From a virus (Duplodnaviria; Caudoviricetes): 64,000 nt of DNA. Under the pieces are notes generated by a model. The model was not told the origin of the DNA and searched no databases. It worked only from the letters and a program-made list of their open reading frames with translations. The translations under genes and the position numbers were made by a program. The stretch lies in the IMG/VR virus record IMGVR_UViG_3300021431_000084; one strand, 5' to 3'. Each line of letters begins with the position of its first letter. Positions within the stretch are counted from its first letter, which is position 1. Below are positions 1 through 64,000 of this stretch, in pieces.

Positions 1-54
1 TTATCTGTTGAGCAATTGGATATAATTGAATTTATGATAAAGGAGGAATAATAA

Positions 55-1605
55 ATGGCAAAATTAAATCCGCCAATTTTGGAAGGAATAATCCCTTGCT
101 TTTTTGAGATTACTATACCTAATACTAATCCAGTACAAACACAAGTGCCATTGGATATTCCTTTCGTTATGAATCGTTCTGTTGCATTGGCTGATATTAG
201 TGCAATGAGATTAAAGTTTAAGACCATTGGTGGTGTTGAACTGGGAGATGTTAGAATTGATAAAGGTTTAATAACTGTTGAGGGTACAAGTGCTATAATA
301 AATATTTCAGAATTAAGAACTCTTGATGAGGGAGCGGGTAATTCAATATATCAGAAATTAAACATAGGTCAGTATTATAAAATACAGTTAGCTTATGTTT
401 CTAATAATGATTCAACAATTGGATATTATTCAAGTGTTGGCATAATTAAATTTACCGCTGAACCTTTTTATGGAGTTGCTCAACCTGAGGTTGAGTATGC
501 AGTTGCCTACCCAGAGTATGATGGCACTTATATGCCCAATCCATTAGATCCAACTGAAAAATGGTATTCATATCAGTTTGATCTTATTGAAGAAGATGTT
601 GGTATTATAGATACAACCGAAGAACAGTTACATACAAATATAAATGTAGATTATGAGCGTTATATAATCACTAAAGATTTAGATTCTTCTAAAAACTATA
701 CTGTGAGATTTACTGTTACAACAGTTAATAAAAAAGTTTTAACAGCAGAAGAAACAATAGTATTTGATACTCTTCCTGCGTTCCCAGAAACTTGCACAAT
801 AAATGTTGCAAGAAATTATGATAATGGATATTTTACAGTTAGCGTTTCTGGTGAAGATTTATCTGATGATATTTATATTTTATGGAGATATTCTTCCAAA
901 ACTCAAGAGTGGGATTTACTTAGTAAACAGTTCCACTTGTCTGATACTTATTATGATTTCACTATTGAAGATGGTATTGAATATACTTATGCATTACAGG
1001 CAGAGGCTCAGGACATCTTGGTCCCAACCAGCGAGAGAAAATTAGCAACGCCGCAAGTTGCTCATTTTGAAGATATGTTTATAGGTGATAAAAATAGACA
1101 GCTTAAAATCAGATTTAACCCAAAGATTAATACATTTAAGATTATTACATTTGAAGCCAAAACTGATACTCTTGGTAGTGAGTTTCCTATATTTAGTAAG
1201 AATGGTAATGCAAAATATAAACAGATTGATTTTGGAGGTCTTGTTTCTTATCTTATGGATGAACAAGATTTGTTCCACGTATTCCCATCAGAAGTAGAAA
1301 GTTTTAGAAAAGAAACAAATAATATTCATAATGACCCTCAGATTTCTTCTACTGCCACAACTAATGAAAATATCTATAAAGAGAGAATATTTAGAAACGC
1401 AGTAATGAATTGGCTTACAAATGGCGAGCCAAAGTATTTTAGATCAATAACTGAGGGTAATTATATAATTAAACTTTTGAATCCTTCGTTCACTCCTAAT
1501 GATACTACTGGTCGCATGATTTATTCATTTACAACCACTTCATATGAGATGGATAAAGATACAAGAGAAAACTTAATAAAATATAACTTAGTAGAGGAGG
1601 GATAA
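55..1605 (+). CDS. Putative virion structural (baseplate/distal tail-like) protein
   Basis: 516 aa, AAGGAGG RBS, beta-rich Ig/FN3-like middle; co-transcribed with a tail-like gene and a holin. Function inferred from context. Confidence 0.5.
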   Translation: MAKLNPPILEGIIPCFFEITIPNTNPVQTQVPLDIPFVMNRSVALADISAMRLKFKTIGGVELGDVRIDKGLITVEGTSAIINISELRTLDEGAGNSIYQKLNIGQYYKIQLAYVSNNDSTIGYYSSVGIIKFTAEPFYGVAQPEVEYAVAYPEYDGTYMPNPLDPTEKWYSYQFDLIEEDVGIIDTTEEQLHTNINVDYERYIITKDLDSSKNYTVRFTVTTVNKKVLTAEETIVFDTLPAFPETCTINVARNYDNGYFTVSVSGEDLSDDIYILWRYSSKTQEWDLLSKQFHLSDTYYDFTIEDGIEYTYALQAEAQDILVPTSERKLATPQVAHFEDMFIGDKNRQLKIRFNPKINTFKIITFEAKTDTLGSEFPIFSKNGNAKYKQIDFGGLVSYLMDEQDLFHVFPSEVESFRKETNNIHNDPQISSTATTNENIYKERIFRNAVMNWLTNGEPKYFRSITEGNYIIKLLNPSFTPNDTTGRMIYSFTTTSYEMDKDTRENLIKYNLVEEG

Positions 1606-1608
1606 GTT

Positions 1609-4155
1609 ATGGCTATTAATCCATTACTTGATAATGACTTCCTTACTCAATTATATGAAGCTCGTGAGAGAGAAGTTTATGCAAAGGTTACTTTGCTAAC
1701 CCTCGATGAATTACCGGTTGAAGATTTTAGTGGAAAGGTTACGCAAGGTACTGTCAATCTTGATGGTACCTCTGCGGTCCGCCGCACGTGCTCATTATCC
1801 GTTGTAACCGAATTGGATGAAGCTAACTCGTACATGTGGGCATTAAACTCTAAATTTAAGTTGGAAGTTGGTTTAAAAAATGTTCTCAAAGATATTACTT
1901 CTGAAAGAGGATTTAAACCTTATGCAAACTATGGAGATATAATTTGGTTCCCAATGGGAATTTATTTTATTACTTCATTTAATACAAATCATTCAACTAC
2001 TTCATCAAGTATTTCCATTAGCGGCAAAGATAAGATGGCTATGTTAAATGGTGATTTGGGTGGTTCTGTATATTCTCTTACTTGGGACTTTGGCTCTATT
2101 GAGATTACAGATGCAAATGGCGAAACTACCATTAAGAAATATTTGTTAGAGAATATTATTCGAGAGGCAGTTCATGAGTTTGCAAAAGAACCATTTCAGA
2201 ATATTATAATTAACGATCTTTCTGATAGTGGTCTTGAGTTATTACAATATAATTATTCTAAACCAATGTATCTTATTAAAGATATTAAGGCTGATGTTAT
2301 TACTCAATTTACTTTAAATGCAGAACAAGGTACTTTTTATCAGGTAGTCAAAAATAATGAAGATGGAAAGTATTATGTCCCTCAAGGTGGTTTGGTACCT
2401 GTACAATTCAATGACGAAAGCTTTAAATTTGATTTAACGAGTTCTATTTCAGATGCGGTTTATGAACCAACTTACTTTACCACTTGGGAATGTCTTCCTC
2501 CCGAGGGTAGTGCAGAAATAAAGGAAGTGGTACCTGGAACAGAAGTTAATAGAGTTTATAGTTGTATAAAGGCCGAAGAAGGTGAGACTATTGGTTACAG
2601 AACAACTGATTTGGTTTATGCTGGTGACTTGATTGCAAATGTAGGAGAGTCAATTACTTCTGTTCTTGATAAGATTAAGAATATGCTTGGTGATTATGAA
2701 TATTTCTACAATCTTGATGGACAATTTGTATTTCAAAGAAAAGAAATTAGTTTACAACATCCTTGGAATCAATTGAGTTCACTTAATGCTGATAATACAG
2801 AACGATATGTAGATTTATATAAAGACAATTATGCTTATAGTTTTGATGAAAATCAAATTGTAACTTCAATGTCAAACACACCTGCTATTTCAAATGTAAA
2901 GAATGATTTTACAGTTTGGGGTGAAAAGAAAAGTAGTTCTGGTAATACAAAGATACCAGTACATTGTAGATATGCAATTGATATAAAGCCAAAAAGATAT
3001 AAAACTGTCGGTGAAAGAAATCCTGACACTACAAGCGATCAAAAGTGGATAAATCAAGTTGTTTATATTACTGAAGACTACGAAGGTCCTGATAAACAAA
3101 TTGGTAAGGTTAGAGACTGGCGTGAACTGATTTATCAAATGGCTTTGGATTATAGAAAGCATATGCACGATGCTGCTACTCCAGACGCTGAGTTCAACTA
3201 TATAGATGAGCTTCTTCCAGAGATCGCAAAGAATAACCCAGAATTTGAAGGTGGTATTACTGGTTATGAACAATATTATGTTGATTTGGAAGGTTTTTGG
3301 AGATTACTTTATGACCCAGATTATCGCGGCTCGTACACTCCAGCTTATACAATAAATTCTTCAGATGCTTTTAATAAAGAAAGAGGAAAATTATATTATT
3401 TTGAAAATCAAGCCATGGAATTATACGACTATACGGCAAGTTATTACTACGCAAATGATAATAAAACTTCGTATGTATATGCCAATATTACAAATGAGTT
3501 AGATTTTAATGCTAATAAAAGAAATCTCTATAAACCTATATTAGCTTGGAATTATGACCCAGCCATATCCTATTTTTATTACACAGAAGAATATTATACA
3601 GGAGTGCTAGATGAATTTAGATATTGGAATAAAACCGTAATCAATAAACCCGAAGAATTAGTTTTTTGGTTTGACTTTATTGATGCAGAAAAGAATAGTG
3701 ATTTGTCAAAATATGCAGTTAGAAATATTGGTTTAAGACAAGCACCGAAAAAAGATACTGCTGTTAAAGCGGTTTATTATAGAGATGTACCTAATGTTAT
3801 TTTTGTATCTAATACCGATAAAGAAGAAATAGCAAAGTTAAGAGAACAAAACGAAGGTGGTTATACCATCTTACCACTTAATGAGGATATTATGGCCGCG
3901 TTCACATTGAGCGTACAGGGCAAGTCCGCAAAAGAAGAAATTGACTCTATGATTTATAACAAGGCTTGTTGTAATGAATCTATAACACTTAACTGTTTAC
4001 CAATTTATACTTTAGAACCTAATTCAAAGGTTTATGTAAAAGATACCAAGAGTGGCATAAATGGCTCCTACTTGGCTACAAGAATGTCAATCAATTTAGC
4101 TTATAACGGTATGATGAATGTTACCGCTACTAAGATTATTGATAGAATTTATTAA
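1609..4155 (+). CDS. Putative tail/baseplate hub protein
   Basis: 848 aa; N-terminal 'GTVNLDGTSAVRRTCSL' and C-terminal 'ITLNCLPIYTLEPNSKV' pattern typical of Firmicutes phage tail proteins. Confidence 0.6.
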   Translation: MAINPLLDNDFLTQLYEAREREVYAKVTLLTLDELPVEDFSGKVTQGTVNLDGTSAVRRTCSLSVVTELDEANSYMWALNSKFKLEVGLKNVLKDITSERGFKPYANYGDIIWFPMGIYFITSFNTNHSTTSSSISISGKDKMAMLNGDLGGSVYSLTWDFGSIEITDANGETTIKKYLLENIIREAVHEFAKEPFQNIIINDLSDSGLELLQYNYSKPMYLIKDIKADVITQFTLNAEQGTFYQVVKNNEDGKYYVPQGGLVPVQFNDESFKFDLTSSISDAVYEPTYFTTWECLPPEGSAEIKEVVPGTEVNRVYSCIKAEEGETIGYRTTDLVYAGDLIANVGESITSVLDKIKNMLGDYEYFYNLDGQFVFQRKEISLQHPWNQLSSLNADNTERYVDLYKDNYAYSFDENQIVTSMSNTPAISNVKNDFTVWGEKKSSSGNTKIPVHCRYAIDIKPKRYKTVGERNPDTTSDQKWINQVVYITEDYEGPDKQIGKVRDWRELIYQMALDYRKHMHDAATPDAEFNYIDELLPEIAKNNPEFEGGITGYEQYYVDLEGFWRLLYDPDYRGSYTPAYTINSSDAFNKERGKLYYFENQAMELYDYTASYYYANDNKTSYVYANITNELDFNANKRNLYKPILAWNYDPAISYFYYTEEYYTGVLDEFRYWNKTVINKPEELVFWFDFIDAEKNSDLSKYAVRNIGLRQAPKKDTAVKAVYYRDVPNVIFVSNTDKEEIAKLREQNEGGYTILPLNEDIMAAFTLSVQGKSAKEEIDSMIYNKACCNESITLNCLPIYTLEPNSKVYVKDTKSGINGSYLATRMSINLAYNGMMNVTATKIIDRIY

Positions 4156-4170
4156 GGAGGAAAAGGATTT

Positions 4171-4545
4171 ATGGACAAAATGGAACTTATTCAGCAGATT
4201 TTTGAATTGTGTATTGTACCTCTTCTTGCGGTGCTCACAGGCTACATTGTTACGTGGATCAAAGCCAAGACCGCGGAGATTGAGCAGAACAAGTATACAG
4301 ACTTGATTTCTGATACAATCATTCAGTGTGTTATTGCAACAAATCAGACTTATGTTGAAGCCTTGAAGAAGGAAGGTAAGTTTGATGCTGAAGCACAGGA
4401 GAAGGCTTTTGAAATTACAAAACAGGCTGTTCTCGCAGTTCTCACTAACCAGGCAAGAGATTTTATTGAGATGTCTTATGGTGATGTTGAGGCTTGGCTT
4501 AATCAGCAGATTGAAGCTACTATTAATACTTATAAAAAGGTATAA
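4171..4545 (+). CDS. Putative holin (LL-H-like)
   Basis: 124 aa, single N-terminal TM, C-terminal 'WLNQQIEATIN', located at the end of the tail operon. Confidence 0.6.
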   Translation: MDKMELIQQIFELCIVPLLAVLTGYIVTWIKAKTAEIEQNKYTDLISDTIIQCVIATNQTYVEALKKEGKFDAEAQEKAFEITKQAVLAVLTNQARDFIEMSYGDVEAWLNQQIEATINTYKKV

Positions 4546-4587
4546 AAAAATGGGGTTATCCTTAATTGGATAACCCCTTATTTTTTT
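4545..4587 (+). terminator. Intrinsic terminator (possibly bidirectional)
   Basis: GGGGTTATCC-ttaatt-GGATAACCCC hairpin, followed by a T-run and preceded by an A-run. Confidence 0.85.
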
Positions 4588-4591
4588 GCAC

Positions 4592-4625
4592 AAAAAAAGA
4601 GGGAGACTAAATTAATAGTCTCCCT
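4592..4625 (-). terminator. Intrinsic terminator of the minus-strand operon
   Basis: AGGGAGACTA-aattaa-TAGTCTCCCT hairpin, A-run on + side. Confidence 0.85.
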
Positions 4626-4630
4626 TAATT

Positions 4631-5098
4631 TTATGCTTTACCAAATGTTTGTTTAGCCCTCTCTTGAAGTAGTTTAAACAATTCATCTCCTTCATGATTT
4701 CCGCCTAAAGCTTTATAAGCATCATGGTCTTTTACTATTTGATCATATTCTTCTAAAGTTAAATCATGTTCTTGATTTAAAGCATTTCTACAATTCTGTT
4801 TAAATTCTCTACCTTGGATAGCCAACAAACCCAGTTTCAACTCAGAAAGGTTGGTTTTAAAACCTTCCATTTCTTTTTCTACTCTTTCGTCTTTCTTCTC
4901 AACATGTTCGGTTAAAGCACTAATCTGTTCACTAACCTTTTGGATAATTTCAGTTTTTAATGCTTCTTGTTCAGTTGCCTTTTTTTCTACTTCCAATTTA
5001 ATGTAACGCTTACCGAAATAAGAAGCAAGACCAATAAAGGCTGTAAATAAAATCTCCAGCCAATATTTTAATAAAAACAACCCAATTTCTTGCCACAT
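4631..5098 (-). CDS. Membrane protein, holin-associated type
   Basis: N-terminal TM, coiled coil, C-terminal 'YKALGGN'; ATG at 5098 follows AAGGAGG, so preferred over TTG 5122. Confidence 0.55.
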   Translation of the reverse strand: MWQEIGLFLLKYWLEILFTAFIGLASYFGKRYIKLEVEKKATEQEALKTEIIQKVSEQISALTEHVEKKDERVEKEMEGFKTNLSELKLGLLAIQGREFKQNCRNALNQEHDLTLEEYDQIVKDHDAYKALGGNHEGDELFKLLQERAKQTFGKA

Positions 5099-5137
5099 GG
5101 GTAAAGCCTCCTTGATTTCCAAATTCCTCTACATAGA

Positions 5138-5176
5138 ATTTGGGTTTTACAAGAAGGCTCTTATTTTTTTATGTCC
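5138..5176 (-). promoter_or_regulatory. Putative phage-specific (late-type) promoter GGACA-N29-CAAAT
   Basis: One of 7 sites with identical spacing upstream of gene starts. Confidence 0.6.
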
Positions 5177-5657
5177 AATCGAATGTTTCGGGATTGGTCT
5201 TGATGTAGTGAATACCAATACATATTGCATCACATTCATCTTGTGTTGCCTTGACAGCATACGTATTAGCTACATACTCAGCTGCATTTTTCTTTTGAGT
5301 GGCTCTATCTGCACCTCTGATACCAAGAGTCGATTTCCAACTTGCAGCAAGGACTGCTTCATTGGGTATTTCAAGTTCTGTAAATGTTTCATACAAAACT
5401 CCAAAAACTTCTGCTAAAACTTTAAATGTTCTAACATTCTGTACTACATTAGTTTGAAGCTGAATATCTTCAAAAACAACTTCTGTAATTTCATATTTAT
5501 CAATTAACTCAATAACCTGAGTTTTGATTTTATATAATCTCTCACCAATATCTGGATCGTCTACGCTTATTTTACCATGTGCTATGAGTTTATCCCCATT
5601 AAAAACTGCCCAACCGGTAATACGTGAACTTTGATCAAGAGCTAATAACTTACGCAC
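5169..5657 (-). CDS. RuvC-like Holliday junction resolvase
   Basis: 'LLALDQSSRITGWAVF', 'VVFED' and 'DECDAICIG' acidic motifs; probable GTG start at 5657 overlapping the dUTPase stop. Confidence 0.8.
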   Translation of the reverse strand: MRKLLALDQSSRITGWAVFNGDKLIAHGKISVDDPDIGERLYKIKTQVIELIDKYEITEVVFEDIQLQTNVVQNVRTFKVLAEVFGVLYETFTELEIPNEAVLAASWKSTLGIRGADRATQKKNAAEYVANTYAVKATQDECDAICIGIHYIKTNPETFDWT

Positions 5658-6192
5658 CTGTTGATCCAAATCCGCCAATTCTCTCGCCCTCTGTCTTGTC
5701 ATCATCTACAAGGAGATAAGGTTTTATGATGCCCTGGCCGATGCAACTACCTTTCTTTAAGAGAATAGGATATGGGGATAAGTTAGCAATTTGGAAAAAG
5801 ATATGTCCTTCATTGTCAGGATTATTATAATAATCGGCATCAATAATTCCTACACCGTTAGCAAGAATAAGCCAATACTTCATAGGACAAGAACTTCTAA
5901 CTGAAAGTTCAAGATATGTTCCTTCGTCTAATTGAGCTTTAATACCAGTAGGTACTAAAGTTGTACGAGCATTTGCGGCCTTGGTCAAATTTGCCATATC
6001 GTCTAGTGTAATTGGCCAAGCCACCCCGTTAGTGATCACCTCATTAACAAGGTCCGCAGTTATCTCATTAAGACCGGGAACTACCGTATCTTCTGCTACA
6101 TAGAAATCATATCCGGCAGAGCCCTTTGTCTTACGAACTGGAATAATTATATTTTCATCATCAGCATACTTGCTGATTTTCTCAAAACGCAT
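5650..6192 (-). CDS. dut: Trimeric dUTPase
   Basis: 'SAGYDF', 'RSS', 'GIIDADYY' and 'RIGGFGSTG' motifs. Confidence 0.95.
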   Translation of the reverse strand: MRFEKISKYADDENIIIPVRKTKGSAGYDFYVAEDTVVPGLNEITADLVNEVITNGVAWPITLDDMANLTKAANARTTLVPTGIKAQLDEGTYLELSVRSSCPMKYWLILANGVGIIDADYYNNPDNEGHIFFQIANLSPYPILLKKGSCIGQGIIKPYLLVDDDKTEGERIGGFGSTGA

Positions 6193-6445
6193 TAACGGAA
6201 TCTCCTCTTGAATAAGTAACCTCTGTATCGTAGATAGGATCTTTTACGTCCTCAAATGCAATCTTCGCCTTAACCAATTGATACTCTTCCACGATCTCAC
6301 CTTTTTGCTTAATGTACTTGGTGGTGTAACTGAAACTAACCAGCTCGCCGCAAGGGAGATCTTCGAGAGACTTTCTCAATTTTAAAGCTGCTTCTACTGT
6401 TGGTACTCTATATGTGTTTACAACTTCAATCAAATACTTTTCCAT
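6182..6445 (-). CDS. Hypothetical protein
   Basis: 87 aa ORF tightly packed in the operon. Confidence 0.6.
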   Translation of the reverse strand: MEKYLIEVVNTYRVPTVEAALKLRKSLEDLPCGELVSFSYTTKYIKQKGEIVEEYQLVKAKIAFEDVKDPIYDTEVTYSRGDSVNAF

Positions 6446-6446
6446 T

Positions 6447-6698
6447 TTAATTTACCTCTACTATAATATTGTTATTCTTAAAACCAAATGTTAATTCAGG
6501 CTTTCTTTCTAATAAACCACTAATATAAGCGTCATCACCAAAGAAATGAATTTTACCAATCTTATTTTGCAAGCAGAAATCTAAAGCCATATTGCCAAGA
6601 TTTTCAATACCCTCAACCATAATTTTTTCTCCATTTGGAGCAACCATAACTTGAGTTCTTGCAAACATGTCAACACAACAAATTAATTGATTATCCAT
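6447..6698 (-). CDS. Hypothetical protein
   Basis: 83 aa ORF with coupled start/stop. Confidence 0.6.
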   Translation of the reverse strand: MDNQLICCVDMFARTQVMVAPNGEKIMVEGIENLGNMALDFCLQNKIGKIHFFGDDAYISGLLERKPELTFGFKNNNIIVEVN

Positions 6699-7182
6699 TG
6701 AACTCTACAACCCCCTCATCATAATTAAATAAATACATACAAATTGCACTATTAGAATCCTTTGGCTTTACCCAAATTTCAAGACCATTTCCTTCTTCTG
6801 TAATGTCACAAGCCTTAAGGTCTCCAACATTAATAAGGCAATCTTTGAAAACTTCATGGAACTTCTCAGGTGCTCCTTCAGTTCTCTTGAATAAAGTAAA
6901 GTATCCAATATCTTTACAATACATTAAGAAGTATGTTCCTTGTGGATTCCACTTCTTAATCACTCCCTCAACCTTACGCCAATCCATATTTCTTTGACTT
7001 GCCACAAGGTTTTTATTCATATCATAAAGTGAGAGTTTGAGGTCTGGGTTATAATCTACCCAGGCCTCGTTCTCATACATTTGATATTTCTTTTCATTTT
7101 CTATAAATACAATAGTTCCTTCACCAATTTGCTCAGGATTAAGAGAAGCTATTTCAGCACTTTCCTTTACATTGATTATCAT
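6691..7182 (-). CDS. Hypothetical protein
   Basis: 163 aa, AAGGAG RBS, upstream TGnTATAAT. Confidence 0.65.
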   Translation of the reverse strand: MIINVKESAEIASLNPEQIGEGTIVFIENEKKYQMYENEAWVDYNPDLKLSLYDMNKNLVASQRNMDWRKVEGVIKKWNPQGTYFLMYCKDIGYFTLFKRTEGAPEKFHEVFKDCLINVGDLKACDITEEGNGLEIWVKPKDSNSAICMYLFNYDEGVVEFNG

Positions 7183-7231
7183 TATAAATACTCCTTAAAA
7201 TTTCTCATATTTATATTATAACATAAAATAT

Positions 7232-9478
7232 TTATTTTTCAAAATTAAGGGGATGTTTCTTTCGCATTAAAACTTCTTGTATTTTGCCTTTATTAAAGGC
7301 AGTTGTATAATCACCTGTAAGATAGCCTGTTACTCTTCTTAATCTCTGGATGTTGGTACTACCACACTTTGGACAAGCTTCGTCTATCTCGCCGCAATGA
7401 CCGCACTTCATACATGTATCACAAGGAACATTGATTGCAAAATAAGGAATATCATGATCCATAGCAAACTGTACTACTGCTTCAACCGCTGCCAAGTTAT
7501 TACGATCCTGATCACTAAACTCTACATAAGTGATACAACCAGCAGAGCTATAACCTGTTAATTGACTCTCAATCTCAATCTTGTCGAATGGACTCATTCT
7601 CTTCCAAACCGGAACATGCATTGAGTTGGTGAAGAAGTCCTTATCACTTACTTCTGGTATTACACCATACTGTTTCTTAAACTTCTGCATAGCAGTATAG
7701 CAAAGGTTTTCAGCAGGAGTATAATAAACACCAAAATTGAGTTTGTACTTTTCTTTATATTCTGCACAAAGTGTTTTGAAAGTATTTTCAATTCTCTTTG
7801 CTACTTCCATACCTTTTTCAGTTGTATGGTCAGTGTTTAAAAGAATTTGAAGAGTTTCAGCAAGTCCTAACTGACCAATAGCAAGAGTACCATGCTTGAG
7901 TGCGGAACGTATACCCTCTTCTGGATTGTAACCAAACATTGTACCATTCTCATACATAAATTTTGCTGAACTTGGGGACTGAGAACATATCCACTCAAAT
8001 CTTTCTATTAACATATCTCTTGCATCAGCTATTGCCAATTTAAGAATATCAATGAAAGTATCAATAATATCATCTTCTGTAAAATTATCTATCTTCTGTA
8101 CTTCTTCCATAGCTTCCATAGCAAGAGTAGGCATTATGATAGTTACTGGGCAGATATTACCACGACCATCTTTCATCTGTTTGTTCTGGCCGGGAAGTGC
8201 GTTGATATCTGCACCATTTGCGGTTCTACATCCCATTGTTGAGAAGTATGTAGTTGGATCGTTTGGATCGTAACCAGCGTTACCGCTCCAATCTACATTA
8301 GCATAGTTAGGATAAAGTCTCTTTGCAGTTGACTTAAGTGCTAACTGGAATAAATCGTAGTTGGGGTCACCTTCTTTTCTATTTACACCCTTCATACATT
8401 GGAAAATACCGCAAGGGAAGATAGAAGTTTTATGTAACTTTCCCAAACCTTCAAGAGATACTTCAAGTAAAGCTTTGATTACCATTCTACCTTCTGGGAG
8501 AGTACAAGTACCATAATTAATAGAGGTGAATGGGAGCTGATTGCCTGAACGAGATTGAAGTGTATTCAAGTTGTGATACATACCTTCAACGGCTTGGCGC
8601 ACTTCTCTTTCTGTCATATCTATTGCATATTGATATGCCTGTGGATAATTTTCTTTAAGACCGGGATAATCAAATCCAATTTCTTCATCAGATTTAAGTA
8701 AGTCCTCTAACGTTGCATCTGGACGAGCAACATATTTACAACCATCTTTTAAGTGCTTTTTAAAACTCTTTCTTACATAAGGAACCATAGTCCAGTCTAA
8801 GTGAGTTGCGGAAACACCTCCGAATTGCTGCAAGGATTGAATTTGGAATATTACAGCAACTAACTGGAAAGCTGTATTAACACTATTTGCTGGGCGCACA
8901 TCTGTCTGTCGGGTATTAAAACCTTCAGCCAATAACTTATCAAATGGAATTGAGAGACAATTGTGCATACCAACTGCGTAACTGTCCAAATCGTGAATAT
9001 AAATTCTATTGTTTAAATGGTTTTCTTTAGCCATTTTAGATACGATATAATCAAGGGCATATTTTTTAGTCATAACACTTGAAGCTTCACCAATTCTTCC
9101 GCCGAATGAATGCTCGTCAACATTCGCATTTTGATTCTGAACATTACGTGCTTCAAGTTTTTCACCAATAGCATCAAAGAAGGTAGATTGTGTTTCTCTT
9201 GCAACTTCTTTCTTATAACGGTATCTAATGTAAGCTCTTGCTACATCTGGTCTTTCTGAAACCATTAATTCAAGTTCAACCCAGTCTTGAATAGCTTCAA
9301 CTCCAACCGGAGTTTTACTCATTCGTATTCTTTTTTCAATATCGGAAGCAATTTCTTTTGCAGTATCTTCTTCATAAAGTTGTCCATCAACTTCTATCAT
9401 AGCACTATTTACTGCGTCAATTATCTTTTGTCTATCAAAGGAAACTTCTTCACCATTTCTTTTTATAATTTTCAACAT
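7232..9478 (-). CDS. nrdD: Anaerobic (class III) ribonucleoside-triphosphate reductase
   Basis: N-terminal ATP cone, 'MGCRT', 'TPAENL', 'FTNSMH', CxxC..CxxC, glycyl-radical loop 'RRVTGYL'. Confidence 0.97.
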   Translation of the reverse strand: MLKIIKRNGEEVSFDRQKIIDAVNSAMIEVDGQLYEEDTAKEIASDIEKRIRMSKTPVGVEAIQDWVELELMVSERPDVARAYIRYRYKKEVARETQSTFFDAIGEKLEARNVQNQNANVDEHSFGGRIGEASSVMTKKYALDYIVSKMAKENHLNNRIYIHDLDSYAVGMHNCLSIPFDKLLAEGFNTRQTDVRPANSVNTAFQLVAVIFQIQSLQQFGGVSATHLDWTMVPYVRKSFKKHLKDGCKYVARPDATLEDLLKSDEEIGFDYPGLKENYPQAYQYAIDMTEREVRQAVEGMYHNLNTLQSRSGNQLPFTSINYGTCTLPEGRMVIKALLEVSLEGLGKLHKTSIFPCGIFQCMKGVNRKEGDPNYDLFQLALKSTAKRLYPNYANVDWSGNAGYDPNDPTTYFSTMGCRTANGADINALPGQNKQMKDGRGNICPVTIIMPTLAMEAMEEVQKIDNFTEDDIIDTFIDILKLAIADARDMLIERFEWICSQSPSSAKFMYENGTMFGYNPEEGIRSALKHGTLAIGQLGLAETLQILLNTDHTTEKGMEVAKRIENTFKTLCAEYKEKYKLNFGVYYTPAENLCYTAMQKFKKQYGVIPEVSDKDFFTNSMHVPVWKRMSPFDKIEIESQLTGYSSAGCITYVEFSDQDRNNLAAVEAVVQFAMDHDIPYFAINVPCDTCMKCGHCGEIDEACPKCGSTNIQRLRRVTGYLTGDYTTAFNKGKIQEVLMRKKHPLNFEK

Positions 9479-9511
9479 ATTATCTCTCCTCCTTTTTTGG
9501 TATCATAAATA

Positions 9512-9550
9512 ATATGAAAATTATTTAATTAAATTTGTCCAATTTTGGCC
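9512..9550 (-). promoter_or_regulatory. Putative phage-specific promoter GGCCA-N29-CATAT upstream of nrdD
   Basis: Same spacing as the 6 other sites. Confidence 0.55.
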
Positions 9551-10119
9551 TGTAATTTTTGTGCGGCGTGGCTGATGACGTCAACAGCATGATCTAATTC
9601 ATCATAATCCTCATTGTTTAGTACATTGTGATGAAAAGGTAAGTCCGCAAAATCAGCTTTATCTGTTTTATATCTTCTAAACACTTCTTCAATATCGGGA
9701 TTGTTTTCTCTTTTAAGTTGTCTAATAAGTCTAATCTTATCTGACGCTTCTATTAAGAAAACATACAATTCAATATCTTTATGTAACATTAAAGATTCTA
9801 TGCCCTCTGGATTATAAACCCCAATATTTACCTTATCCTTAACCAAACTCTTCAATGGCGTTCCATAAAACCAGTTATTGAAGCAACTTGCTTCGAGCAT
9901 CTTATCATTTAAAACTTCTTCTGTAAACTGGTCAACAGTATAGAAGTGATAATCTACTCCATCTTCCTCGTTATCTCTCATAGGGCGAGTAGTACATGAG
10001 ATGATTTTGTTCAGCTCATGATTCTCCTCACAGACGGCCCGCAAGATAGTATCCTTACCACTACCGGCCTGTCCTATAATTGCTATCATTTTGAAAGGTT
10101 TCTCAGATTTTTCAGCCAT
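9529..10119 (-). CDS. gmk: Guanylate kinase
   Basis: P-loop 'GQAGSGKD', 'TTRPMRDNEEDGVDYHF', 'YGTP'; ATG at 10119 after GAGGAG. Confidence 0.9.
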   Translation of the reverse strand: MAEKSEKPFKMIAIIGQAGSGKDTILRAVCEENHELNKIISCTTRPMRDNEEDGVDYHFYTVDQFTEEVLNDKMLEASCFNNWFYGTPLKSLVKDKVNIGVYNPEGIESLMLHKDIELYVFLIEASDKIRLIRQLKRENNPDIEEVFRRYKTDKADFADLPFHHNVLNNEDYDELDHAVDVISHAAQKLQAKIGQI

Positions 10120-10334
10120 TCTTTTATCTCCTCTGTTGGTATATCTTTTTCCATTTCTAAAACTGGAAGTAATAAGCAATCTAATAATTCATGTGCTTCT
10201 TTTATGTATTTTTTGTCAATTTTGTTGATGATGATGATCCCGTTGCCGGGAACATCAATCATACTGAGACAGGCGAATAGGAGGGCTTCATAGAGAAGAT
10301 AACAATTTCTTTCCATATCATCATACTCATTCAT
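10086..10334 (-). CDS. Hypothetical protein
   Basis: 82 aa ORF coupled to the dnaE stop. Confidence 0.55.
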   Translation of the reverse strand: MNEYDDMERNCYLLYEALLFACLSMIDVPGNGIIIINKIDKKYIKEAHELLDCLLLPVLEMEKDIPTEEIKEWLKNLRNLSK

Positions 10335-13300
10335 CTTCAGCTTCTCCTTGATAACGCTCGTGTCTTAAAATCAAATCACCATCTTTTTCAATTTCATCAA
10401 TCTTATACAAATGATGTCCACCAGATGATGCATACTTCTTAGCAAAGAACTCTTCTCCAGTTCTTATACCTTGTACTACTATTTTACTTCCTCTATTGAA
10501 CCAAGACTTTTCTTTAATTGTCTTAGTTCCATCGGGGTTCCTTACTGAGATTTGCTTGTCATATAAACTAAACAAACCCTTTGACATTTTTACTGTTACT
10601 ACTCCTGTCGGGGTCAAAAGTGACACAGTGGACTTGTTCTTGTCCTTCGCGATGCAAGTGCCGCAAATCTTCTTAAGAACAAACATCTTAATCTCTTTAT
10701 CACCCTTTACAAAAGTCCTATCTACTACTGGGTCTTCTGGCATACTAAAGAAGTCTGCAAAACTATACTTTGCTGCATTTACTCTTGACAATGGATGCTC
10801 ATGATAATAGAAACACAATGCATCCATTTCCCAATCCGATATAGTTCCTTTTGCATATTTATTCCAATCATCCAAGAAGATTAACTCATTTAACTTAATC
10901 AAAGTTTCTTCTTTATTTTTACTTAACCAATCTCTTAATGTGTTCATATACTTCTGGTATACATTATCCCAAGAAGTTTTACTTATTATAAAATCTTGGT
11001 CAACTAAATTATCTGCTCCAATTTCAATTAAGAAATTAATCGCTCTTTCGTCAAGTTTATACTTATCAGTTCCAAACTTACACATAGCTTTTAAATATCT
11101 ATTAAATTCAAAAACTCTAACCGCAAGTTTCATATCTGCTTCTTCTGTTGGCACAAGATTATACTTAATCAATCCCGCCATATTCTGCAAAGTCAATCTC
11201 TTTTTCTTATCGCATGTATTCCATATAAACCAAGCCATGCATATCTTTCTTTGCATGAACGCATCAAACGCTCCACCTTTAATCAAAGATACCATAACCT
11301 GTTTAGTTGGCTTAACTCTGTCATAAAAATCTTGAACAGAACTATATGGTCTATTCTCAATAATCTTCATAACAATTTCATCGCCAACATTTGCCAAACT
11401 TTTTAATCCGCAGAAGATTGAACCATCTTCCTTGTTTGGTTTAAACTCATAAGCCGACTTATTTATATCAGGGAGTTTTACCTTTATCCCTGAATTTTTC
11501 ATCTTGTTAATTGTGATTGCGACCTTGTTATAATCTGTACCAGTTCCAATACCACCAGAATCTGTGATCGCGCAAGCACAATTCCAATAGATAATGGGAT
11601 AGTTGAAACATAAGTTCATTTCTTGGAGTCCTATCAACGAATAGGCCAAAGTGTGAGACTGGTTAAATCCATAACCCTTACTCATTGAGATAAGAACTTC
11701 CCAAACATATTTTGCAAAGTTTTCTTTAACTCCCTTTTCCTTTGTTACTTGATAAAATTCTTTTGTTAATTCTTCAAATTCTTTAGGGTTTTTCTTTGCA
11801 ATAGACTTTCTTAACTTATCTGCCCAAGTAAGCGAGAAACCTCCAAGTGCAGGCAGTTGTACCAAACTCATGAACTGCTCCTGTGCTATACATAAACCGT
11901 AGGATATACCTACTATCGGTTCAAGAATAATTTTTTCATTTATTCCCAAACCATAAGAAGCCAATTCTCTATCCCAGGCACTCGGATCTCTCTTAAATCT
12001 TGCTAACTTATCAGTTGGCATTTCTGTTGAACCAGGCTGGGCCATAAGTCTAATTGTTGAGTTCAAAATCGCCAAATCGTCTACTGAAGTTGGCTTAAGA
12101 GTTGCAATACCCTTAATTCCACTCTGCTTCTCCATCTGAAACAATGACTGAATCTGATGATTCCAAATCATTTTCCACATATCTTGATTATCTCTATTAA
12201 GCTTGTAAATTCCGATAGTGTTTTCATATCTATCTCTTAAACTTAAATTCTTATCAATATATCCATCTTCTGTTAACAAATCAAGACAAGTGTGTATCTT
12301 ATCCAAAGCTTCAACTGAAAGAAGGTCATACTTAATCAAACTTACTGCTTCATCATCGTGAAGGTCAAACTGAGTTATAATATCTCCATTCGGCGCTCTC
12401 ATTAATGCTGTTGAGTTAGTGAAGTCTTCATCAACGAAAATAACTCCTCCAGCGTGTTCTCCAATTCTACAAATAAGTCCTTCTACTTTTTGAGCAACTT
12501 CCCACAATTCTGGATTGTTATTCATTTCCTTAACAAATAATGGAACTGGATCAAAACCATTTTCTTCATCACCATAATAACATTGATGTAAAGTTCTAAT
12601 CTGTCCTCTGTCTGCCGGAACAAGTGAAGATATATATGCAGCTTCATCTACATCTATACCCAAACCACGAGCTGCAGTCTGGATTGCTGACTTTGACTTC
12701 TCTGTACCAAAAGTAGCTACATTACACACTCTATCTAAACCATAAACTTCACGAAGTTTATTAAGTACATCACTTCTGCGGCCGCCCTCGATGTCGACAT
12801 CAACATCCAAAACAGATACACGATCAGGGTTCAAGAAACGCCATGGGAAAGTCTTTGTTGTTTCAGCGAGAGGATTGATCTGGGTTATACCTAACACATA
12901 CAACAGGATAAATCCTACACCGGAGCCACGGCCGCACCCTACTAATGAACCTGCCTCCCAACATACATCAATAATTCTTTGAAGATTTAAGAAATATGCT
13001 GACCACTCTGCATTATTCACTCTTGAAGAAGTCCAAGTCATTTCGAGGTTATTATTTATTTCATTATAGGCCTCTTGGTTCTGTAAGTCTGCATGACTTT
13101 CTATACCATTTATAATTGCATCTACCAATTTCTTATCAGAGTTAAATTCAGAGTTATTAAAATCAGCTAACTTCGGAATAAGTTCAATATATCTCTTCTT
13201 CTTATCTTCTGGTACATACTTCTGTTCAACCCAAGGCAAATTAGGTATTTTCAATTCTTTTGCTAATTCATAATCTTCACATTTATCTTTAATTTCTTTT

Positions 13301-14169
13301 ATTGCTTCATAAGCCTTGTCAATTTCTTCTCTTGTAAAATAATCAAAGAAACTTTCAAGTTCTTCTGTACCCATCATATAAGTTGTTGCATAAAATTCAT
13401 CAACTTCTCTATCACCCTCCTGAGAATTGAGATAAGCCTTGTGAATCGGTGCATCTTCCTTTTTTAAATAATGGCTATCAGTTGTTATTATATATTTAAT
13501 ATTAAGTTCTTCACTTAATTTCTTTAAAGCTTTGTTTACAATAATCTGTTCTTTATTCTTGGAAGGCTGCATCTCTAAATAAAAATTACCCTTACCAAAA
13601 ATATTCTGAACATTTAAACACCAACCTTTAATATTTGTATACATTTGTTCTGTTGGGTTGGCTACATATCTTAAAATTGCTTTAGGTAAAAATCCTCCAA
13701 GACACGCAGTACTTGCTATTACATGACCGGGGTTTGCTCCAACTACATCTATCAAATCCTGATAATATGTTGGTACTCTTCTCATTCGTCCATTCATCCA
13801 TGAACGAGCCCAAGCTCTTGAAGATAATTCTCTAATCTGTCTATGGCCTTCTGCGTCCTTTGCTAAGAGAATGAAGTGATAATAACTATCTTTCTCTCTA
13901 TCAAAATTTTCCGCAGTTAAACCATCCCGACAAAGATATATCTCATTTCCTAAGATTACCTTAAATTCGGGGTGGTCTTTCTTAATTTTCTTATATTTCT
14001 TTTGTACTTTAATTGCATTAGCTACTGTTTCATGTTCTGTAAATGCTACGCACTCATGACCCAACTCAATTGCATAATCGATGACATCATCTACTCTATT
14101 GATTGAGTCCCTGAGACGCAAGTTACTAAAATCTGTGTGATTATGTACTGAACCCGGATATCCCTTCAT
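10327..14169 (-). CDS. dnaE: DNA polymerase III alpha subunit (DnaE-type, family C)
   Basis: PHP 'HNHTDFS..DS', 'GRGSG', catalytic 'DVDVD', 'HAGGV', 'KYDLL', 'YGFNQSH', OB fold; ATG 14169 after GAGGTG. Confidence 0.97.
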   Translation of the reverse strand: MKGYPGSVHNHTDFSNLRLRDSINRVDDVIDYAIELGHECVAFTEHETVANAIKVQKKYKKIKKDHPEFKVILGNEIYLCRDGLTAENFDREKDSYYHFILLAKDAEGHRQIRELSSRAWARSWMNGRMRRVPTYYQDLIDVVGANPGHVIASTACLGGFLPKAILRYVANPTEQMYTNIKGWCLNVQNIFGKGNFYLEMQPSKNKEQIIVNKALKKLSEELNIKYIITTDSHYLKKEDAPIHKAYLNSQEGDREVDEFYATTYMMGTEELESFFDYFTREEIDKAYEAIKEIKDKCEDYELAKELKIPNLPWVEQKYVPEDKKKRYIELIPKLADFNNSEFNSDKKLVDAIINGIESHADLQNQEAYNEINNNLEMTWTSSRVNNAEWSAYFLNLQRIIDVCWEAGSLVGCGRGSGVGFILLYVLGITQINPLAETTKTFPWRFLNPDRVSVLDVDVDIEGGRRSDVLNKLREVYGLDRVCNVATFGTEKSKSAIQTAARGLGIDVDEAAYISSLVPADRGQIRTLHQCYYGDEENGFDPVPLFVKEMNNNPELWEVAQKVEGLICRIGEHAGGVIFVDEDFTNSTALMRAPNGDIITQFDLHDDEAVSLIKYDLLSVEALDKIHTCLDLLTEDGYIDKNLSLRDRYENTIGIYKLNRDNQDMWKMIWNHQIQSLFQMEKQSGIKGIATLKPTSVDDLAILNSTIRLMAQPGSTEMPTDKLARFKRDPSAWDRELASYGLGINEKIILEPIVGISYGLCIAQEQFMSLVQLPALGGFSLTWADKLRKSIAKKNPKEFEELTKEFYQVTKEKGVKENFAKYVWEVLISMSKGYGFNQSHTLAYSLIGLQEMNLCFNYPIIYWNCACAITDSGGIGTGTDYNKVAITINKMKNSGIKVKLPDINKSAYEFKPNKEDGSIFCGLKSLANVGDEIVMKIIENRPYSSVQDFYDRVKPTKQVMVSLIKGGAFDAFMQRKICMAWFIWNTCDKKKRLTLQNMAGLIKYNLVPTEEADMKLAVRVFEFNRYLKAMCKFGTDKYKLDERAINFLIEIGADNLVDQDFIISKTSWDNVYQKYMNTLRDWLSKNKEETLIKLNELIFLDDWNKYAKGTISDWEMDALCFYYHEHPLSRVNAAKYSFADFFSMPEDPVVDRTFVKGDKEIKMFVLKKICGTCIAKDKNKSTVSLLTPTGVVTVKMSKGLFSLYDKQISVRNPDGTKTIKEKSWFNRGSKIVVQGIRTGEEFFAKKYASSGGHHLYKIDEIEKDGDLILRHERYQGEAEDE

Positions 14170-14206
14170 CGAGTACACCTCTTTCTCTTAATTTTCTTAC
14201 CTATAT

Positions 14207-14235
14207 ATTATAACATATTTTATTACTTTTGTCAA
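14207..14235 (-). promoter_or_regulatory. sigmaA/sigma70 promoter
   Basis: TTGACA-17-TATAAT with extended TG. Confidence 0.85.
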
Positions 14236-14250
14236 ATCAGATTATTTTTA

Positions 14251-14775
14251 CTAAGCATATTCAAGTATGTCGCCTATATCACAATCTAACAAAAAACATA
14301 ATCTTCCTATATTTTCTAATGAAACTTCTTGTCCATTTCGAAATTTAGTCAACGTACTTTGACTAAATAAATTTAATTCTCTTATTGCAGAAGAATTATA
14401 TCCTTTCCTTTTTAATTCTTCCATAATGTTTATTTTATATTTTATTTGTTTTTGATTTTGCTCATAATGTTTTTTTGTTTTCAAAAAAGAAACATAATTA
14501 ACACTTGGAGCATTTTTAATATTATATCCATTATTTATAGAATCATATTTTAGAATATATTCATTTTCTTTTTTATTCAAATCTTCTTCTTTACACAACT
14601 CTAATATTTCAAAAGTAAAATTTTCTATTCCCTCTTTTTGTAATATTTGATCGAAATTTTTTGAAGCTTTATTGTTTAAATGTTCTTTATATCGTTTATT
14701 AATATCTTTAGATTGACCTATATAAGATTTATTATTTATTTTATTTGTATATTTATAAATTCCACAAAGTGCCAT
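14251..14775 (-). CDS. GIY-YIG endonuclease with C-terminal Cro/C1-type HTH
   Basis: 'GIYKYTNKINNKSYIGQS..R..EH..E..GYN'; C-terminal 'SQSTLTKFRNGQEVSLENIGRLCFLLDCDIGDILEY'. Confidence 0.85.
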   Translation of the reverse strand: MALCGIYKYTNKINNKSYIGQSKDINKRYKEHLNNKASKNFDQILQKEGIENFTFEILELCKEEDLNKKENEYILKYDSINNGYNIKNAPSVNYVSFLKTKKHYEQNQKQIKYKINIMEELKRKGYNSSAIRELNLFSQSTLTKFRNGQEVSLENIGRLCFLLDCDIGDILEYA

Positions 14776-14942
14776 AATTTTGCCTTTCTAATCAATAAAA
14801 CTATACTCTCGCAGAATCTGACCTATCTTCTCATAAACCTCTTCACTATATTTATGGTAATCATCATATACTTCTGCAATTCGAGATACACAATCTAAGG
14901 CTTCATCTTTTCTTTCTCCTAACCAATCTTTATATTCATTAC

Positions 14943-15335
14943 TCATAGAATACTTAATATCCTTTCTACCTTGTCGTAATGATCTATATCATCACGATAG
15001 ATTATATCTATTATTTTTCGTACTGTTTGTCTATCTTTTTGTAAGGCTTCATATTCTTCTCTTGAAACAGTAAAATATTTAGGCAATGATGAATCAGCGG
15101 TTGTTCTACCCAAATATTTTATTCCTGAAGTATCATGTACACATGTATCTGGAATTATTGTATCTTCTTCTAATGGAGTTACAACCCTTGTTTCTGGGTT
15201 ATCCATCCACTTGTTTAATTCCTTATCACATTTTTCACAAAGATCAACTACTTCATCTAGATCAGTATGTAATTCAAAACCGGTTGAAGGTTGTAATACT
15301 TCTGCACCACATCTATCGCATATTCTTTTTAACAT
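14943..15335 (-). CDS. Hypothetical protein, Zn-ribbon N-terminus
   Basis: 'CDRCG...DLCEKC'. Confidence 0.65.
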   Translation of the reverse strand: MLKRICDRCGAEVLQPSTGFELHTDLDEVVDLCEKCDKELNKWMDNPETRVVTPLEEDTIIPDTCVHDTSGIKYLGRTTADSSLPKYFTVSREEYEALQKDRQTVRKIIDIIYRDDIDHYDKVERILSIL

Positions 15336-15482
15336 TATCTTCCCCTCTTTTCTCTTTCGGCTTTTTCACAATATTCATAACATTCTCCATTAGATTTTGC
15401 TACCCCACTCGTGTAATAGAATGGACATTCCTCTTTAAAACATTCTTTGAAATCGTTATAAGGACAAACCATTTTAATTACC

Positions 15483-15737
15483 TCACCAGTAAATGTCTTC
15501 TGTTTCTTGCCAAATTCCACCAATATACCCAGTCGGCTTAATTTTATATCCTCGCTCTTCAAACATTCCTCTTACATCTCGATAATATGTATTATCTTTG
15601 TTGATAGGGAAGCATGCCTCATGTCGTCCATGTTCTACTGAATAACGAATTCTATCATTTACTATTTCAATTAAATCATCTATTTTTTTCTGTTTCAAAT
15701 TTCTCATTTCATCTGTTATCTTCATAGGTTCTGCCAT
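15483..15737 (-). CDS. Hypothetical protein
   Basis: 84 aa, GGAGG RBS. Confidence 0.6.
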   Translation of the reverse strand: MAEPMKITDEMRNLKQKKIDDLIEIVNDRIRYSVEHGRHEACFPINKDNTYYRDVRGMFEERGYKIKPTGYIGGIWQETEDIYW

Positions 15738-15739
15738 AT

Positions 15740-15988
15740 TTAATTACCTCCGTAATAATTACTTATTTCAATAATTCTTCCACATTTATCACATTTGTAA
15801 ATATAGTCTGTATATTCACCATATCTACCACGACTTATTGCTTGTTGATATTGCCAACGTCCTCCACAGGGGCAATGTCCATTATTGTACTGGTTAGTGC
15901 TATCACAACCTCTTATTTCACCAAATAAGAATAAAATAAATAATAACAATACACCAACTATTAACTTTGCTTGAGTATCACTATCCAT
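15740..15988 (-). CDS. Small membrane protein with Zn ribbon
   Basis: TM segment, CPC and CDKC; start probably ATG near 15988. Confidence 0.55.
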   Translation of the reverse strand: MDSDTQAKLIVGVLLLFILFLFGEIRGCDSTNQYNNGHCPCGGRWQYQQAISRGRYGEYTDYIYKCDKCGRIIEISNYYGGN

Positions 15989-16127
15989 TAAGACTTCCCC
16001 CAATATTCTAAAGTTATACGTGGATACTGATCAACACCAGCCTCTATTTCACATCTAATTATATTTCTCAAAGGGATTATAAGACAATCCTCTCCGTTGT
16101 AAGTCTGATATTGACTGAAAATCTGAG

Positions 16128-16580
16128 TTAGTTGTTCGTCCATTCTTTTATTTCAACCCCATTCTCTCTAAACCATTTTTGTAATATTGGTCTTTCGGCA
16201 CATTTACAACTTGCTGGTTCATGAACCAAAAGAACAATATCAAAATCTTGGTCTGTGCGGCCAGCCGCTGCCATGACCCGTTGACCCAAATCAATCGCTC
16301 TATTATACATGTCCTTAAAATCTAATGTGTGAAGATAATTATCATAAGCCTTCATAAAATTACATTCAAATGGGACTTTTCCACAATTCTTCCTACATTC
16401 TATCTCGACATTGTCCCAGTTGTCGGGTAACACAAGAACGGGCGCCCGCAAGCCATTCATAACTCCTCTTTTATCGAAGCCAAGTTTGAACCACTTAGGG
16501 TCCCATTTTGCTGTACTAATTGGAATTAGATTTGGGGGAAAGAAGCGCAATTGATAAAAATAAGATGTATAAAATTTCAT
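16128..16580 (-). CDS. DUF488-like hypothetical protein
   Basis: 'FYTSYF...PKWF...LLVHE...C..R..L..WF' pattern. Confidence 0.55.
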   Translation of the reverse strand: MKFYTSYFYQLRFFPPNLIPISTAKWDPKWFKLGFDKRGVMNGLRAPVLVLPDNWDNVEIECRKNCGKVPFECNFMKAYDNYLHTLDFKDMYNRAIDLGQRVMAAAGRTDQDFDIVLLVHEPASCKCAERPILQKWFRENGVEIKEWTNN

Positions 16581-16808
16581 TTATTCTTCCTCTATCTTAA
16601 AACCTATAAAATCTCCAAGACCTATATGATCTACATCGTTTCCAATATGTATTTCTTGGTCACAAATGGGACAGCCATATTTCATTGAGCGATGAAGACC
16701 ACAAGTAAAACTAACTATAATATCCATAGCTATTCCTTCATTACCCGTCATTGAATGACCAAACTCTTCACCACAATAGCGACATTTATATCTTGCTATA
16801 TATTTCAT
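16581..16808 (-). CDS. Hypothetical protein
   Basis: 75 aa, 'YKCRYCG'. Confidence 0.6.
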   Translation of the reverse strand: MKYIARYKCRYCGEEFGHSMTGNEGIAMDIIVSFTCGLHRSMKYGCPICDQEIHIGNDVDHIGLGDFIGFKIEEE

Positions 16809-17380
16809 TAACTATCTCCCCATGGGCTAATTCCAAAATCATAACAATCTACTACGTCTGTTCCATATGGGCCAGCAAATGGATTGTCATAGTCACAATC
16901 AAAGGTTTTATTTTTGTGCTGTGATTCTTTAAATCTCTTTTCATTTGCACTAATAAAATCCCAATAACTTTGTTTAGTTTTAATAATAGGCAAATCAATA
17001 TTTAATTCTCTTGCTATCTTTGTAGCATAATCTATTTGTTTTTGAGTAGGTCGAGGTTCATGTTGTACCTCGCTTGAAGCAATTAATGGACAATGTGAAG
17101 GTCGTTCAACCGCAATACCTCGGATACTTTCACCCCGATCAAGAACACAATCATATTCTTTTCCATAATCTTCATCATATCCAGTACATTGATAAAATGG
17201 ACACTCATAACAATTTCTTGGAAGAGGTTCAATTTTAATATCATATTGAACTTTATATTCATATCCATCTTTAATAATATGTCTGGTTTTATTTTCTACA
17301 TTTTCTTTCTTTTCAGGAAATACAATTTCATCACTTGTAAATGGATCTTCAGGTAATTCCATAATTGGCTCCTTAACCAT
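16808..17380 (-). CDS. Hypothetical protein
   Basis: 190 aa; Cys-rich 'CYECPF..RPSHCPL' and 'PTQKQIDYA' modules. Confidence 0.6.
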   Translation of the reverse strand: MVKEPIMELPEDPFTSDEIVFPEKKENVENKTRHIIKDGYEYKVQYDIKIEPLPRNCYECPFYQCTGYDEDYGKEYDCVLDRGESIRGIAVERPSHCPLIASSEVQHEPRPTQKQIDYATKIARELNIDLPIIKTKQSYWDFISANEKRFKESQHKNKTFDCDYDNPFAGPYGTDVVDCYDFGISPWGDS

Positions 17381-17551
17381 CTATTTCTTTTTTATTTACA
17401 TAATCTCTAATTTCATCAATAGCAAATTGAAAACTATCTGGTCTAATATCGTCCAATACAGTTACATGAGAAAAACCGGGTAAATTTATTTCAGCTATTG
17501 CATATTCTAATGTATTTAAGAGACCTAATATATATTCTTTTTCACTCATAG

Positions 17552-18733
17552 TTAACTCCTAACTAATACAAGTTTCTCCGATGCTCTAGTACATGCGGTG
17601 TATAACCAGCGCGCATGTTCCTTCTTATCATAGGGGAAAGGATCTTCAATAACCAGTACCTTGTCCCATTCGCTGCCCTGTGCTTTGTGGCAAGTGATCG
17701 CGTATCCAAAATCGTAATCTCTGGGTAAAAAATCTCCGATACGACTCTTAATCATTCTTAATCTATAATTCTCTCTAAAATCAAGATAAGGCTCACCAGA
17801 AGTAATAAGAGTTTTATCCATTGGTGTATCTAAAAAGATATTATTTTCATCAACTTCAAAATCGCATCTAATGACAGGAACTTCCTTCTTTTTTATTCTT
17901 GCTATTGGTGGAATTTGAATTGTAGTATCAATTGGATTGTGAATAATACCTGTCAAACCATTTACAAGTGGATCACCATTTGTTGAAAAATCGTCCCAAA
18001 AATTACGAAGACAAATCATCTTTTCGCCTTCTTGCGGCAAGCCGCTAAAACCCAACATCGCACGCATCTGATCATTGACAGCACGTCTTGTTGCATTGGT
18101 TCCCGTGATCACCTGATCCGCCCAAGTATAACAACCATCTACTAACTGACTCTTGGGCATAATCTGTATTTGTTCGCCCTTATAAAAATCAATAGGCTGC
18201 ATATTACGAATTGCTAATGTAAGTTTAATAATTTCAGAATCTGCTTCTTGTCTCATAATCTCGTCTAAGAACACATGCGGGTGGTCGAGATAATCATGGG
18301 CCTCGTCCTTATCTATCTGGGGCAACTGGAACGGATCTCCAAGAAAGATAACAAAGGCTCGATGTGTTAAGAGTAATTCTATCATACTCTTTGGAACCAT
18401 CGAAACCTCATCGACTACTACTACCTTTTTATCTATTCTCTCTTTTGGTCTACGGATATAGCCACCAGTAGGAAGAGGAAAATGGTCGTAAAGAAGTTTG
18501 TGAAGTGTTATCGCACCAGGATTACCCTTCTTTCTCAAGACTTCTGCGGCCTTGCCAGTGAAGGTCGCATAGGCTACATCTTCAGGGTTTACCTTCAAAG
18601 CCTCGATTGCCACTTTAACCAGTGTTGACTTACCTGTGCCTGCGTACCCTGAGATCGTCACGAACTTGTCATGATTCCCACAACGAGCAACGATTTCTTT
18701 AAGTCCTTCTTCTTGACGCGAAGTCAAAATCAT
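17552..18733 (-). CDS. SF1B helicase (Dda/RecD-like)
   Basis: 'GYAGTGKS', 'ATFTGKAA', 'VVDEVSMV', 'GDPFQL', 'YAITCHKAQGSEW', 'YTACTRA'. Confidence 0.93.
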   Translation of the reverse strand: MILTSRQEEGLKEIVARCGNHDKFVTISGYAGTGKSTLVKVAIEALKVNPEDVAYATFTGKAAEVLRKKGNPGAITLHKLLYDHFPLPTGGYIRRPKERIDKKVVVVDEVSMVPKSMIELLLTHRAFVIFLGDPFQLPQIDKDEAHDYLDHPHVFLDEIMRQEADSEIIKLTLAIRNMQPIDFYKGEQIQIMPKSQLVDGCYTWADQVITGTNATRRAVNDQMRAMLGFSGLPQEGEKMICLRNFWDDFSTNGDPLVNGLTGIIHNPIDTTIQIPPIARIKKKEVPVIRCDFEVDENNIFLDTPMDKTLITSGEPYLDFRENYRLRMIKSRIGDFLPRDYDFGYAITCHKAQGSEWDKVLVIEDPFPYDKKEHARWLYTACTRASEKLVLVRS

Positions 18734-19596
18734 ATTTTACCCATAATCCTTTCCAAAGTTATTTTTTCATTATAATTTATACGAATTAATTTAATGTTTT
18801 TATTTTTACAATATTCGTCTTTTAACCTATCCCTTATTATTCCATTTTCAGAGTAATAATTATTATTTTTATCGTAATGTTGTGGTCCGTCATATTCTAA
18901 TAAATGTAATAAATTCCAATTATCATCAAATATGGCAAAATCAAAACGTAATTTATTCACAAAAATCAAATCTTCAAAAGTAAATTCTTTTTTAAAGTTT
19001 ATATGATTTTCTGTTAAGATTTTTGTTATTATTTCTTCTCCTTTAGATTTTATACATCCACAAGAATAAGTTAAATTGTTTCTTAAAGAAAAACCTCTGA
19101 TTGATTTTATGTTACCACATTCACACTTACAAATCCAATAAGAATCCTGCTCATGGCCAGTGTGTTCTGCAGTTAAGTCTCTTTTTAAAACAGTCAATTT
19201 GCCAAATTTTAAACCGGTCATATCTATTAAAGTGCTTTTTTTATTATGGCATTGTTCACAAAATTGTCTTCCACTTTTTAATACATTAGATGCTATATTT
19301 TGAACATTACCACAATTAATACATTGACATTGTAAAATAATACTTTTATCTTTAGCTCTTAATGTGGTTATATCAATAATTTTAAAATTATTGATAGTTT
19401 GTCCTATTAATTGTGCACTTCTGTTACAATTGCACTTTGGACCTTTTCTTAATTCAGTTGATCTAATTGATTTTATTTTTTTACAATTTTTACATTCACA
19501 AATCCAATAAGCAGCGGCAGTATTCTTACTTTCGTCACGTTTTATAACAGTATAATTACCAAAAACTAAATTAGGACTTATATCACTTTTTCTCAT
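18730..19596 (-). CDS. Free-standing homing-type endonuclease (Zn-ribbon repeats plus PD-(D/E)xK/Vsr-like domain)
   Basis: Three 'FG.LTV...W.C.C.CG' repeats; C-terminal 'SKGE..LRFDF..LEYDGPQHY..D..KDEYC..IKLIRI'; very AT-rich. Confidence 0.75.
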   Translation of the reverse strand: MRKSDISPNLVFGNYTVIKRDESKNTAAAYWICECKNCKKIKSIRSTELRKGPKCNCNRSAQLIGQTINNFKIIDITTLRAKDKSIILQCQCINCGNVQNIASNVLKSGRQFCEQCHNKKSTLIDMTGLKFGKLTVLKRDLTAEHTGHEQDSYWICKCECGNIKSIRGFSLRNNLTYSCGCIKSKGEEIITKILTENHINFKKEFTFEDLIFVNKLRFDFAIFDDNWNLLHLLEYDGPQHYDKNNNYYSENGIIRDRLKDEYCKNKNIKLIRINYNEKITLERIMGKI

Positions 19597-19618
19597 TACT
19601 TTTTACCTCCTTTATAAT

Positions 19619-19657
19619 ATATGGAGATTAAAAATAACAAGTTAACAAGAATTGTCC
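19619..19657 (-). promoter_or_regulatory. Putative phage-specific promoter GGACA-N29-CATAT
   Basis: Fixed-spacing motif just upstream of the endonuclease RBS. Confidence 0.6.
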
Positions 19658-19670
19658 TTTTTCTTCTTGC

Positions 19671-19916
19671 TTAGTTGTTAGTATCATACTTCTTTGCTTC
19701 CTCTATATATAATGTACCATCTACTTTTACAACTGGCAATGTGAGTGAAGGAAAATAACCATTACCATATTCCAAATTAATAATCAACCATCTTCCCTCT
19801 TGTTGTTTATTAGTTAAAATATAAACTCCTTCTTCACCTTCTGAAAGTATAAATAAATCACCGGGTTTAAGGTTGTTTATAGTTGTTATACTATTACCAT
19901 TTCTTACTATTTTCAT
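19671..19916 (-). CDS. Hypothetical protein
   Basis: 81 aa ORF. Confidence 0.55.
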   Translation of the reverse strand: MKIVRNGNSITTINNLKPGDLFILSEGEEGVYILTNKQQEGRWLIINLEYGNGYFPSLTLPVVKVDGTLYIEEAKKYDTNN

Positions 19917-20374
19917 TTTTACTCAACCTTTCAATATCGTTAATTGTCCACATTGTTCCTTTCAGTTGTCTAAAAATAGGAAGAACTTTATTATCATCTT
20001 CAGACCTAATTACTTGTTTAATTGTTTCATACATAAACAGGTCATCATAAAATTCTTTTCTCATATTTATCCCTACTCTCACATATTGTCATCATATCCG
20101 TATGCTGCTAAAATGTCTATAAAATTTTGAGGATCAATTGTACCCTCAGCATCAAAATATAATGGCTTGAAATCATTATCATAATTCTTCATAACCATAT
20201 CTGCAACTCTTAACATATCATAAAATGAAACCTTATTTTTATCCATAAAAACACCTACCTATATAAACCAAACCTATACAAATTAAAGTTAATGTATCAA
20301 ATAAAATTATAAGATACAAAATCCATTCAATTAACTTCATTTTAAACCCTTCTACTTATTTTTTCTTATACTTT

Positions 20375-20403
20375 ATTATAACATAAATTTTAATTTTTGT
20401 CAA
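20375..20403 (-). promoter_or_regulatory. sigmaA promoter
   Basis: TTGACA-17-TATAAT with TG. Confidence 0.85.
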
Positions 20404-21245
20404 GAGGGAGAAAAATAGTTAAGAGCTGTTGTAGCATTGTTCTGGCGTCTTCCATAACTTGCAGAAGAACATCTCTCATATGAATGAGCAAATGAAAGTG
20501 CAGCTTCTCTTTCATCAGTTAAGTTACAGAAATTTTCATAACTCATATTACCATAACAATCATATTCATATTCAATAGTACGATTGAGATAATCCAATTG
20601 TTCAACTAAATTGCAATACCATACTTCTCCATATATAGAAGAATTCCATTGACATATACCATAATATCCTCCCGAATTTTGAGCAGAAGGATTAATATCT
20701 AATGAGTTACCCCCTGCCTCGTTCATGATGTTCCCGAGAACACCGGCCGCAACATAATCATTATATCCCATTTCAACTGTAAGATATAACCAAATTGTTG
20801 TTGCTTCTGGGTACTCTTCATATCTTTGTTCCCATTCAGCTTCTTCTTCTTCAATAAGTAATAATTGATAATATTCTAAAAAATATTTATAATTATCAGT
20901 CAGTTCTTGCCTCGCATTTTCTAAATCATCAAGATATTCTTCAATAGTTTCATATTGAGAAACTTCTGCAATTCTTTCCTCATACATAACCACTTGACGC
21001 TGATAATGGAGAGTATACTGTCTCGCTTCATCAGAATCAAGTGGTATTGGACGTGGAGTGGGAGTAGGAGTAGAGGTGGGTTCAACCACCTCTACTACTG
21101 TTGTTTCTATTGGTAGTTCATAAGTTTCTGAAGGTTCATCCTCTTTAAAAATAAAGTCTGAAATAAAACATACTGCAATTACTATGGTAAAGAAAATTAT
21201 TATAAATATTCCTATGAAATCTACCATTATATCTCTATTATGCAT
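20400..21245 (-). CDS. Membrane-anchored phage-tail-lysozyme-family cell wall hydrolase
   Basis: N-terminal TM, PT linker, coiled coil, then 'AAGVLGNIMNEAGG..YGICQW..EQLDY..FAHSYER'; ATG 21245 after AAGGAG. Confidence 0.75.
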   Translation of the reverse strand: MHNRDIMVDFIGIFIIIFFTIVIAVCFISDFIFKEDEPSETYELPIETTVVEVVEPTSTPTPTPRPIPLDSDEARQYTLHYQRQVVMYEERIAEVSQYETIEEYLDDLENARQELTDNYKYFLEYYQLLLIEEEEAEWEQRYEEYPEATTIWLYLTVEMGYNDYVAAGVLGNIMNEAGGNSLDINPSAQNSGGYYGICQWNSSIYGEVWYCNLVEQLDYLNRTIEYEYDCYGNMSYENFCNLTDEREAALSFAHSYERCSSASYGRRQNNATTALNYFSPS

Positions 21246-21255
21246 AAATTTCTCC

Positions 21256-23037
21256 TTAAAAATAATATTCTGTTTGTCCTGTGGCTTCAATATCATCAAT
21301 AACAATTTGACCGGTTACAAAACCATTCCATTCATTTAATGAACATTTGCCAAGGATGTTGATGAAGGTACATCCATGTTCTGGTGGTGTAAGTTCTTCG
21401 ACTTTCTCGTCTGAAACTCCAAACATAACCATTGTTACACCATTAGACATTTCAATTCTTATTGTATGTTTATTTGTATCTCCATAAACAGAAAAATTAT
21501 CGGGAGTGATTGAAATGTTTTCAACTACAATTAAAGGTTCTTCTAAACTCTGTCCCCATACTAATCTTAATTCAGCAATTTCTTTTATATCTTCTTTTGT
21601 AAAATCATTTTTACCCCAAATAAAATCAACTCTGGAACAAGGTGTAAAAGAGCAATCTTTCAATTTTTCATTAGAATAATTGATGAAGTTTTCAAAATCT
21701 TTATCAGCGATAGAACAACCAAAAGCTGAAGCATGTCCTTCGCTTAAAAGAGAATATCCACTTTGCTTTACAAAATCCTTAAAATCTGTAAAATCTTTTG
21801 TATTATATCCTCTACCAGAACCATCCCAAGTTATGGTATTATCTTCATGTGTTACTTCTGTCAGTAACAAAAATGGATGTTTATATTTAGCCATTAATTT
21901 GTTTGCAATAAGTCCTGTAAGATTTCTACTTATCAACTGGCCAGGTTTTAACTTGACCGCAATAATTTTATTTTCATCAAGGTGCTTTTCCTTAATAATA
22001 CCTTCTACAATTTCAATATTTTTTGAAACACTACTATCTTGGTGTCTTTTAATATTGGTAGCGTTGCGGCAGGCTTGTTCTGCGACTGTTTCGAACTGGC
22101 CCTTGCACCCTCTCTTAGTTGAAGGAATCATTGCCCTACCCTTGAAGTCAAGCATTGATTCAAAAAGTAATAACTTCTCTTCTATTGTTCCCATTCTAAT
22201 TGTTCCATTTATTTGTGGTACAACATAGAAACTAATAGAAAATGGGCAAAGACCACCAGCCTTGTTGATAGAATAAGCTGCCTGATGAGTCATTTGAGTT
22301 ACAAATGGGTTTTTAATATTGGCCAAACCTGTTTCAATAAGATATTTTGTTTCATAATCTCTTATATCCATCATATCACCAATTAAACCAATAGCAACTA
22401 AGTCAGTTATTTCTTCAGAATAATTTTTGTTTATGATTTCATCCATTCGACTACAAAACTTATAAACTACACCGACTCCCGACAATGACTTAGTTGGATA
22501 ATCATTTGATAACTGATTATTAATTACAACAGCATCTTGCGAATATCTTTCAGCTTCGTGGTGGTCAAGAACTAAAATGTCATATCCTTTTTCTTTTAGT
22601 TCTTTGTGTTGCTCATAATCATTACTACTTGAATCTGGACAAATGATTAACTTAAATTCTGGGTGGCGTTCTATGTAAGCCATATTATCTGCTAATCCAT
22701 GTTGCTTTCCATCATGCACACGATATGAAATTTTAGTTTGTGTGTAATACGGAAAAACAAGATTAAGATAATTTATTAGTGCGGCCGCGCTCGTGTACCC
22801 ATCGGCATCGCAGTCAACTATTACCAAGATCTGGTCATTGTTCTTAATATGACCAATTAGCATTTTTATTCCTTCGTCCATATGATCCAATCTTCGTGGA
22901 TCTACAAGATCGGCCTCTGAAGTAGAGAGATAGTGCTGGATGCAGTCGGGCGCAATACCACGGGCCGCAAATATCTTTTCAATAGTTGAGTATGTATTTT
23001 CTATCGGCAATAAAGCCTCTCTTAACATATATTCCAT
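21256..23037 (-). CDS. recJ: RecJ-like ssDNA exonuclease (DHH)
   Basis: 'DCDADG', 'HGL', 'LDHH', 'LSGVGV', 'GSGR', 'GHASAFG'. Confidence 0.93.
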   Translation of the reverse strand: MEYMLREALLPIENTYSTIEKIFAARGIAPDCIQHYLSTSEADLVDPRRLDHMDEGIKMLIGHIKNNDQILVIVDCDADGYTSAAALINYLNLVFPYYTQTKISYRVHDGKQHGLADNMAYIERHPEFKLIICPDSSSNDYEQHKELKEKGYDILVLDHHEAERYSQDAVVINNQLSNDYPTKSLSGVGVVYKFCSRMDEIINKNYSEEITDLVAIGLIGDMMDIRDYETKYLIETGLANIKNPFVTQMTHQAAYSINKAGGLCPFSISFYVVPQINGTIRMGTIEEKLLLFESMLDFKGRAMIPSTKRGCKGQFETVAEQACRNATNIKRHQDSSVSKNIEIVEGIIKEKHLDENKIIAVKLKPGQLISRNLTGLIANKLMAKYKHPFLLLTEVTHEDNTITWDGSGRGYNTKDFTDFKDFVKQSGYSLLSEGHASAFGCSIADKDFENFINYSNEKLKDCSFTPCSRVDFIWGKNDFTKEDIKEIAELRLVWGQSLEEPLIVVENISITPDNFSVYGDTNKHTIRIEMSNGVTMVMFGVSDEKVEELTPPEHGCTFINILGKCSLNEWNGFVTGQIVIDDIEATGQTEYYF

Positions 23038-24140
23038 TACAATACAATTCTCTCCTTAAATAACTGTAAAAACTTTTCTTTTCCTTCATCTATTGGTGCG
23101 CTTTTATAATTTGTAATCATTTTCTTATCAAATATAAAAGAAATTATAGTAGAGTTCTTATATCTTTCTCTAATTTTTAATAAATTATCTTTTAAATGGT
23201 TAAACTCCTTATCTCCTATCTTTTGGAATTGTCTGTCAAATGCTATAATAACTTCTTCAACTCCTGCATCCATTAACAACTGCATTTGATAACTGGAGAT
23301 ATTCGAACCACAACAAGCTACCGCTATATCATTATCTTTTCCAAAAAGACTAATATACTTTAATACAGATTTTTCTGATTCAAATATAATTGCCTTCTTT
23401 GCTGCTTTTATATTTTCTTTCGCCCAATTAAAACCATACAAGTTAAAACCAAGAGGGTGATTATATAACTTACCTTGTATTAGTAAAGGTCGATATTTGC
23501 CATATAATTCTCCCTCTTCCTTACTCATGGTACGGCCTCTTAAACCTATGAAACGATTATCTTTATCAAAGTGCGGGATAGTGATCTGATCTCCGCCAAG
23601 ATAATATCCAATACATGCAAGGTCTAATACTTCTTGAGTTATTCCTTCTTCGAGCCAAGGCTTTAACACAATATCATAACTCATTCTTTCAAGAATACTA
23701 TCATCATATTCTTTTAATTGTATATCTGATACACTTTTTATTTCAATTTTCTTAATTCTATCATAAGATGCAAGAACATTCCAATCTTCTAAATCTTCTT
23801 CTCCGTTGCTCTCTACAGTTCCGTAGAGACCAAATTTTCCAGCAACCCATCTGACTGCTTCATTCAAATCAATTTCTTGGTCATACTGTATCTTAAAACA
23901 TTTGATTACTAATTCAAATATATCAAAACTTGGAGTAGAACAACCTGTATAACAATTTAATAATTTACTATTTGAATAGTAGTACAATTTATGACTTCCA
24001 CAACCAGGACAATTATGACATATAGTATCAGACACAATAGCACCATTTGACCAGGTTGGGTTTCCACCCAACTCTGTCAAAACCTCGAAGATATTTTCTT
24101 CTGTTAATGCCTGTTTAATTTTATCCTTATCATATGCCAT
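23037..24140 (-). CDS. DNA primase
   Basis: N-terminal Zn finger (CH..CYTGC); TOPRIM 'IFESEKS' and 'IAFD'; adjacent to the helicase. Confidence 0.85.
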   Translation of the reverse strand: MAYDKDKIKQALTEENIFEVLTELGGNPTWSNGAIVSDTICHNCPGCGSHKLYYYSNSKLLNCYTGCSTPSFDIFELVIKCFKIQYDQEIDLNEAVRWVAGKFGLYGTVESNGEEDLEDWNVLASYDRIKKIEIKSVSDIQLKEYDDSILERMSYDIVLKPWLEEGITQEVLDLACIGYYLGGDQITIPHFDKDNRFIGLRGRTMSKEEGELYGKYRPLLIQGKLYNHPLGFNLYGFNWAKENIKAAKKAIIFESEKSVLKYISLFGKDNDIAVACCGSNISSYQMQLLMDAGVEEVIIAFDRQFQKIGDKEFNHLKDNLLKIRERYKNSTIISFIFDKKMITNYKSAPIDEGKEKFLQLFKERIVL

Positions 24141-25675
24141 TAACATTGTTCAAAGGCTCCTTCTTCTTCTACCATAATGCTCAAATTGTTAATCTGAACA
24201 ATTTCATAATCATAAGTTGTTGCAAACATTGGTTGAATTCTACAAGTTCCAAGATTTGCTTTACACCAAAGATATATTCCCTTATATCTTCCTCGTCTAT
24301 TCTTATAGATAGACAACTTAATTGCTGGTGTCTCAAAAGTTCCGGTACTTAAAATATCAACAAGTGCTTCTTTATCTTTCTGTGTTACTCCTAAGAGAAT
24401 AGCACCGTAGTCAATCTTATCAGCTATGGCTTTAGCACCTCTTAACAAGTTCTGGTCAGGTGTCTCTGAATCTACATAAGAACCATTCAACTGTGTAGCA
24501 CTTTCGATAAATACTCCATACTGATTACAAATATCCTTAAGTTTTGTAGAAAGGATAAACAAAATATTATCCTCTCTTAACTTAACTCCACCACTTCTTC
24601 TTGTTATCTCTTCCAAGATTTTCATTGAGGTATGAATATAATCATGGAATACATATTTAACATCGTGTTCACGAATGTTCTGCTTAATCTTATTCTCAAC
24701 ATCCTGCAACGAGAAGTCAGGAAGTTCCTCAACATAAAGAGGACTACGAGATATAACCTGTGCGGCGTGGAGGACGCGCTCCTCTTCATCGCCCACATAT
24801 GTACCATTGAGGATGTGGTCTTCATCGACATTGGACAAGAACGCAAGCATCATCGTCTGGACTTCTTTCAAATCCTGCTCTGTTGCTATGAACAAAGTTG
24901 GTTCCATTGTTCCATTCTTAATCCAACCAAATGAATCATCATATATTTCATCGCACGCGATATAGCATGCATCAGCAATCAGGCTACGTGTCTTACCAAT
25001 ACCAGTGGCCGCACTTCTAATATAGAACTTTCTTAATCTTGCGCCCCTCGTTACTGTGTTGATTAAGTTCCCATACAAAGGAACTCCTACTTCTGGGTTC
25101 TCCTTCAAATCATTAATTAAGTCAATGATACCGTCACCAGCCTGTGAAGCCTCCCCATAAGATTCATCAACATATTGTAATCTAATTGCTTCAATTTTTC
25201 TATCAACTTTATTCGCAATATCTTCAAGAGTCATATTATCCAGTTGGTCTTCTTGAAGTTGCTTTTTCTTTACATCTAATAAATCTGGATCATAAATGTC
25301 AGTTACATCTATTCCATAATTGTCATATACTCTCAAAAGTGTCATTTTCTTTAAGCGATTATAATAGTAGTCAAATGATAATGTCTGCGCACTATCTGTG
25401 ACTTTCATTAACCATTTGTCGCCATCTTGCTTTTTATAAATCGCTTCGCTCTTGGGTCTTGAAGACAAGAAGTCATTTATATTTTCAAGAGTTATTGTCT
25501 TCGCTCCCAATTCATGAATCTTATATATAGCACCGAAGACAACTCTGTGGAAATCATCAGTGAAGTCCTCGTCTGTTACTATATACTTGTCAGTGAGTTC
25601 CAAGAGGTTAGGGTTGTTATATACACAACCGATAACCTGAACTACACTTGTCATATCTACATATTTTGAACCCAT
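24140..25675 (-). CDS. dnaB: Replicative DnaB-like helicase
   Basis: Walker A 'AATGIGKT', 'FHDYI', 'SATQLN', 'KNRRG'. Confidence 0.9.
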   Translation of the reverse strand: MGSKYVDMTSVVQVIGCVYNNPNLLELTDKYIVTDEDFTDDFHRVVFGAIYKIHELGAKTITLENINDFLSSRPKSEAIYKKQDGDKWLMKVTDSAQTLSFDYYYNRLKKMTLLRVYDNYGIDVTDIYDPDLLDVKKKQLQEDQLDNMTLEDIANKVDRKIEAIRLQYVDESYGEASQAGDGIIDLINDLKENPEVGVPLYGNLINTVTRGARLRKFYIRSAATGIGKTRSLIADACYIACDEIYDDSFGWIKNGTMEPTLFIATEQDLKEVQTMMLAFLSNVDEDHILNGTYVGDEEERVLHAAQVISRSPLYVEELPDFSLQDVENKIKQNIREHDVKYVFHDYIHTSMKILEEITRRSGGVKLREDNILFILSTKLKDICNQYGVFIESATQLNGSYVDSETPDQNLLRGAKAIADKIDYGAILLGVTQKDKEALVDILSTGTFETPAIKLSIYKNRRGRYKGIYLWCKANLGTCRIQPMFATTYDYEIVQINNLSIMVEEEGAFEQC

Positions 25676-25681
25676 TGTTCT

Positions 25682-26188
25682 TTACTCCTTGTCTAAAAAA
25701 CTAAACAATCTTCTTTTTCTTTTTTGCGGTCTTTCTGGACTTTTTATGTGAACCACTTGTTGTTGTATCTGTAAGTCAGCGGCAGTTTTATCTTTATTCT
25801 TTTGGTTTGCTTCCCAAATGGAATAATAATAATTATAAGCATCTTTGTAAATATATGGAACTATTCCAATACCACTATTTGCTTTTTCTATTGAATTACC
25901 TTTGACTTCATAAAAATACACCAATGCTTTATGAATACCAGAATAAGTATAATGATATTCTTCAACATATTGCTTAATCTGTTTTTGTATTCTTGGTGTC
26001 ACATAATCGAGTTTAAACAACTTCATTATGTAGTTATCAAGTGCAGTTTTGTCATTTGCCTCCTTTTGCTCAGCTTCTGTTCTTTTTTCGTAACACTCTT
26101 TATGAGAATATCTATTGCCTTCTTTGACACACGGAACAGTATCGCGGTCAAAAGTCTGATTACAGCACTTACATTTAACTTTGTGCAT
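25682..26188 (-). CDS. Zn-finger protein upstream of the helicase (possible loader/initiator)
   Basis: 'CKCC..H..C'; ATG 26188 after AAGGAG; function inferred from position only. Confidence 0.5.
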   Translation of the reverse strand: MHKVKCKCCNQTFDRDTVPCVKEGNRYSHKECYEKRTEAEQKEANDKTALDNYIMKLFKLDYVTPRIQKQIKQYVEEYHYTYSGIHKALVYFYEVKGNSIEKANSGIGIVPYIYKDAYNYYYSIWEANQKNKDKTAADLQIQQQVVHIKSPERPQKRKRRLFSFLDKE

Positions 26189-26243
26189 GAACAGATTTCT
26201 CCTTTTAAAAATATTATACAATAATATTATAACATTTTTTATT

Positions 26244-26276
26244 AAAAAAGCCAACCCGATATTGAATCGGGTTGGC
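26244..26276 (-). terminator. Intrinsic terminator overlapping the -35 of the next promoter
   Basis: GCCAACCCGAT-attga-ATCGGGTTGGC with A-run. Confidence 0.85.
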
Positions 26277-26371
26277 CTGACATAGAAAGGATAAGATACT
26301 TTGATAGAGTTTACTGTTTAGATGATCTTCTAAAAGATTGGAAATTATTAAAATAAACTCTGGGATAAAAG

Positions 26372-27343
26372 TTAAAGTAAAGTATCCTTAATTTCTCCAT
26401 TAATGACTGCGATAACCTCTGCCTGAGCAATAGTTGCATCGCCAATCTTCTTGCCCTTACCAAGATGCTTCTCAATAATAGCGGTAATCTTAGGCTGATA
26501 ATCTTGGCTCTTATTCATAAGAGTAGTAGCCATTTCCTTGAACTCAGCCATAAGACTGTCAAAGTCGTAAGTTGCAGCAGCTGCAATCTTCTCCTTTTCT
26601 TCAGTAACAAACTTGTTACCAGTGTTATTAGCTTCTTCGTCAATTGCCTTATTCAAAGCATCAACGAGTGACTGATATGAGAAAGGAATTACCTTGTCAA
26701 TGCAAGAGAATCTTGATTTGCACTCAATAGTTCCATCGTCTGAACGAAGAACCAACTTTCTTTCTCCCTTATCAACATCAATATAACCCTCAATATCAAC
26801 CATGTTCTTAATGATTTCATTATAAACATTAGAGCAAGAAGGGCCGATAGCGTTATACTGTGTCTGGTCCTTGTTAGTGACAGTTCTCTCCTTTGAGTGT
26901 GAAATGAAAACAACTGCATATCCCTTCATAGCAATATTACGGAAAGTTGTCTCCCACTCCTTCTTTACCTTGGCCCAACCATTCTTAGTCCAGCCACCGT
27001 CACCAATATTTTCAATATCAAGCTGAGAACAAACATACTTCTCACAAAGTTGTGAAGCAATATCTACTGTATCAATAACAACACTCTTGAAATTTTCTTT
27101 AACCTCTGGGTCGTCCAGCTGACGAAGAACTTGCTTCATTTCTGCCCAAGAAGTAATATCCTGAGCAATAACTCCCGGCAATGCGTTATATCCACGCTCA
27201 AATGCAAGTAAGAGTGGATCGGGCATCTGGGAACCGAAAGTTGTCTTTCCGGCTCCACCCGGTCCGTAGATATAAGTAATATAGCCAGAAAGATCTCTAC
27301 TTACCTTGTGGGGCTTTAACCCCTTAAGATTTATAGTTGCCAT
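26372..27343 (-). CDS. AAA_24/Sak4-like ATPase (recombinase)
   Basis: 'YGPGGAGKTT', 'LLAFERG', 'VVIDTV', 'FISHS'. Confidence 0.8.
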   Translation of the reverse strand: MATINLKGLKPHKVSRDLSGYITYIYGPGGAGKTTFGSQMPDPLLLAFERGYNALPGVIAQDITSWAEMKQVLRQLDDPEVKENFKSVVIDTVDIASQLCEKYVCSQLDIENIGDGGWTKNGWAKVKKEWETTFRNIAMKGYAVVFISHSKERTVTNKDQTQYNAIGPSCSNVYNEIIKNMVDIEGYIDVDKGERKLVLRSDDGTIECKSRFSCIDKVIPFSYQSLVDALNKAIDEEANNTGNKFVTEEKEKIAAAATYDFDSLMAEFKEMATTLMNKSQDYQPKITAIIEKHLGKGKKIGDATIAQAEVIAVINGEIKDTLL

Positions 27344-27363
27344 ATTATCTTATACCTCCAATA

Positions 27364-28281
27364 TTAGAAATTAAATCCGCCTGCTGCAGCGGGAGCAGCA
27401 GTTGCACCCTTAGCTGCCTTTCTTTCCTCATATCCAGCCTTGATAGTTGCGAGATATGTCTCTCTGTCTGCAAGAGCCTTAGTCAACTCAGCAGCAGTGA
27501 TTGTACTCTCATCGTCCCAAGCATAGATGTCCTTCTGTGCATTGTAGATGATCCATTTCTTTGTCTCTCTTGTTGTTTCAGTTACGATGTCATCACCGAA
27601 AGCTGACTCCTCAACCTTCTGCTTTGTAACTGTCTGTGAGAGAACACGAACATATACCTTAGTGAAGACAGGGTTCTTTGAAGATGCATCAAGACCCTCG
27701 AAGTAAGAGATAGCATTAGGATTCTCTACCTCAAATTCAACAGGAAGGAAGTCCTTTCTGTAAGGTCCAAATACTGCACCCTTAACAAAAGTTCTTGCGG
27801 GATAGTTCTCAGTTGCATCAAGAGTTCTCATACCAGAGATAACCATATCTGCTTCAATATAGTTTCTCTTATTAACATCCTTATCAATATCAGTTACGGC
27901 ATGAACAAACTTACCCTCAATTCTCTTTGCACTAACAAGTTCTGTCTGACCATCACGCTCTGTATAGAAGTCATTTACTCCAACTTCACCATCAATCTTA
28001 ACCATTGTGTTTCCGCCACCCAACTGAGTAGGAAGAACACCATCAATAATCTTTTTGAGAACTGTATAAGTTGCGTTCTCCTTGCCAGCCTTAGTTGTAG
28101 CTGTCAAATATGTAAAATGAACAGGTACAATGTTATTTGTATCAGGATCAGTCAATACTCTGAGTTCACCTGTAATGTACTCTGTTCCGGGATTCTTTGA
28201 ATTCTCACCTGTTACCTTAGCCTGAAGCTTGTGCTCGTATACAATTCCTTCTACATGGGACTTATTTACAATTGCCTTCAT
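27364..28281 (-). CDS. Putative single-stranded DNA-binding protein
   Basis: 305 aa, OB-fold-like, aromatic flexible C-terminus, adjacent to the Sak4-like gene. Confidence 0.6.
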   Translation of the reverse strand: MKAIVNKSHVEGIVYEHKLQAKVTGENSKNPGTEYITGELRVLTDPDTNNIVPVHFTYLTATTKAGKENATYTVLKKIIDGVLPTQLGGGNTMVKIDGEVGVNDFYTERDGQTELVSAKRIEGKFVHAVTDIDKDVNKRNYIEADMVISGMRTLDATENYPARTFVKGAVFGPYRKDFLPVEFEVENPNAISYFEGLDASSKNPVFTKVYVRVLSQTVTKQKVEESAFGDDIVTETTRETKKWIIYNAQKDIYAWDDESTITAAELTKALADRETYLATIKAGYEERKAAKGATAAPAAAGGFNF

Positions 28282-28311
28282 AAATTTTCTCCTTTTTTAT
28301 TATTTATTTTA

Positions 28312-28980
28312 TTATAACATATTATTTTTATATTTCCAAATATAACCGCCAGCGGTTTTGCCTTTTCCATTACATACATTACAAATAGTTGCTTTTGCAA
28401 TTCCTGTTATTTTTGAAGCTTCAGCTATTGAATTATATTCTTCAATTATTTCTTTTGTTTCTTTATCTAATTGTATAACCGTAAAATCAGTACGTTTTAT
28501 TATTGGAAGTATTTTTTTTGTATCATCAGCATATTTCCATTGATATGTACCTGATTGTTGAATTATTCCACGACAACATTTACATATCTGTGTATGGGAA
28601 ATTCCAGTGATTTGACTAGCTTGTGAAGCACTTGGATATTCTTTTATAAATTTTCCTTGTAAATCAAATTGAAGAACCTTTTTTCCCTTAGCATAACCAG
28701 CACCATTAGTACCTCCCTCTATCATGTTATATCCATTAGGTACCAAAGACTGATAAAAATTTATCCAATAAATTTCTTTTTCGTCTAATTCTTCTACTGA
28801 ACATTCTTCTAAAATTTGAAAAGTAAAATTTTGGATTCCGTATTTCTTAAATGCTTGATGTATAGCAAAATCATCTTTTGCAAACAAATGGTCGTGCCAT
28901 CTTTTTTCAATATATAAACTTTGTCCAATATAGATTTTATGATTTATTAGATTTTCTATTTTATAGATACCTGTAATCAA
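28312..28980 (-). CDS. GIY-YIG homing endonuclease with two NUMOD1-like domains
   Basis: 'GIYKIENLINHKIYIGQS'; two 'V.Q.D...EY.S..AS..TGI....I...C.G......Y.WKY' repeats. Confidence 0.9.
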   Translation of the reverse strand: MITGIYKIENLINHKIYIGQSLYIEKRWHDHLFAKDDFAIHQAFKKYGIQNFTFQILEECSVEELDEKEIYWINFYQSLVPNGYNMIEGGTNGAGYAKGKKVLQFDLQGKFIKEYPSASQASQITGISHTQICKCCRGIIQQSGTYQWKYADDTKKILPIIKRTDFTVIQLDKETKEIIEEYNSIAEASKITGIAKATICNVCNGKGKTAGGYIWKYKNNML

Positions 28981-29004
28981 TTTTCATCAACTCCTTTCAA
29001 TATT

Positions 29005-29043
29005 ATATGAATTTTGTTAATGAAAATTTAATTAACTCTGTCC
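29005..29043 (-). promoter_or_regulatory. Putative phage-specific promoter GGACA-N29-CATAT
   Basis: Fixed-spacing motif upstream of the GIY-YIG gene. Confidence 0.6.
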
Positions 29044-29049
29044 ATAAAA

Positions 29050-29391
29050 TTAGTCAATTTTAATATTTTTACCTTTTTCGGTGATACAATAAATAATAGG
29101 GTCTTCCCCAATCTTTTCAACAAAACCATCAGTTACCAGTTTACGCATGGCTCCAGACACGGATCTTGATGAAATAAACATTGCTTCTGCAATGTCCTTT
29201 GCCTTTCCCTTCTCCATTGTGGTTTGCATAAAGTTAAGAATAAGCTTACCATTATCAGAGAGGAGTGGCTTTTCCTTTTCCTCCTTGTTCTTTAAAGCGT
29301 ACCAATAATCAGCAACATCAGCATCTAATTCTCCACACTTTGACATTAAATTCTGTTCTACAAATTCAATAAATTTTTCCTTTTTTGACAT
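29050..29391 (-). CDS. Winged-helix DNA-binding protein
   Basis: 'AKDIAEAMFISSRSVSGAMRKLVTDGFVEK..Y.ITEKG'. Confidence 0.8.
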   Translation of the reverse strand: MSKKEKFIEFVEQNLMSKCGELDADVADYWYALKNKEEKEKPLLSDNGKLILNFMQTTMEKGKAKDIAEAMFISSRSVSGAMRKLVTDGFVEKIGEDPIIYCITEKGKNIKID

Positions 29392-29459
29392 TTGTTAATT
29401 TCTCACTTTCTTAATTTGCTTATACTATAATTATAACATATTTTTTTAATTTTCACAAA

Positions 29460-30128
29460 TTAACCATTTTTGTCCGCTTTGCAGGAATGAGTTTCTGGAC
29501 AAGAGCCTAAATAAACACATTTTGGAACCATATAATTTTTAACTATATAATCCCATTCCTCTGAATACTCAGATAATGCCTTCATTATATCTCTCATTAA
29601 ATCTCTGAATTCCCAATAGGCTCTGTTACAAAGTCTTTGATGGGACATATCAATAAGATTACGCATATTAGTTCTACAAATAATTCTTGTTTTCATACCA
29701 AGAGGTAGAATATTAGCAATATCTTCCTTGGGAATACCAAGGTTAATTAGTTGCTCATAACAACCAAGAATTTCTCCCATTGTTTTTTCATATCTCCATT
29801 TTGCGTAAGCATTATCTGCAATAGAAGGAGGAGTTACAAAACCAAAGTTATCATAGTCAATATACCTAGTTGAAGCTTGAAGTCGAGTTGGTCCACCGGC
29901 AATATGAGTGTAAAACTCTCTAATTACCCTTGCGGAATAGCCATCGAGCGTCAAATATACCTGTGGGAGTTCAAATGTGCGGCCATGCCCACTTTTGATA
30001 TTCTCCAAACCTCTTTTGTAATTCTTTTCCTCGTTTGTTACATCTGAACCATAACAAACCCCACTTTCATATCCAATCAATGAAATAGGGTTCTTTGTAG
30101 TGTGATTTTGAATTGTAACTTTTCCCAT
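29460..30128 (-). CDS. thyX: Flavin-dependent thymidylate synthase (divergent)
   Basis: 'GHGRTFE', 'QASTRY', 'EDIANILP', 'N.R.L.....RLC.RAYWE.R'. Confidence 0.85.
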   Translation of the reverse strand: MGKVTIQNHTTKNPISLIGYESGVCYGSDVTNEEKNYKRGLENIKSGHGRTFELPQVYLTLDGYSARVIREFYTHIAGGPTRLQASTRYIDYDNFGFVTPPSIADNAYAKWRYEKTMGEILGCYEQLINLGIPKEDIANILPLGMKTRIICRTNMRNLIDMSHQRLCNRAYWEFRDLMRDIMKALSEYSEEWDYIVKNYMVPKCVYLGSCPETHSCKADKNG

Positions 30129-30129
30129 C

Positions 30130-31080
30130 TTATCCTCGTTTCATATTGTAACCAAATTCCATACCTTGATAGAAAGTAATCCAATACTTTTCTTTCTCAT
30201 TGAGTTCTGCTCTTGAGCATTCTTCTATAATTTCAAAAGTAAAATTATCTACACCTTCTTTAAGCATGGCGGGGTATAATTTATTTTGTGTTGGAGTTTC
30301 AGCACCCATACCTCGCTTGATATGTTGTTTCCAACGGTCAGCGATATTAACTGCTTGTCCAACATAGGTTTTACCAGAAGTGATATTAGTAATTTTATAA
30401 ATTCCAGTTTTAATAGAACTGCCCACAACTCTACCAATTAAATCAGTATATGGTTTCTCGTAATAAGTTTTCCATATAACTTTATTAAGAGGTTCGGGAT
30501 TACGGAAATGACTTAATAACTCCTGTAATTCTTTTATCTCTTTCTTATCTTCGTCAGATAAAACTATACGATAAAAGTCTGCTTTATCTTTTTCTGCGGC
30601 GGCTCGCTTATTAACTTCAACCGCTGCATCTACTGCGGCCTTGGTGACACGGATCTTCTCCAGCAAGCCCGCAAGTTCTATATTCTTTTCTTCTATCTGC
30701 TTTTGGAAGTCTACTGTGTACTCCTCAAGAGTTGCCAAGTATTCTTCTTTTCCTTCTTCCTCGGCTTTTGAATATAGGTTTTCTAATTCCTTAACCTTAG
30801 CATCAAACTGAGCATTAGCAGTTTCTACTTTACTATCTAAATACTTTTGAGCATAATCATCAGCATTATTTTGTTTTTGTTGTAAAGTATCTGTTAAGTC
30901 AATCAACTTTTGGTTCAATTCATCAACATCTTTTTTTCGTTGATTATAGAGAGCTAATTCCGTGCGGTTTTGCTGTTCTATTTGTTTATCAAGTTGTTTT
31001 GTTTGTTTGAGTTTCGGAAGGAAGAATATGGCACACAGAATAATTCCAATAACAAGTCCTAAAATTATTCCTATCCACAT
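30130..31080 (-). CDS. TM-anchored coiled-coil protein with C-terminal GIY-YIG nuclease
   Basis: Residues 1-21 hydrophobic, about 150 aa coiled coil, then 'GIYKITNITSGKTYVGQA..RWKQH..E..GYN'. Confidence 0.8.
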   Translation of the reverse strand: MWIGIILGLVIGIILCAIFFLPKLKQTKQLDKQIEQQNRTELALYNQRKKDVDELNQKLIDLTDTLQQKQNNADDYAQKYLDSKVETANAQFDAKVKELENLYSKAEEEGKEEYLATLEEYTVDFQKQIEEKNIELAGLLEKIRVTKAAVDAAVEVNKRAAAEKDKADFYRIVLSDEDKKEIKELQELLSHFRNPEPLNKVIWKTYYEKPYTDLIGRVVGSSIKTGIYKITNITSGKTYVGQAVNIADRWKQHIKRGMGAETPTQNKLYPAMLKEGVDNFTFEIIEECSRAELNEKEKYWITFYQGMEFGYNMKRG

Positions 31081-31082
31081 AA

Positions 31083-31114
31083 TAAAAGAGGGGGTGAAGT
31101 GTCCCCCACCCCCT
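31083..31114 (-). terminator. Probable intrinsic terminator
   Basis: AGGGGGTG...CACCCCCT hairpin with A-run on + side. Confidence 0.6.
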
Positions 31115-31136
31115 ATCTCCTATATCTTAGTTCTGA

Positions 31137-31412
31137 TTACTCCTCAGTCTTGTCGGGATCGAAAGCCAAGCCCTCTTCAGTAAGAGAGAGGAACTTAACC
31201 TCAGAAGTAGAGCCATCCTCATTCTGGATAGTAGCAGGTGTACGAACACCATAACCCTTTCTCTGGATAGCAGAAGTGAAAGCACCATCAACAGTCTTCT
31301 TAGGGAGACCGAGTGTCTCAGCTACATCTGCTGCAGTAACCTGTGTACCATTGATTTCCTTGAGGTAGTTAAAAATCTTCTTTGAGTTCTCTGACATTGC
31401 CATAATTTTCAT
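31137..31412 (-). CDS. Small winged-helix DNA-binding protein
   Basis: 'TAADVAETLGLPKKTVDG..LTEEG'; has its own promoter and terminator. Confidence 0.7.
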   Translation of the reverse strand: MKIMAMSENSKKIFNYLKEINGTQVTAADVAETLGLPKKTVDGAFTSAIQRKGYGVRTPATIQNEDGSTSEVKFLSLTEEGLAFDPDKTEE

Positions 31413-31480
31413 TTCTCCTTTAAATAAATTTAATTTTCTTAAGCCTTAATGCTTATGTAAATATTATATCAAAAAATTTT

Positions 31481-31690
31481 TTATAAACCAAGTTTTTCTT
31501 TTTTATTCTGTACGAACACCACAGCCAATTCCTGTATGTCGTCCAGATCTTTAAATGAGTCAATCTTATTGGATAAGTTTATAACCGTATCCTTTGCTTG
31601 TCTCACCTCTTCGGAATTAGAACTGGTCATAATGATGATTTCGGCATCTGCGATTTGAGTAGCCATTCTAATCTTCTCTTTTTTAGTCAT
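31481..31690 (-). CDS. Hypothetical protein
   Basis: 69 aa with its own sigmaA-like promoter. Confidence 0.55.
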   Translation of the reverse strand: MTKKEKIRMATQIADAEIIIMTSSNSEEVRQAKDTVINLSNKIDSFKDLDDIQELAVVFVQNKKEKLGL

Positions 31691-31744
31691 AAAAAGTTTC
31701 TTTCCTTATAATATTTATAAGATAATTATAACACTTTTTTATTT

Positions 31745-33688
31745 TTATCCCAAAAATTTGTTGATGAATTCTTCTTCTGTGAGAACAGGTATTCCCAACT
31801 TCTGAGCCGTTACATTCTTGGACGAAGTGGAAGTGTTATCGTTATTAATCAAGTAGTTAGTTTTTGCACTAACTGATGAAACCACTTTGCCCCCAGCTGC
31901 TTCGATCTCGGTCTGCAAGGCCGCACGATTCTTATAATGTACTAATTTACCAGTAATACATACACTTACTCCAGCAAGAGAATCGCTCGCACTCTCCTTT
32001 ATCTCTACTTTTGGTATAGATAAATACTTGTAAACTTCATCGGCTTCTGTATAATCAAAATTCCATAAAGCCTCTGTTTTACTTTCTGCAAAACCTTCGT
32101 AAATAGAAAAGTCAAATCGAGAATCAATAGCATTTCTAAATTCTTCATAAGTGGGATAATACTTTACGATTTCTTTAGAAACTCCATTTCCGATTAAAGG
32201 AATTCCAAGAGAGCAGATAAACTTGTCAAGACTTACCTCGCGGGCAGTATCGATGGCGTTTAAAATCTTGTCGACAGACGTTGGTCCAAATCCAGGGAGC
32301 TGTATCCACTGAGAACGATATTGTTTTAATTCAAATATCGAACTCAAAGATTTAACCCAATCGTTATCTATCAATTTTTCCAAAGTCGCACTTGATAGGC
32401 CCTTAATGTCTAATCCCTTCTTACCCACAAAATGGTCTAATCTATTGATTAGTTTAAATGGGCAAGCTGGGTTAGAACAAACAAGAGTAAGTGTTCCACT
32501 CTCCGACTTTACTAACTCCGTTTCTCCACCGCAATTACAGTTCTTAGGTAAGGTTATCAGCCTATCCCCGTCGTAATCGTCGCATTTGTCTGCGCTCTCA
32601 ATATAAGGTATTATCTGATTTCTTTTGGATACACAAACTTGTTGACCCTGATAAGGAGTCGCACCCAATGTTTCATATAACATACTTATATTGGAGAGTG
32701 AAGCTCTGTTGACTGATGTTCCATCAATATCAATTGGATCGAACACCGCAACCGGAGTCAGAACGCCACGTCTACTGGTATCATAAGTGATACCAAGCAA
32801 GTGAGTTTCATAACTTTCGTCATAAAACTTGTAAGCAATAGCGTTCTTAAAGTGATGCTCTGTTTGACCAAGAGTTTCTCCATATTGCTTACTTTCAAAC
32901 TTAAATACAACTCCATCAATTGGATACTTTTCAGCAGCCAAATTTTGAAGTAAATTAATTGAGCCTTGAATAGCTTCATTATCACTATTAGTAAGACTAA
33001 TATATGGAACTGTTTCAAAACCCAAATAACTTAAAGCTCTAAGTCTGTCACTAAGAAAATCATCTTGTATTCCCTTAATTACTTCCCAAGCAATAAAAGA
33101 CAAGTTTCTGGTCGCACAACACTCAGAATCAAGTAATCTAATAGAACCTGATGCAAAATTGCGGGGGTTCTTAAAAGCATTACTCCAAAACTCAAATTCC
33201 TTTAAGTTACAAATTACTTCACCATCAACTATAAGTTCATCGGTATAAGCAATTTTTTGAGGAATGTTTTTGATTACTTTGGCATTGTGTAAGATATCCT
33301 CTCCCACAAGACCATTTCCACGTGTTTCAGCACTAACTAAATTGCCATCTACATATCTTAATGAACAGGTTAATCCATCCATTTTGCACATAGCAATAAA
33401 AGGGACATTTCCTACAAACTCTTTAACTTCTTCTATACTCTTTGTTTTATCCAAAGAAAGCATAGGGTGGTTATGTTCCACCTTTGAAAGACCTCCCTTA
33501 ATTTCAGTATAATGAATAGACTGAGTTGGGGAGTCGGGATAAATTATGCCGGTTTCCTGTTCTAACTTTTCAAGAGCGAAATAATTATCGTCCCACTCTT
33601 TGTCGGAAATTTCAGGATGACCTTCATCATAAAGTTCCGTGTGTCTGTTCAAGAAATCAATGAGTTCTCGAATTTGTTCCTTTACCAT
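31745..33688 (-). CDS. ligA: NAD-dependent DNA ligase
   Basis: 'HPMLSL', 'KMDG', 'TRGNG..GED', 'NPRNFASG', 'DGVVFK', HhH, C-terminal BRCT. Confidence 0.97.
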   Translation of the reverse strand: MVKEQIRELIDFLNRHTELYDEGHPEISDKEWDDNYFALEKLEQETGIIYPDSPTQSIHYTEIKGGLSKVEHNHPMLSLDKTKSIEEVKEFVGNVPFIAMCKMDGLTCSLRYVDGNLVSAETRGNGLVGEDILHNAKVIKNIPQKIAYTDELIVDGEVICNLKEFEFWSNAFKNPRNFASGSIRLLDSECCATRNLSFIAWEVIKGIQDDFLSDRLRALSYLGFETVPYISLTNSDNEAIQGSINLLQNLAAEKYPIDGVVFKFESKQYGETLGQTEHHFKNAIAYKFYDESYETHLLGITYDTSRRGVLTPVAVFDPIDIDGTSVNRASLSNISMLYETLGATPYQGQQVCVSKRNQIIPYIESADKCDDYDGDRLITLPKNCNCGGETELVKSESGTLTLVCSNPACPFKLINRLDHFVGKKGLDIKGLSSATLEKLIDNDWVKSLSSIFELKQYRSQWIQLPGFGPTSVDKILNAIDTAREVSLDKFICSLGIPLIGNGVSKEIVKYYPTYEEFRNAIDSRFDFSIYEGFAESKTEALWNFDYTEADEVYKYLSIPKVEIKESASDSLAGVSVCITGKLVHYKNRAALQTEIEAAGGKVVSSVSAKTNYLINNDNTSTSSKNVTAQKLGIPVLTEEEFINKFLG

Positions 33689-33722
33689 TTAGTTAGTTTC
33701 CTTTTCACTTTTCTATATATAT

Positions 33723-33751
33723 ATTATATCAAAAAAAATAAGAAAAGTCAA
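33723..33751 (-). promoter_or_regulatory. sigmaA promoter
   Basis: TTGACT-17-TATAAT with TG; the -35 lies in one arm of the hairpin AAAGTCAACTAAG...CTTAGTTGACTTT. Confidence 0.75.
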
Positions 33752-33783
33752 CTAAGATTTTTTGACTTAGTTGACTTTGTATC

Positions 33784-36105
33784 TTATATTTTAGATATTG
33801 AGTTAATATCGCCCTTGATAAGTGCATTACCAACAGACGCTCTACTTAAAAGAGGTATCTCCTTAGCAGATATGCATATGGAGTTATTCGTACCTATAAT
33901 AAGAACTGAATCTTCATCAGAGATCAAGGCACCGCCCGCAACCTCTGTCTTTGTTAATTTAATACCCTTTCCTCCACGCTTCTGTGTAATAAGTTCAGAT
34001 AACTTAATTTTCTTACCAGAACCATTTACATTAAAGATACCAAGAGAGTCATTAGCATCTCTTATAGGAAGTGCGGCTATTACATAATCATCGGGGTTTA
34101 AGTTAATTCCCTTGACACCACCGGCAGTTCTACCAGTAGGAGATACATCGGTACTCTTAAACTTAATTCCCATTCCTTGTCTTGTCATAATTACAATATC
34201 TTCTTCTGAAAGAAGACTTACTGATACAATATGGTCTCCTTCTGCAAGATTGATTGCGGCAATACCTGTTCTCTTTCTTGTTTTTGTGAATTCTTCCAAA
34301 CTTGTCTTTTTAATGACACCATTTTGAGTTACAAACAAGACATATTTTGCATCTGTACCATGAACAATTGAGTAAATAAGACTTGGCTCTTCACCCTGTT
34401 CCATTTCTACTAATGCATGAACAGAAGTACCAACAGACACATTAGTTCCTACGGGAATATTATCTACAAGAATTCTATACATTTTTCCCTTATTTGTGAA
34501 TATCATAAGCGAATCAATAGTATTAGTTCTAATAGTTGCAACTGTAATATCACCAGTTGTCTTAACTCCCTTACCATTTTTACGTTGTGTGCGGAAGCTT
34601 GTTGCTGGGATCCTCTTGATCAGGCCCGATTCGGTCATTGTTACGATGCACTTTTCCGGTTCAACATAAACAATTTCCTTCTCTTCCTTTGTTGGAGTAT
34701 CCAATTGAAGTAATTCTGTTCTTCTATTGTCTCCATACTTTTCAACGATTTTGTGAAGTCTTTCCTTAATAATGTCTTTAACTCTTTCAACATCAGCAAG
34801 AATAGCCTTCATATCGGCTATCTTTTCAACCAACTCCTTCTTCTCTTGCTCAAGTTCAATCTTCTCCAATTTAGCAAGACTTGACAATCTCATAGCAAGA
34901 ATAGCTTTTGCCTGTACGTCATCCAGGCCATACTTTGCACAGAGGGCACTGGCCGCACTTGCACTATTCTCAGATTTTTTAATTAACTGAATAACATTAT
35001 CAATATCTTCAAGAGCAATTAACAAACCTTCAACAATGTGAAGTCTTGCTTCAGCTGCATCCAAATCGAACTTAACTTCTCTTCTAATGCACTCAATATT
35101 ATGCTCAACATATGTCTTACAACAATCCTTAAGGCTCATTAAAGTAGGAACCTTGTTTACTAATGCCACTTGGTTATAAGCATATGACTTCTGTAAATCA
35201 GTCTTTGCGAATAACTTTCTCATTACTACTTCTGGGTTGGTGTCTTTGTTACATTTAATTAAAATCTTAACACCCTTATTATTAGTCTGGTCTAATACCT
35301 CACTAATTCCCATGTTATCAGTTTCAGTAACACTATCAATATCGTCAAGAATTTTTTCAATAGTGGTTTCATAAGGAATTTCAGTTATAGTAATAACCTG
35401 TCCCTTAACAGAGTATTTTGCTCTTACTTTTACCGAGCCCTTACCTGACTTCATAATATTAGCAAAGTCATTCTTATTTATAACTACTCCACCTGTTGGG
35501 AAATCAGGACCGGGAAGTGTAGGTTCCTCACCATTCATATAAGCCAAGATAGCTTTTTCAACTTCTCTTAAGTTATGACAACCCCACTTACAAGCCATCG
35601 CAACTCCAATTCCTGCATTTGGGTTACATAATAAGTTAGGAAAGATAGCGGGAAGAATAGTAGGTTCTTCATCAGCATCATCATAAGTTGGCATAAAAGG
35701 AACATTATTCTTTTTAATTCCAGCCAATAATCCTTCTTCACTTAATTTAGCAAGACGTCCTTCTGTATATCTGTGTGCGGCCGGGCCATCTCCATTAATT
35801 GAACCTTGGTTACCATGGAAATCAATCAACGGATATCTCATTACCCAGTCTTGAGATAAACGAACAAGTGCTTCGTAAATTGAACTATCTCCATGAGGGT
35901 GATATGAACCCATTACATCACCAACAATTCTTGCATTTTTTACATAAGGCTTACTTGAAGTTCTACCATTTGCATAAGCACCATATAAAATTCGTCTTGC
36001 TACTGGTTTTAAACCTGTTACGTCCGGGATAGCACGATCCATGTTTACCGCAGCAGCATAGTCTATAAAGTTTTGTGACATTTCATGTGTTAAATCTAAA
36101 CTCAT
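33784..36105 (-). CDS. gyrA: DNA gyrase subunit A
   Basis: 'GLKPVARR', 'YHPHGD', active-site 'AAHRYTE', C-terminal pinwheel with GyrA-box-like 'QRKNGKG' and 'QKRGGKG'. Confidence 0.93.
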   Translation of the reverse strand: MSLDLTHEMSQNFIDYAAAVNMDRAIPDVTGLKPVARRILYGAYANGRTSSKPYVKNARIVGDVMGSYHPHGDSSIYEALVRLSQDWVMRYPLIDFHGNQGSINGDGPAAHRYTEGRLAKLSEEGLLAGIKKNNVPFMPTYDDADEEPTILPAIFPNLLCNPNAGIGVAMACKWGCHNLREVEKAILAYMNGEEPTLPGPDFPTGGVVINKNDFANIMKSGKGSVKVRAKYSVKGQVITITEIPYETTIEKILDDIDSVTETDNMGISEVLDQTNNKGVKILIKCNKDTNPEVVMRKLFAKTDLQKSYAYNQVALVNKVPTLMSLKDCCKTYVEHNIECIRREVKFDLDAAEARLHIVEGLLIALEDIDNVIQLIKKSENSASAASALCAKYGLDDVQAKAILAMRLSSLAKLEKIELEQEKKELVEKIADMKAILADVERVKDIIKERLHKIVEKYGDNRRTELLQLDTPTKEEKEIVYVEPEKCIVTMTESGLIKRIPATSFRTQRKNGKGVKTTGDITVATIRTNTIDSLMIFTNKGKMYRILVDNIPVGTNVSVGTSVHALVEMEQGEEPSLIYSIVHGTDAKYVLFVTQNGVIKKTSLEEFTKTRKRTGIAAINLAEGDHIVSVSLLSEEDIVIMTRQGMGIKFKSTDVSPTGRTAGGVKGINLNPDDYVIAALPIRDANDSLGIFNVNGSGKKIKLSELITQKRGGKGIKLTKTEVAGGALISDEDSVLIIGTNNSICISAKEIPLLSRASVGNALIKGDINSISKI

Positions 36106-36116
36106 TCTTTTCTCCT

Positions 36117-38021
36117 TTATACCTCATACTTTGCTTCTGCAGAATGTTTCTGGATAAATTCTTTTCTTGGTGTTACACTTGTGCCCATAAGGTCGTCAAA
36201 TAATTTATCTGCCTTCTTAGCGTCTTCAACAAGAACCTGATTAATTATTCTCTGTTCTGGATCAACCAAAATCATGGTCTCGTCCTTGTCCATCTCACCC
36301 AATCCCTTCATTCGAGTCAAAGTCAACTTCTTACCGGGATGTGCGGCACGATATTCTTCAAGAGCTTTATCATCCTTTAAGTAAACATACTTATCTTTTG
36401 TCTCTGTAACTCTATAAAGAGGAGGGATACCAGCATATACATAACCTTGTTCAATAAGTTCAGGACAAAAAGTCCAAATGAATGTATAGAACAGGTTCTT
36501 GATGTGCGCGCCATCTACATCGGCATCTGACTCAATGATAATCTTACCATATCTTAATTCATCTGGCTTGAAAGTTAATTTCATTGTCTTAGGATTAACA
36601 GTAAGACCAAAAGCATCTATCATTGTCATAATCTCTGCATTTTTCTGAATATCTGATAAACTTGCTTTTCTTACATTCAAAATCTTACCACGAATAGGAA
36701 GTACCGCTTGATACTCATTATCTCTTGCAAGTTTAAGATTACCGGAAGCAGAATCTCCCTCTGTAATATAAATCTCACACTTCTTTCTATCTTTTGAACT
36801 TGCATCAGCAAGTTTACTATCAAACTTAAGAGCCTTTTGCTTTTTCTTTTCAGCTCCAGTTCTCGCTGCATCTCTTGCTTTTCTTGCAGCCTCTCTTGCC
36901 TTTCTTGCGTTGATAGACTTATCAGCAATTAATTTAATTTCTTTCTCATTGACCAACATCCAATTATATAATTCTGTTGCAATTGCTGATGTAAAAGGAA
37001 GCATATCAATTTTAGTTACTGTACTCTTAACCTGTGCATCATAAGAAACATTTGGAGTAGTAACATTAAATACTACATACATTCCCTCTTGAAGGTCATC
37101 ACCAGAAAGATTTTCATCTTTTTCTTTAAGCCAACCTTTTTCTCTAAAGAACTTATTAAATTCTCTTGTGAAAATTGTCTTTATTAAGGTAATATGAGTA
37201 CCTTTTTCTGTTAAACCTGTATTTACATAAGGTATTAAAGTAAGACTATAATTAGAAGTATAAGTTAAAACCATATCTAACTTATATTTACCACTTATAA
37301 AATTCATATTAAATCTATTTTGAATTAACTCAGTATCTTTAACACCAGCAGTAACTAAGTCATTAAGTCCATTTTTAGAATAATAAACTACATTTGTACC
37401 ATTATCATTTAAGTTAATGATTAAACCAGGACATAAACAAGCCAAAGTATTAAATAAAGATTTAATTTTACTTATTTCTACTTCAGTATGAGTAAAAAAT
37501 TCTTCACTTGGGAGCCAAGAAACCGTTGTTCCATGTTCACTCTTGTCACAAGTACCTTTTTCTCTTTTTTCAAATACGCCCTCTTTGAACCAAACTTTTT
37601 CTGTTTTACCATCTCTTTTGGTTTCAACAATAAGCCAATGTGAAAGAAACGTAGTAATTTTACTTCCAATACCAAAACTACCAAGAGACGTGCCCTCATA
37701 GGTGCCATCCTCTCTGTATTTTCCCGAGGTATTTAATACACTAAAAGCAGCTTCAAGAATTGACTTTCCATCTTCTCTAAATTCATTGGGAATAAAACCT
37801 TGACCAAAATCTTGTACTGTTATTTCAGAATTATTAATAGAAACATTAATTTTATCACCGTGACCCAATCTAAACTCATCAATAGAGTTAGAAATTATCT
37901 CTACCAAAAGTTGTGTACTATAATTTGTGTCACCACAATATACACCAGGCTTTAATCTCGTAAAAGACAATGGATCAAGTGACTCAATAGAATCTTTATT
38001 ATATAAATTCTTATCAGTCAT
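36117..38021 (-). CDS. gyrB: DNA gyrase subunit B
   Basis: 'EIISNSIDE', 'DFGQG', 'EGDSA', 'PIRGK', 'DADVDG.HI', 'KGLGEM'; ATG 38021 after AAGGAG. Confidence 0.95.
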   Translation of the reverse strand: MTDKNLYNKDSIESLDPLSFTRLKPGVYCGDTNYSTQLLVEIISNSIDEFRLGHGDKINVSINNSEITVQDFGQGFIPNEFREDGKSILEAAFSVLNTSGKYREDGTYEGTSLGSFGIGSKITTFLSHWLIVETKRDGKTEKVWFKEGVFEKREKGTCDKSEHGTTVSWLPSEEFFTHTEVEISKIKSLFNTLACLCPGLIINLNDNGTNVVYYSKNGLNDLVTAGVKDTELIQNRFNMNFISGKYKLDMVLTYTSNYSLTLIPYVNTGLTEKGTHITLIKTIFTREFNKFFREKGWLKEKDENLSGDDLQEGMYVVFNVTTPNVSYDAQVKSTVTKIDMLPFTSAIATELYNWMLVNEKEIKLIADKSINARKAREAARKARDAARTGAEKKKQKALKFDSKLADASSKDRKKCEIYITEGDSASGNLKLARDNEYQAVLPIRGKILNVRKASLSDIQKNAEIMTMIDAFGLTVNPKTMKLTFKPDELRYGKIIIESDADVDGAHIKNLFYTFIWTFCPELIEQGYVYAGIPPLYRVTETKDKYVYLKDDKALEEYRAAHPGKKLTLTRMKGLGEMDKDETMILVDPEQRIINQVLVEDAKKADKLFDDLMGTSVTPRKEFIQKHSAEAKYEV

Positions 38022-38052
38022 TCTTTTTCTCCTTTTTATAGTTTTCAATAAT

Positions 38053-38081
38053 ATTATAACATAAAATTTCAAAATTGTCAA
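38053..38081 (-). promoter_or_regulatory. sigmaA promoter
   Basis: TTGACA-17-TATAAT with TG. Confidence 0.85.
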
Positions 38082-38145
38082 ATTAGAGTTTTATGACCAA
38101 GAATTTTGGAATTTTTCAAAAAAATTGTATAATATTTTTAGGCAT

Positions 38146-38195
38146 AAAAAAAATCCCCCGATAGATAAAGACAAACATCTAAATCTATCGGGGGG
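38146..38195 (-). terminator. Intrinsic terminator after the endolysin
   Basis: CCCCCGATAGAT...ATCTATCGGGGG with A-run. Confidence 0.8.
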
Positions 38196-38238
38196 TAATA
38201 ATAATAATTAAATTAAATATATAATATGTTTATCTTTA

Positions 38239-39240
38239 TCAAATTTTAGTAGTGTATTTAAGTGAAATATATTGTTCTGTTCCAATTTTTCCCCAACCAT
38301 TGGTTTCTTCAAGAATAGTTACAACATAACCAAAAGGAAGAGCACTTCTTACAGTACGATAATTTGTACCAGGGCCCTTTCTTACATTAAGTCCTGATTT
38401 TGAAGTTACTTTTGCTTTGTAACCCATTGCCTGAGTAGGTGTAGAAGCTGTTCTAAGTGCGGAGAGAGCATTAGCCATTGCCGCACGAGAATGCTTACCA
38501 TAAATGCCATCTTGTTTTAAACCAAACTTTTTCTGGAAGGCTAAAAGAGCATTATTAGTATTCTTACCGAAATCACCATCAATAGTTAAATTAGTACCAA
38601 GAACTGCATTTAAATTTCTTTGAAGTTCTCTAACATCGTCACCCTCACAACCTTTTAACAAATCTCTTACTGTTGGAGTGGAAGTTGTACTTTCATTTGC
38701 TTTAGAACCATTCTCAATAGCAATTACAACATGGTGCTTTTCATTAAGAATAATATCTCCTTCAAGTAAGTAATCACCTGATGTAAGGTACTTCTTCTCG
38801 GTCAGAATCGTGAACTCGCCACTGGCCGCACACAAACTCTTCAAATCGCCAGTATATGCCAATTTGTTTTCTCTATTTTTATTTCTCATTTTCTCTTCTG
38901 GTGTACCAGTAGCAACAATAACTGCAGCAACAAGAGCACTACAATCTGTTTCTGTTGGTTTTGTAATCTTAGAGAAATCATTACCAACCTTTTTAACCTC
39001 AGTTAAAAGACTTTCTCTTTGCCACTGGTCATATCCAATATTATCATTGGCACAAGCAGCCTTCATTGCTTCAGCCATTCTATGTGCCTTTTTTCTATCT
39101 TTTGGTCGTATAACTACGTCCCAACCAGTTTTACCATAACTATACCAATTAGTAATTTTTACCTCTTTTCCATTTTGGTCTCCGGCCTTGCCGCCGTGAG
39201 CCTGTCCCTTTTCATCTATTGAGGCTTGTGCTATTCTCAT
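38239..39240 (-). CDS. Endolysin (NlpC/P60-CHAP-like catalytic domain, PG-binding domain, SH3b)
   Basis: 'GYDQ..DCSALV..GDIIL..HVVI'; 'GDDVRELQ..DGDFG..FQ..GL..DGIYG'; 'GLNVRKGPGTNY..NGWGKI'. Confidence 0.88.
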   Translation of the reverse strand: MRIAQASIDEKGQAHGGKAGDQNGKEVKITNWYSYGKTGWDVVIRPKDRKKAHRMAEAMKAACANDNIGYDQWQRESLLTEVKKVGNDFSKITKPTETDCSALVAAVIVATGTPEEKMRNKNRENKLAYTGDLKSLCAASGEFTILTEKKYLTSGDYLLEGDIILNEKHHVVIAIENGSKANESTTSTPTVRDLLKGCEGDDVRELQRNLNAVLGTNLTIDGDFGKNTNNALLAFQKKFGLKQDGIYGKHSRAAMANALSALRTASTPTQAMGYKAKVTSKSGLNVRKGPGTNYRTVRSALPFGYVVTILEETNGWGKIGTEQYISLKYTTKI

Positions 39241-39255
39241 TTTTCATTTCCTCCT

Positions 39256-39420
39256 TTACCAATATGTTTTTTGTAAACCCAATGTACAAAGACATATACC
39301 TGAACCACCATTTTTAGGATTATTAGAACAGGTATCACAAGGACTTATAGTTTTATATTCTTGTTTTGTATAATTATAAAAACTTATATCTTTAAATTCA
39401 AAATCTTCATACTTGTCCAT
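39256..39420 (-). CDS. Small Cys-rich hypothetical protein
   Basis: 'PCDTCSNNPKNGGSGICLCTLG'. Confidence 0.55.
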   Translation of the reverse strand: MDKYEDFEFKDISFYNYTKQEYKTISPCDTCSNNPKNGGSGICLCTLGLQKTYW

Positions 39421-39421
39421 A

Positions 39422-40654
39422 TTACATCTCCTCTGCCTTTTGGGCAATCTTACTTCTGTGACAGTTCTTTAAATAAGCAGTACCAAAATACGGCTCATTT
39501 TTAAAGACCTGACATAATCTTTTTAATCCATTATTCGCACCTTCATAATCTACCATATCAACTTGTGTGAAATCATCGCCACAGATAACGCAAACTGAAT
39601 CTTCTCCAATTCTCTGTAACATTAATTTCATCATTTCAACAGTTGAATTTTGTGCTTCATCTATATAAATTCCACAATTCATACCTGTACTATCAAAACC
39701 TCTAATATCAGATACGGGGAGCAATAGTAATTTATCCTCTGCAATAAGTTTTTCTACTGCAACAATATCTCCAAGTTTACTAGCCAATAAGTTACCCACT
39801 TGCGAGTCCAAAAGTTTTTCATCTCTGGTGCCAGGGTAGAATCCAAGCTTGGCACTTCCCTTCGTAGCGACCGTGTTGCAAAAAACAATGATCTTGTCAA
39901 TCTTTCCATTGTCCAACAGGGCAAAAAGATATCCAAGACCCAGATAACTCTTACCAGTACCAGCTGGGCCGCGCAGGACAGTCAACTTATTTCTTATTAA
40001 ACTATCACATGCCATTTTCTGATATATATCATCTTTTAAAGGTTTTGTTTCACCAAAATAGTTAGAGAAGAAAGCATTGGTTTTAATTCTTTTATGCTCT
40101 TCTCCTGTCCATACATATAAGTCTAATATATTTCCAAAAGTATCTTTGATAACCACATATTCATTAACAAAAAGATTAAACATATTATTTCCCAAATTAG
40201 AATAAAAGTCACACATTTGAGCTTCAGTAAGCATAACTTCCTTATACCCAAAATATTCTTCTTCTTTGACTTCTTCTACTGGTGTTACTTGTTTTAGTAC
40301 CAGTTGTGCAATATTGCGACAAGCTCTATCGCCAGTTACAAACTCAACATCTTTTCTTTTAGAATAAAAATGTGGTTTGTTTAAGTAACATGCACAAGCA
40401 ACTATTTTAGCATCATCGTTAATTTCTAAGTCAAGTTTCTTCAATGGTTTAAGCATTTTATTTTGAAAAGTTACTACTTCGTGACGAACTGCATCCAAAT
40501 CACGTAGTGCTCTTCTTGCCTTGTATTTCACTTCGTCACTTTTTCTTTCAGAGTTCTTAATATTTTCCAACTCTTTTAAAGTAATTGAAGATATTGCAAA
40601 GTCCTCTGCAGGCAGTTTTCCAGATAACAAAGCGTTAGTATCTAAGAATTTCAT
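39422..40654 (-). CDS. phoH: PIN-PhoH (PhoH2-like) protein
   Basis: PIN 'LDTNALL..ELE..DD.I'; PhoH 'GPAGTGKS', 'LGFYPG', 'IRG', 'DEAQN', 'RIG', 'GD..QVD', 'RS'. Confidence 0.9.
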   Translation of the reverse strand: MKFLDTNALLSGKLPAEDFAISSITLKELENIKNSERKSDEVKYKARRALRDLDAVRHEVVTFQNKMLKPLKKLDLEINDDAKIVACACYLNKPHFYSKRKDVEFVTGDRACRNIAQLVLKQVTPVEEVKEEEYFGYKEVMLTEAQMCDFYSNLGNNMFNLFVNEYVVIKDTFGNILDLYVWTGEEHKRIKTNAFFSNYFGETKPLKDDIYQKMACDSLIRNKLTVLRGPAGTGKSYLGLGYLFALLDNGKIDKIIVFCNTVATKGSAKLGFYPGTRDEKLLDSQVGNLLASKLGDIVAVEKLIAEDKLLLLPVSDIRGFDSTGMNCGIYIDEAQNSTVEMMKLMLQRIGEDSVCVICGDDFTQVDMVDYEGANNGLKRLCQVFKNEPYFGTAYLKNCHRSKIAQKAEEM

Positions 40655-40899
40655 TCTTCTTCTTCCTCCGGTTCTTCTTCATCATCATTACAAATATAAC
40701 AACTTGTATCAAAACCAATAGCTGGAGCACGCTCCACCTCATCGTTGTCTATTTCTTGTTGAATTTTCACCATTTGTAATTGAATTTTTCCTTTTAATAG
40801 TTCAAGTTTCATACAAATGAATGATATAAAAGATTCAATAACCGGTAATGCAATTTCAGCAAATGCTATACCAAGGATAAAATATAACAATTCTGTCAT
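40651..40899 (-). CDS. Small membrane protein
   Basis: TM segment, 'AIGF', acidic tail; ATG 40899 after AAGGAGG. Confidence 0.6.
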   Translation of the reverse strand: MTELLYFILGIAFAEIALPVIESFISFICMKLELLKGKIQLQMVKIQQEIDNDEVERAPAIGFDTSCYICNDDEEEPEEEEE

Positions 40900-40945
40900 A
40901 TTATGTCCTCCTTTTCCTCTTACTTCTGGGAACATTCCCTAATAT

Positions 40946-40984
40946 ATATAAAAAATAAGGAGGGTTTTTTATCCCTCCTTGACC
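40946..40984 (-). promoter_or_regulatory. Putative phage-specific promoter GGTCA-N29-TATAT overlapping a terminator hairpin
   Basis: Fixed-spacing motif; AAGGAGGG...CCCTCCTT hairpin inside it. Confidence 0.5.
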
Positions 40985-41409
40985 AATCCTCTATGTTTAC
41001 GAGTTTTTTGATAAAATTCTTCTTTCAATTTAATATATTCAGCGGTTTCTTCTAATTTAAATTTCTTAAATTCATTAAGTTCAGTTATATCAGATCGAAT
41101 TTCATGCATCTTTTTACGCATACGTCTTGCCTCGAAAGATTTAGGATTGAATTTCTTACATTGAGCCATTTCATTATACAAAGATTCAATTGCTTTAAGT
41201 TGAGGTTTAAGTTCTTTATTTATAATATAAGTTAAATGTTTAACCTGAGCTCTGTTAAGTGCGATAAATGTTCCAACTTTTTCACTCTTCATATCCTGAT
41301 CTTGCTCATGGCACTTAGCGGTACCAACAAAGGTCATTCCATTTTCGTGAATTGTAACAATGGCTAGACCAAGTTCTTCTTCCCAACTATACACATATTT
41401 TACTGACAT
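40969..41409 (-). CDS. Hypothetical protein
   Basis: 146 aa, 'GTAKCHEQD..SEKVG..IA..RA'. Confidence 0.65.
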   Translation of the reverse strand: MSVKYVYSWEEELGLAIVTIHENGMTFVGTAKCHEQDQDMKSEKVGTFIALNRAQVKHLTYIINKELKPQLKAIESLYNEMAQCKKFNPKSFEARRMRKKMHEIRSDITELNEFKKFKLEETAEYIKLKEEFYQKTRKHRGLVKEG

Positions 41410-41534
41410 AGAAAACTCCTTTTATCATTTTCTAATATTGTAACATTTTTTTTGACTTTTCCAAAGAAAAATTTGTATAGGTGCGGGCGTTGTTCAAGAC
41501 GATCGCGGGGGTTAATTAAAACCCCCCGCATTGA

Positions 41535-41801
41535 TTACCTCCAACTTGATCTAACTATCCAACGCTTTCTTCCTTTGTCAAGATATAAAATACCGTGGTC
41601 ATCAAGATCGTACTCAGCCATATTATTAAGTGCCTCCATAGCTTCTTCCTTTGTGTCACAAACTATATCGTAATGTAGAGTTAAGTTACCATGATAACCT
41701 TTGGCAAGACCGGGAGTAAACGCAAACGCGTTCAAATGTCTAAGTATCTTGGACTCAGAAGTATTAAAATCATATGTAGTATATTTATAGTTAAGTAACA
41801 T
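41535..41801 (-). CDS. Hypothetical protein
   Basis: 88 aa, followed by the hairpin GCGGGGG...CCCCCGC (41505-41529). Confidence 0.55.
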   Translation of the reverse strand: MLLNYKYTTYDFNTSESKILRHLNAFAFTPGLAKGYHGNLTLHYDIVCDTKEEAMEALNNMAEYDLDDHGILYLDKGRKRWIVRSSWR

Positions 41802-41803
41802 AT

Positions 41804-42121
41804 TTAATTCACCCCCATTATCTTGTTCTCGTTCTTGAGTGTCGCATCGACCCTCGCCGCAAGCTCTCCATAAGTTAAAATTCTATTTTGATGTTCATCA
41901 AAATTACCATTATTAAACTCAAATAAAAAATCTTCGTAAGTATAATTGTCATCACACTCACAAAAATTAACTTCTTGTTTACAATGAATACAGTAAAGTT
42001 TTTTTAAATGTCCTTGTTCTCGATACTGACATCGTTTTCGAGCAATATTTATGCCCTTATTCCCACACTTGCAACAATAAAACTCGTGCGAGAAATCAAA
42101 GCTTCTATTTTGTTTTCCCAT
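41804..42121 (-). CDS. Zn-ribbon hypothetical protein
   Basis: 'FYCCKCG...GHLKKLYCIHC'. Confidence 0.65.
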   Translation of the reverse strand: MGKQNRSFDFSHEFYCCKCGNKGINIARKRCQYREQGHLKKLYCIHCKQEVNFCECDDNYTYEDFLFEFNNGNFDEHQNRILTYGELAARVDATLKNENKIMGVN

Positions 42122-42162
42122 TCATTATCACTTCTTTCTTTTCTATTTTTTTTTACATATAT

Positions 42163-42191
42163 ATTATATCATAAAAAAGAAGTTCTGTCAA
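42163..42191 (-). promoter_or_regulatory. sigmaA promoter
   Basis: TTGACA-17-TATAAT with TG. Confidence 0.85.
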
Positions 42192-42214
42192 TATAAATTT
42201 TTATAAATAGGTAT

Positions 42215-42243
42215 AAAAAAAGAGGACTCTAAACGAGTCCTCT
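42215..42243 (-). terminator. Intrinsic terminator of the structural cluster
   Basis: AGAGGACTC-taaac-GAGTCCTCT with A-run. Confidence 0.85.
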
Positions 42244-42249
42244 AAAATT

Positions 42250-43464
42250 TTAAACAGTAGGTTTTGGATAAATAGCTTCCATATCATAGTAAGCATTTTG
42301 AATTTCTGTCCAACAGTTTCTAGTAGAACTTTGTAAAGTTGGAAGATGTTCTGTTTTAGTAAAATCACGAACATATGTTTTAATGTTTACTAATGCTTCA
42401 TCAAGATTACCTTTTAAAGTTTCACCAAGGCTATGATAAGTAGCATTTTCTTCTTCATCTGGTAATTCAACATCTACTGAATAAGTATAATAATCTTTAT
42501 AGAAATTATAACCAAAATCAGATGCAGTAGGTTGGCATAAGAACTTGAATAATAAGTTCTCAAAACCATCAATAACATTAAGCAATCCTTCTGCTTCCAG
42601 CATAGCCACATCTATTGCCGTCATATTAGCAGCGGTTTGAGTAGTATCATAATCGTCAAATGTCTTTTTAACTGTTCCTGTTGGATTATTTTCATCTTCA
42701 AGATACAAACCAAGTCTATTAATATGAGTACCATACAATGCAGCGCACTGAGGATAATCTGTACCGAGGTTTGGTTCACCGGGATGTTGAGTTAAATATT
42801 CATAGATACTATTTCTTGCAGTCTTACAAGCATTAAAATCATTAAGTTGATTAGTATATGGATCATCCCAACCAATAATATATCTAATAGGAAGATATTT
42901 AGCAATAAAAGCTTCTCTTGCAGCATCCCATTCGCTTCTTCTAGTTTCTGGAAGAGGCATATCTGCCCAAGTTTGCATTTGATGACCAAGTTCTGACATT
43001 GTATTTATATCTTCAATAGGAATTTGCTTTTCCTCATGTACTCTTTCGGCTTCAGCAGCAACATATACATAATTGTAGTGATGATTATCTGTTCTTGTAA
43101 TTGTAGCCATAAAATCTTGCATTTCACGTTCAAAAAGAACATCTGAATTTTTATCAGCTTTTACATTACCTTGGTTATCAACATAGAGTCTATAATAAGT
43201 ATATCCACCTCCTTGTTCTTCTTGACCAAGAATAAGTGTAGTGAATACATTATTATCTCTTGCATCTTGAATTTGTCTCTCAATTGTTTTATGTTCACTA
43301 CCAACAGTAAAACGAGAGAAAAAAGCTTGAAGAATATTAGATAAACTTGTACTTTTTGAACGTCTAATTTGGTTTGTGTCTTGTGAACTTAATTCTATTA
43401 AATCAGATGTATATAACTGATCACTTGAGGAAGCAGGAAGGTCATATATTTTCTTATTTGCCAT
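42250..43464 (-). CDS. Putative structural protein ('KI.(D/E)L' N-terminal motif)
   Basis: N-terminal 'KKIYDLPASSSDQLYTSDLIELS' shared with 45837 and 46726. Confidence 0.55.
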   Translation of the reverse strand: MANKKIYDLPASSSDQLYTSDLIELSSQDTNQIRRSKSTSLSNILQAFFSRFTVGSEHKTIERQIQDARDNNVFTTLILGQEEQGGGYTYYRLYVDNQGNVKADKNSDVLFEREMQDFMATITRTDNHHYNYVYVAAEAERVHEEKQIPIEDINTMSELGHQMQTWADMPLPETRRSEWDAAREAFIAKYLPIRYIIGWDDPYTNQLNDFNACKTARNSIYEYLTQHPGEPNLGTDYPQCAALYGTHINRLGLYLEDENNPTGTVKKTFDDYDTTQTAANMTAIDVAMLEAEGLLNVIDGFENLLFKFLCQPTASDFGYNFYKDYYTYSVDVELPDEEENATYHSLGETLKGNLDEALVNIKTYVRDFTKTEHLPTLQSSTRNCWTEIQNAYYDMEAIYPKPTV

Positions 43465-43477
43465 TTATTTAACCTCC

Positions 43478-45112
43478 TTATACTTGTGTAAGTGTATATT
43501 GAATTTGCATCGCTTGGTCTTCTGTCTTAGAGACAGGTGACGCAAGATTATTAATTGTTGCGAGATATGGAGTAAAGAGATAAGTAGTAAAGAATTCCTC
43601 TCTTGCACCACTACCAATGCCAATATCATTCGCTCTAGCTTCAACCAACCATAAAGGTGAAATTGGATTAGGTTCTACAAATTTAGCGAAAAATCTACTT
43701 TCATATTCAGAAGTTTCAATGTCAATTCCTGACCTGTAATAACTAGAAGGATAAAGCTTATCATTATTTATACACCAGCCATTACAACTATAATAATTAC
43801 CCACCCAACGAGTCATCGCAGTAGTATGTGAATAATGTCCAGCATAAAAAGTAAACAAAGGATGATCAGTTGCTGGATTTTGAACCTGTTCTATTTGAGT
43901 AGTCGTACCAGTACTTATATTTACCTTTCTTAAATATTGGAAGCCGTATTGATCAGTATAATAAATTGGATAATAAAATGAATTATCATGAATAGGAATT
44001 TTAGGATTATATTGACTATAAATTTCACTGCTTGCAAACATTTCATCATAAGAAGCAATACTTTGATTTAATAAAGTAATGTCAATTTCATCATTAGCAT
44101 TTATTGCAAATTCATACATTTGACATTTATTTACATCTACATTTGGTTCTCCCCTAAACAAGACAACCCATCTATTATTATCTGGATCAGGATACATAAT
44201 TGGCACAGGACAATATTCAGGGGTATAATTAGTATTGTGAACACTATTCCAAGTTAAATCATAAGTTTTGTAAAAAATTCTTACATTATCCTTATATTGC
44301 GACCATGTATTGTAGTATGGATAATCATTTAAACCATAGTTAAGAGGATTTATTTTTATTTTTGTAAAAGTAAAATGCCAAATTCGTGTTTGACCCCAAC
44401 TATCACTTCTACCAGGAGCACGTTCTCCATATTCACCCCAGACTTGTAAACCATATCCATAATTTGTATTATAGTCATACCATTGATAACCAATATTTTG
44501 ATTTGGATTTACTGTATAAAGATAATTAAAATCTGTATTTCTTGAAAAATGTCTACCATTAGTTATATTTATAAAATTATAACAATTGTCAAGATTTTGA
44601 TTGGCAGTTAAACCAACATTTCCTCCCCATTTAGAAGTTAAACACACAGATTGAATAATTCCATTACCTTTATCAGGTCCAAAGTCCCAAATATAGGTGT
44701 AACTATTTCTATCGGCTCCTTGTGCTGAAAGGTTTGAAAGTGTTCCAAGTTTTGGGTTGAGAACTGCGGCGTTGGTGTTGTAACCCGCATGGGCCACTAA
44801 ACGATTTTCGTTTTCACAAGGCGGATAAATATTATCAGCATTTTCCGTAATAGGATTTTCAAAACACATTACTCCACCAAATAATTGTCTAATAGGAAGA
44901 AGCAAATTATTACCAAAACAGATATTACCAAAATAATTGGTTCTAAACATATTTGGAACCGCATTGGTAATCATATTGTCTTTTTCAATAATATCATTTA
45001 TTTTACCCGACTTGGCATCGGTTAAAATAATTTTTGTATGTCCCTTAATTTCTGGCAAAGAGGGACCTGCATGTCCCAAAGTAGGGACAGGTATATCATT
45101 ACTTATTTTCAT
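43478..45112 (-). CDS. Putative tail/receptor-binding structural protein
   Basis: 'KGHTKIILTD..N.IT', 'WDFGPDKGNGII', C-terminal 'LATINNLASPVSKT..M.IQYTL'; Asn/Tyr-rich variable core. Confidence 0.6.
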   Translation of the reverse strand: MKISNDIPVPTLGHAGPSLPEIKGHTKIILTDAKSGKINDIIEKDNMITNAVPNMFRTNYFGNICFGNNLLLPIRQLFGGVMCFENPITENADNIYPPCENENRLVAHAGYNTNAAVLNPKLGTLSNLSAQGADRNSYTYIWDFGPDKGNGIIQSVCLTSKWGGNVGLTANQNLDNCYNFINITNGRHFSRNTDFNYLYTVNPNQNIGYQWYDYNTNYGYGLQVWGEYGERAPGRSDSWGQTRIWHFTFTKIKINPLNYGLNDYPYYNTWSQYKDNVRIFYKTYDLTWNSVHNTNYTPEYCPVPIMYPDPDNNRWVVLFRGEPNVDVNKCQMYEFAINANDEIDITLLNQSIASYDEMFASSEIYSQYNPKIPIHDNSFYYPIYYTDQYGFQYLRKVNISTGTTTQIEQVQNPATDHPLFTFYAGHYSHTTAMTRWVGNYYSCNGWCINNDKLYPSSYYRSGIDIETSEYESRFFAKFVEPNPISPLWLVEARANDIGIGSGAREEFFTTYLFTPYLATINNLASPVSKTEDQAMQIQYTLTQV

Positions 45113-45814
45113 TTAATTCCCTCCTTGTTGTGTTAATACTATATCTATTGAACTATTATTTTCTATAAATACACTACAACCCGTGTCTTCGGTTGTTGTG
45201 TAGCTAGAATCTAACAGATTAGTCAATTCCATTTCAAAATGAATACCAAGTTCGTCTATTGAATATTTATGATTTACATTGGTTGTATCATAAACTAAAG
45301 CAGAAGGGTTTAATTTCATTCCTTCATATATAGAAACTGATAAATCAATATTATCTAAAGAATCCACATCTTTTAATTGTTTATTTATTGGTAAAAAGAA
45401 ATGTAAAGTATAAACTCCTGTATTTTTATATTTCAAAATTCCACTATAAATTTGTTTTGATAATTCAATAGTTTCTCCATCTTGAACAAAAACATCTTCA
45501 AGAGCAGTTTTTATATTACCAATATCTGTTGTATTTGTTTCAATAGCGGGTGTAATTGCATTATTCAAATAGGTTGCAATAGTGGTAAAAGTACCACCAA
45601 TTCTTCCTTCCAAACCATTTAAATTAGTACAACTAATAGGTGTACCAGGACGACTTACCGTTCCATCTGAACGCTGAACATCAACTACTAAGGTCTGAAC
45701 ATTTAAGCCAGAACCTTCAAAATTTTGAATTGTAAGTTGTCTTCTGATAGGATTTTCCGCTATTCTTGTTTGCCATTGAAAGGGTTGCCAACCCGGATCA
45801 AATGTACCGGCCAT
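45113..45814 (-). CDS. Putative structural protein
   Basis: 233 aa, 'GTPISCTNLNGLEGRI' tail-fibre-type motif. Confidence 0.55.
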   Translation of the reverse strand: MAGTFDPGWQPFQWQTRIAENPIRRQLTIQNFEGSGLNVQTLVVDVQRSDGTVSRPGTPISCTNLNGLEGRIGGTFTTIATYLNNAITPAIETNTTDIGNIKTALEDVFVQDGETIELSKQIYSGILKYKNTGVYTLHFFLPINKQLKDVDSLDNIDLSVSIYEGMKLNPSALVYDTTNVNHKYSIDELGIHFEMELTNLLDSSYTTTEDTGCSVFIENNSSIDIVLTQQGGN

Positions 45815-45836
45815 TTTTCGCCTTTACCTCCTTATA

Positions 45837-46721
45837 TTAAAATAATCCACAGGTTATGCAAGTTGCACCATCTGTAATCTCGTTTTCATTGTCATATAGG
45901 TCATCTCCTGCATCATAGGCACCCTCTGCCGCATTATTACCATTACATCCCCTTAAAACATAGTCCAGAGTCCAAACAGAAGGAGTGACAAGACCTGAAT
46001 CCTGAATTCCTTGAAAAGTTTGTGTTTCTGAAAAATAAGGAATATTTTCATAGTAATGCCCTTTAATCGAAAGTATGTCAGCATTAACACTTGGTTGAGA
46101 AATTGCAAATGGCTTAATTGTTTGTTGGTCACTAAATCTACCAACTTCTAATTCCATTCCAATTGTACCATCCCAACGCTGTTCTTCAGAGAAACCAATT
46201 ACTGTAAGAACTGTAACCGATGAGTTTCTTTCAACTACACCAGTTCCGCCTTCTAATCGAATATAAACTTCCCATCTATATTGTGTTTCAGCGACAAGAG
46301 AAGGAATATGATAACCAAGGTTTAAAGTATGATAACCATCACTTTTCCATGTTTCTATTGGTGTTCTACTCATTTCTGTACCATTCAAGCGATAAGAAAT
46401 ATAAGCAACAATTTGAGTAGAACCTTCATTGAATGTCGTGTTTATTGTTGTTTCTGTCCAGTTATCTACATCAGTATCTCTATTAAGAGAAAAACTTAAT
46501 TTATTAATCATCATATTTGATGTAGAAACTGGAATATCATAAGCATTAGCCTGATAGAAGAATCCTAATTGAGTATTAACACCCAAAGCCTCTCCTAACT
46601 GACCTAAACTCATTTTGTTAGAAAGTATACCCCCAAAACGAGGTTGAGAGATTTCTAACATATCACTTGTATTTAAGTCTTCAGCAGAACTTAATTCTGA
46701 TATTTTAACTAAATCTGACAT
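45837..46721 (-). CDS. Putative structural protein ('KISEL' motif)
   Basis: Paralogous to 46726..47295. Confidence 0.55.
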   Translation of the reverse strand: MSDLVKISELSSAEDLNTSDMLEISQPRFGGILSNKMSLGQLGEALGVNTQLGFFYQANAYDIPVSTSNMMINKLSFSLNRDTDVDNWTETTINTTFNEGSTQIVAYISYRLNGTEMSRTPIETWKSDGYHTLNLGYHIPSLVAETQYRWEVYIRLEGGTGVVERNSSVTVLTVIGFSEEQRWDGTIGMELEVGRFSDQQTIKPFAISQPSVNADILSIKGHYYENIPYFSETQTFQGIQDSGLVTPSVWTLDYVLRGCNGNNAAEGAYDAGDDLYDNENEITDGATCITCGLF

Positions 46722-46725
46722 TTTA

Positions 46726-47295
46726 TCAACCTCCTACTGTTTGGCATACACAAATGCATTTATATGGATCTACTATACAGGTTCCGCCTTCCGCCCTCAT
46801 ATACACACCAAAAGTATATTCTTCTTCTGGTCTAAGCATTGCGGATATTGCACCTAAATTAACCGTATGATAGCCGCCAACATCAAAAGTAACAACTGGT
46901 CGTCTACCAATAATTGCACCATTTAGTACATAAGCTACTTGTAAAGTTATTTTATCTGAACCTTCAGGCATATATGTTCTAAATTGAACTTCGCACCACG
47001 CATCCCAGTTTGTCCAATTTTCTAATTCATCATTTTTAGATTGAGGAGAAAAAGTTACATTTACAACTGGTCGTAAGATATCATCTGGATAAAAACCAAT
47101 TTCAAGTTCATTAGTTCCAGTATAGTAACCTAATGAAGTCATTTTCTTATACTTGTTTTCAAGTTGCTCTAAAGTTACTTTCTTTGTAATAAAATCATAC
47201 TCTGGATTTTCTGTATTTACTTGAGAGATTTCAAACATATCTTGATAAGCTAAATCATTAGCTGAATTTAAATCAGATATTTTAAGTTTATCCAT
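46726..47295 (-). CDS. Putative structural protein ('KISDL' motif)
   Basis: Paralogous to the N-terminal two-thirds of 45837..46721. Confidence 0.55.
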   Translation of the reverse strand: MDKLKISDLNSANDLAYQDMFEISQVNTENPEYDFITKKVTLEQLENKYKKMTSLGYYTGTNELEIGFYPDDILRPVVNVTFSPQSKNDELENWTNWDAWCEVQFRTYMPEGSDKITLQVAYVLNGAIIGRRPVVTFDVGGYHTVNLGAISAMLRPEEEYTFGVYMRAEGGTCIVDPYKCICVCQTVGG

Positions 47296-47330
47296 AACTT
47301 TCCTCCTTTATCTCAATATTTCTCTATAAA

Positions 47331-47369
47331 ATATGAAAAAAAAGAGGGGTAGATTATAAAAATCTACCC
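47331..47369 (-). promoter_or_regulatory. Putative phage-specific promoter GGGTA-N29-CATAT overlapping a terminator
   Basis: Fixed-spacing motif; hairpin AGGGGTAGATT...AATCTACCCCT. Confidence 0.55.
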
Positions 47370-47377
47370 CTATATAA

Positions 47378-47563
47378 TTAGGCTTTTTCTTCCCAAACTT
47401 TCTCAGAAGAAAGTATATAAGTTTTTGAATTTTCAATACAAAATATTTCACTACCCGGTACGATGCCTTCAGTTGGAGCTGTTTCAATATCAGAGGCATT
47501 GTCCGCGCAGAATTTTTTAATACCATGAGCAATATGATTTCCATTCTGTGTGATTGAATACAT
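47378..47563 (-). CDS. Small hypothetical protein (possibly virion-associated)
   Basis: 61 aa, AGGAGG RBS, own promoter and terminator. Confidence 0.65.
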   Translation of the reverse strand: MYSITQNGNHIAHGIKKFCADNASDIETAPTEGIVPGSEIFCIENSKTYILSSEKVWEEKA

Positions 47564-47601
47564 TTATCATTCCTCCTTTTTGTAAATTTTACTTTCATAG
47601 A

Positions 47602-47640
47602 ATTTGAAATTTTATAAATATAAGTTTATACTTTCTGTCC
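47602..47640 (-). promoter_or_regulatory. Putative phage-specific promoter GGACA-N29-CAAAT
   Basis: Its -10 block CAAATTCTATG is identical to the 5138 site. Confidence 0.6.
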
Positions 47641-47662
47641 AAATAAAAAAAGGACGGAAGGA

Positions 47663-48235
47663 TTAAACCATTCCGCCCATTATCTTATTATATTCTTCTG
47701 TAACTTCTCTTTCTATTTGCTCTATTGGAACCGGCTTTAAATCATGTGCATCAACCTCACAATGATATATTAAACTTTTATTAAAATCAAGAAATCTATC
47801 TTGTGTATGGCGATGACCACACAAGTTAATAATTCGTCTTTCTAATGGCTTCTCATAATCATAATTTTCTGTTATTGTTGGATAATGAGTTAACCAAAAG
47901 GAAAAACCATTATGTTTAAGAGCAATTACTGGTTTAATTTCTACAATTTGTTTTAATTTAAGATATTCTTGTATCTTCTTTTCTGAGTCATGATTGCCTA
48001 TAACTACATGGATACGACCATTTAATCTTCGTATTTTATTCAAACCATCTTGTATATCGCGTCCAAATACCAAGTCACCAAGAACATATACATCATCATC
48101 CCATCCAACTACCTTATTATGATTTTCTATAACTGCTTTATTCATTTCTTCCACATTGGCACAACCACGAGGGCCCCATATAAAGTTGCGGTCGTGATTA
48201 AAATGCCAATCACTTGTTACATAAATAGCACTCAC
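47663..48235 (-). CDS. Calcineurin-like metallophosphoesterase
   Basis: 'SDWHFNH', 'LGD', 'GNHD', 'THYP', 'GHRH'. Confidence 0.9.
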   Translation of the reverse strand: MSAIYVTSDWHFNHDRNFIWGPRGCANVEEMNKAVIENHNKVVGWDDDVYVLGDLVFGRDIQDGLNKIRRLNGRIHVVIGNHDSEKKIQEYLKLKQIVEIKPVIALKHNGFSFWLTHYPTITENYDYEKPLERRIINLCGHRHTQDRFLDFNKSLIYHCEVDAHDLKPVPIEQIEREVTEEYNKIMGGMV

Positions 48236-48250
48236 TTATTCTTCACCTCT

Positions 48251-48631
48251 TTACCAATACCTTGTTCCACAAAATTCACAATAATTGTCTTTTCCTATTC
48301 TGCCTCCGCAACAAGAACATATCGCGGGAGTGAGTCGAGCCTGCGGCTTACTCTTACCCTCAAGGAAGTACATAGCATCATTGTTCTTTTCTTCATATGA
48401 AAGTGCATCATAATCATCTTGTGTCTTTTCTGTTATATGAAACATTGTATTATCAAAACCAAAAGCCTTAGCAAAAGAAGAACTAAATTGTTCTGCTGTT
48501 ACTGTAAAAGTAGTCGAAAAACCATCTACCGCTTTTACGAAATCATCTAAGACTCCCTCTAATTCAAAACTCGTGCGGCGCGGCGTTCCCGGGATCTTCA
48601 TGACCAAGGACCGCACTCTCCCTTTAGACAT
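48251..48631 (-). CDS. Hypothetical protein, C-terminal Zn ribbon
   Basis: 'CSCCGG...CEFCG'. Confidence 0.55.
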   Translation of the reverse strand: MSKGRVRSLVMKIPGTPRRTSFELEGVLDDFVKAVDGFSTTFTVTAEQFSSSFAKAFGFDNTMFHITEKTQDDYDALSYEEKNNDAMYFLEGKSKPQARLTPAICSCCGGRIGKDNYCEFCGTRYW

Positions 48632-49075
48632 TATCTTTGTCTCCTCTCGCGAATCGTTCTTCTGTATACTCGACACTACAAATATAGCAAAGCCACGATT
48701 TACAAGGCTTATCAGTATAAGGGCATATACCCTTAAAATACTCTTGACTTCCTATATTATTCATTATCTCTCTCCTTTTGTACATTGGCAAAATATACAC
48801 ATCCATTAACATCACCTATTTTATCTCGGTATGGATGTGTACATCCGTGAAATGACATAAAAACGCACGGTACACATTTGTCATAATTTGCATAAGCACC
48901 ATAATTTTTATTGCTCATTCTTCACCTCTCAGCCAGCCAATACTAATTGACCATTTAATAAGATTAATAAACAGGTATGTTTCATCAAAGGAATGTGTTA
49001 TACAAGAACCAATACTCCACATCTTTTCCCATTGTTTATCAATTTTAATTCTGAATTTACATTTACTTTCGGGCA

Positions 49076-49354
49076 TTATATATCTCCTCCCATATCCGCA
49101 CTACAATTGGGACAAGTTTTATAATTGTCCATACATACTCCTGTTTCGGCATCCCAACTAAACTCTGTTTGACAATTAGAACATACTACCATATCAAATG
49201 ATCTATCTTTTGCAATTACTCGTCTATGAATCCAATACCCTGTTGGTCTTCCGGATATTCTTATACCTTGATTAACTCCATCTTTAAAACCTTCGTTATA
49301 GGCTTTATATTCTGCCCTGATTAATTCGCTTTTACTAATTAAATCATCACTCAT
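49076..49354 (-). CDS. Zn-ribbon hypothetical protein
   Basis: 'GYW..CSNC..CPNCSADM'. Confidence 0.65.
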   Translation of the reverse strand: MSDDLISKSELIRAEYKAYNEGFKDGVNQGIRISGRPTGYWIHRRVIAKDRSFDMVVCSNCQTEFSWDAETGVCMDNYKTCPNCSADMGGDI

Positions 49355-49625
49355 TTTCTGCCACTTTCGTTGCTATATAGATTAACCCCTTAGTATAATC
49401 CATATCTTTTATTTCTTCCTTATACTCCTCGTATTCTTCTGGTATATTATCATAACCAAAGCCGCACTCAACCGCCCAACTAAGTAAAAGTCTTAATCCT
49501 TCATTCTCTTTAAGTGCTTCAACAGCAAGATTATAGGCCTCTTGCTGTTTTAAATATTCGTTATATGAACGTGTACTTGTTGCGAATGGTCGAATTAAAT
49601 ATTTATTAGCTTCTTTACTTGTCAT
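49347..49625 (-). CDS. Hypothetical protein
   Basis: 92 aa coupled ORF. Confidence 0.55.
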   Translation of the reverse strand: MTSKEANKYLIRPFATSTRSYNEYLKQQEAYNLAVEALKENEGLRLLLSWAVECGFGYDNIPEEYEEYKEEIKDMDYTKGLIYIATKVAENE

Positions 49626-49824
49626 TATTTATTTCCTCTCGATTTATATGTTTTACAATCAATGGACAGTTTAATGAAGTAAATTCTAATTTACAACTAA
49701 ATTTTTCATCTATATATTGTTGATTTTCAAAATATGATTTAACACATAAAGGACATTTTAAGCAGTTACCTGTTTCATAATCATCTGGAACATTGAGAAT
49801 CGCTATTAAGGTTGCTTGTTTCAT
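49615..49824 (-). CDS. Small Cys-rich hypothetical protein
   Basis: 'CLKCPLC..CPL'. Confidence 0.55.
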   Translation of the reverse strand: MKQATLIAILNVPDDYETGNCLKCPLCVKSYFENQQYIDEKFSCKLEFTSLNCPLIVKHINREEINNDK

Positions 49825-50200
49825 TCTTCTTCTCCTCTCTCATGTCAGCCCCGCAATTAGGACAGAAATCAGACAATAATTCGACCTCATTAACAAGAAC
49901 TTGTGCTGAATCGTGGCAACAGGAACATTCGTGTCTATTAGGAGAGGCAATATAATTTCCTGCTTCTTCCCACGTTATCCACTCACCGTGAAGTCTTTCT
50001 TCCATTGGCCCCTTTTGGTGTCTTATATCATCAAACCATAAAACAGTTACACATTCATTCATTGGAATAATTTTCTGAATATGAAACATAGCTTGTTCCA
50101 TATTCTTAAATGCACCGTCTTTTGTTGCTAATGCAACTTCTTGGTCAAGATTTATATCAGGATTATTAAGTAATTCAATTATCAATTCTCTTCCTGTCAT
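49781..50200 (-). CDS. Zn-ribbon hypothetical protein
   Basis: 'GEW..CSCC..FCPNCGADM'. Confidence 0.65.
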   Translation of the reverse strand: MTGRELIIELLNNPDINLDQEVALATKDGAFKNMEQAMFHIQKIIPMNECVTVLWFDDIRHQKGPMEERLHGEWITWEEAGNYIASPNRHECSCCHDSAQVLVNEVELLSDFCPNCGADMREEKKNETSNLNSDSQCSR

Positions 50201-50203
50201 TCC

Positions 50204-50416
50204 TTATTTTCCTTGCTGGTCTTGTATTAAGTTATTAAGTTCAATTAAAAGTTTAGCCTGTTCTTCTGTATATGCTTCTTTTCCTGACTCGTCCCAGTCT
50301 TCAATCAGACCATTTTCATCTAACAAGCCAAATTCACAACAACCAATAGCTTGTGGGTTGCTTTTGCGTGGTTTACATTCGTTGATATATTTACAATCTT
50401 CACAACAAAATGTCAT
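50204..50416 (-). CDS. Small Cys-rich hypothetical protein
   Basis: 70 aa, GAGGTG RBS. Confidence 0.55.
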   Translation of the reverse strand: MTFCCEDCKYINECKPRKSNPQAIGCCEFGLLDENGLIEDWDESGKEAYTEEQAKLLIELNNLIQDQQGK

Positions 50417-50450
50417 TCTTTATCACCTCTCCAAATCTGCCCATTCCTCA

Positions 50451-50861
50451 TCACCTTATCAATAGATAAATAATAAGAATAAATTCTATTATATTGACAA
50501 CTATACTACATATTCTTAAAATTTTATCCCCATAATAATAAACTTTATTTTGAATTTCAAGTTTATATATAGTTTTTCTCTTATTCATCCGCTTATCTCT
50601 TTGTCTCATATCTGCTCCACAAGTCGGACAAAAGTCTAATATTTTATTGGGGTCTAAATATTGTCCACAATTAGAACATATCAAGTATTTAGTACCTTTA
50701 CATTTCATCCAATGTCCCGTTGGTTTTGCGTGTCTTTCTTCATAAAGTTTACCATTACGAATTGCTCGGTCAATTGCTTCTCTGTCTTCCGAACTTGTTT
50801 CAACTCCATTATCAAATAATCGAGTAAATGCATTTTCATCAAGATCAATTACAATTTTCAT
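50451..50861 (-). CDS. Zn-ribbon protein with C-terminal TM
   Basis: 'GHW..CSNC..FCPTCGADM', hydrophobic C-terminus. Confidence 0.6.
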   Translation of the reverse strand: MKIVIDLDENAFTRLFDNGVETSSEDREAIDRAIRNGKLYEERHAKPTGHWMKCKGTKYLICSNCGQYLDPNKILDFCPTCGADMRQRDKRMNKRKTIYKLEIQNKVYYYGDKILRICSIVVNIIEFILIIYLLIR

Positions 50862-51208
50862 TTCTGTATTCCCTTCTTCTTAACAAAGTATTTACAGTTT
50901 TGAATAGGAACACATTCTCCTGCATATTGACAGTAATCGTCTATCGCATCCTCGTATAAATCGCAATTATAGCAATTTTTGCTACCATTACACCCAGCAC
51001 AGTGCCAGTATACATAGTCATTACAATGGTGTTTACGTTCACAAGTTTCTTCTCGATATGGTTCGTATCCAATATCTAAAGGCTTAATGGGTTTAACATC
51101 TTTACCTTCGGATAAACAGGTGAAAGCAGACAAAATATCATTACCACTATAAATGCTATGCCCGGCAACTAATCTATAAACATCATCTATATCAATTGCT
51201 TTTTTCAT
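50858..51208 (-). CDS. Cys-rich hypothetical protein
   Basis: 116 aa, first gene after a consensus promoter. Confidence 0.6.
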   Translation of the reverse strand: MKKAIDIDDVYRLVAGHSIYSGNDILSAFTCLSEGKDVKPIKPLDIGYEPYREETCERKHHCNDYVYWHCAGCNGSKNCYNCDLYEDAIDDYCQYAGECVPIQNCKYFVKKKGIQK

Positions 51209-51283
51209 TCTTTTCTCCTTCTATTGGTTCTCCGTATTACATACTCACTTGTTATTCTTATTCTATTCTATCTTCATATATAT

Positions 51284-51312
51284 ATTATAACATATTTTTA
51301 TTTGTTTGTCAA
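51284..51312 (-). promoter_or_regulatory. sigmaA promoter
   Basis: TTGACA-17-TATAAT with TG. Confidence 0.85.
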
Positions 51313-51453
51313 GAGAAATTTTTACAAAAATTTATAAAATCATTCTTATTTGGACAATTTACTCTCAAAATTTTGAAGAGTGTTTTTTGTCTGTGAGACG
51401 ATTTGTGCGCTTGGGCGCGGCGCGAGCAACCCATGAAAACTTTTTTATTAAAT

Positions 51454-51489
51454 AAAAAAAGGGGAGATTTCAATTAAGAAATCTCCCTT
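51454..51489 (-). terminator. Intrinsic terminator right after the tRNA
   Basis: GGGAGATTTC-aattaa-GAAATCTCCC with A-run. Confidence 0.85.
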
Positions 51490-51562
51490 TGGAGTGCCCC
51501 GTGGGAGTTGAACCCACCCCAACGATTTTGCAGACCGCTTGCCCTCCGCGAACATGAGGCAC
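51490..51562 (-). tRNA. tRNA-Cys(GCA), atypical D/anticodon arms
   Basis: Acceptor GTGCCTC/GGGGCAC, anticodon loop CTGCAAA, T-arm GTGGG-TTCAACT-CCCAC, U73 discriminator and encoded CCA. Confidence 0.85.
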
Positions 51563-51675
51563 ATTTTGGGTAAGGATTTGCACCTTACATGAGGTCATCC
51601 ATTCTTTATTTACACCGTCCTCAGACCTCTTAATGCACGGTCACGAACTGTGTCTACCTATTCCGCCACCAAAGT
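51563..51675 (-). ncRNA. tRNA-like RNA or degenerate tRNA with about 60-nt centre
   Basis: Ends ACTTTGG/CCAAAAT, Leu/Ser-type D arm TGGCGGAATAGGTAGAC, T-like arm GTAAGG-TGCAAAT-CCTTAC; no canonical anticodon arm. Confidence 0.55.
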
Positions 51676-51678
51676 TTA

Positions 51679-51888
51679 TTATTCTAACTTATCATCATAA
51701 TCATCAACATAAAATCTATCATCATCATAATAAGTGCTTAACATATATCTTAAATCAAAGGCTAAATCTTGGATATGTAATTCCCGACTTTCATTTTCTA
51801 TTTTAGTCAAACCACTCCAACATCTTTCTATAAGAGCATCACGATTATCAGCACCCAATTTATTGTTTAATTGATATTTAGTTCTCAT
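51679..51888 (-). CDS. Hypothetical protein
   Basis: About 69 aa ORF (start MRTKY). Confidence 0.5.
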   Translation of the reverse strand: MRTKYQLNNKLGADNRDALIERCWSGLTKIENESRELHIQDLAFDLRYMLSTYYDDDRFYVDDYDDKLE

Positions 51889-51893
51889 AATAA

Positions 51894-52403
51894 TTACTCC
51901 CAATCAATATCTTTCTTCAAAAGCTCCATAATAATTAGGTTACGATAATTACCTGTTCTATCTCTCATGTAACCTGTGAGCTGGATCTTGTTCTTCTCAT
52001 AGGCGCCGGCCGCAAACTCCACTATCTTTTGGTATCCTAAGCCTGCTTTATTATCGCTTACATATCTAAATTCAATTCTACGAGGATTGAGATATAAAAT
52101 CTGTTTAATAATATCTACAATACCTAATGCCATTGTCATTTTATATTTACTATTTTGATTAAAACAAATTAAACCAAAATTACAAACTTGATGTGAATAA
52201 AAGTCAACTCTATAACTAACATATCCAACAATCTCACCATCCTCTTGGTTTACAATAGCAAATTGATATTTTCCATCTTCTTCTTTCATGGTCCATTCAT
52301 AGTTCTCAATACACCCATTATAGAAGATGATTTCATCAGTATATAAATAGTTTTTAAATAAGGCTTCAACTTCACTCTTGCGGCTTATGGCTGGAACTAA
52401 CAT
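51894..52403 (-). CDS. Putative GNAT (RimL-like) acetyltransferase
   Basis: 'FAIV..DGEIVGYV', 'RRIEFRYVSDNKA..YQK' and C-terminal 'D..GNY...IMEL' pattern. Confidence 0.6.
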   Translation of the reverse strand: MLVPAISRKSEVEALFKNYLYTDEIIFYNGCIENYEWTMKEEDGKYQFAIVNQEDGEIVGYVSYRVDFYSHQVCNFGLICFNQNSKYKMTMALGIVDIIKQILYLNPRRIEFRYVSDNKAGLGYQKIVEFAAGAYEKNKIQLTGYMRDRTGNYRNLIIMELLKKDIDWE

Positions 52404-52584
52404 AAATATCTATTCTCTCCTCGACCTTCATTATCTTATCAACACAATAATCTATGTATTCATAAGGTACATCTTTTACAAAACCTCTAAATACAAGTTC
52501 ACCCGAATAATGAATTCCAATTTTATCTCCAAGTTTTGGAATTAAATTAAGTAAATCGCCAAGTTGAATTATTTTATACTCCAT
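52372..52584 (-). CDS. Hypothetical protein
   Basis: 70 aa; resembles 52594..52857 ('L.DLL..I...F.G...DVP'). Confidence 0.55.
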   Translation of the reverse strand: MEYKIIQLGDLLNLIPKLGDKIGIHYSGELVFRGFVKDVPYEYIDYCVDKIMKVEERIDIYVSSSHKPQE

Positions 52585-52593
52585 ATTTACTCC

Positions 52594-52857
52594 TTAAATT
52601 ATACTAATTATTAGGCAAGGTATTGTTTGTCCTTCATATTCCATAGATTTAACCCAACACTTACTTACACTATATGGTTCTGAATATTTAAAAGGTACAT
52701 CGCCTGCTTTTCCAATAAATTCTATATTATCTCTTGTTGTTTCAAAGGAATAATTAGTTGAGCAATGAGTTAACACAACCATTTCTTCCCAAGAAATTCG
52801 AGTTAATAATTCTTTTAAAGGCAAATAATCTTCTTCAATAGTTAAACAAGCCGCCAT
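52594..52857 (-). CDS. Hypothetical protein
   Basis: 87 aa. Confidence 0.55.
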   Translation of the reverse strand: MAACLTIEEDYLPLKELLTRISWEEMVVLTHCSTNYSFETTRDNIEFIGKAGDVPFKYSEPYSVSKCWVKSMEYEGQTIPCLIISII

Positions 52858-52860
52858 AAT

Positions 52861-53112
52861 TTATTCTCCAAATACCTCGTTAAGTATATCATATATTTCT
52901 TCTGGTGTATTGCAGACATCATATGCTCTCTGAATAGTGTACAGCTGTGTTAGCCAATCTGCTACTTGTCTGTCACGATCAGCATATCTTAGCTCTTGGG
53001 CTGCAGAACTATCAAAACTATCTCTTGCGAATCTATGAGCCTGCTCCACATGCTCCATAGCAGAATTTTGTAAATTTCCAATTTCCTTTTCTATTTCATT
53101 CATAATTTTCAC
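52861..53112 (-). CDS. Hypothetical protein
   Basis: 83 aa, AAGGAG RBS. Confidence 0.55.
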   Translation of the reverse strand: MKIMNEIEKEIGNLQNSAMEHVEQAHRFARDSFDSSAAQELRYADRDRQVADWLTQLYTIQRAYDVCNTPEEIYDILNEVFGE

Positions 53113-53115
53113 TCC

Positions 53116-53631
53116 TTATATAATTTCGGCTCTTTCCTTAAACTTTTCTTCAGCAAATTCTTCTGCTTTTATATCACCAGCTTTTATTATTAAACCTCTA
53201 TCTTTTCCAGATTTAGTCCAATAGTAAAATGTACCCGCATAGGCATTTTCATTTATAATAACCGTGCACTCATACACTCCATCTGCTTCTGGTAAATGAG
53301 TAACATAGCACCCATCAAAACCATTTTCCTTTTCCAGTTCACCGTGAAGATAAACATAAGGAGTTGCTTTGAAGGTATAATCTTTAACTCCTATAACCTT
53401 TACATAATCTACTATGGTAACAAAATATACACTCCAAGAACCGAAGTCGCAATAAACTTCTCCCCTGTCTCCCAACCAGCTACGAGTGAAATGAGGGTTA
53501 GAAAAACCCCATTTTTCCATTTCTTCTAAACGAGCCTTGTAATATTCTTCATAGGAGAAATATTCGCCTATTTTAGTACGACTTTTAATACCTTCTGCTG
53601 GATATTCAAGATATAACATATATTTCTTCAT
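53116..53631 (-). CDS. Hypothetical protein
   Basis: 171 aa, 'RSW......DFGSWS' motif; first gene after a consensus promoter. Confidence 0.6.
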   Translation of the reverse strand: MKKYMLYLEYPAEGIKSRTKIGEYFSYEEYYKARLEEMEKWGFSNPHFTRSWLGDRGEVYCDFGSWSVYFVTIVDYVKVIGVKDYTFKATPYVYLHGELEKENGFDGCYVTHLPEADGVYECTVIINENAYAGTFYYWTKSGKDRGLIIKAGDIKAEEFAEEKFKERAEII

Positions 53632-53662
53632 AGGGCATATTTCTCCTTTATTTTATATATAT

Positions 53663-53691
53663 ATTATATCACAATTTTTTATTTTTGTCAA
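53663..53691 (-). promoter_or_regulatory. sigmaA promoter
   Basis: TTGACA-17-TATAAT with TG. Confidence 0.85.
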
Positions 53692-53759
53692 TAAAGAATT
53701 TTTTGACACAGTGGTGGCTCTTTTTGGTTTTACTACATAAAGAGCTTGAAAAAGTAGGG

Positions 53760-54086
53760 TTAATTACATACTTTTAGTACAATATTTATATCTACATCTG
53801 GTTTTTGTTGAGGTGCAATAAATGTAAGCAATCCATCACAACTAAAGTTATATGTAATATAACCAAACTGCTCCATTATTTGTTTATCTTTTTCCTCATC
53901 TCCCGTAGAAACCAATCCGACTACCTGATAATCTACATTCTCCTCGGGGATATCCATTATGATACAGTACGACGATGGAACACAGTCCGCCCAATTATCC
54001 TTATTAAGCGTAAAGTAAATCTCATTTGTATCATTAGGAAATAATATAAGTTCTTTAGGTATATCAATTCTTTTAATATCTGACAT
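53760..54086 (-). CDS. Tail-fibre-associated small protein
   Basis: C-terminal 'DGLLTFIA..KPDVDINIVLK'; last gene of the fibre cluster. Confidence 0.55.
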   Translation of the reverse strand: MSDIKRIDIPKELILFPNDTNEIYFTLNKDNWADCVPSSYCIIMDIPEENVDYQVVGLVSTGDEEKDKQIMEQFGYITYNFSCDGLLTFIAPQQKPDVDINIVLKVCN

Positions 54087-54097
54087 ATTAACTCTCC

Positions 54098-54853
54098 TTA
54101 TGATAAGTTCTTTATTCCTACTACTGAAGTTATAATATAGTTAGATGCAGAAGTATTTGGAGTAATATCTCCACGAGTAATACCACTTGTAGTTGCTGTT
54201 AATGAAATAGAATAACAGTTACTAAGCACCCATCCATAATTCCTACCCATAACGCCAGCAGCACGTGCGCCACCACCAACAGGCAACATACAACTTCCTT
54301 GTGGCTGTTCGGGGTAATCAGCAGTAGTTTTTAAAGTCACATAAACCCATTTGTATGCAGATAAATTAACCGATATATTGCCGGTACTACTACCACTCCA
54401 TGCAGTCACACGAGAAGCCGTAGGAACGTTTACAGTAACTTTAGAAAAACCTAATTTTCCACTCGATGGTGTATATGTACCATTTGAAGTAATAGATTTC
54501 GTTTCAGTAGCCTGATTAACGCTAACTGTTACTTTAGAGAAACCTATTTTACCTGAAGAAGGTGTGTATGTACCATTTGAGGTAATAGATTTCGTTTCAG
54601 TAGCTTGGTTGACATTAACAGTAACTTTAGAAAATCCAACTTTACCACTCGATGGGGTATAAGTACCATTTGCAGTTATTGATTTTTCTTCAGTAGAAGC
54701 ATTTACATTAACAGTTACTTTAGAATATCCGTCTGCATCGTCGCTCGTGGCATTATATGTACCATTAGCCGTTATTGTTTTCTCTTTTAAAGTGGCATCT
54801 GGGCCACTTCCGAATATAAAATACTCGTGTCCATTATGTACTATTTTTGGCAT
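54098..54853 (-). CDS. Fibre protein with four 31-aa repeats
   Basis: N-terminal 'MPKIVHNGHEY'; repeats 'KSIT.NGTYTPSSGK.GFSKVTVNV'. Confidence 0.7.
   Translation of the reverse strand: MPKIVHNGHEYFIFGSGPDATLKEKTITANGTYNATSDDADGYSKVTVNVNASTEEKSITANGTYTPSSGKVGFSKVTVNVNQATETKSITSNGTYTPSSGKIGFSKVTVSVNQATETKSITSNGTYTPSSGKLGFSKVTVNVPTASRVTAWSGSSTGNISVNLSAYKWVYVTLKTTADYPEQPQGSCMLPVGGGARAAGVMGRNYGWVLSNCYSISLTATTSGITRGDITPNTSASNYIITSVVGIKNLS
54427..54790. repeat. Coding tandem repeat, about 93-bp period, 4 copies
   Basis: GATTTCGTTTCAGTAGC at 54495 and 54588. Confidence 0.85.
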
Positions 54854-54864
54854 ATGTTACTCCT

Positions 54865-55530
54865 TTAATGTATTCGTTTCCAAGCATACTGCCCTATCGG
54901 ATAGCCAAGTTCTATAACAGTACAGCAGGGTGCTTCTGTATTACCACCCTCTTGAAAATTTATTGGGCCAGAACCAACATGAACTCTAAATTTATAAGTA
55001 TGCTGACCTGCGGAAACACCTTTATCTAAATAAACAATACCACCATCGCCGTTATATGAATTTCCGCCACTGCATTGTACCGTTCGAACGGCTATTTGTG
55101 AGCCATCTCGAAATATGTATAGTGAAAACCAAACCGCCGTAGCTGATAGAGGGTTAGCATCTGCATCAAAAGCTAACAACACAGGATTTCCATTAGTTGT
55201 TACCACAATATTTTTATCCGTATCAACCCCGCTTGCAACATTGGTTAACCCCGTAATTCTTTCACATGCATTTGCAATATTAACCGCCGTCCAAGTTGTC
55301 CCACTTAACCACGTACTCGGATTTGCGCTTGATGAACTTGTAAGAATAGACCCAACAGGATAGATAATATCAACAATAGATGGTGCATCTGTAATCACAT
55401 AAAGAGTACCATTATTTTTCTGTTCAGATGGTAAAGCATCATATTCTGCTTGGGTTATTTCAATTGTTATAGTATTACCGGTGCCACCACTACCCGCGTA
55501 TTCTATACCATTAAGCATTATCTTAGGCAT
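54865..55530 (-). CDS. Fibre module protein
   Basis: 'MPKIMLNGIEY' + 'ITQAEYDAL..KNNGTLYVITD' + 'IYPVGSI' gp10/gp12-like segment. Confidence 0.7.
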   Translation of the reverse strand: MPKIMLNGIEYAGSGGTGNTITIEITQAEYDALPSEQKNNGTLYVITDAPSIVDIIYPVGSILTSSSSANPSTWLSGTTWTAVNIANACERITGLTNVASGVDTDKNIVVTTNGNPVLLAFDADANPLSATAVWFSLYIFRDGSQIAVRTVQCSGGNSYNGDGGIVYLDKGVSAGQHTYKFRVHVGSGPINFQEGGNTEAPCCTVIELGYPIGQYAWKRIH

Positions 55531-55544
55531 ATTTTATCCCCCCA

Positions 55545-56363
55545 TTAAACGTAAGTCATTGTATTTGCTATATTAAGAGTACCGGTTGCTGTACTATAAT
55601 TATAAATTAAAACAGTTCCATCAGTTTTAATGTTAAACCTTATAGCCACATCATCCGCAGAAGGAACAAAAAGAGTCTCATAAACATCCATCTGTGGTCT
55701 AAAATTAGTGGGGAGGGTAAAGTCAAGTGTTGTATACGCTTTAGCAGTTAAATTTTTTGGATCAACAATACGCACAATCTTAATTCCATTTATTTCAGTA
55801 AAATAAAATTTTCCATAATTAGAGGTTCTTTGATCAAATACCTCTACCCATCCGTATTGAGTATAATCAACCATTCTCCAAGACGTACCATCATAAGTAA
55901 ATGATATAACTTGATTATTATTCCACGATTCATATGGATTTGTGCTAGGACTTACAGTGCCATATCTATAAATAAGTTTTGCCCCTGTACCACTAACATT
56001 GAGTGTTGGAGAAGTAGCACTATTTGAATTGATAAATAATACTCTAATAGATACGCCTGCAATAAGATTAGTTGAAGAAAAACCCAATATATTTACTTCC
56101 TTCTCCGCCACATCGGCATTTGTATTACAAACACCATAAAAAGCAGTATCAACAGAAGAAGAACTGTCTGTAATACAGTACATAGTACCATTGTTTTTCT
56201 CGTCTTCACTCAAAGCATCATAATCGGCTTGAGTGATTTCTACTATCTTTCCTTCGATTTCATCTATTTTATCAGCTACAGTTTTCGTAGGACTATATTG
56301 TACTTGATTGGCAGTAGTAGCTGTACCGCCATATTCTATTCCATTTCTTATTATTTTTGACAT
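55545..56363 (-). CDS. Fibre module protein
   Basis: 'MSKIIRNGIEY' + 'ITQADYDAL..KNNGTMYCITD' + 'PTLNVSGTGAK..YDGTSW' + 'LPTNFRP' tip domain. Confidence 0.7.
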   Translation of the reverse strand: MSKIIRNGIEYGGTATTANQVQYSPTKTVADKIDEIEGKIVEITQADYDALSEDEKNNGTMYCITDSSSSVDTAFYGVCNTNADVAEKEVNILGFSSTNLIAGVSIRVLFINSNSATSPTLNVSGTGAKLIYRYGTVSPSTNPYESWNNNQVISFTYDGTSWRMVDYTQYGWVEVFDQRTSNYGKFYFTEINGIKIVRIVDPKNLTAKAYTTLDFTLPTNFRPQMDVYETLFVPSADDVAIRFNIKTDGTVLIYNYSTATGTLNIANTMTYV

Positions 56364-56440
56364 ATGATGGTCTCCTTAAATATCTGAAAGTTTCAAAACC
56401 ATTGACGGAACATATAGAATCAAGTTCTTAGTTATTCTCC

Positions 56441-56956
56441 TTATTCCGAAATCCACCAACCCTGCCCCCATAGCCTCATATTTGCGGTCGGAGAATATAC
56501 TTGTATAAGACCATCGGTTGTGATTCGGCATTCTGCATTATTGAAGCCTCCTGCTTCATCTACTAAATAGAACTCCATTATTCCCTTTGGTTTATGACCT
56601 TCAGGAACTGTTGCCTGAGTCACCCACCCTGAACCAGCATTTACCGTAGCGAAATAGAGTCTCAAAGAGTGAATTTTTCCGTAAATCGTACATTGATTGT
56701 CCCTCAGTGCCGCACTTCCTGTGGTCGTTACAAAATTATTAACAAACTGCGTCGTTAGCATTTCCGCCACACTCGTATTATCACTCGTACTCATAGCTAT
56801 TTCAGTAGCTAAAGGAGCACCTGCTTGTGCATCAGTAATATAGTAGTCAACTCCATCAGTCAATTTACTTGAGGGTAAAGCATCATATTGAGCTTGTGTA
56901 AGTTCTACTGAATTATCTCCAAAGTATTTTATTCCATTTCTGATTATATATCCCAT
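56441..56956 (-). CDS. Fibre module protein
   Basis: 'MGYIIRNGIKY' + 'LTQAQYDAL..DGVDYYITD' + 'VPEGHKP' tip domain. Confidence 0.7.
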   Translation of the reverse strand: MGYIIRNGIKYFGDNSVELTQAQYDALPSSKLTDGVDYYITDAQAGAPLATEIAMSTSDNTSVAEMLTTQFVNNFVTTTGSAALRDNQCTIYGKIHSLRLYFATVNAGSGWVTQATVPEGHKPKGIMEFYLVDEAGGFNNAECRITTDGLIQVYSPTANMRLWGQGWWISE

Positions 56957-56959
56957 AGA

Positions 56960-58009
56960 TTATGCATCCTTTATATATAAAACATCTAAACGTAGTGTTG
57001 TGGTAAGACTTCCCGTGGTATTGTTCCTATAGTAAACTCTTGCAGTAGATGAATTAGCCAAATAGAAGTCAGAATATGCCAAACCTGATGTACCACTACC
57101 TGTAATACCGACAATCCCGATTGCAGTATATCCAGCTTTTGTAATTGTAATATCCACATAGCTATTTGTCGCTGCAGCTATTACAAATTGAGCAGAAGCT
57201 ACTCGCGTTACACTGAATAAATTTCTAACGATAGCAGAAACAGTATCGGAACTTGCTTTGTCTGCAACTTCATCAATAGCACCCTGAACATTAGTAGCAC
57301 TTAAACTGCTATCAGAATTATCATACATTACTTGAGAAGCGGTAGCTACATTTGGATTATTAGTATCTTTGATATAATAAGTAACATCTGATTCTAAAGT
57401 TCCGGCTTGCTCCCAAGTATCATATTGAGCTTGTGTACACTCTATATAAGTAGTCTTGTCATCTAATGTATCGGATAATGATGTACTTCCATTAAATGTA
57501 AGATCTCCTGCAATAGTTTCATTACCTTGCCAGTCAAGTGTACGAGCATTGGAACGAGTATTAGCAGTACCGTTACCTATGATTTCTGCGTAAGTATTAT
57601 TATTGTCTGCAATATTATATCTACCACTCACATGTTGGGCAGACCCCGCTGCAATTGTATGGTTTCCTTCAGCATGAGAATAAACACCACTTGTGGTTGT
57701 ATAATTTCCTTCAGCATGTGAACTACTACCAGAAGCAGTAGTTTGTGACCCTTCTGCATGAGAATAATAACCAGAAGCAGTAGTTTGTGACCCTTCTGCA
57801 TGAGAATGATTACCAGAAGCAGTAGTATTATAACCTACAGCCACAGAATCAGCACCAATAGTAGTACTAGCTTTTCTATTTAAACTCAAACTACCACTAC
57901 CTGTTGGATTAACCTTATCCATCTTGTTAGATAAATCACTACGGGCTTTAAGGTCTTTAATATCATACTCATTACCATCAGGTGTTGTTATCTTACTAAT
58001 ATCAGCCAT
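56960..58009 (-). CDS. Fibre with short YadA-head-like (SHAEG) repeat array
   Basis: 4 SHAEG 14-aa repeats, 'SNARTLDWQGN', 'CTQAQYD..TYYIKD'. Confidence 0.75.
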   Translation of the reverse strand: MADISKITTPDGNEYDIKDLKARSDLSNKMDKVNPTGSGSLSLNRKASTTIGADSVAVGYNTTASGNHSHAEGSQTTASGYYSHAEGSQTTASGSSSHAEGNYTTTSGVYSHAEGNHTIAAGSAQHVSGRYNIADNNNTYAEIIGNGTANTRSNARTLDWQGNETIAGDLTFNGSTSLSDTLDDKTTYIECTQAQYDTWEQAGTLESDVTYYIKDTNNPNVATASQVMYDNSDSSLSATNVQGAIDEVADKASSDTVSAIVRNLFSVTRVASAQFVIAAATNSYVDITITKAGYTAIGIVGITGSGTSGLAYSDFYLANSSTARVYYRNNTTGSLTTTLRLDVLYIKDA

Positions 58010-58022
58010 ATTATCACCTCAT

Positions 58023-58574
58023 TTACGGAGTATATGACACAGTACCACTTGCAGGTGTGCCTGTGAATGTGGGGGCGGTTGCTTCATACTCCGCATCACC
58101 CGTTTTAGCTTGAACCGCCGTGGCAAGAGTAGGAACTGCACCAGCTGTAATAATAAGTCTCTCACCCTGTACGGTGTATGTCGGCATAGAGCCTGCATTT
58201 GTAACACCTGTAATAGGTGTCGTAGCACCTGCTGTCTTTACAGAAATACCTGGGGCGGACACATTACCTGTTGCTACTGTACTTACGGATACGCCGTCCT
58301 TATAAGCGAGTGCCCCAAGTGCCCCAAGGTCACCAAAAGCTGCCCAAGCCGTACCATCAAATATAAATTCACTATTACCATAAAGGGCAATGCCACCTGC
58401 TTCTGCTGTCACACTCTCCCCATTTATCGTAATGGGGTTAGTTGTTGAACCGTCGGAAAGAGGTGTTGTTGTTTTACCGAGGTACTTTGTAAAGCCCTCA
58501 AGATTGTCAACACGACTATCTCTTAAATCATATACGCTACCACTCGGCAATTCGATTTGACTTAAATTTGGCAT
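58023..58574 (-). CDS. Fibre/structural protein
   Basis: Thr/Ala/Gly-rich, 'LGALAYKD', 'PTFTGT'; N-terminus resembles that of 56960..58009. Confidence 0.65.
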   Translation of the reverse strand: MPNLSQIELPSGSVYDLRDSRVDNLEGFTKYLGKTTTPLSDGSTTNPITINGESVTAEAGGIALYGNSEFIFDGTAWAAFGDLGALGALAYKDGVSVSTVATGNVSAPGISVKTAGATTPITGVTNAGSMPTYTVQGERLIITAGAVPTLATAVQAKTGDAEYEATAPTFTGTPASGTVSYTP

Positions 58575-58587
58575 AATTAAATCTCCT

Positions 58588-59085
58588 TTACTTTGTTGTA
58601 AATATCAACCGTTTATCATTATTAGGATCTATATAACACCTAACTTTATCGTTCCAAAAATTTCTTTCTTCTTGAGTTATGTGAATGACAGTATTATTAA
58701 TGTGTTCAACAATCTCATCGTCAGTAAACGGTAAATCAATTAAATATGCTTTACCATCACCGATCTTAATAGCAGGCTTTCCATCTCTATAATCTGAATA
58801 AATATAAATAAACCCTGCTTTAGAAAGAGTTTTTGGTTTACTGTTCCATGTTGCTGTTGAAGCATACAATACTTTGCAATCTCCTCCTTCAACAACATAA
58901 ACAGTACCAAAAGATGCTTCTAATGGTAAATTTTCACCAAAGGAAATATCAAGAGTCTGATCAATACCATAATCAGCATCAATAACTTCATTTGTCTTTA
59001 AATCAACATTTACATTAGGTGGTGATGATCCTATTTTTGTATCTAAACTTGGATTAGAATTAAAATTAATTGGGAGTTCATTCAC
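58588..59085 (-). CDS. Tail-associated protein
   Basis: 'IKIGDG....DLPF', 'HINNTVIHITQEERNFWN'. Confidence 0.6.
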   Translation of the reverse strand: MNELPINFNSNPSLDTKIGSSPPNVNVDLKTNEVIDADYGIDQTLDISFGENLPLEASFGTVYVVEGGDCKVLYASTATWNSKPKTLSKAGFIYIYSDYRDGKPAIKIGDGKAYLIDLPFTDDEIVEHINNTVIHITQEERNFWNDKVRCYIDPNNDKRLIFTTK

Positions 59086-59398
59086 TTATAACGCCTCCCT
59101 TATAAACTTCTATAATAGATATAGACTTAGCTATACAAGCCAAAGCCGTTCCATCAGTCATTAAAAGACGAATTTGAAATAACGCACCACCTTCTTTTAG
59201 TCCTAAAGTATCATTTTGACTAAGAGTAACTTTTATGGTATGTGTGTTAGCATCAATATTAACATCTTCAATCTTTTTATCAACCACAACTCGCTTGTAT
59301 TGAGAAATATAAACCCAGATTTCGGCAACCTTGGTCAAGTCTATATCTGATTTTACATTTATTGTTATTGTTGGGGTTGTCCCTCGAATTATTTCCAT
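59078..59398 (-). CDS. BppU-N-like baseplate/adaptor protein
   Basis: 'IRGTTPT....LSQNDTL...QIR' Ig-like pattern. Confidence 0.55.
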   Translation of the reverse strand: MEIIRGTTPTITINVKSDIDLTKVAEIWVYISQYKRVVVDKKIEDVNIDANTHTIKVTLSQNDTLGLKEGGALFQIRLLMTDGTALACIAKSISIIEVYKGGVISE

Positions 59399-59423
59399 AG
59401 ATTACCTCTTTTCTGAAAAATGA

Positions 59424-60095
59424 TTAAGTGAATTTATAACCTGTTAATACATACAATGATCCAGAGCCATAATGAGCAAAATTTATACCATCATTACTTG
59501 CCCACATTGGACCATTGGTATTATTATAACCATGGCCTACAAAACTGGTTGTTGATATTAATTCATTTACGTTGGGTTTAACTAAAAATGGACCTACTTC
59601 ATCTACATTACCACTACCAGAAATGACAGATATAAAATCATAATTGTTAATATTTTCTTCTAATACTATATTACTATTGGTACTACCGGAATGTAATATT
59701 GTTTTTGTTATTGTTTTATTCGTGCAATTAAGCCCTTCTATTTTTGAGATGAATGTATCACGATACCATCTGCGAGTAAGTGTGGTTCCATCTGTCGGAG
59801 TTATACAACAGCCTCTAGAACTATTGGATGGACAATGTGGGAAAAATCCCATATATATATTTAAATTATTACAAAGTTCATCAAATTCTTCTGGCGAAAA
59901 TATATATTCCTGATAGTTATAATATACATCACTATTGTTATATAAAGTAACTTTTAGAAAATCATAATTATGATAATCATCAGATAATGCATAAGAAGAA
60001 TCACTATAACCACTACCAGTAAATAATGTTGTTATAGAGAATATAGGCCCAGTATCTCCACCACCAGACTCTTTAACACTTCTAAAATATGCCAT
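59424..60095 (-). CDS. Putative receptor-binding/fibre tip protein
   Basis: 'MAYFR..GGG' N-terminus, two internal 'T.L..G.....L.(D/E)...NYDF' repeats. Confidence 0.55.
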   Translation of the reverse strand: MAYFRSVKESGGGDTGPIFSITTLFTGSGYSDSSYALSDDYHNYDFLKVTLYNNSDVYYNYQEYIFSPEEFDELCNNLNIYMGFFPHCPSNSSRGCCITPTDGTTLTRRWYRDTFISKIEGLNCTNKTITKTILHSGSTNSNIVLEENINNYDFISVISGSGNVDEVGPFLVKPNVNELISTTSFVGHGYNNTNGPMWASNDGINFAHYGSGSLYVLTGYKFT

Positions 60096-60109
60096 GTTTA
60101 GTTACCTCC

Positions 60110-60913
60110 TTAATTAAGCCATCTAAACTTAAAGGAATTGATAGTACCTCTTTGGAATCTGCTACTATCATCTTTTGTACCACCAACTGTTAATGTGTTA
60201 GAGTCGTCAAGTGTATTATCCCAAGCTACAGAATATAAAATCTCATCTTCCATATTGTAGAAAATTAAATTTTGTCCATTTTTAAGAATTCGTATTTGTA
60301 ATGTTGTTAAATTAGCTAATGCAGATATTGTATTAGCGTTAAACATCCATCTTACAGAAGAACTTGTACTTTCATGAATAACACTTAATAATTGTCGATT
60401 AGCATATTCTAAAGACCAACGGTAAACATTGTCAGTATCGTTTATTGTAGTATCTAATAACATTTCCCAATCACGAGTTCTATTAGCTTCACTTCTTAAT
60501 TTAATTCCAGTATCTACATAAGAGGAAGCATCATAATCACTTAATTCATAATCATAAATAATTGGGTCATTATCATTGAAAAATACTAATTTTACTCTCA
60601 TATCAGAAGATTGAGCAGGATATGTTAGTACAGCATTACCACTATTTAATCTATTAGATGTATAATTTACTCCATCAATAGAAGTATATACATCAACAGT
60701 TGAATCTGGCGTAATATCTGCATTATAAATAGTTACTGATGTTTCTCCAGCGGGTAACTTGCCAAGAGCAGTTTTTCTACCTGAAGAGTTTCTATTTTCC
60801 CACTTATCTTCAGTTTCGTTATATGTTACAACTTGTCCATCTGATAAATTTGAAAAATTAACATCAGATAATTTGCTTAATTTTTCATTTTTTTCGGTTT
60901 TTGTCCAAGCCAT
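60110..60913 (-). CDS. Fibre protein with lectin-like C-terminus
   Basis: 'LSDVNFSNLSDGQVVTYN....KWEN' fibre motif, 'YVDTGIKL..FQRGTINSFK'. Confidence 0.6.
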   Translation of the reverse strand: MAWTKTEKNEKLSKLSDVNFSNLSDGQVVTYNETEDKWENRNSSGRKTALGKLPAGETSVTIYNADITPDSTVDVYTSIDGVNYTSNRLNSGNAVLTYPAQSSDMRVKLVFFNDNDPIIYDYELSDYDASSYVDTGIKLRSEANRTRDWEMLLDTTINDTDNVYRWSLEYANRQLLSVIHESTSSSVRWMFNANTISALANLTTLQIRILKNGQNLIFYNMEDEILYSVAWDNTLDDSNTLTVGGTKDDSSRFQRGTINSFKFRWLN

Positions 60914-60929
60914 TTATTTTCTCCTTTCT

Positions 60930-60993
60930 TGCGGCGAGCTGGTCCTGAGAACTTTTTAATTAGTTCTTGAGTATCTCAGGACCACCGGCCGCA
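60930..60993. repeat. Intergenic GC-rich inverted repeat
   Basis: TGCGGC..TGGTCCTGAGA / TCTCAGGACCA..GCCGCA. Confidence 0.8.
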
Positions 60994-61048
60994 CGTTCTT
61001 TAATAAAAAGACTTATGTAATTTCAAGATAATTATTAATTAACATGAT

Positions 61049-61345
61049 TTACGCGGAAGGTAGTCCTGTTTCTGAGCTTCCTCCACAAGCTGTGATTCCT
61101 GCATCATAGTCTATCATCGAAGTTCCAAGAGCGTTCTCCTGTTCTTTATTGAGAAGATAACATCCATCGAACCACTGCGAAAGCGGCATTATCTTTCCCT
61201 GCTCCATCATGGAATGGAAATTACCTGCACCGATTGCATTCTGCACCCACGGTGTAATGTTGTTCTTCTTCTTGCCCGAAGAGAAGTCAATATGCTTGAA
61301 CTTATCGTAAGAAAATTGAAGTTCTGTATATCCCTGTAAAGCCAT
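61049..61345 (-). pseudogene. Truncated homologue of the N-terminus of 43478..45112
   Basis: 'LQGYTEL..NNIT..MPLSQWFDG..ITACGG' aligns by eye with 'IKGHTKI..NMIT..LPIRQLFGG..LVAHAG'; ends at 98 aa. Confidence 0.5.
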
Positions 61346-61350
61346 TCTGT

Positions 61351-61842
61351 TTATCCTCCTGTTGTAAATCCTGTCAGATTGAAAATTTCATAGTTAGCAT
61401 CGTAAAGAGTTTCTTTTGTCGCTTCGGTCTCTCCCCCAATCGCCATCGAGCCTATGAAATTCAAATAGCAATTCGTGTGCGAGCCTGTCCATCCATAGAA
61501 TATTTCTATCGTATCGCCTGCATTGAAATCAATAGCCGTGAAATCATCAAGAGTAACTGTCGAGCTTGTCGGAAGAGCCTTATTGTAAACCTCCGTTCCG
61601 TTCTTCTCTACCGATAGATATGCGTGATTGCTTCCGCAGTTCGTGATAGCGGTCGAAGCCGTATCCATCATAAAAGAACCACTCGAAGTGCAATCTATGT
61701 GTAAAAAAGGCTTGGCAGGATTTAGGTCATACAAGCCTGTCGCTCCATAAGAAAAATGAAGAGCAACCGAAGAAGCTCCGCCGCCGCTCCCCAGATGCAC
61801 ATTCCCGAAAATCGTCTGTCCGTTTATTATTGCTTTTGCCAT
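61351..61842 (-). CDS. Fibre tip/module protein
   Basis: ATG 61842 after AAGGAGG; N-terminal 'MAKAIINGQTIFG' followed by a Gly linker. Confidence 0.6.
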   Translation of the reverse strand: MAKAIINGQTIFGNVHLGSGGGASSVALHFSYGATGLYDLNPAKPFLHIDCTSSGSFMMDTASTAITNCGSNHAYLSVEKNGTEVYNKALPTSSTVTLDDFTAIDFNAGDTIEIFYGWTGSHTNCYLNFIGSMAIGGETEATKETLYDANYEIFNLTGFTTGG

Positions 61843-61852
61843 TTTAGCCTCC

Positions 61853-64000
61853 TTATGCAAGAGTTATAATTTGTTGTTCATACATAATTTGAATTGAGCA
61901 AGGGGTATTATTTAAGTTAGATGGCGCATTAACATTTGCCTGAACAAATAAACCCATCCCGTTTGAACTCACGCTGTATGAATTAGATATCGTTGAAAAC
62001 TTCGCATTATCAATAAGATAAGAACCATCTATCATTCTGATTGTCATCTTTACATCATTTAGAGATATATTCCTTATTCCCGTTTCATTAAAGGGTTTGT
62101 TAAGTGGAATATAAAATCTCAAACTTTTAGCACTTGAAGTAATGTAGCCTGCCGAGACAATTCCAGCTATTAACACATTGTCTCCAACATGATACATAGA
62201 ATTAGATAGTAATTCCGCTATCTGCCCATTTGCATCAGCAATCCCTTCATCTATTGTTCTTGTATCTGTACTCGATACTTGTATATCTTCTCCTGTCGTC
62301 TCTGCATTGGTCTGAATGTAAATAGTGCCGTTATTCTTCTCGGCTGTTGTTAGTGCTTCGTACTGTGCTGTCGTCAATTCTTTGACGGGATGATACTCTT
62401 CATCGAGGCAATACATTTTCGCATTATCGGTTATCTTATAAATCGAACCATTCATCTTCTCAACCGATGTGAGAAGGTCATATTCAGCTTGTGTTTTTTG
62501 GATTACTATTTTACTAAGTGCTTGTGTTACTGACTGATTACCATTGATTGTCAAATCGCCAGCGAGTACCTCATTACCTTGCCAGTCAAGTGTACGAGCG
62601 TTGGAAAGATTCTTACCATCAATACCATTACCGACTATTTCTACATATGTACCCTTTTCAGTAGCAGGATTAGTAGATTCGTCTAATATATTACATGTAC
62701 CAAATACATGCTGAGCATAGTGAGTGGCAGTTGTATTGTACCCTTCAGCATGAGATAAATCACCACTTGCGGTTGTATAATTTCCTTCAGCATGTGAATT
62801 ACTACCAGAAGCAGTTGTACTTTGTCCTTCAGCATGAGAACTAATACCAGTTGCATGCGTACCATAACCTTCTGCGTGAGCATAATTTTTAGTAGCTGTG
62901 GTAGCTGCACCCTCTGCATGAGAATCAGTCCCGGAGGCAGTTGTATTAGATCCTTCAGCATGAGAAGATTCACCAGAAGCAGTGGTATAAATGCCTTCAG
63001 CATGAGAATTAACCTGAAAGGCTTTGGTATAATATCCTTCTGCATGGGCTCTTTGATAAGTAGCCTGTGAATAATAACCTTCTGAATGAGAATAATCTCC
63101 AGAAGCAGTGGTACCAACACCTTCTGCATGAGAACAAACACCAGAAGCAGTAGTATTATAACCTTCAGCATGAGCATTTTCCGCGTTAGCTTGAGAACTA
63201 CTACCTTCTGCATGAGAGTAGTTGCCTAAAGCAATGGTATTAGCCCCTTCCGCATGAGAACCTTGACCAGAAGCTTTGGTATAATATCCTTCTGCATGGG
63301 AGCTTTGACCAGAGGCAGTAGAATTTTGACCTTCAGAGTGTGCAGCAGTTTGTGTTGTTGTAGTGTAACTTCCTTCTGCATGACTATATTGTCCTTTTGC
63401 AGTTGAATTTCCTTCAGAGTGAGAATATGTCCCTTCTGCTTTACTATAATTTTCAGCGTGAGAGGATCCTCCTAATGCTTGAGAACTACTACCTTCTGCA
63501 TGAGAGTAGTCACCCACTGCCACAGTACGATAGCCTTCTGCGTGAGAACCCTGGCCAGGAGCATTAGTTTCACAACCTTCTGCATGAGCATAAGGTTTAG
63601 AAGCAGTTCCCTTACCCTCTGCATGGGAATAGTCACCAGCAGCTACTGAACTATTACCTTCAGCATGAGAAGAATCACCATAAGCAGTGGTACCACTACC
63701 TTCTGCGTGAGAATTGGCCCCAATAGCTTTAGTGCTATAACCTTCTGCATGTGCATAAGAACTAGAAGCTGTGGTGCTATTACCTTCTGCATGAGAACCA
63801 GTAGCAGAAGCTGTAGTACCGCCACCTTCTGCATGAGAGTAATAGCCAGAAGCCTCATTACCTTCACCCTCAGCTACAGAATTAAGACCAATAGCTGTAC
63901 CGGCTTTTCTATTCAAGCTCAAACTACCACTACCTGTAGGATTAATTTTATCCATCTTATTATTAACATTAGTAAAAATATCAGACAAAGAAACTTCCTG
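61853..64000 (-). CDS. Long fibre/adhesin with YadA-head-like SHAEG repeats (5' end probably beyond the window)
   Basis: About 27 (S/A)H(A/S)EG 13-14-aa repeats, 'SNARTLDWQGN', two 'T.A.Y..L...K.NG..Y' motifs; frame open to the window edge. Confidence 0.8.
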   Translation of the reverse strand, partial: QEVSLSDIFTNVNNKMDKINPTGSGSLSLNRKAGTAIGLNSVAEGEGNEASGYYSHAEGGGTTASATGSHAEGNSTTASSSYAHAEGYSTKAIGANSHAEGSGTTAYGDSSHAEGNSSVAAGDYSHAEGKGTASKPYAHAEGCETNAPGQGSHAEGYRTVAVGDYSHAEGSSSQALGGSSHAENYSKAEGTYSHSEGNSTAKGQYSHAEGSYTTTTQTAAHSEGQNSTASGQSSHAEGYYTKASGQGSHAEGANTIALGNYSHAEGSSSQANAENAHAEGYNTTASGVCSHAEGVGTTASGDYSHSEGYYSQATYQRAHAEGYYTKAFQVNSHAEGIYTTASGESSHAEGSNTTASGTDSHAEGAATTATKNYAHAEGYGTHATGISSHAEGQSTTASGSNSHAEGNYTTASGDLSHAEGYNTTATHYAQHVFGTCNILDESTNPATEKGTYVEIVGNGIDGKNLSNARTLDWQGNEVLAGDLTINGNQSVTQALSKIVIQKTQAEYDLLTSVEKMNGSIYKITDNAKMYCLDEEYHPVKELTTAQYEALTTAEKNNGTIYIQTNAETTGEDIQVSSTDTRTIDEGIADANGQIAELLSNSMYHVGDNVLIAGIVSAGYITSSAKSLRFYIPLNKPFNETGIRNISLNDVKMTIRMIDGSYLIDNAKFSTISNSYSVSSNGMGLFVQANVNAPSNLNNTPCSIQIMYEQQIITLA
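62720..63880. repeat. Coding tandem repeat, about 42-bp period
   Basis: Recurrent CCTTC(T/A)GCATGAGA every ~42 bp. Confidence 0.9.

What the first reader, a model, noticed from the sequence alone, without database searches (positions are those of the whole stretch)
54098..64000. Plug-and-socket daisy chain of fibre proteins: candidate modular, extensible receptor-binding system
Seen: two short motifs are distributed in a strict order. The 'socket' T(Q/T)A.Y(D/E).L....K.(N/D)G..Y.ITD occurs twice in 61853-64000 and once each in 56960-58009 (more divergent), 56441-56956, 55545-56363 and 54865-55530. The N-terminal 'plug' M..I..NG..(Y/F) begins 61351-61842 (MAKAIINGQTIF), 56441 (MGYIIRNGIKY), 55545 (MSKIIRNGIEY), 54865 (MPKIMLNGIEY) and 54098 (MPKIVHNGHEY). 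In transcription order every plug gene directly follows a socket gene: socket > plug+socket > plug+socket > plug+socket > plug only, and separately 2 sockets > plug only. Each member has a different C-terminal tip domain. Known: branched RBP complexes exist in which one RBP docks on another (KP32, G7C, CBA120), and I recall TQA.YDAL-type motifs in minor tail proteins. Inference: each protein's N-terminus docks into the previous protein's socket, building a chain or tree of at least five different receptor-binding heads that can be lengthened by gene insertion.
Basis: partly seen in the sequence, partly recalled or inferred. Interest (0 to 1): 0.82.

Follow-up and report, generated by a model that had tools for sequence, protein, structure and literature searches.

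The report
Multi-headed phage fibre gene array
A roughly 140 kb phage from a metagenome carries a row of tail-fibre genes whose products share a short N-terminal hairpin and a small known fibre domain. This most likely marks a branched receptor-binding apparatus with several heads, but the proposed plug-into-socket chain between the proteins is not shown.

Summary
Six "socket" motifs and four canonical N-terminal "plug" motifs lie exactly where stated and nowhere else in the fibre region. In the window, every plug gene follows a socket gene. The fifth plug (61351-61842) is weak.

- **Socket:** it is Pfam PF24243, an autonomous unit of about 28 residues. It is often repeated in tandem in phage fibres, and about half of the related loci have sockets but no plug gene.
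- **Plug:** it is a mobile 12-residue NG hairpin, usually followed by a Gly-rich linker. It is joined either to sockets or to unrelated modules.
- **Gene order:** in 17 independent arrays from other phages, plug genes follow socket-bearing fibre genes (12 arrays to 1). Plugs and sockets also share genomes (11 of 15 records against 0 of 10 controls). Most of the directionality comes from "large fibre first, small heads after".

My best reading is an anchor-and-branch system of receptor-binding proteins, like KP32, CBA120 or RaK2. The plug would be the conserved docking peptide, and its acceptor is unresolved. The socket is one candidate acceptor, and the serial daisy chain remains possible at about 20%.

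I rate it a new variant of a known kind, of moderate interest. This scan had not noted the motif before.

The parts
61853..64000 (-). C-terminal 715 residues of a 973-residue fibre; the start lies beyond the window (full length in L001:757-3678, protein P0019). It has YadA-head-like SHAEG repeats, then a 'double socket' (socket 62426-62509, bridging plug-like hairpin 62390-62425, socket 62306-62389), then a tip.
   Evidence: PF05658 at 52.9 bits; BpaC and Hep_Hag matches in the PDB; socket HMM 43-44 bits, twice; full length.
61351..61842 (-). 163-residue protein with a divergent, doubtful plug and no socket.
   Evidence: Plug HMM 3.6 bits against 29-35 for the canonical plugs; no family match.
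58023..58574 (-). 183-residue fibre-module protein with a 'type-2' N-terminal hairpin (I.LPSG..YDLRD) and no socket.
   Evidence: Homologues head the arrays in L007 and L059.
56960..58009 (-). 349-residue fibre: type-2 N-terminal hairpin, YadA-head-like repeats, one divergent socket (57365-57451), then a tip. It is the first gene of the main array.
   Evidence: PF05658 at 29.3 bits; socket HMM 21 bits.
56441..56956 (-). 171-residue head protein: plug 56921-56956, a 4-residue linker, socket 56831-56914, and its own tip.
   Evidence: Plug HMM 29.1 bits; socket HMM 48.7 bits.
55545..56363 (-). 272-residue head protein: plug 56328-56363, a 28-residue insert, socket 56166-56249, and its own tip.
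   Evidence: Plug HMM 35.3 bits; socket HMM 58.2 bits.
54865..55530 (-). 221-residue head protein: plug 55495-55530, Gly-rich linker, socket 55387-55470, then a head like the T4 gp10/gp11/gp12 C-terminal domain (starting at 55285-55377) with an inserted beta-sandwich.
   Evidence: PF24243 at 27.5 bits and PF21939 at 31.9 bits, both above cut-off. AF2 gives the socket pLDDT 88-91 and the plug about 48. VIA match to 2fkk_A: Z 7.0, rmsd 2.2, 50 aligned residues, 32% identity.
54098..54853 (-). 251-residue plug-only protein: plug 54818-54853, then 31-residue ITxNGTY...VTVNV repeats (93-nt repeats at 54426-54724), then a C-terminal domain. It is the last fibre gene.
   Evidence: Plug HMM 34.5 bits; tandem DNA repeats; homologues sit last in L004 and L007.
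53760..54086 (-). 108-residue protein of unknown function, conserved directly after the plug-only gene in the closest relatives.
   Evidence: Same position in L001, L002, L004 and L005; no family match.
58588..61345 (-). Five further genes of the tail or fibre module between the two arrays (98, 267, 223, 106 and 165 residues), with neither plug nor socket.
   Evidence: ORFs; weak PHROG tail hits for 58588-59085 and 60110-60913.

Best explanation
The region is the receptor-binding module of a large phage from a metagenome. It encodes two long fibres built of YadA-head-like repeats and at least four small head proteins with unrelated tips.

The four small proteins share a 12-residue N-terminal NG beta-hairpin, the 'plug' (consensus MGKI(I/M)xNG(I/V)xYGG), usually tethered by a flexible linker. 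I read the plug as a conserved docking peptide. It would attach these heads to a fibre scaffold encoded just upstream, giving a branched apparatus with several heads, as in the anchor-and-branch systems of KP32, G7C, CBA120 and RaK2.

The 'socket' is Pfam PF24243, an autonomous strand-helix-hairpin mini-domain of about 28 residues that serves as a repeatable neck or shaft unit of such fibres. Whether it is also the acceptor of the plug is open.

Shown here: the motifs, their modularity, the gene order, and their co-occurrence in genomes. Inferred: docking of the plug, branching, and the trimeric state.
For: **Fibre identity**
- YadA_head repeats, PF24243 and Gp10_C; trimeric-adhesin matches in the PDB; T4 gp10/gp11-like heads.

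**The plug is an independent N-terminal module**
- The same hairpin precedes sockets, a YDN..SGL..VQ.AID helix, a DGQVL..W module or unrelated domains in many clusters.
- In both AF2 monomer models the N-terminal plug has low confidence (pLDDT 39-49) next to a confident socket (88-91). It is therefore not predicted to pack on its own socket.

**The socket is an independent unit**
- 103 of 165 representative proteins carry two or more sockets, often in tandem with Gly linkers and no plug.
- PF24243 scores 63.9 bits on P0021.
- 19 of 36 loci have sockets without a type-1 plug gene.

**Order and association**
- A gene directly downstream of a socket gene carries a plug in 18 of 51 cases, against 21 of 452 elsewhere.
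- In 17 de-duplicated arrays the socket-to-plug direction exceeds the reverse 12 to 1, and the first gene is socket-only in 14 of 17.
- Sockets occur in 11 of 15 plug-bearing viral records against 0 of 10 control records.

**Precedent**
- N-terminal conserved peptides of 7 residues or more on secondary receptor-binding proteins dock on a branching domain of the primary one, and the secondary gene lies downstream (PMC6872550). This was validated experimentally (PMC13352976).
- Multi-branch versions are described for RaK2 and CBA120 (PMC10253068, PMC8825819).
Against: - No physical or structural evidence for any docking was obtained.
- No T4 gp10 domain-2/3-like branching domain was detected in the long fibres by Pfam or PHROGs. 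Their folds were not predicted.
- The co-occurrence of plug and socket may reflect shared phage lineage rather than function.
- The plugs and sockets of the different genes are so alike that it is unclear how ordered assembly would be specified.
- The host and the virion are unknown.
Confidence: 0.5

Rival explanations
1. Each plug docks into the socket of the protein encoded just before it, so 56960 > 56441 > 55545 > 54865 > 54098 form a serial chain or tree that can be lengthened by inserting genes.

A structural version of the idea: a socket plus the next protein's hairpin (with or without that protein's own socket) rebuilds in trans the socket-hairpin-socket domain that exists in cis in the 973-residue fibre.
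For: - The grammar 'socket-only, then (plug+socket) n times, then plug-only' is seen in the window and in L004, L007, L010/L011, L021, L049 and L059.
- Plugs equal sockets in number in the main array (4 and 4) and in most arrays.
- Natural fusions place a plug directly after a socket: P0003, P0022, P0041 and P0115; P0143 ends in a socket followed by a plug; the socket-hairpin-socket units of P0019, P0020 and P0024.
- In the P0003 model the internal plug, which follows a socket, has pLDDT 69-75, against 39 for the N-terminal one. This is confounded by end effects.
- The two records without an HMM socket still carry divergent socket-like motifs upstream of the plug gene: in L051:8742-9995 (6 bits) and in L062:7394-7561.
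Against: - Sockets abound without plug genes (19 of 36 loci) and as plug-free tandem repeats.
- The chain-specific order, plug+socket before plug-only, is only 5 to 3.
- L006, L016 and L019 have a plug+socket gene after a plug-only gene, and L030 has a plug gene before the socket gene.
- In several loci the plug gene lies one to six genes away from the socket gene (L020, L039, L052, L054, L057).
- The 4-residue linker of 56441-56956 leaves little freedom for three plugs of one trimer to reach around another trimer's neck. This point is inference.
- Near-identical plugs and sockets give no specificity for an ordered chain.
Confidence: 0.2
2. Plug and socket act only within their own protein. 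The hairpins of the three chains cap or nucleate the trimer next to its own socket neck. The genes are parallel, independently attached or alternative receptor-binding proteins that arose by duplication and tip swapping.
For: - Plug and socket are often only 3-4 residues apart, enough for a tight beta-meander (56441-56956, P0093, P0150).
- A whole plug+socket unit matches internally and in tandem in many proteins.
- Weak fold matches of the socket region to small trimerisation units: collagen XV domain 3n3f_B, Z 3.8, rmsd 3.6, 48 aligned residues.
Against: - Plug-only proteins are common and diverse, so the plug does not need a socket of its own.
- AF2 does not place the N-terminal plug confidently on its own socket.
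- Gly-rich linkers of 10-28 residues look like tethers rather than domain loops.
Confidence: 0.15
3. The motifs persist mainly as short conserved junctions at which recombination swaps tips between fibre genes, without any docking role.
For: Relatives are mosaics joined at these motifs:
- P0004 has the N-terminus of 55545-56363, the socket of 54865-55530 and a different tip.
- P0014 and P0015 have the plug of 54865-55530 with other sockets and tips.
- P0003 fuses two units.
Against: - The copies within the window are only 73-87% identical over about 30 nt, with many synonymous changes. That is poor substrate for homologous recombination, and the conservation lies at the protein level.
- The idea does not explain why the plug sits strictly at N-termini.
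Confidence: 0.08

Closest known systems
Anchor-and-branch receptor-binding systems of Klebsiella and E. coli podophages (KP32, K11, KP34, K1-5, G7C)
   Same: The primary receptor-binding protein is encoded first. Secondary ones lie downstream and carry a short conserved N-terminal docking peptide (7 residues or more), and each has a different receptor-binding head (PMC6872550; validated experimentally in PMC13352976).
   Different: There the acceptor is a branching domain like T4 gp10 domains 2/3. None was detected here. The peptide here is an NG hairpin of a different sequence, and up to four or five secondary genes stand in a row.
Multi-branched fibres of Ackermannviridae (CBA120 TSP1-4) and Alcyoneusvirus (RaK2, phiK64-1)
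   Same: Several receptor-binding proteins are assembled through conserved N-terminal modules. Some secondary proteins carry docking domains of their own, so branches can carry further branches. The number of docking domains is matched to the number of proteins (PMC8825819, PMC11414711, PMC10253068).
   Different: Those are large tailspikes with XD and D1/D2 domains. Here the proteins are small (171-272 residues), with a 12-residue hairpin and a 28-residue PF24243 unit. No homology between the modules was found.
T4 baseplate periphery gp10-gp11-gp12
   Same: A network of trimeric fibrous proteins. The head of 54865-55530 and of its homologues resembles the shared C-terminal domain of gp10/gp11 (PF21939 at 31.9 bits; 2fkk_A Z 7.0; 1el6_A Z 5.6, rmsd 1.7, 49 aligned residues).
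   Different: The similarity is confined to the head domain. The plug and socket have no counterpart in any solved structure by sequence.
Pfam PF24243 (Phage_tail_C, 'phage tail tip domain')
   Same: The socket is this family: 27.5 bits on 54865-55530 and 63.9 bits on P0021, against a cut-off of 23.7.
   Different: Pfam describes a 26-residue domain with no function stated. Its tandem repetition and its association with plug genes are my observations here.

Membership tests
Pfam PF24243 Phage_tail_C (the 'socket') | Match to the family HMM above the gathering score of 23.7 bits. | tested here: met
   54865-55530 scores 27.5 bits, and the relatives P0021, P0025 and P0020 score 63.9, 58.8 and 27.1 bits. 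The copies in 56441-56956 (19.9 bits) and 55545-56363 (16.2 bits) fall below the cut-off, but they align with the others and score 48-58 bits on my own socket HMM.
Anchor-and-branch RBP system (KP32, G7C or CBA120 type) | Secondary RBPs carry a short conserved N-terminal docking peptide and are encoded downstream of the primary RBP. | tested here: met
   Four genes share the 12-residue plug. They follow the fibre gene 56960-58009. The same order holds in 12 of 17 independent arrays.
Anchor-and-branch RBP system (KP32, G7C or CBA120 type) | The primary RBP carries a branching domain like T4 gp10 domains 2/3. | tested here: inconclusive
   No such match appeared in Pfam or PHROGs for the two long fibres. 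Their structures were not predicted, so a fold-level match is untested.
Anchor-and-branch RBP system (KP32, G7C or CBA120 type) | Physical binding of the docking peptide to the primary RBP. | not testable with these tools
   This needs pull-downs, virion proteomics or cryo-EM.
T4 gp10/gp11/gp12 C-terminal head domain (Pfam PF21939 Gp10_C) | HMM match above the cut-off of 27 bits, plus fold similarity. | tested here: met
   54865-55530 scores 31.9 bits over profile positions 1-31 only. VIA match to 2fkk_A: Z 7.0, rmsd 2.2, 50 aligned residues, 32% identity. The middle of the domain is replaced by a poorly modelled beta-sandwich.
YadA-head-like repeats (Pfam PF05658) | HMM match above 25 bits. 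| tested here: met
   61853-64000 scores 52.9 bits and 56960-58009 scores 29.3 bits. BpaC (7o23_A) matches at E 3e-16.

The most novel reading that the evidence does not exclude
The plug and the PF24243 socket are the two halves of a split docking domain. A socket of one fibre protein plus the N-terminal hairpin of the next rebuilds in trans the socket-hairpin-socket unit seen in cis in the 973-residue fibre. Heads would then be strung into an extensible chain or tree, started by socket-only fibres and ended by plug-only proteins. This would be a widespread assembly code, independent of gp10-type domains, for branched phage receptor-binding fibres.
Probability: 0.18. Interest if true: 0.8.

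Novelty: new variant of a known kind. Interest (0 to 1): 0.5.

Why it matters
Branched phage receptor-binding systems are known almost only from phages of enterobacteria, where they rely on gp10-like branching domains.

This array points to a different pair of modules, so far undescribed in the papers I could search. One is a 12-residue NG-hairpin peptide. The other is the PF24243 unit. The search with the combined plug+socket unit found 670 representative protein clusters.

If the hairpin is a docking peptide, it gives a simple rule for reading which genes of uncultured phages build one multi-headed fibre. It also gives a small handle for studying how such fibres are put together.

Tried and rejected
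**Complex prediction**
- I folded 54865-55530 residues 18-221 (three copies) with residues 1-30 of 54098-54853 (three copies). Result: no verdict, scores 0.13 and 0.15 against a mark of 0.32, and the controls were not run. This counts neither for nor against binding.

**Sequence searches for a solved structure holding the socket**
- Searches with 54865-55530, P0021 and a six-row socket profile found nothing relevant.

**Fold searches**
- Foldseek of the 54865-55530 model against the PDB gave nothing at E <= 0.001.
- VIA matches for the socket region of P0003 are only Z 2.4-3.8: N-terminal parts of several tailspikes and collagen XV/XVIII trimerisation domains. I treat these as leads only.

**Searches for relatives**
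- Megablast of the 10 kb against GenBank phages found no match.
- The search for related loci with the single protein found no relative.

**A 'plug without socket' counterexample**
- Record G001 (L051, 97% complete) and record G006 (L062, 100% complete) have no socket by my profile. PF24243 was also run on G001 and found none.
- On reading the proteins, both hold divergent socket-like motifs upstream of the plug gene. I withdrew this as a refutation.

**Other**
- The ESM Atlas look-up of 54098-54853 returned only unnamed viral clusters.
- NCBIfam gave nothing useful.
- Full-text searches for the motif and for PF24243 found no paper.


Full report
**What is there**

The finding lies at the end of the structural module of a phage contig. 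Protein look-up places the window on a 140.6 kb ENA metagenome contig. The rest of the window encodes a large replication set: DNA polymerase, topoisomerase II, NrdD, NAD ligase, RecJ and DnaB. No whole genome is held for the window, and no GenBank phage is close.

All the fibre genes are on the minus strand. In transcription order they are:
- a 973-residue fibre, cut by the window end (full length in L001);
- a 163-residue protein;
- five module genes without either motif;
- a 183-residue protein;
- a 349-residue fibre;
- proteins of 171, 272, 221 and 251 residues;
- a conserved 108-residue gene.

**Check of the observation**

A six-frame regex finds the strict socket and the strict plug only at the stated places in the 64 kb.
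- My socket HMM, built from 257 units, scores the six copies at 21-62 bits.
- A plug HMM scores the four canonical N-termini at 29-35 bits.
- The N-terminus of 61351-61842 reaches only 3.6 bits, so the 'two sockets then plug' pair is weak.
- The tips are unrelated by BLAST.
- The motif copies differ at many synonymous sites: 73-87% DNA identity over about 30 nt. They are held by selection on the protein.

**What the socket is**

It is Pfam PF24243 (Phage_tail_C): 27.5 bits on 54865-55530 and 63.9 bits on a relative with four tandem copies.
- A full HMMER scan of 1.8 billion representatives with the first 50 residues of 54865-55530 found 670 proteins, many with 2-7 matched stretches.
- Of 165 proteins inspected, 103 hold two or more sockets, often joined only by Gly-rich linkers and without any plug.
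- AF2 models it confidently even in a monomer, as strand, two short helices and a strand, with pLDDT 88-91.
- No solved structure holds it by sequence.
- In 54865-55530 it leads straight into a head like the C-terminal domain shared by T4 gp10 and gp11.

I conclude that the socket is an autonomous, repeatable neck or shaft unit.

**What the plug is**

Its consensus is MGKI(I/M)xNG(I/V)xYGG, predicted as a beta-hairpin with the NG at the turn.
- It is nearly always at the very N-terminus and is usually followed by a Gly-rich linker of 3-28 residues.
- It is joined to sockets in dozens of clusters, but also to quite different modules in plug-only proteins.
- Internal copies exist between sockets: P0003, P0022, P0041, P0115, and the hairpin between the two sockets of the 973-residue fibre. 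L010 has a plug-only protein starting MGKIMYLDEEY, which matches that internal hairpin.
- Other fibre proteins of this phage start with variant hairpins: I.LP(D/S)G..YD on the 349- and 183-residue proteins, and IIANSGKISYG on the 973-residue fibre.
- In both monomer models the N-terminal plug has low confidence (pLDDT 39-49) beside a confident socket, so it is not predicted to pack on its own socket. The internal plug of P0003 reaches 69-75, but end effects confound this comparison.

**Does the grammar hold elsewhere?**

I fetched 41 IMG/VR loci through the socket motif, 24 more through two degenerate plug DNA patterns, and three through close homologues.
- A gene directly downstream of a socket gene has a plug in 18 of 51 cases, against 21 of 452 otherwise.
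- After collapsing relatives into 17 arrays, socket-to-plug adjacency exceeds the reverse in 12 arrays, is lower in 1 and ties in 4 (sign test p = 0.003).
- The first gene is socket-only in 14 of 17 arrays and the last is plug-only in 12 of 17.
- Whole-record searches found sockets in 11 of 15 plug-bearing records, against 0 of 10 control records pulled by the same DNA pattern but lacking a real plug (Fisher p = 0.0005).
- The two complete records without an HMM socket turned out to carry divergent socket-like motifs upstream of the plug gene.

So the association is real.

**Why this falls short of the daisy chain**

- Most of the direction comes from 'large plug-less fibre first, small plug proteins after'. 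That is also what a simple branch model, or ordinary fibre gene order, predicts.
- The chain-specific prediction, plug+socket genes before plug-only genes, is 5 to 3 (p = 0.73).
- Arrays such as L006, L016 and L019 put a plug+socket gene after a plug-only gene, and L030 puts the plug gene first.
- In several phages one to six genes separate the socket and plug genes.
- Nineteen of 36 socket-ascertained loci have no type-1 plug gene in the fetched flanks.
- The co-occurrence may be a matter of lineage.
- The plugs and sockets of the different genes are nearly interchangeable in sequence, which gives no obvious way to order a chain.

**Comparison with the known**

Short conserved N-terminal peptides that dock secondary receptor-binding proteins onto a branching domain of the primary one are established for KP32-like, K1-5-like and G7C phages (PMC6872550). 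They have been shown by engineering to be necessary (PMC13352976).

CBA120 and RaK2 show multi-branch versions in which secondary proteins carry further docking domains (PMC8825819, PMC11414711, PMC10253068). The array here has the same logic and gene order but different parts: an NG hairpin in place of those peptides, and no detectable gp10 domain-2/3-like platform.

I therefore file it as working like an anchor-and-branch system, not as a member of that family. I treat the PF24243 socket as one candidate acceptor.

**Verdict**

| Question | Answer |
|---|---|
| Observation | Confirmed |
| Best explanation | Branched multi-head fibre with the plug as docking peptide and the acceptor unresolved, about 0.5 |
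| Serial plug-in-socket chain | About 0.2 |
| Purely intramolecular cap | About 0.15 |
| Recombination junctions only | Under 0.1 |
| Novelty | New variant of a known kind |
| Interest | Moderate (0.5) |

Noticed in passing
window 48254-48751 (-): Outside the fibre array, a small protein carries a clear socket-like motif (KTQDDYDAL...MYFLEG; 28.7 bits, E 3e-7 on my socket HMM) followed by a C-terminal CxxC...CxxC zinc ribbon. Neighbouring small genes (49781-50200, 50451-50861) carry similar zinc ribbons. What a fibre motif does in this context is unexplained.
   Followed up: partly
window 54426-54724 (-), inside 54098-54853: Three tandem 93-nt repeats (81% identity) encode 31-residue ITxNGTY...SKVTVNV units. 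Their first half resembles the plug hairpin itself.
   Followed up: partly
L062 (IMG/VR record of 179.8 kb with direct terminal repeats): Under table 11 the fibre region is broken into many short ORFs with long gaps. A socket-like 55-residue ORF (7394-7561) stands just before a plug ORF (7667-7936). This may be a recoded stop codon, in which case the plug there would be internal to one long fibre protein.
   Followed up: no
L053, L056, L057, L080, L039: A conserved 85-93-residue protein (start MWYK..S..P..ID..SSKKWV) sits between the socket-bearing fibre gene and the plug gene in several unrelated large phages. It could be an adaptor or chaperone.
   Followed up: no
window 58023-58574 and 56960-58009; L018, L037, L044, L046, L054: A second family of N-terminal hairpins (M..IS.I.LP(D/S)G..YDIKD) heads many fibre genes. 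A third (MSVN.Y.DG.L..IAG) appears in L051, L053 and L054. N-terminal (N/D/S)G hairpins seem to be a general feature of fibre proteins in these phages.
   Followed up: partly
window 61853-64000 and 57655-57864: The long fibres are built of 14-residue SHAEG-type repeats (42-nt period). These match the head repeats of bacterial trimeric autotransporter adhesins (BpaC, 7o23_A, E 3e-16).
   Followed up: partly
window 1-50000: The replication and nucleotide module of a large phage: a 1283-residue DNA polymerase, two topoisomerase II subunits, NrdD, NAD-dependent ligase, a RecJ-like exonuclease and a DnaB-like helicase.
   Followed up: partly
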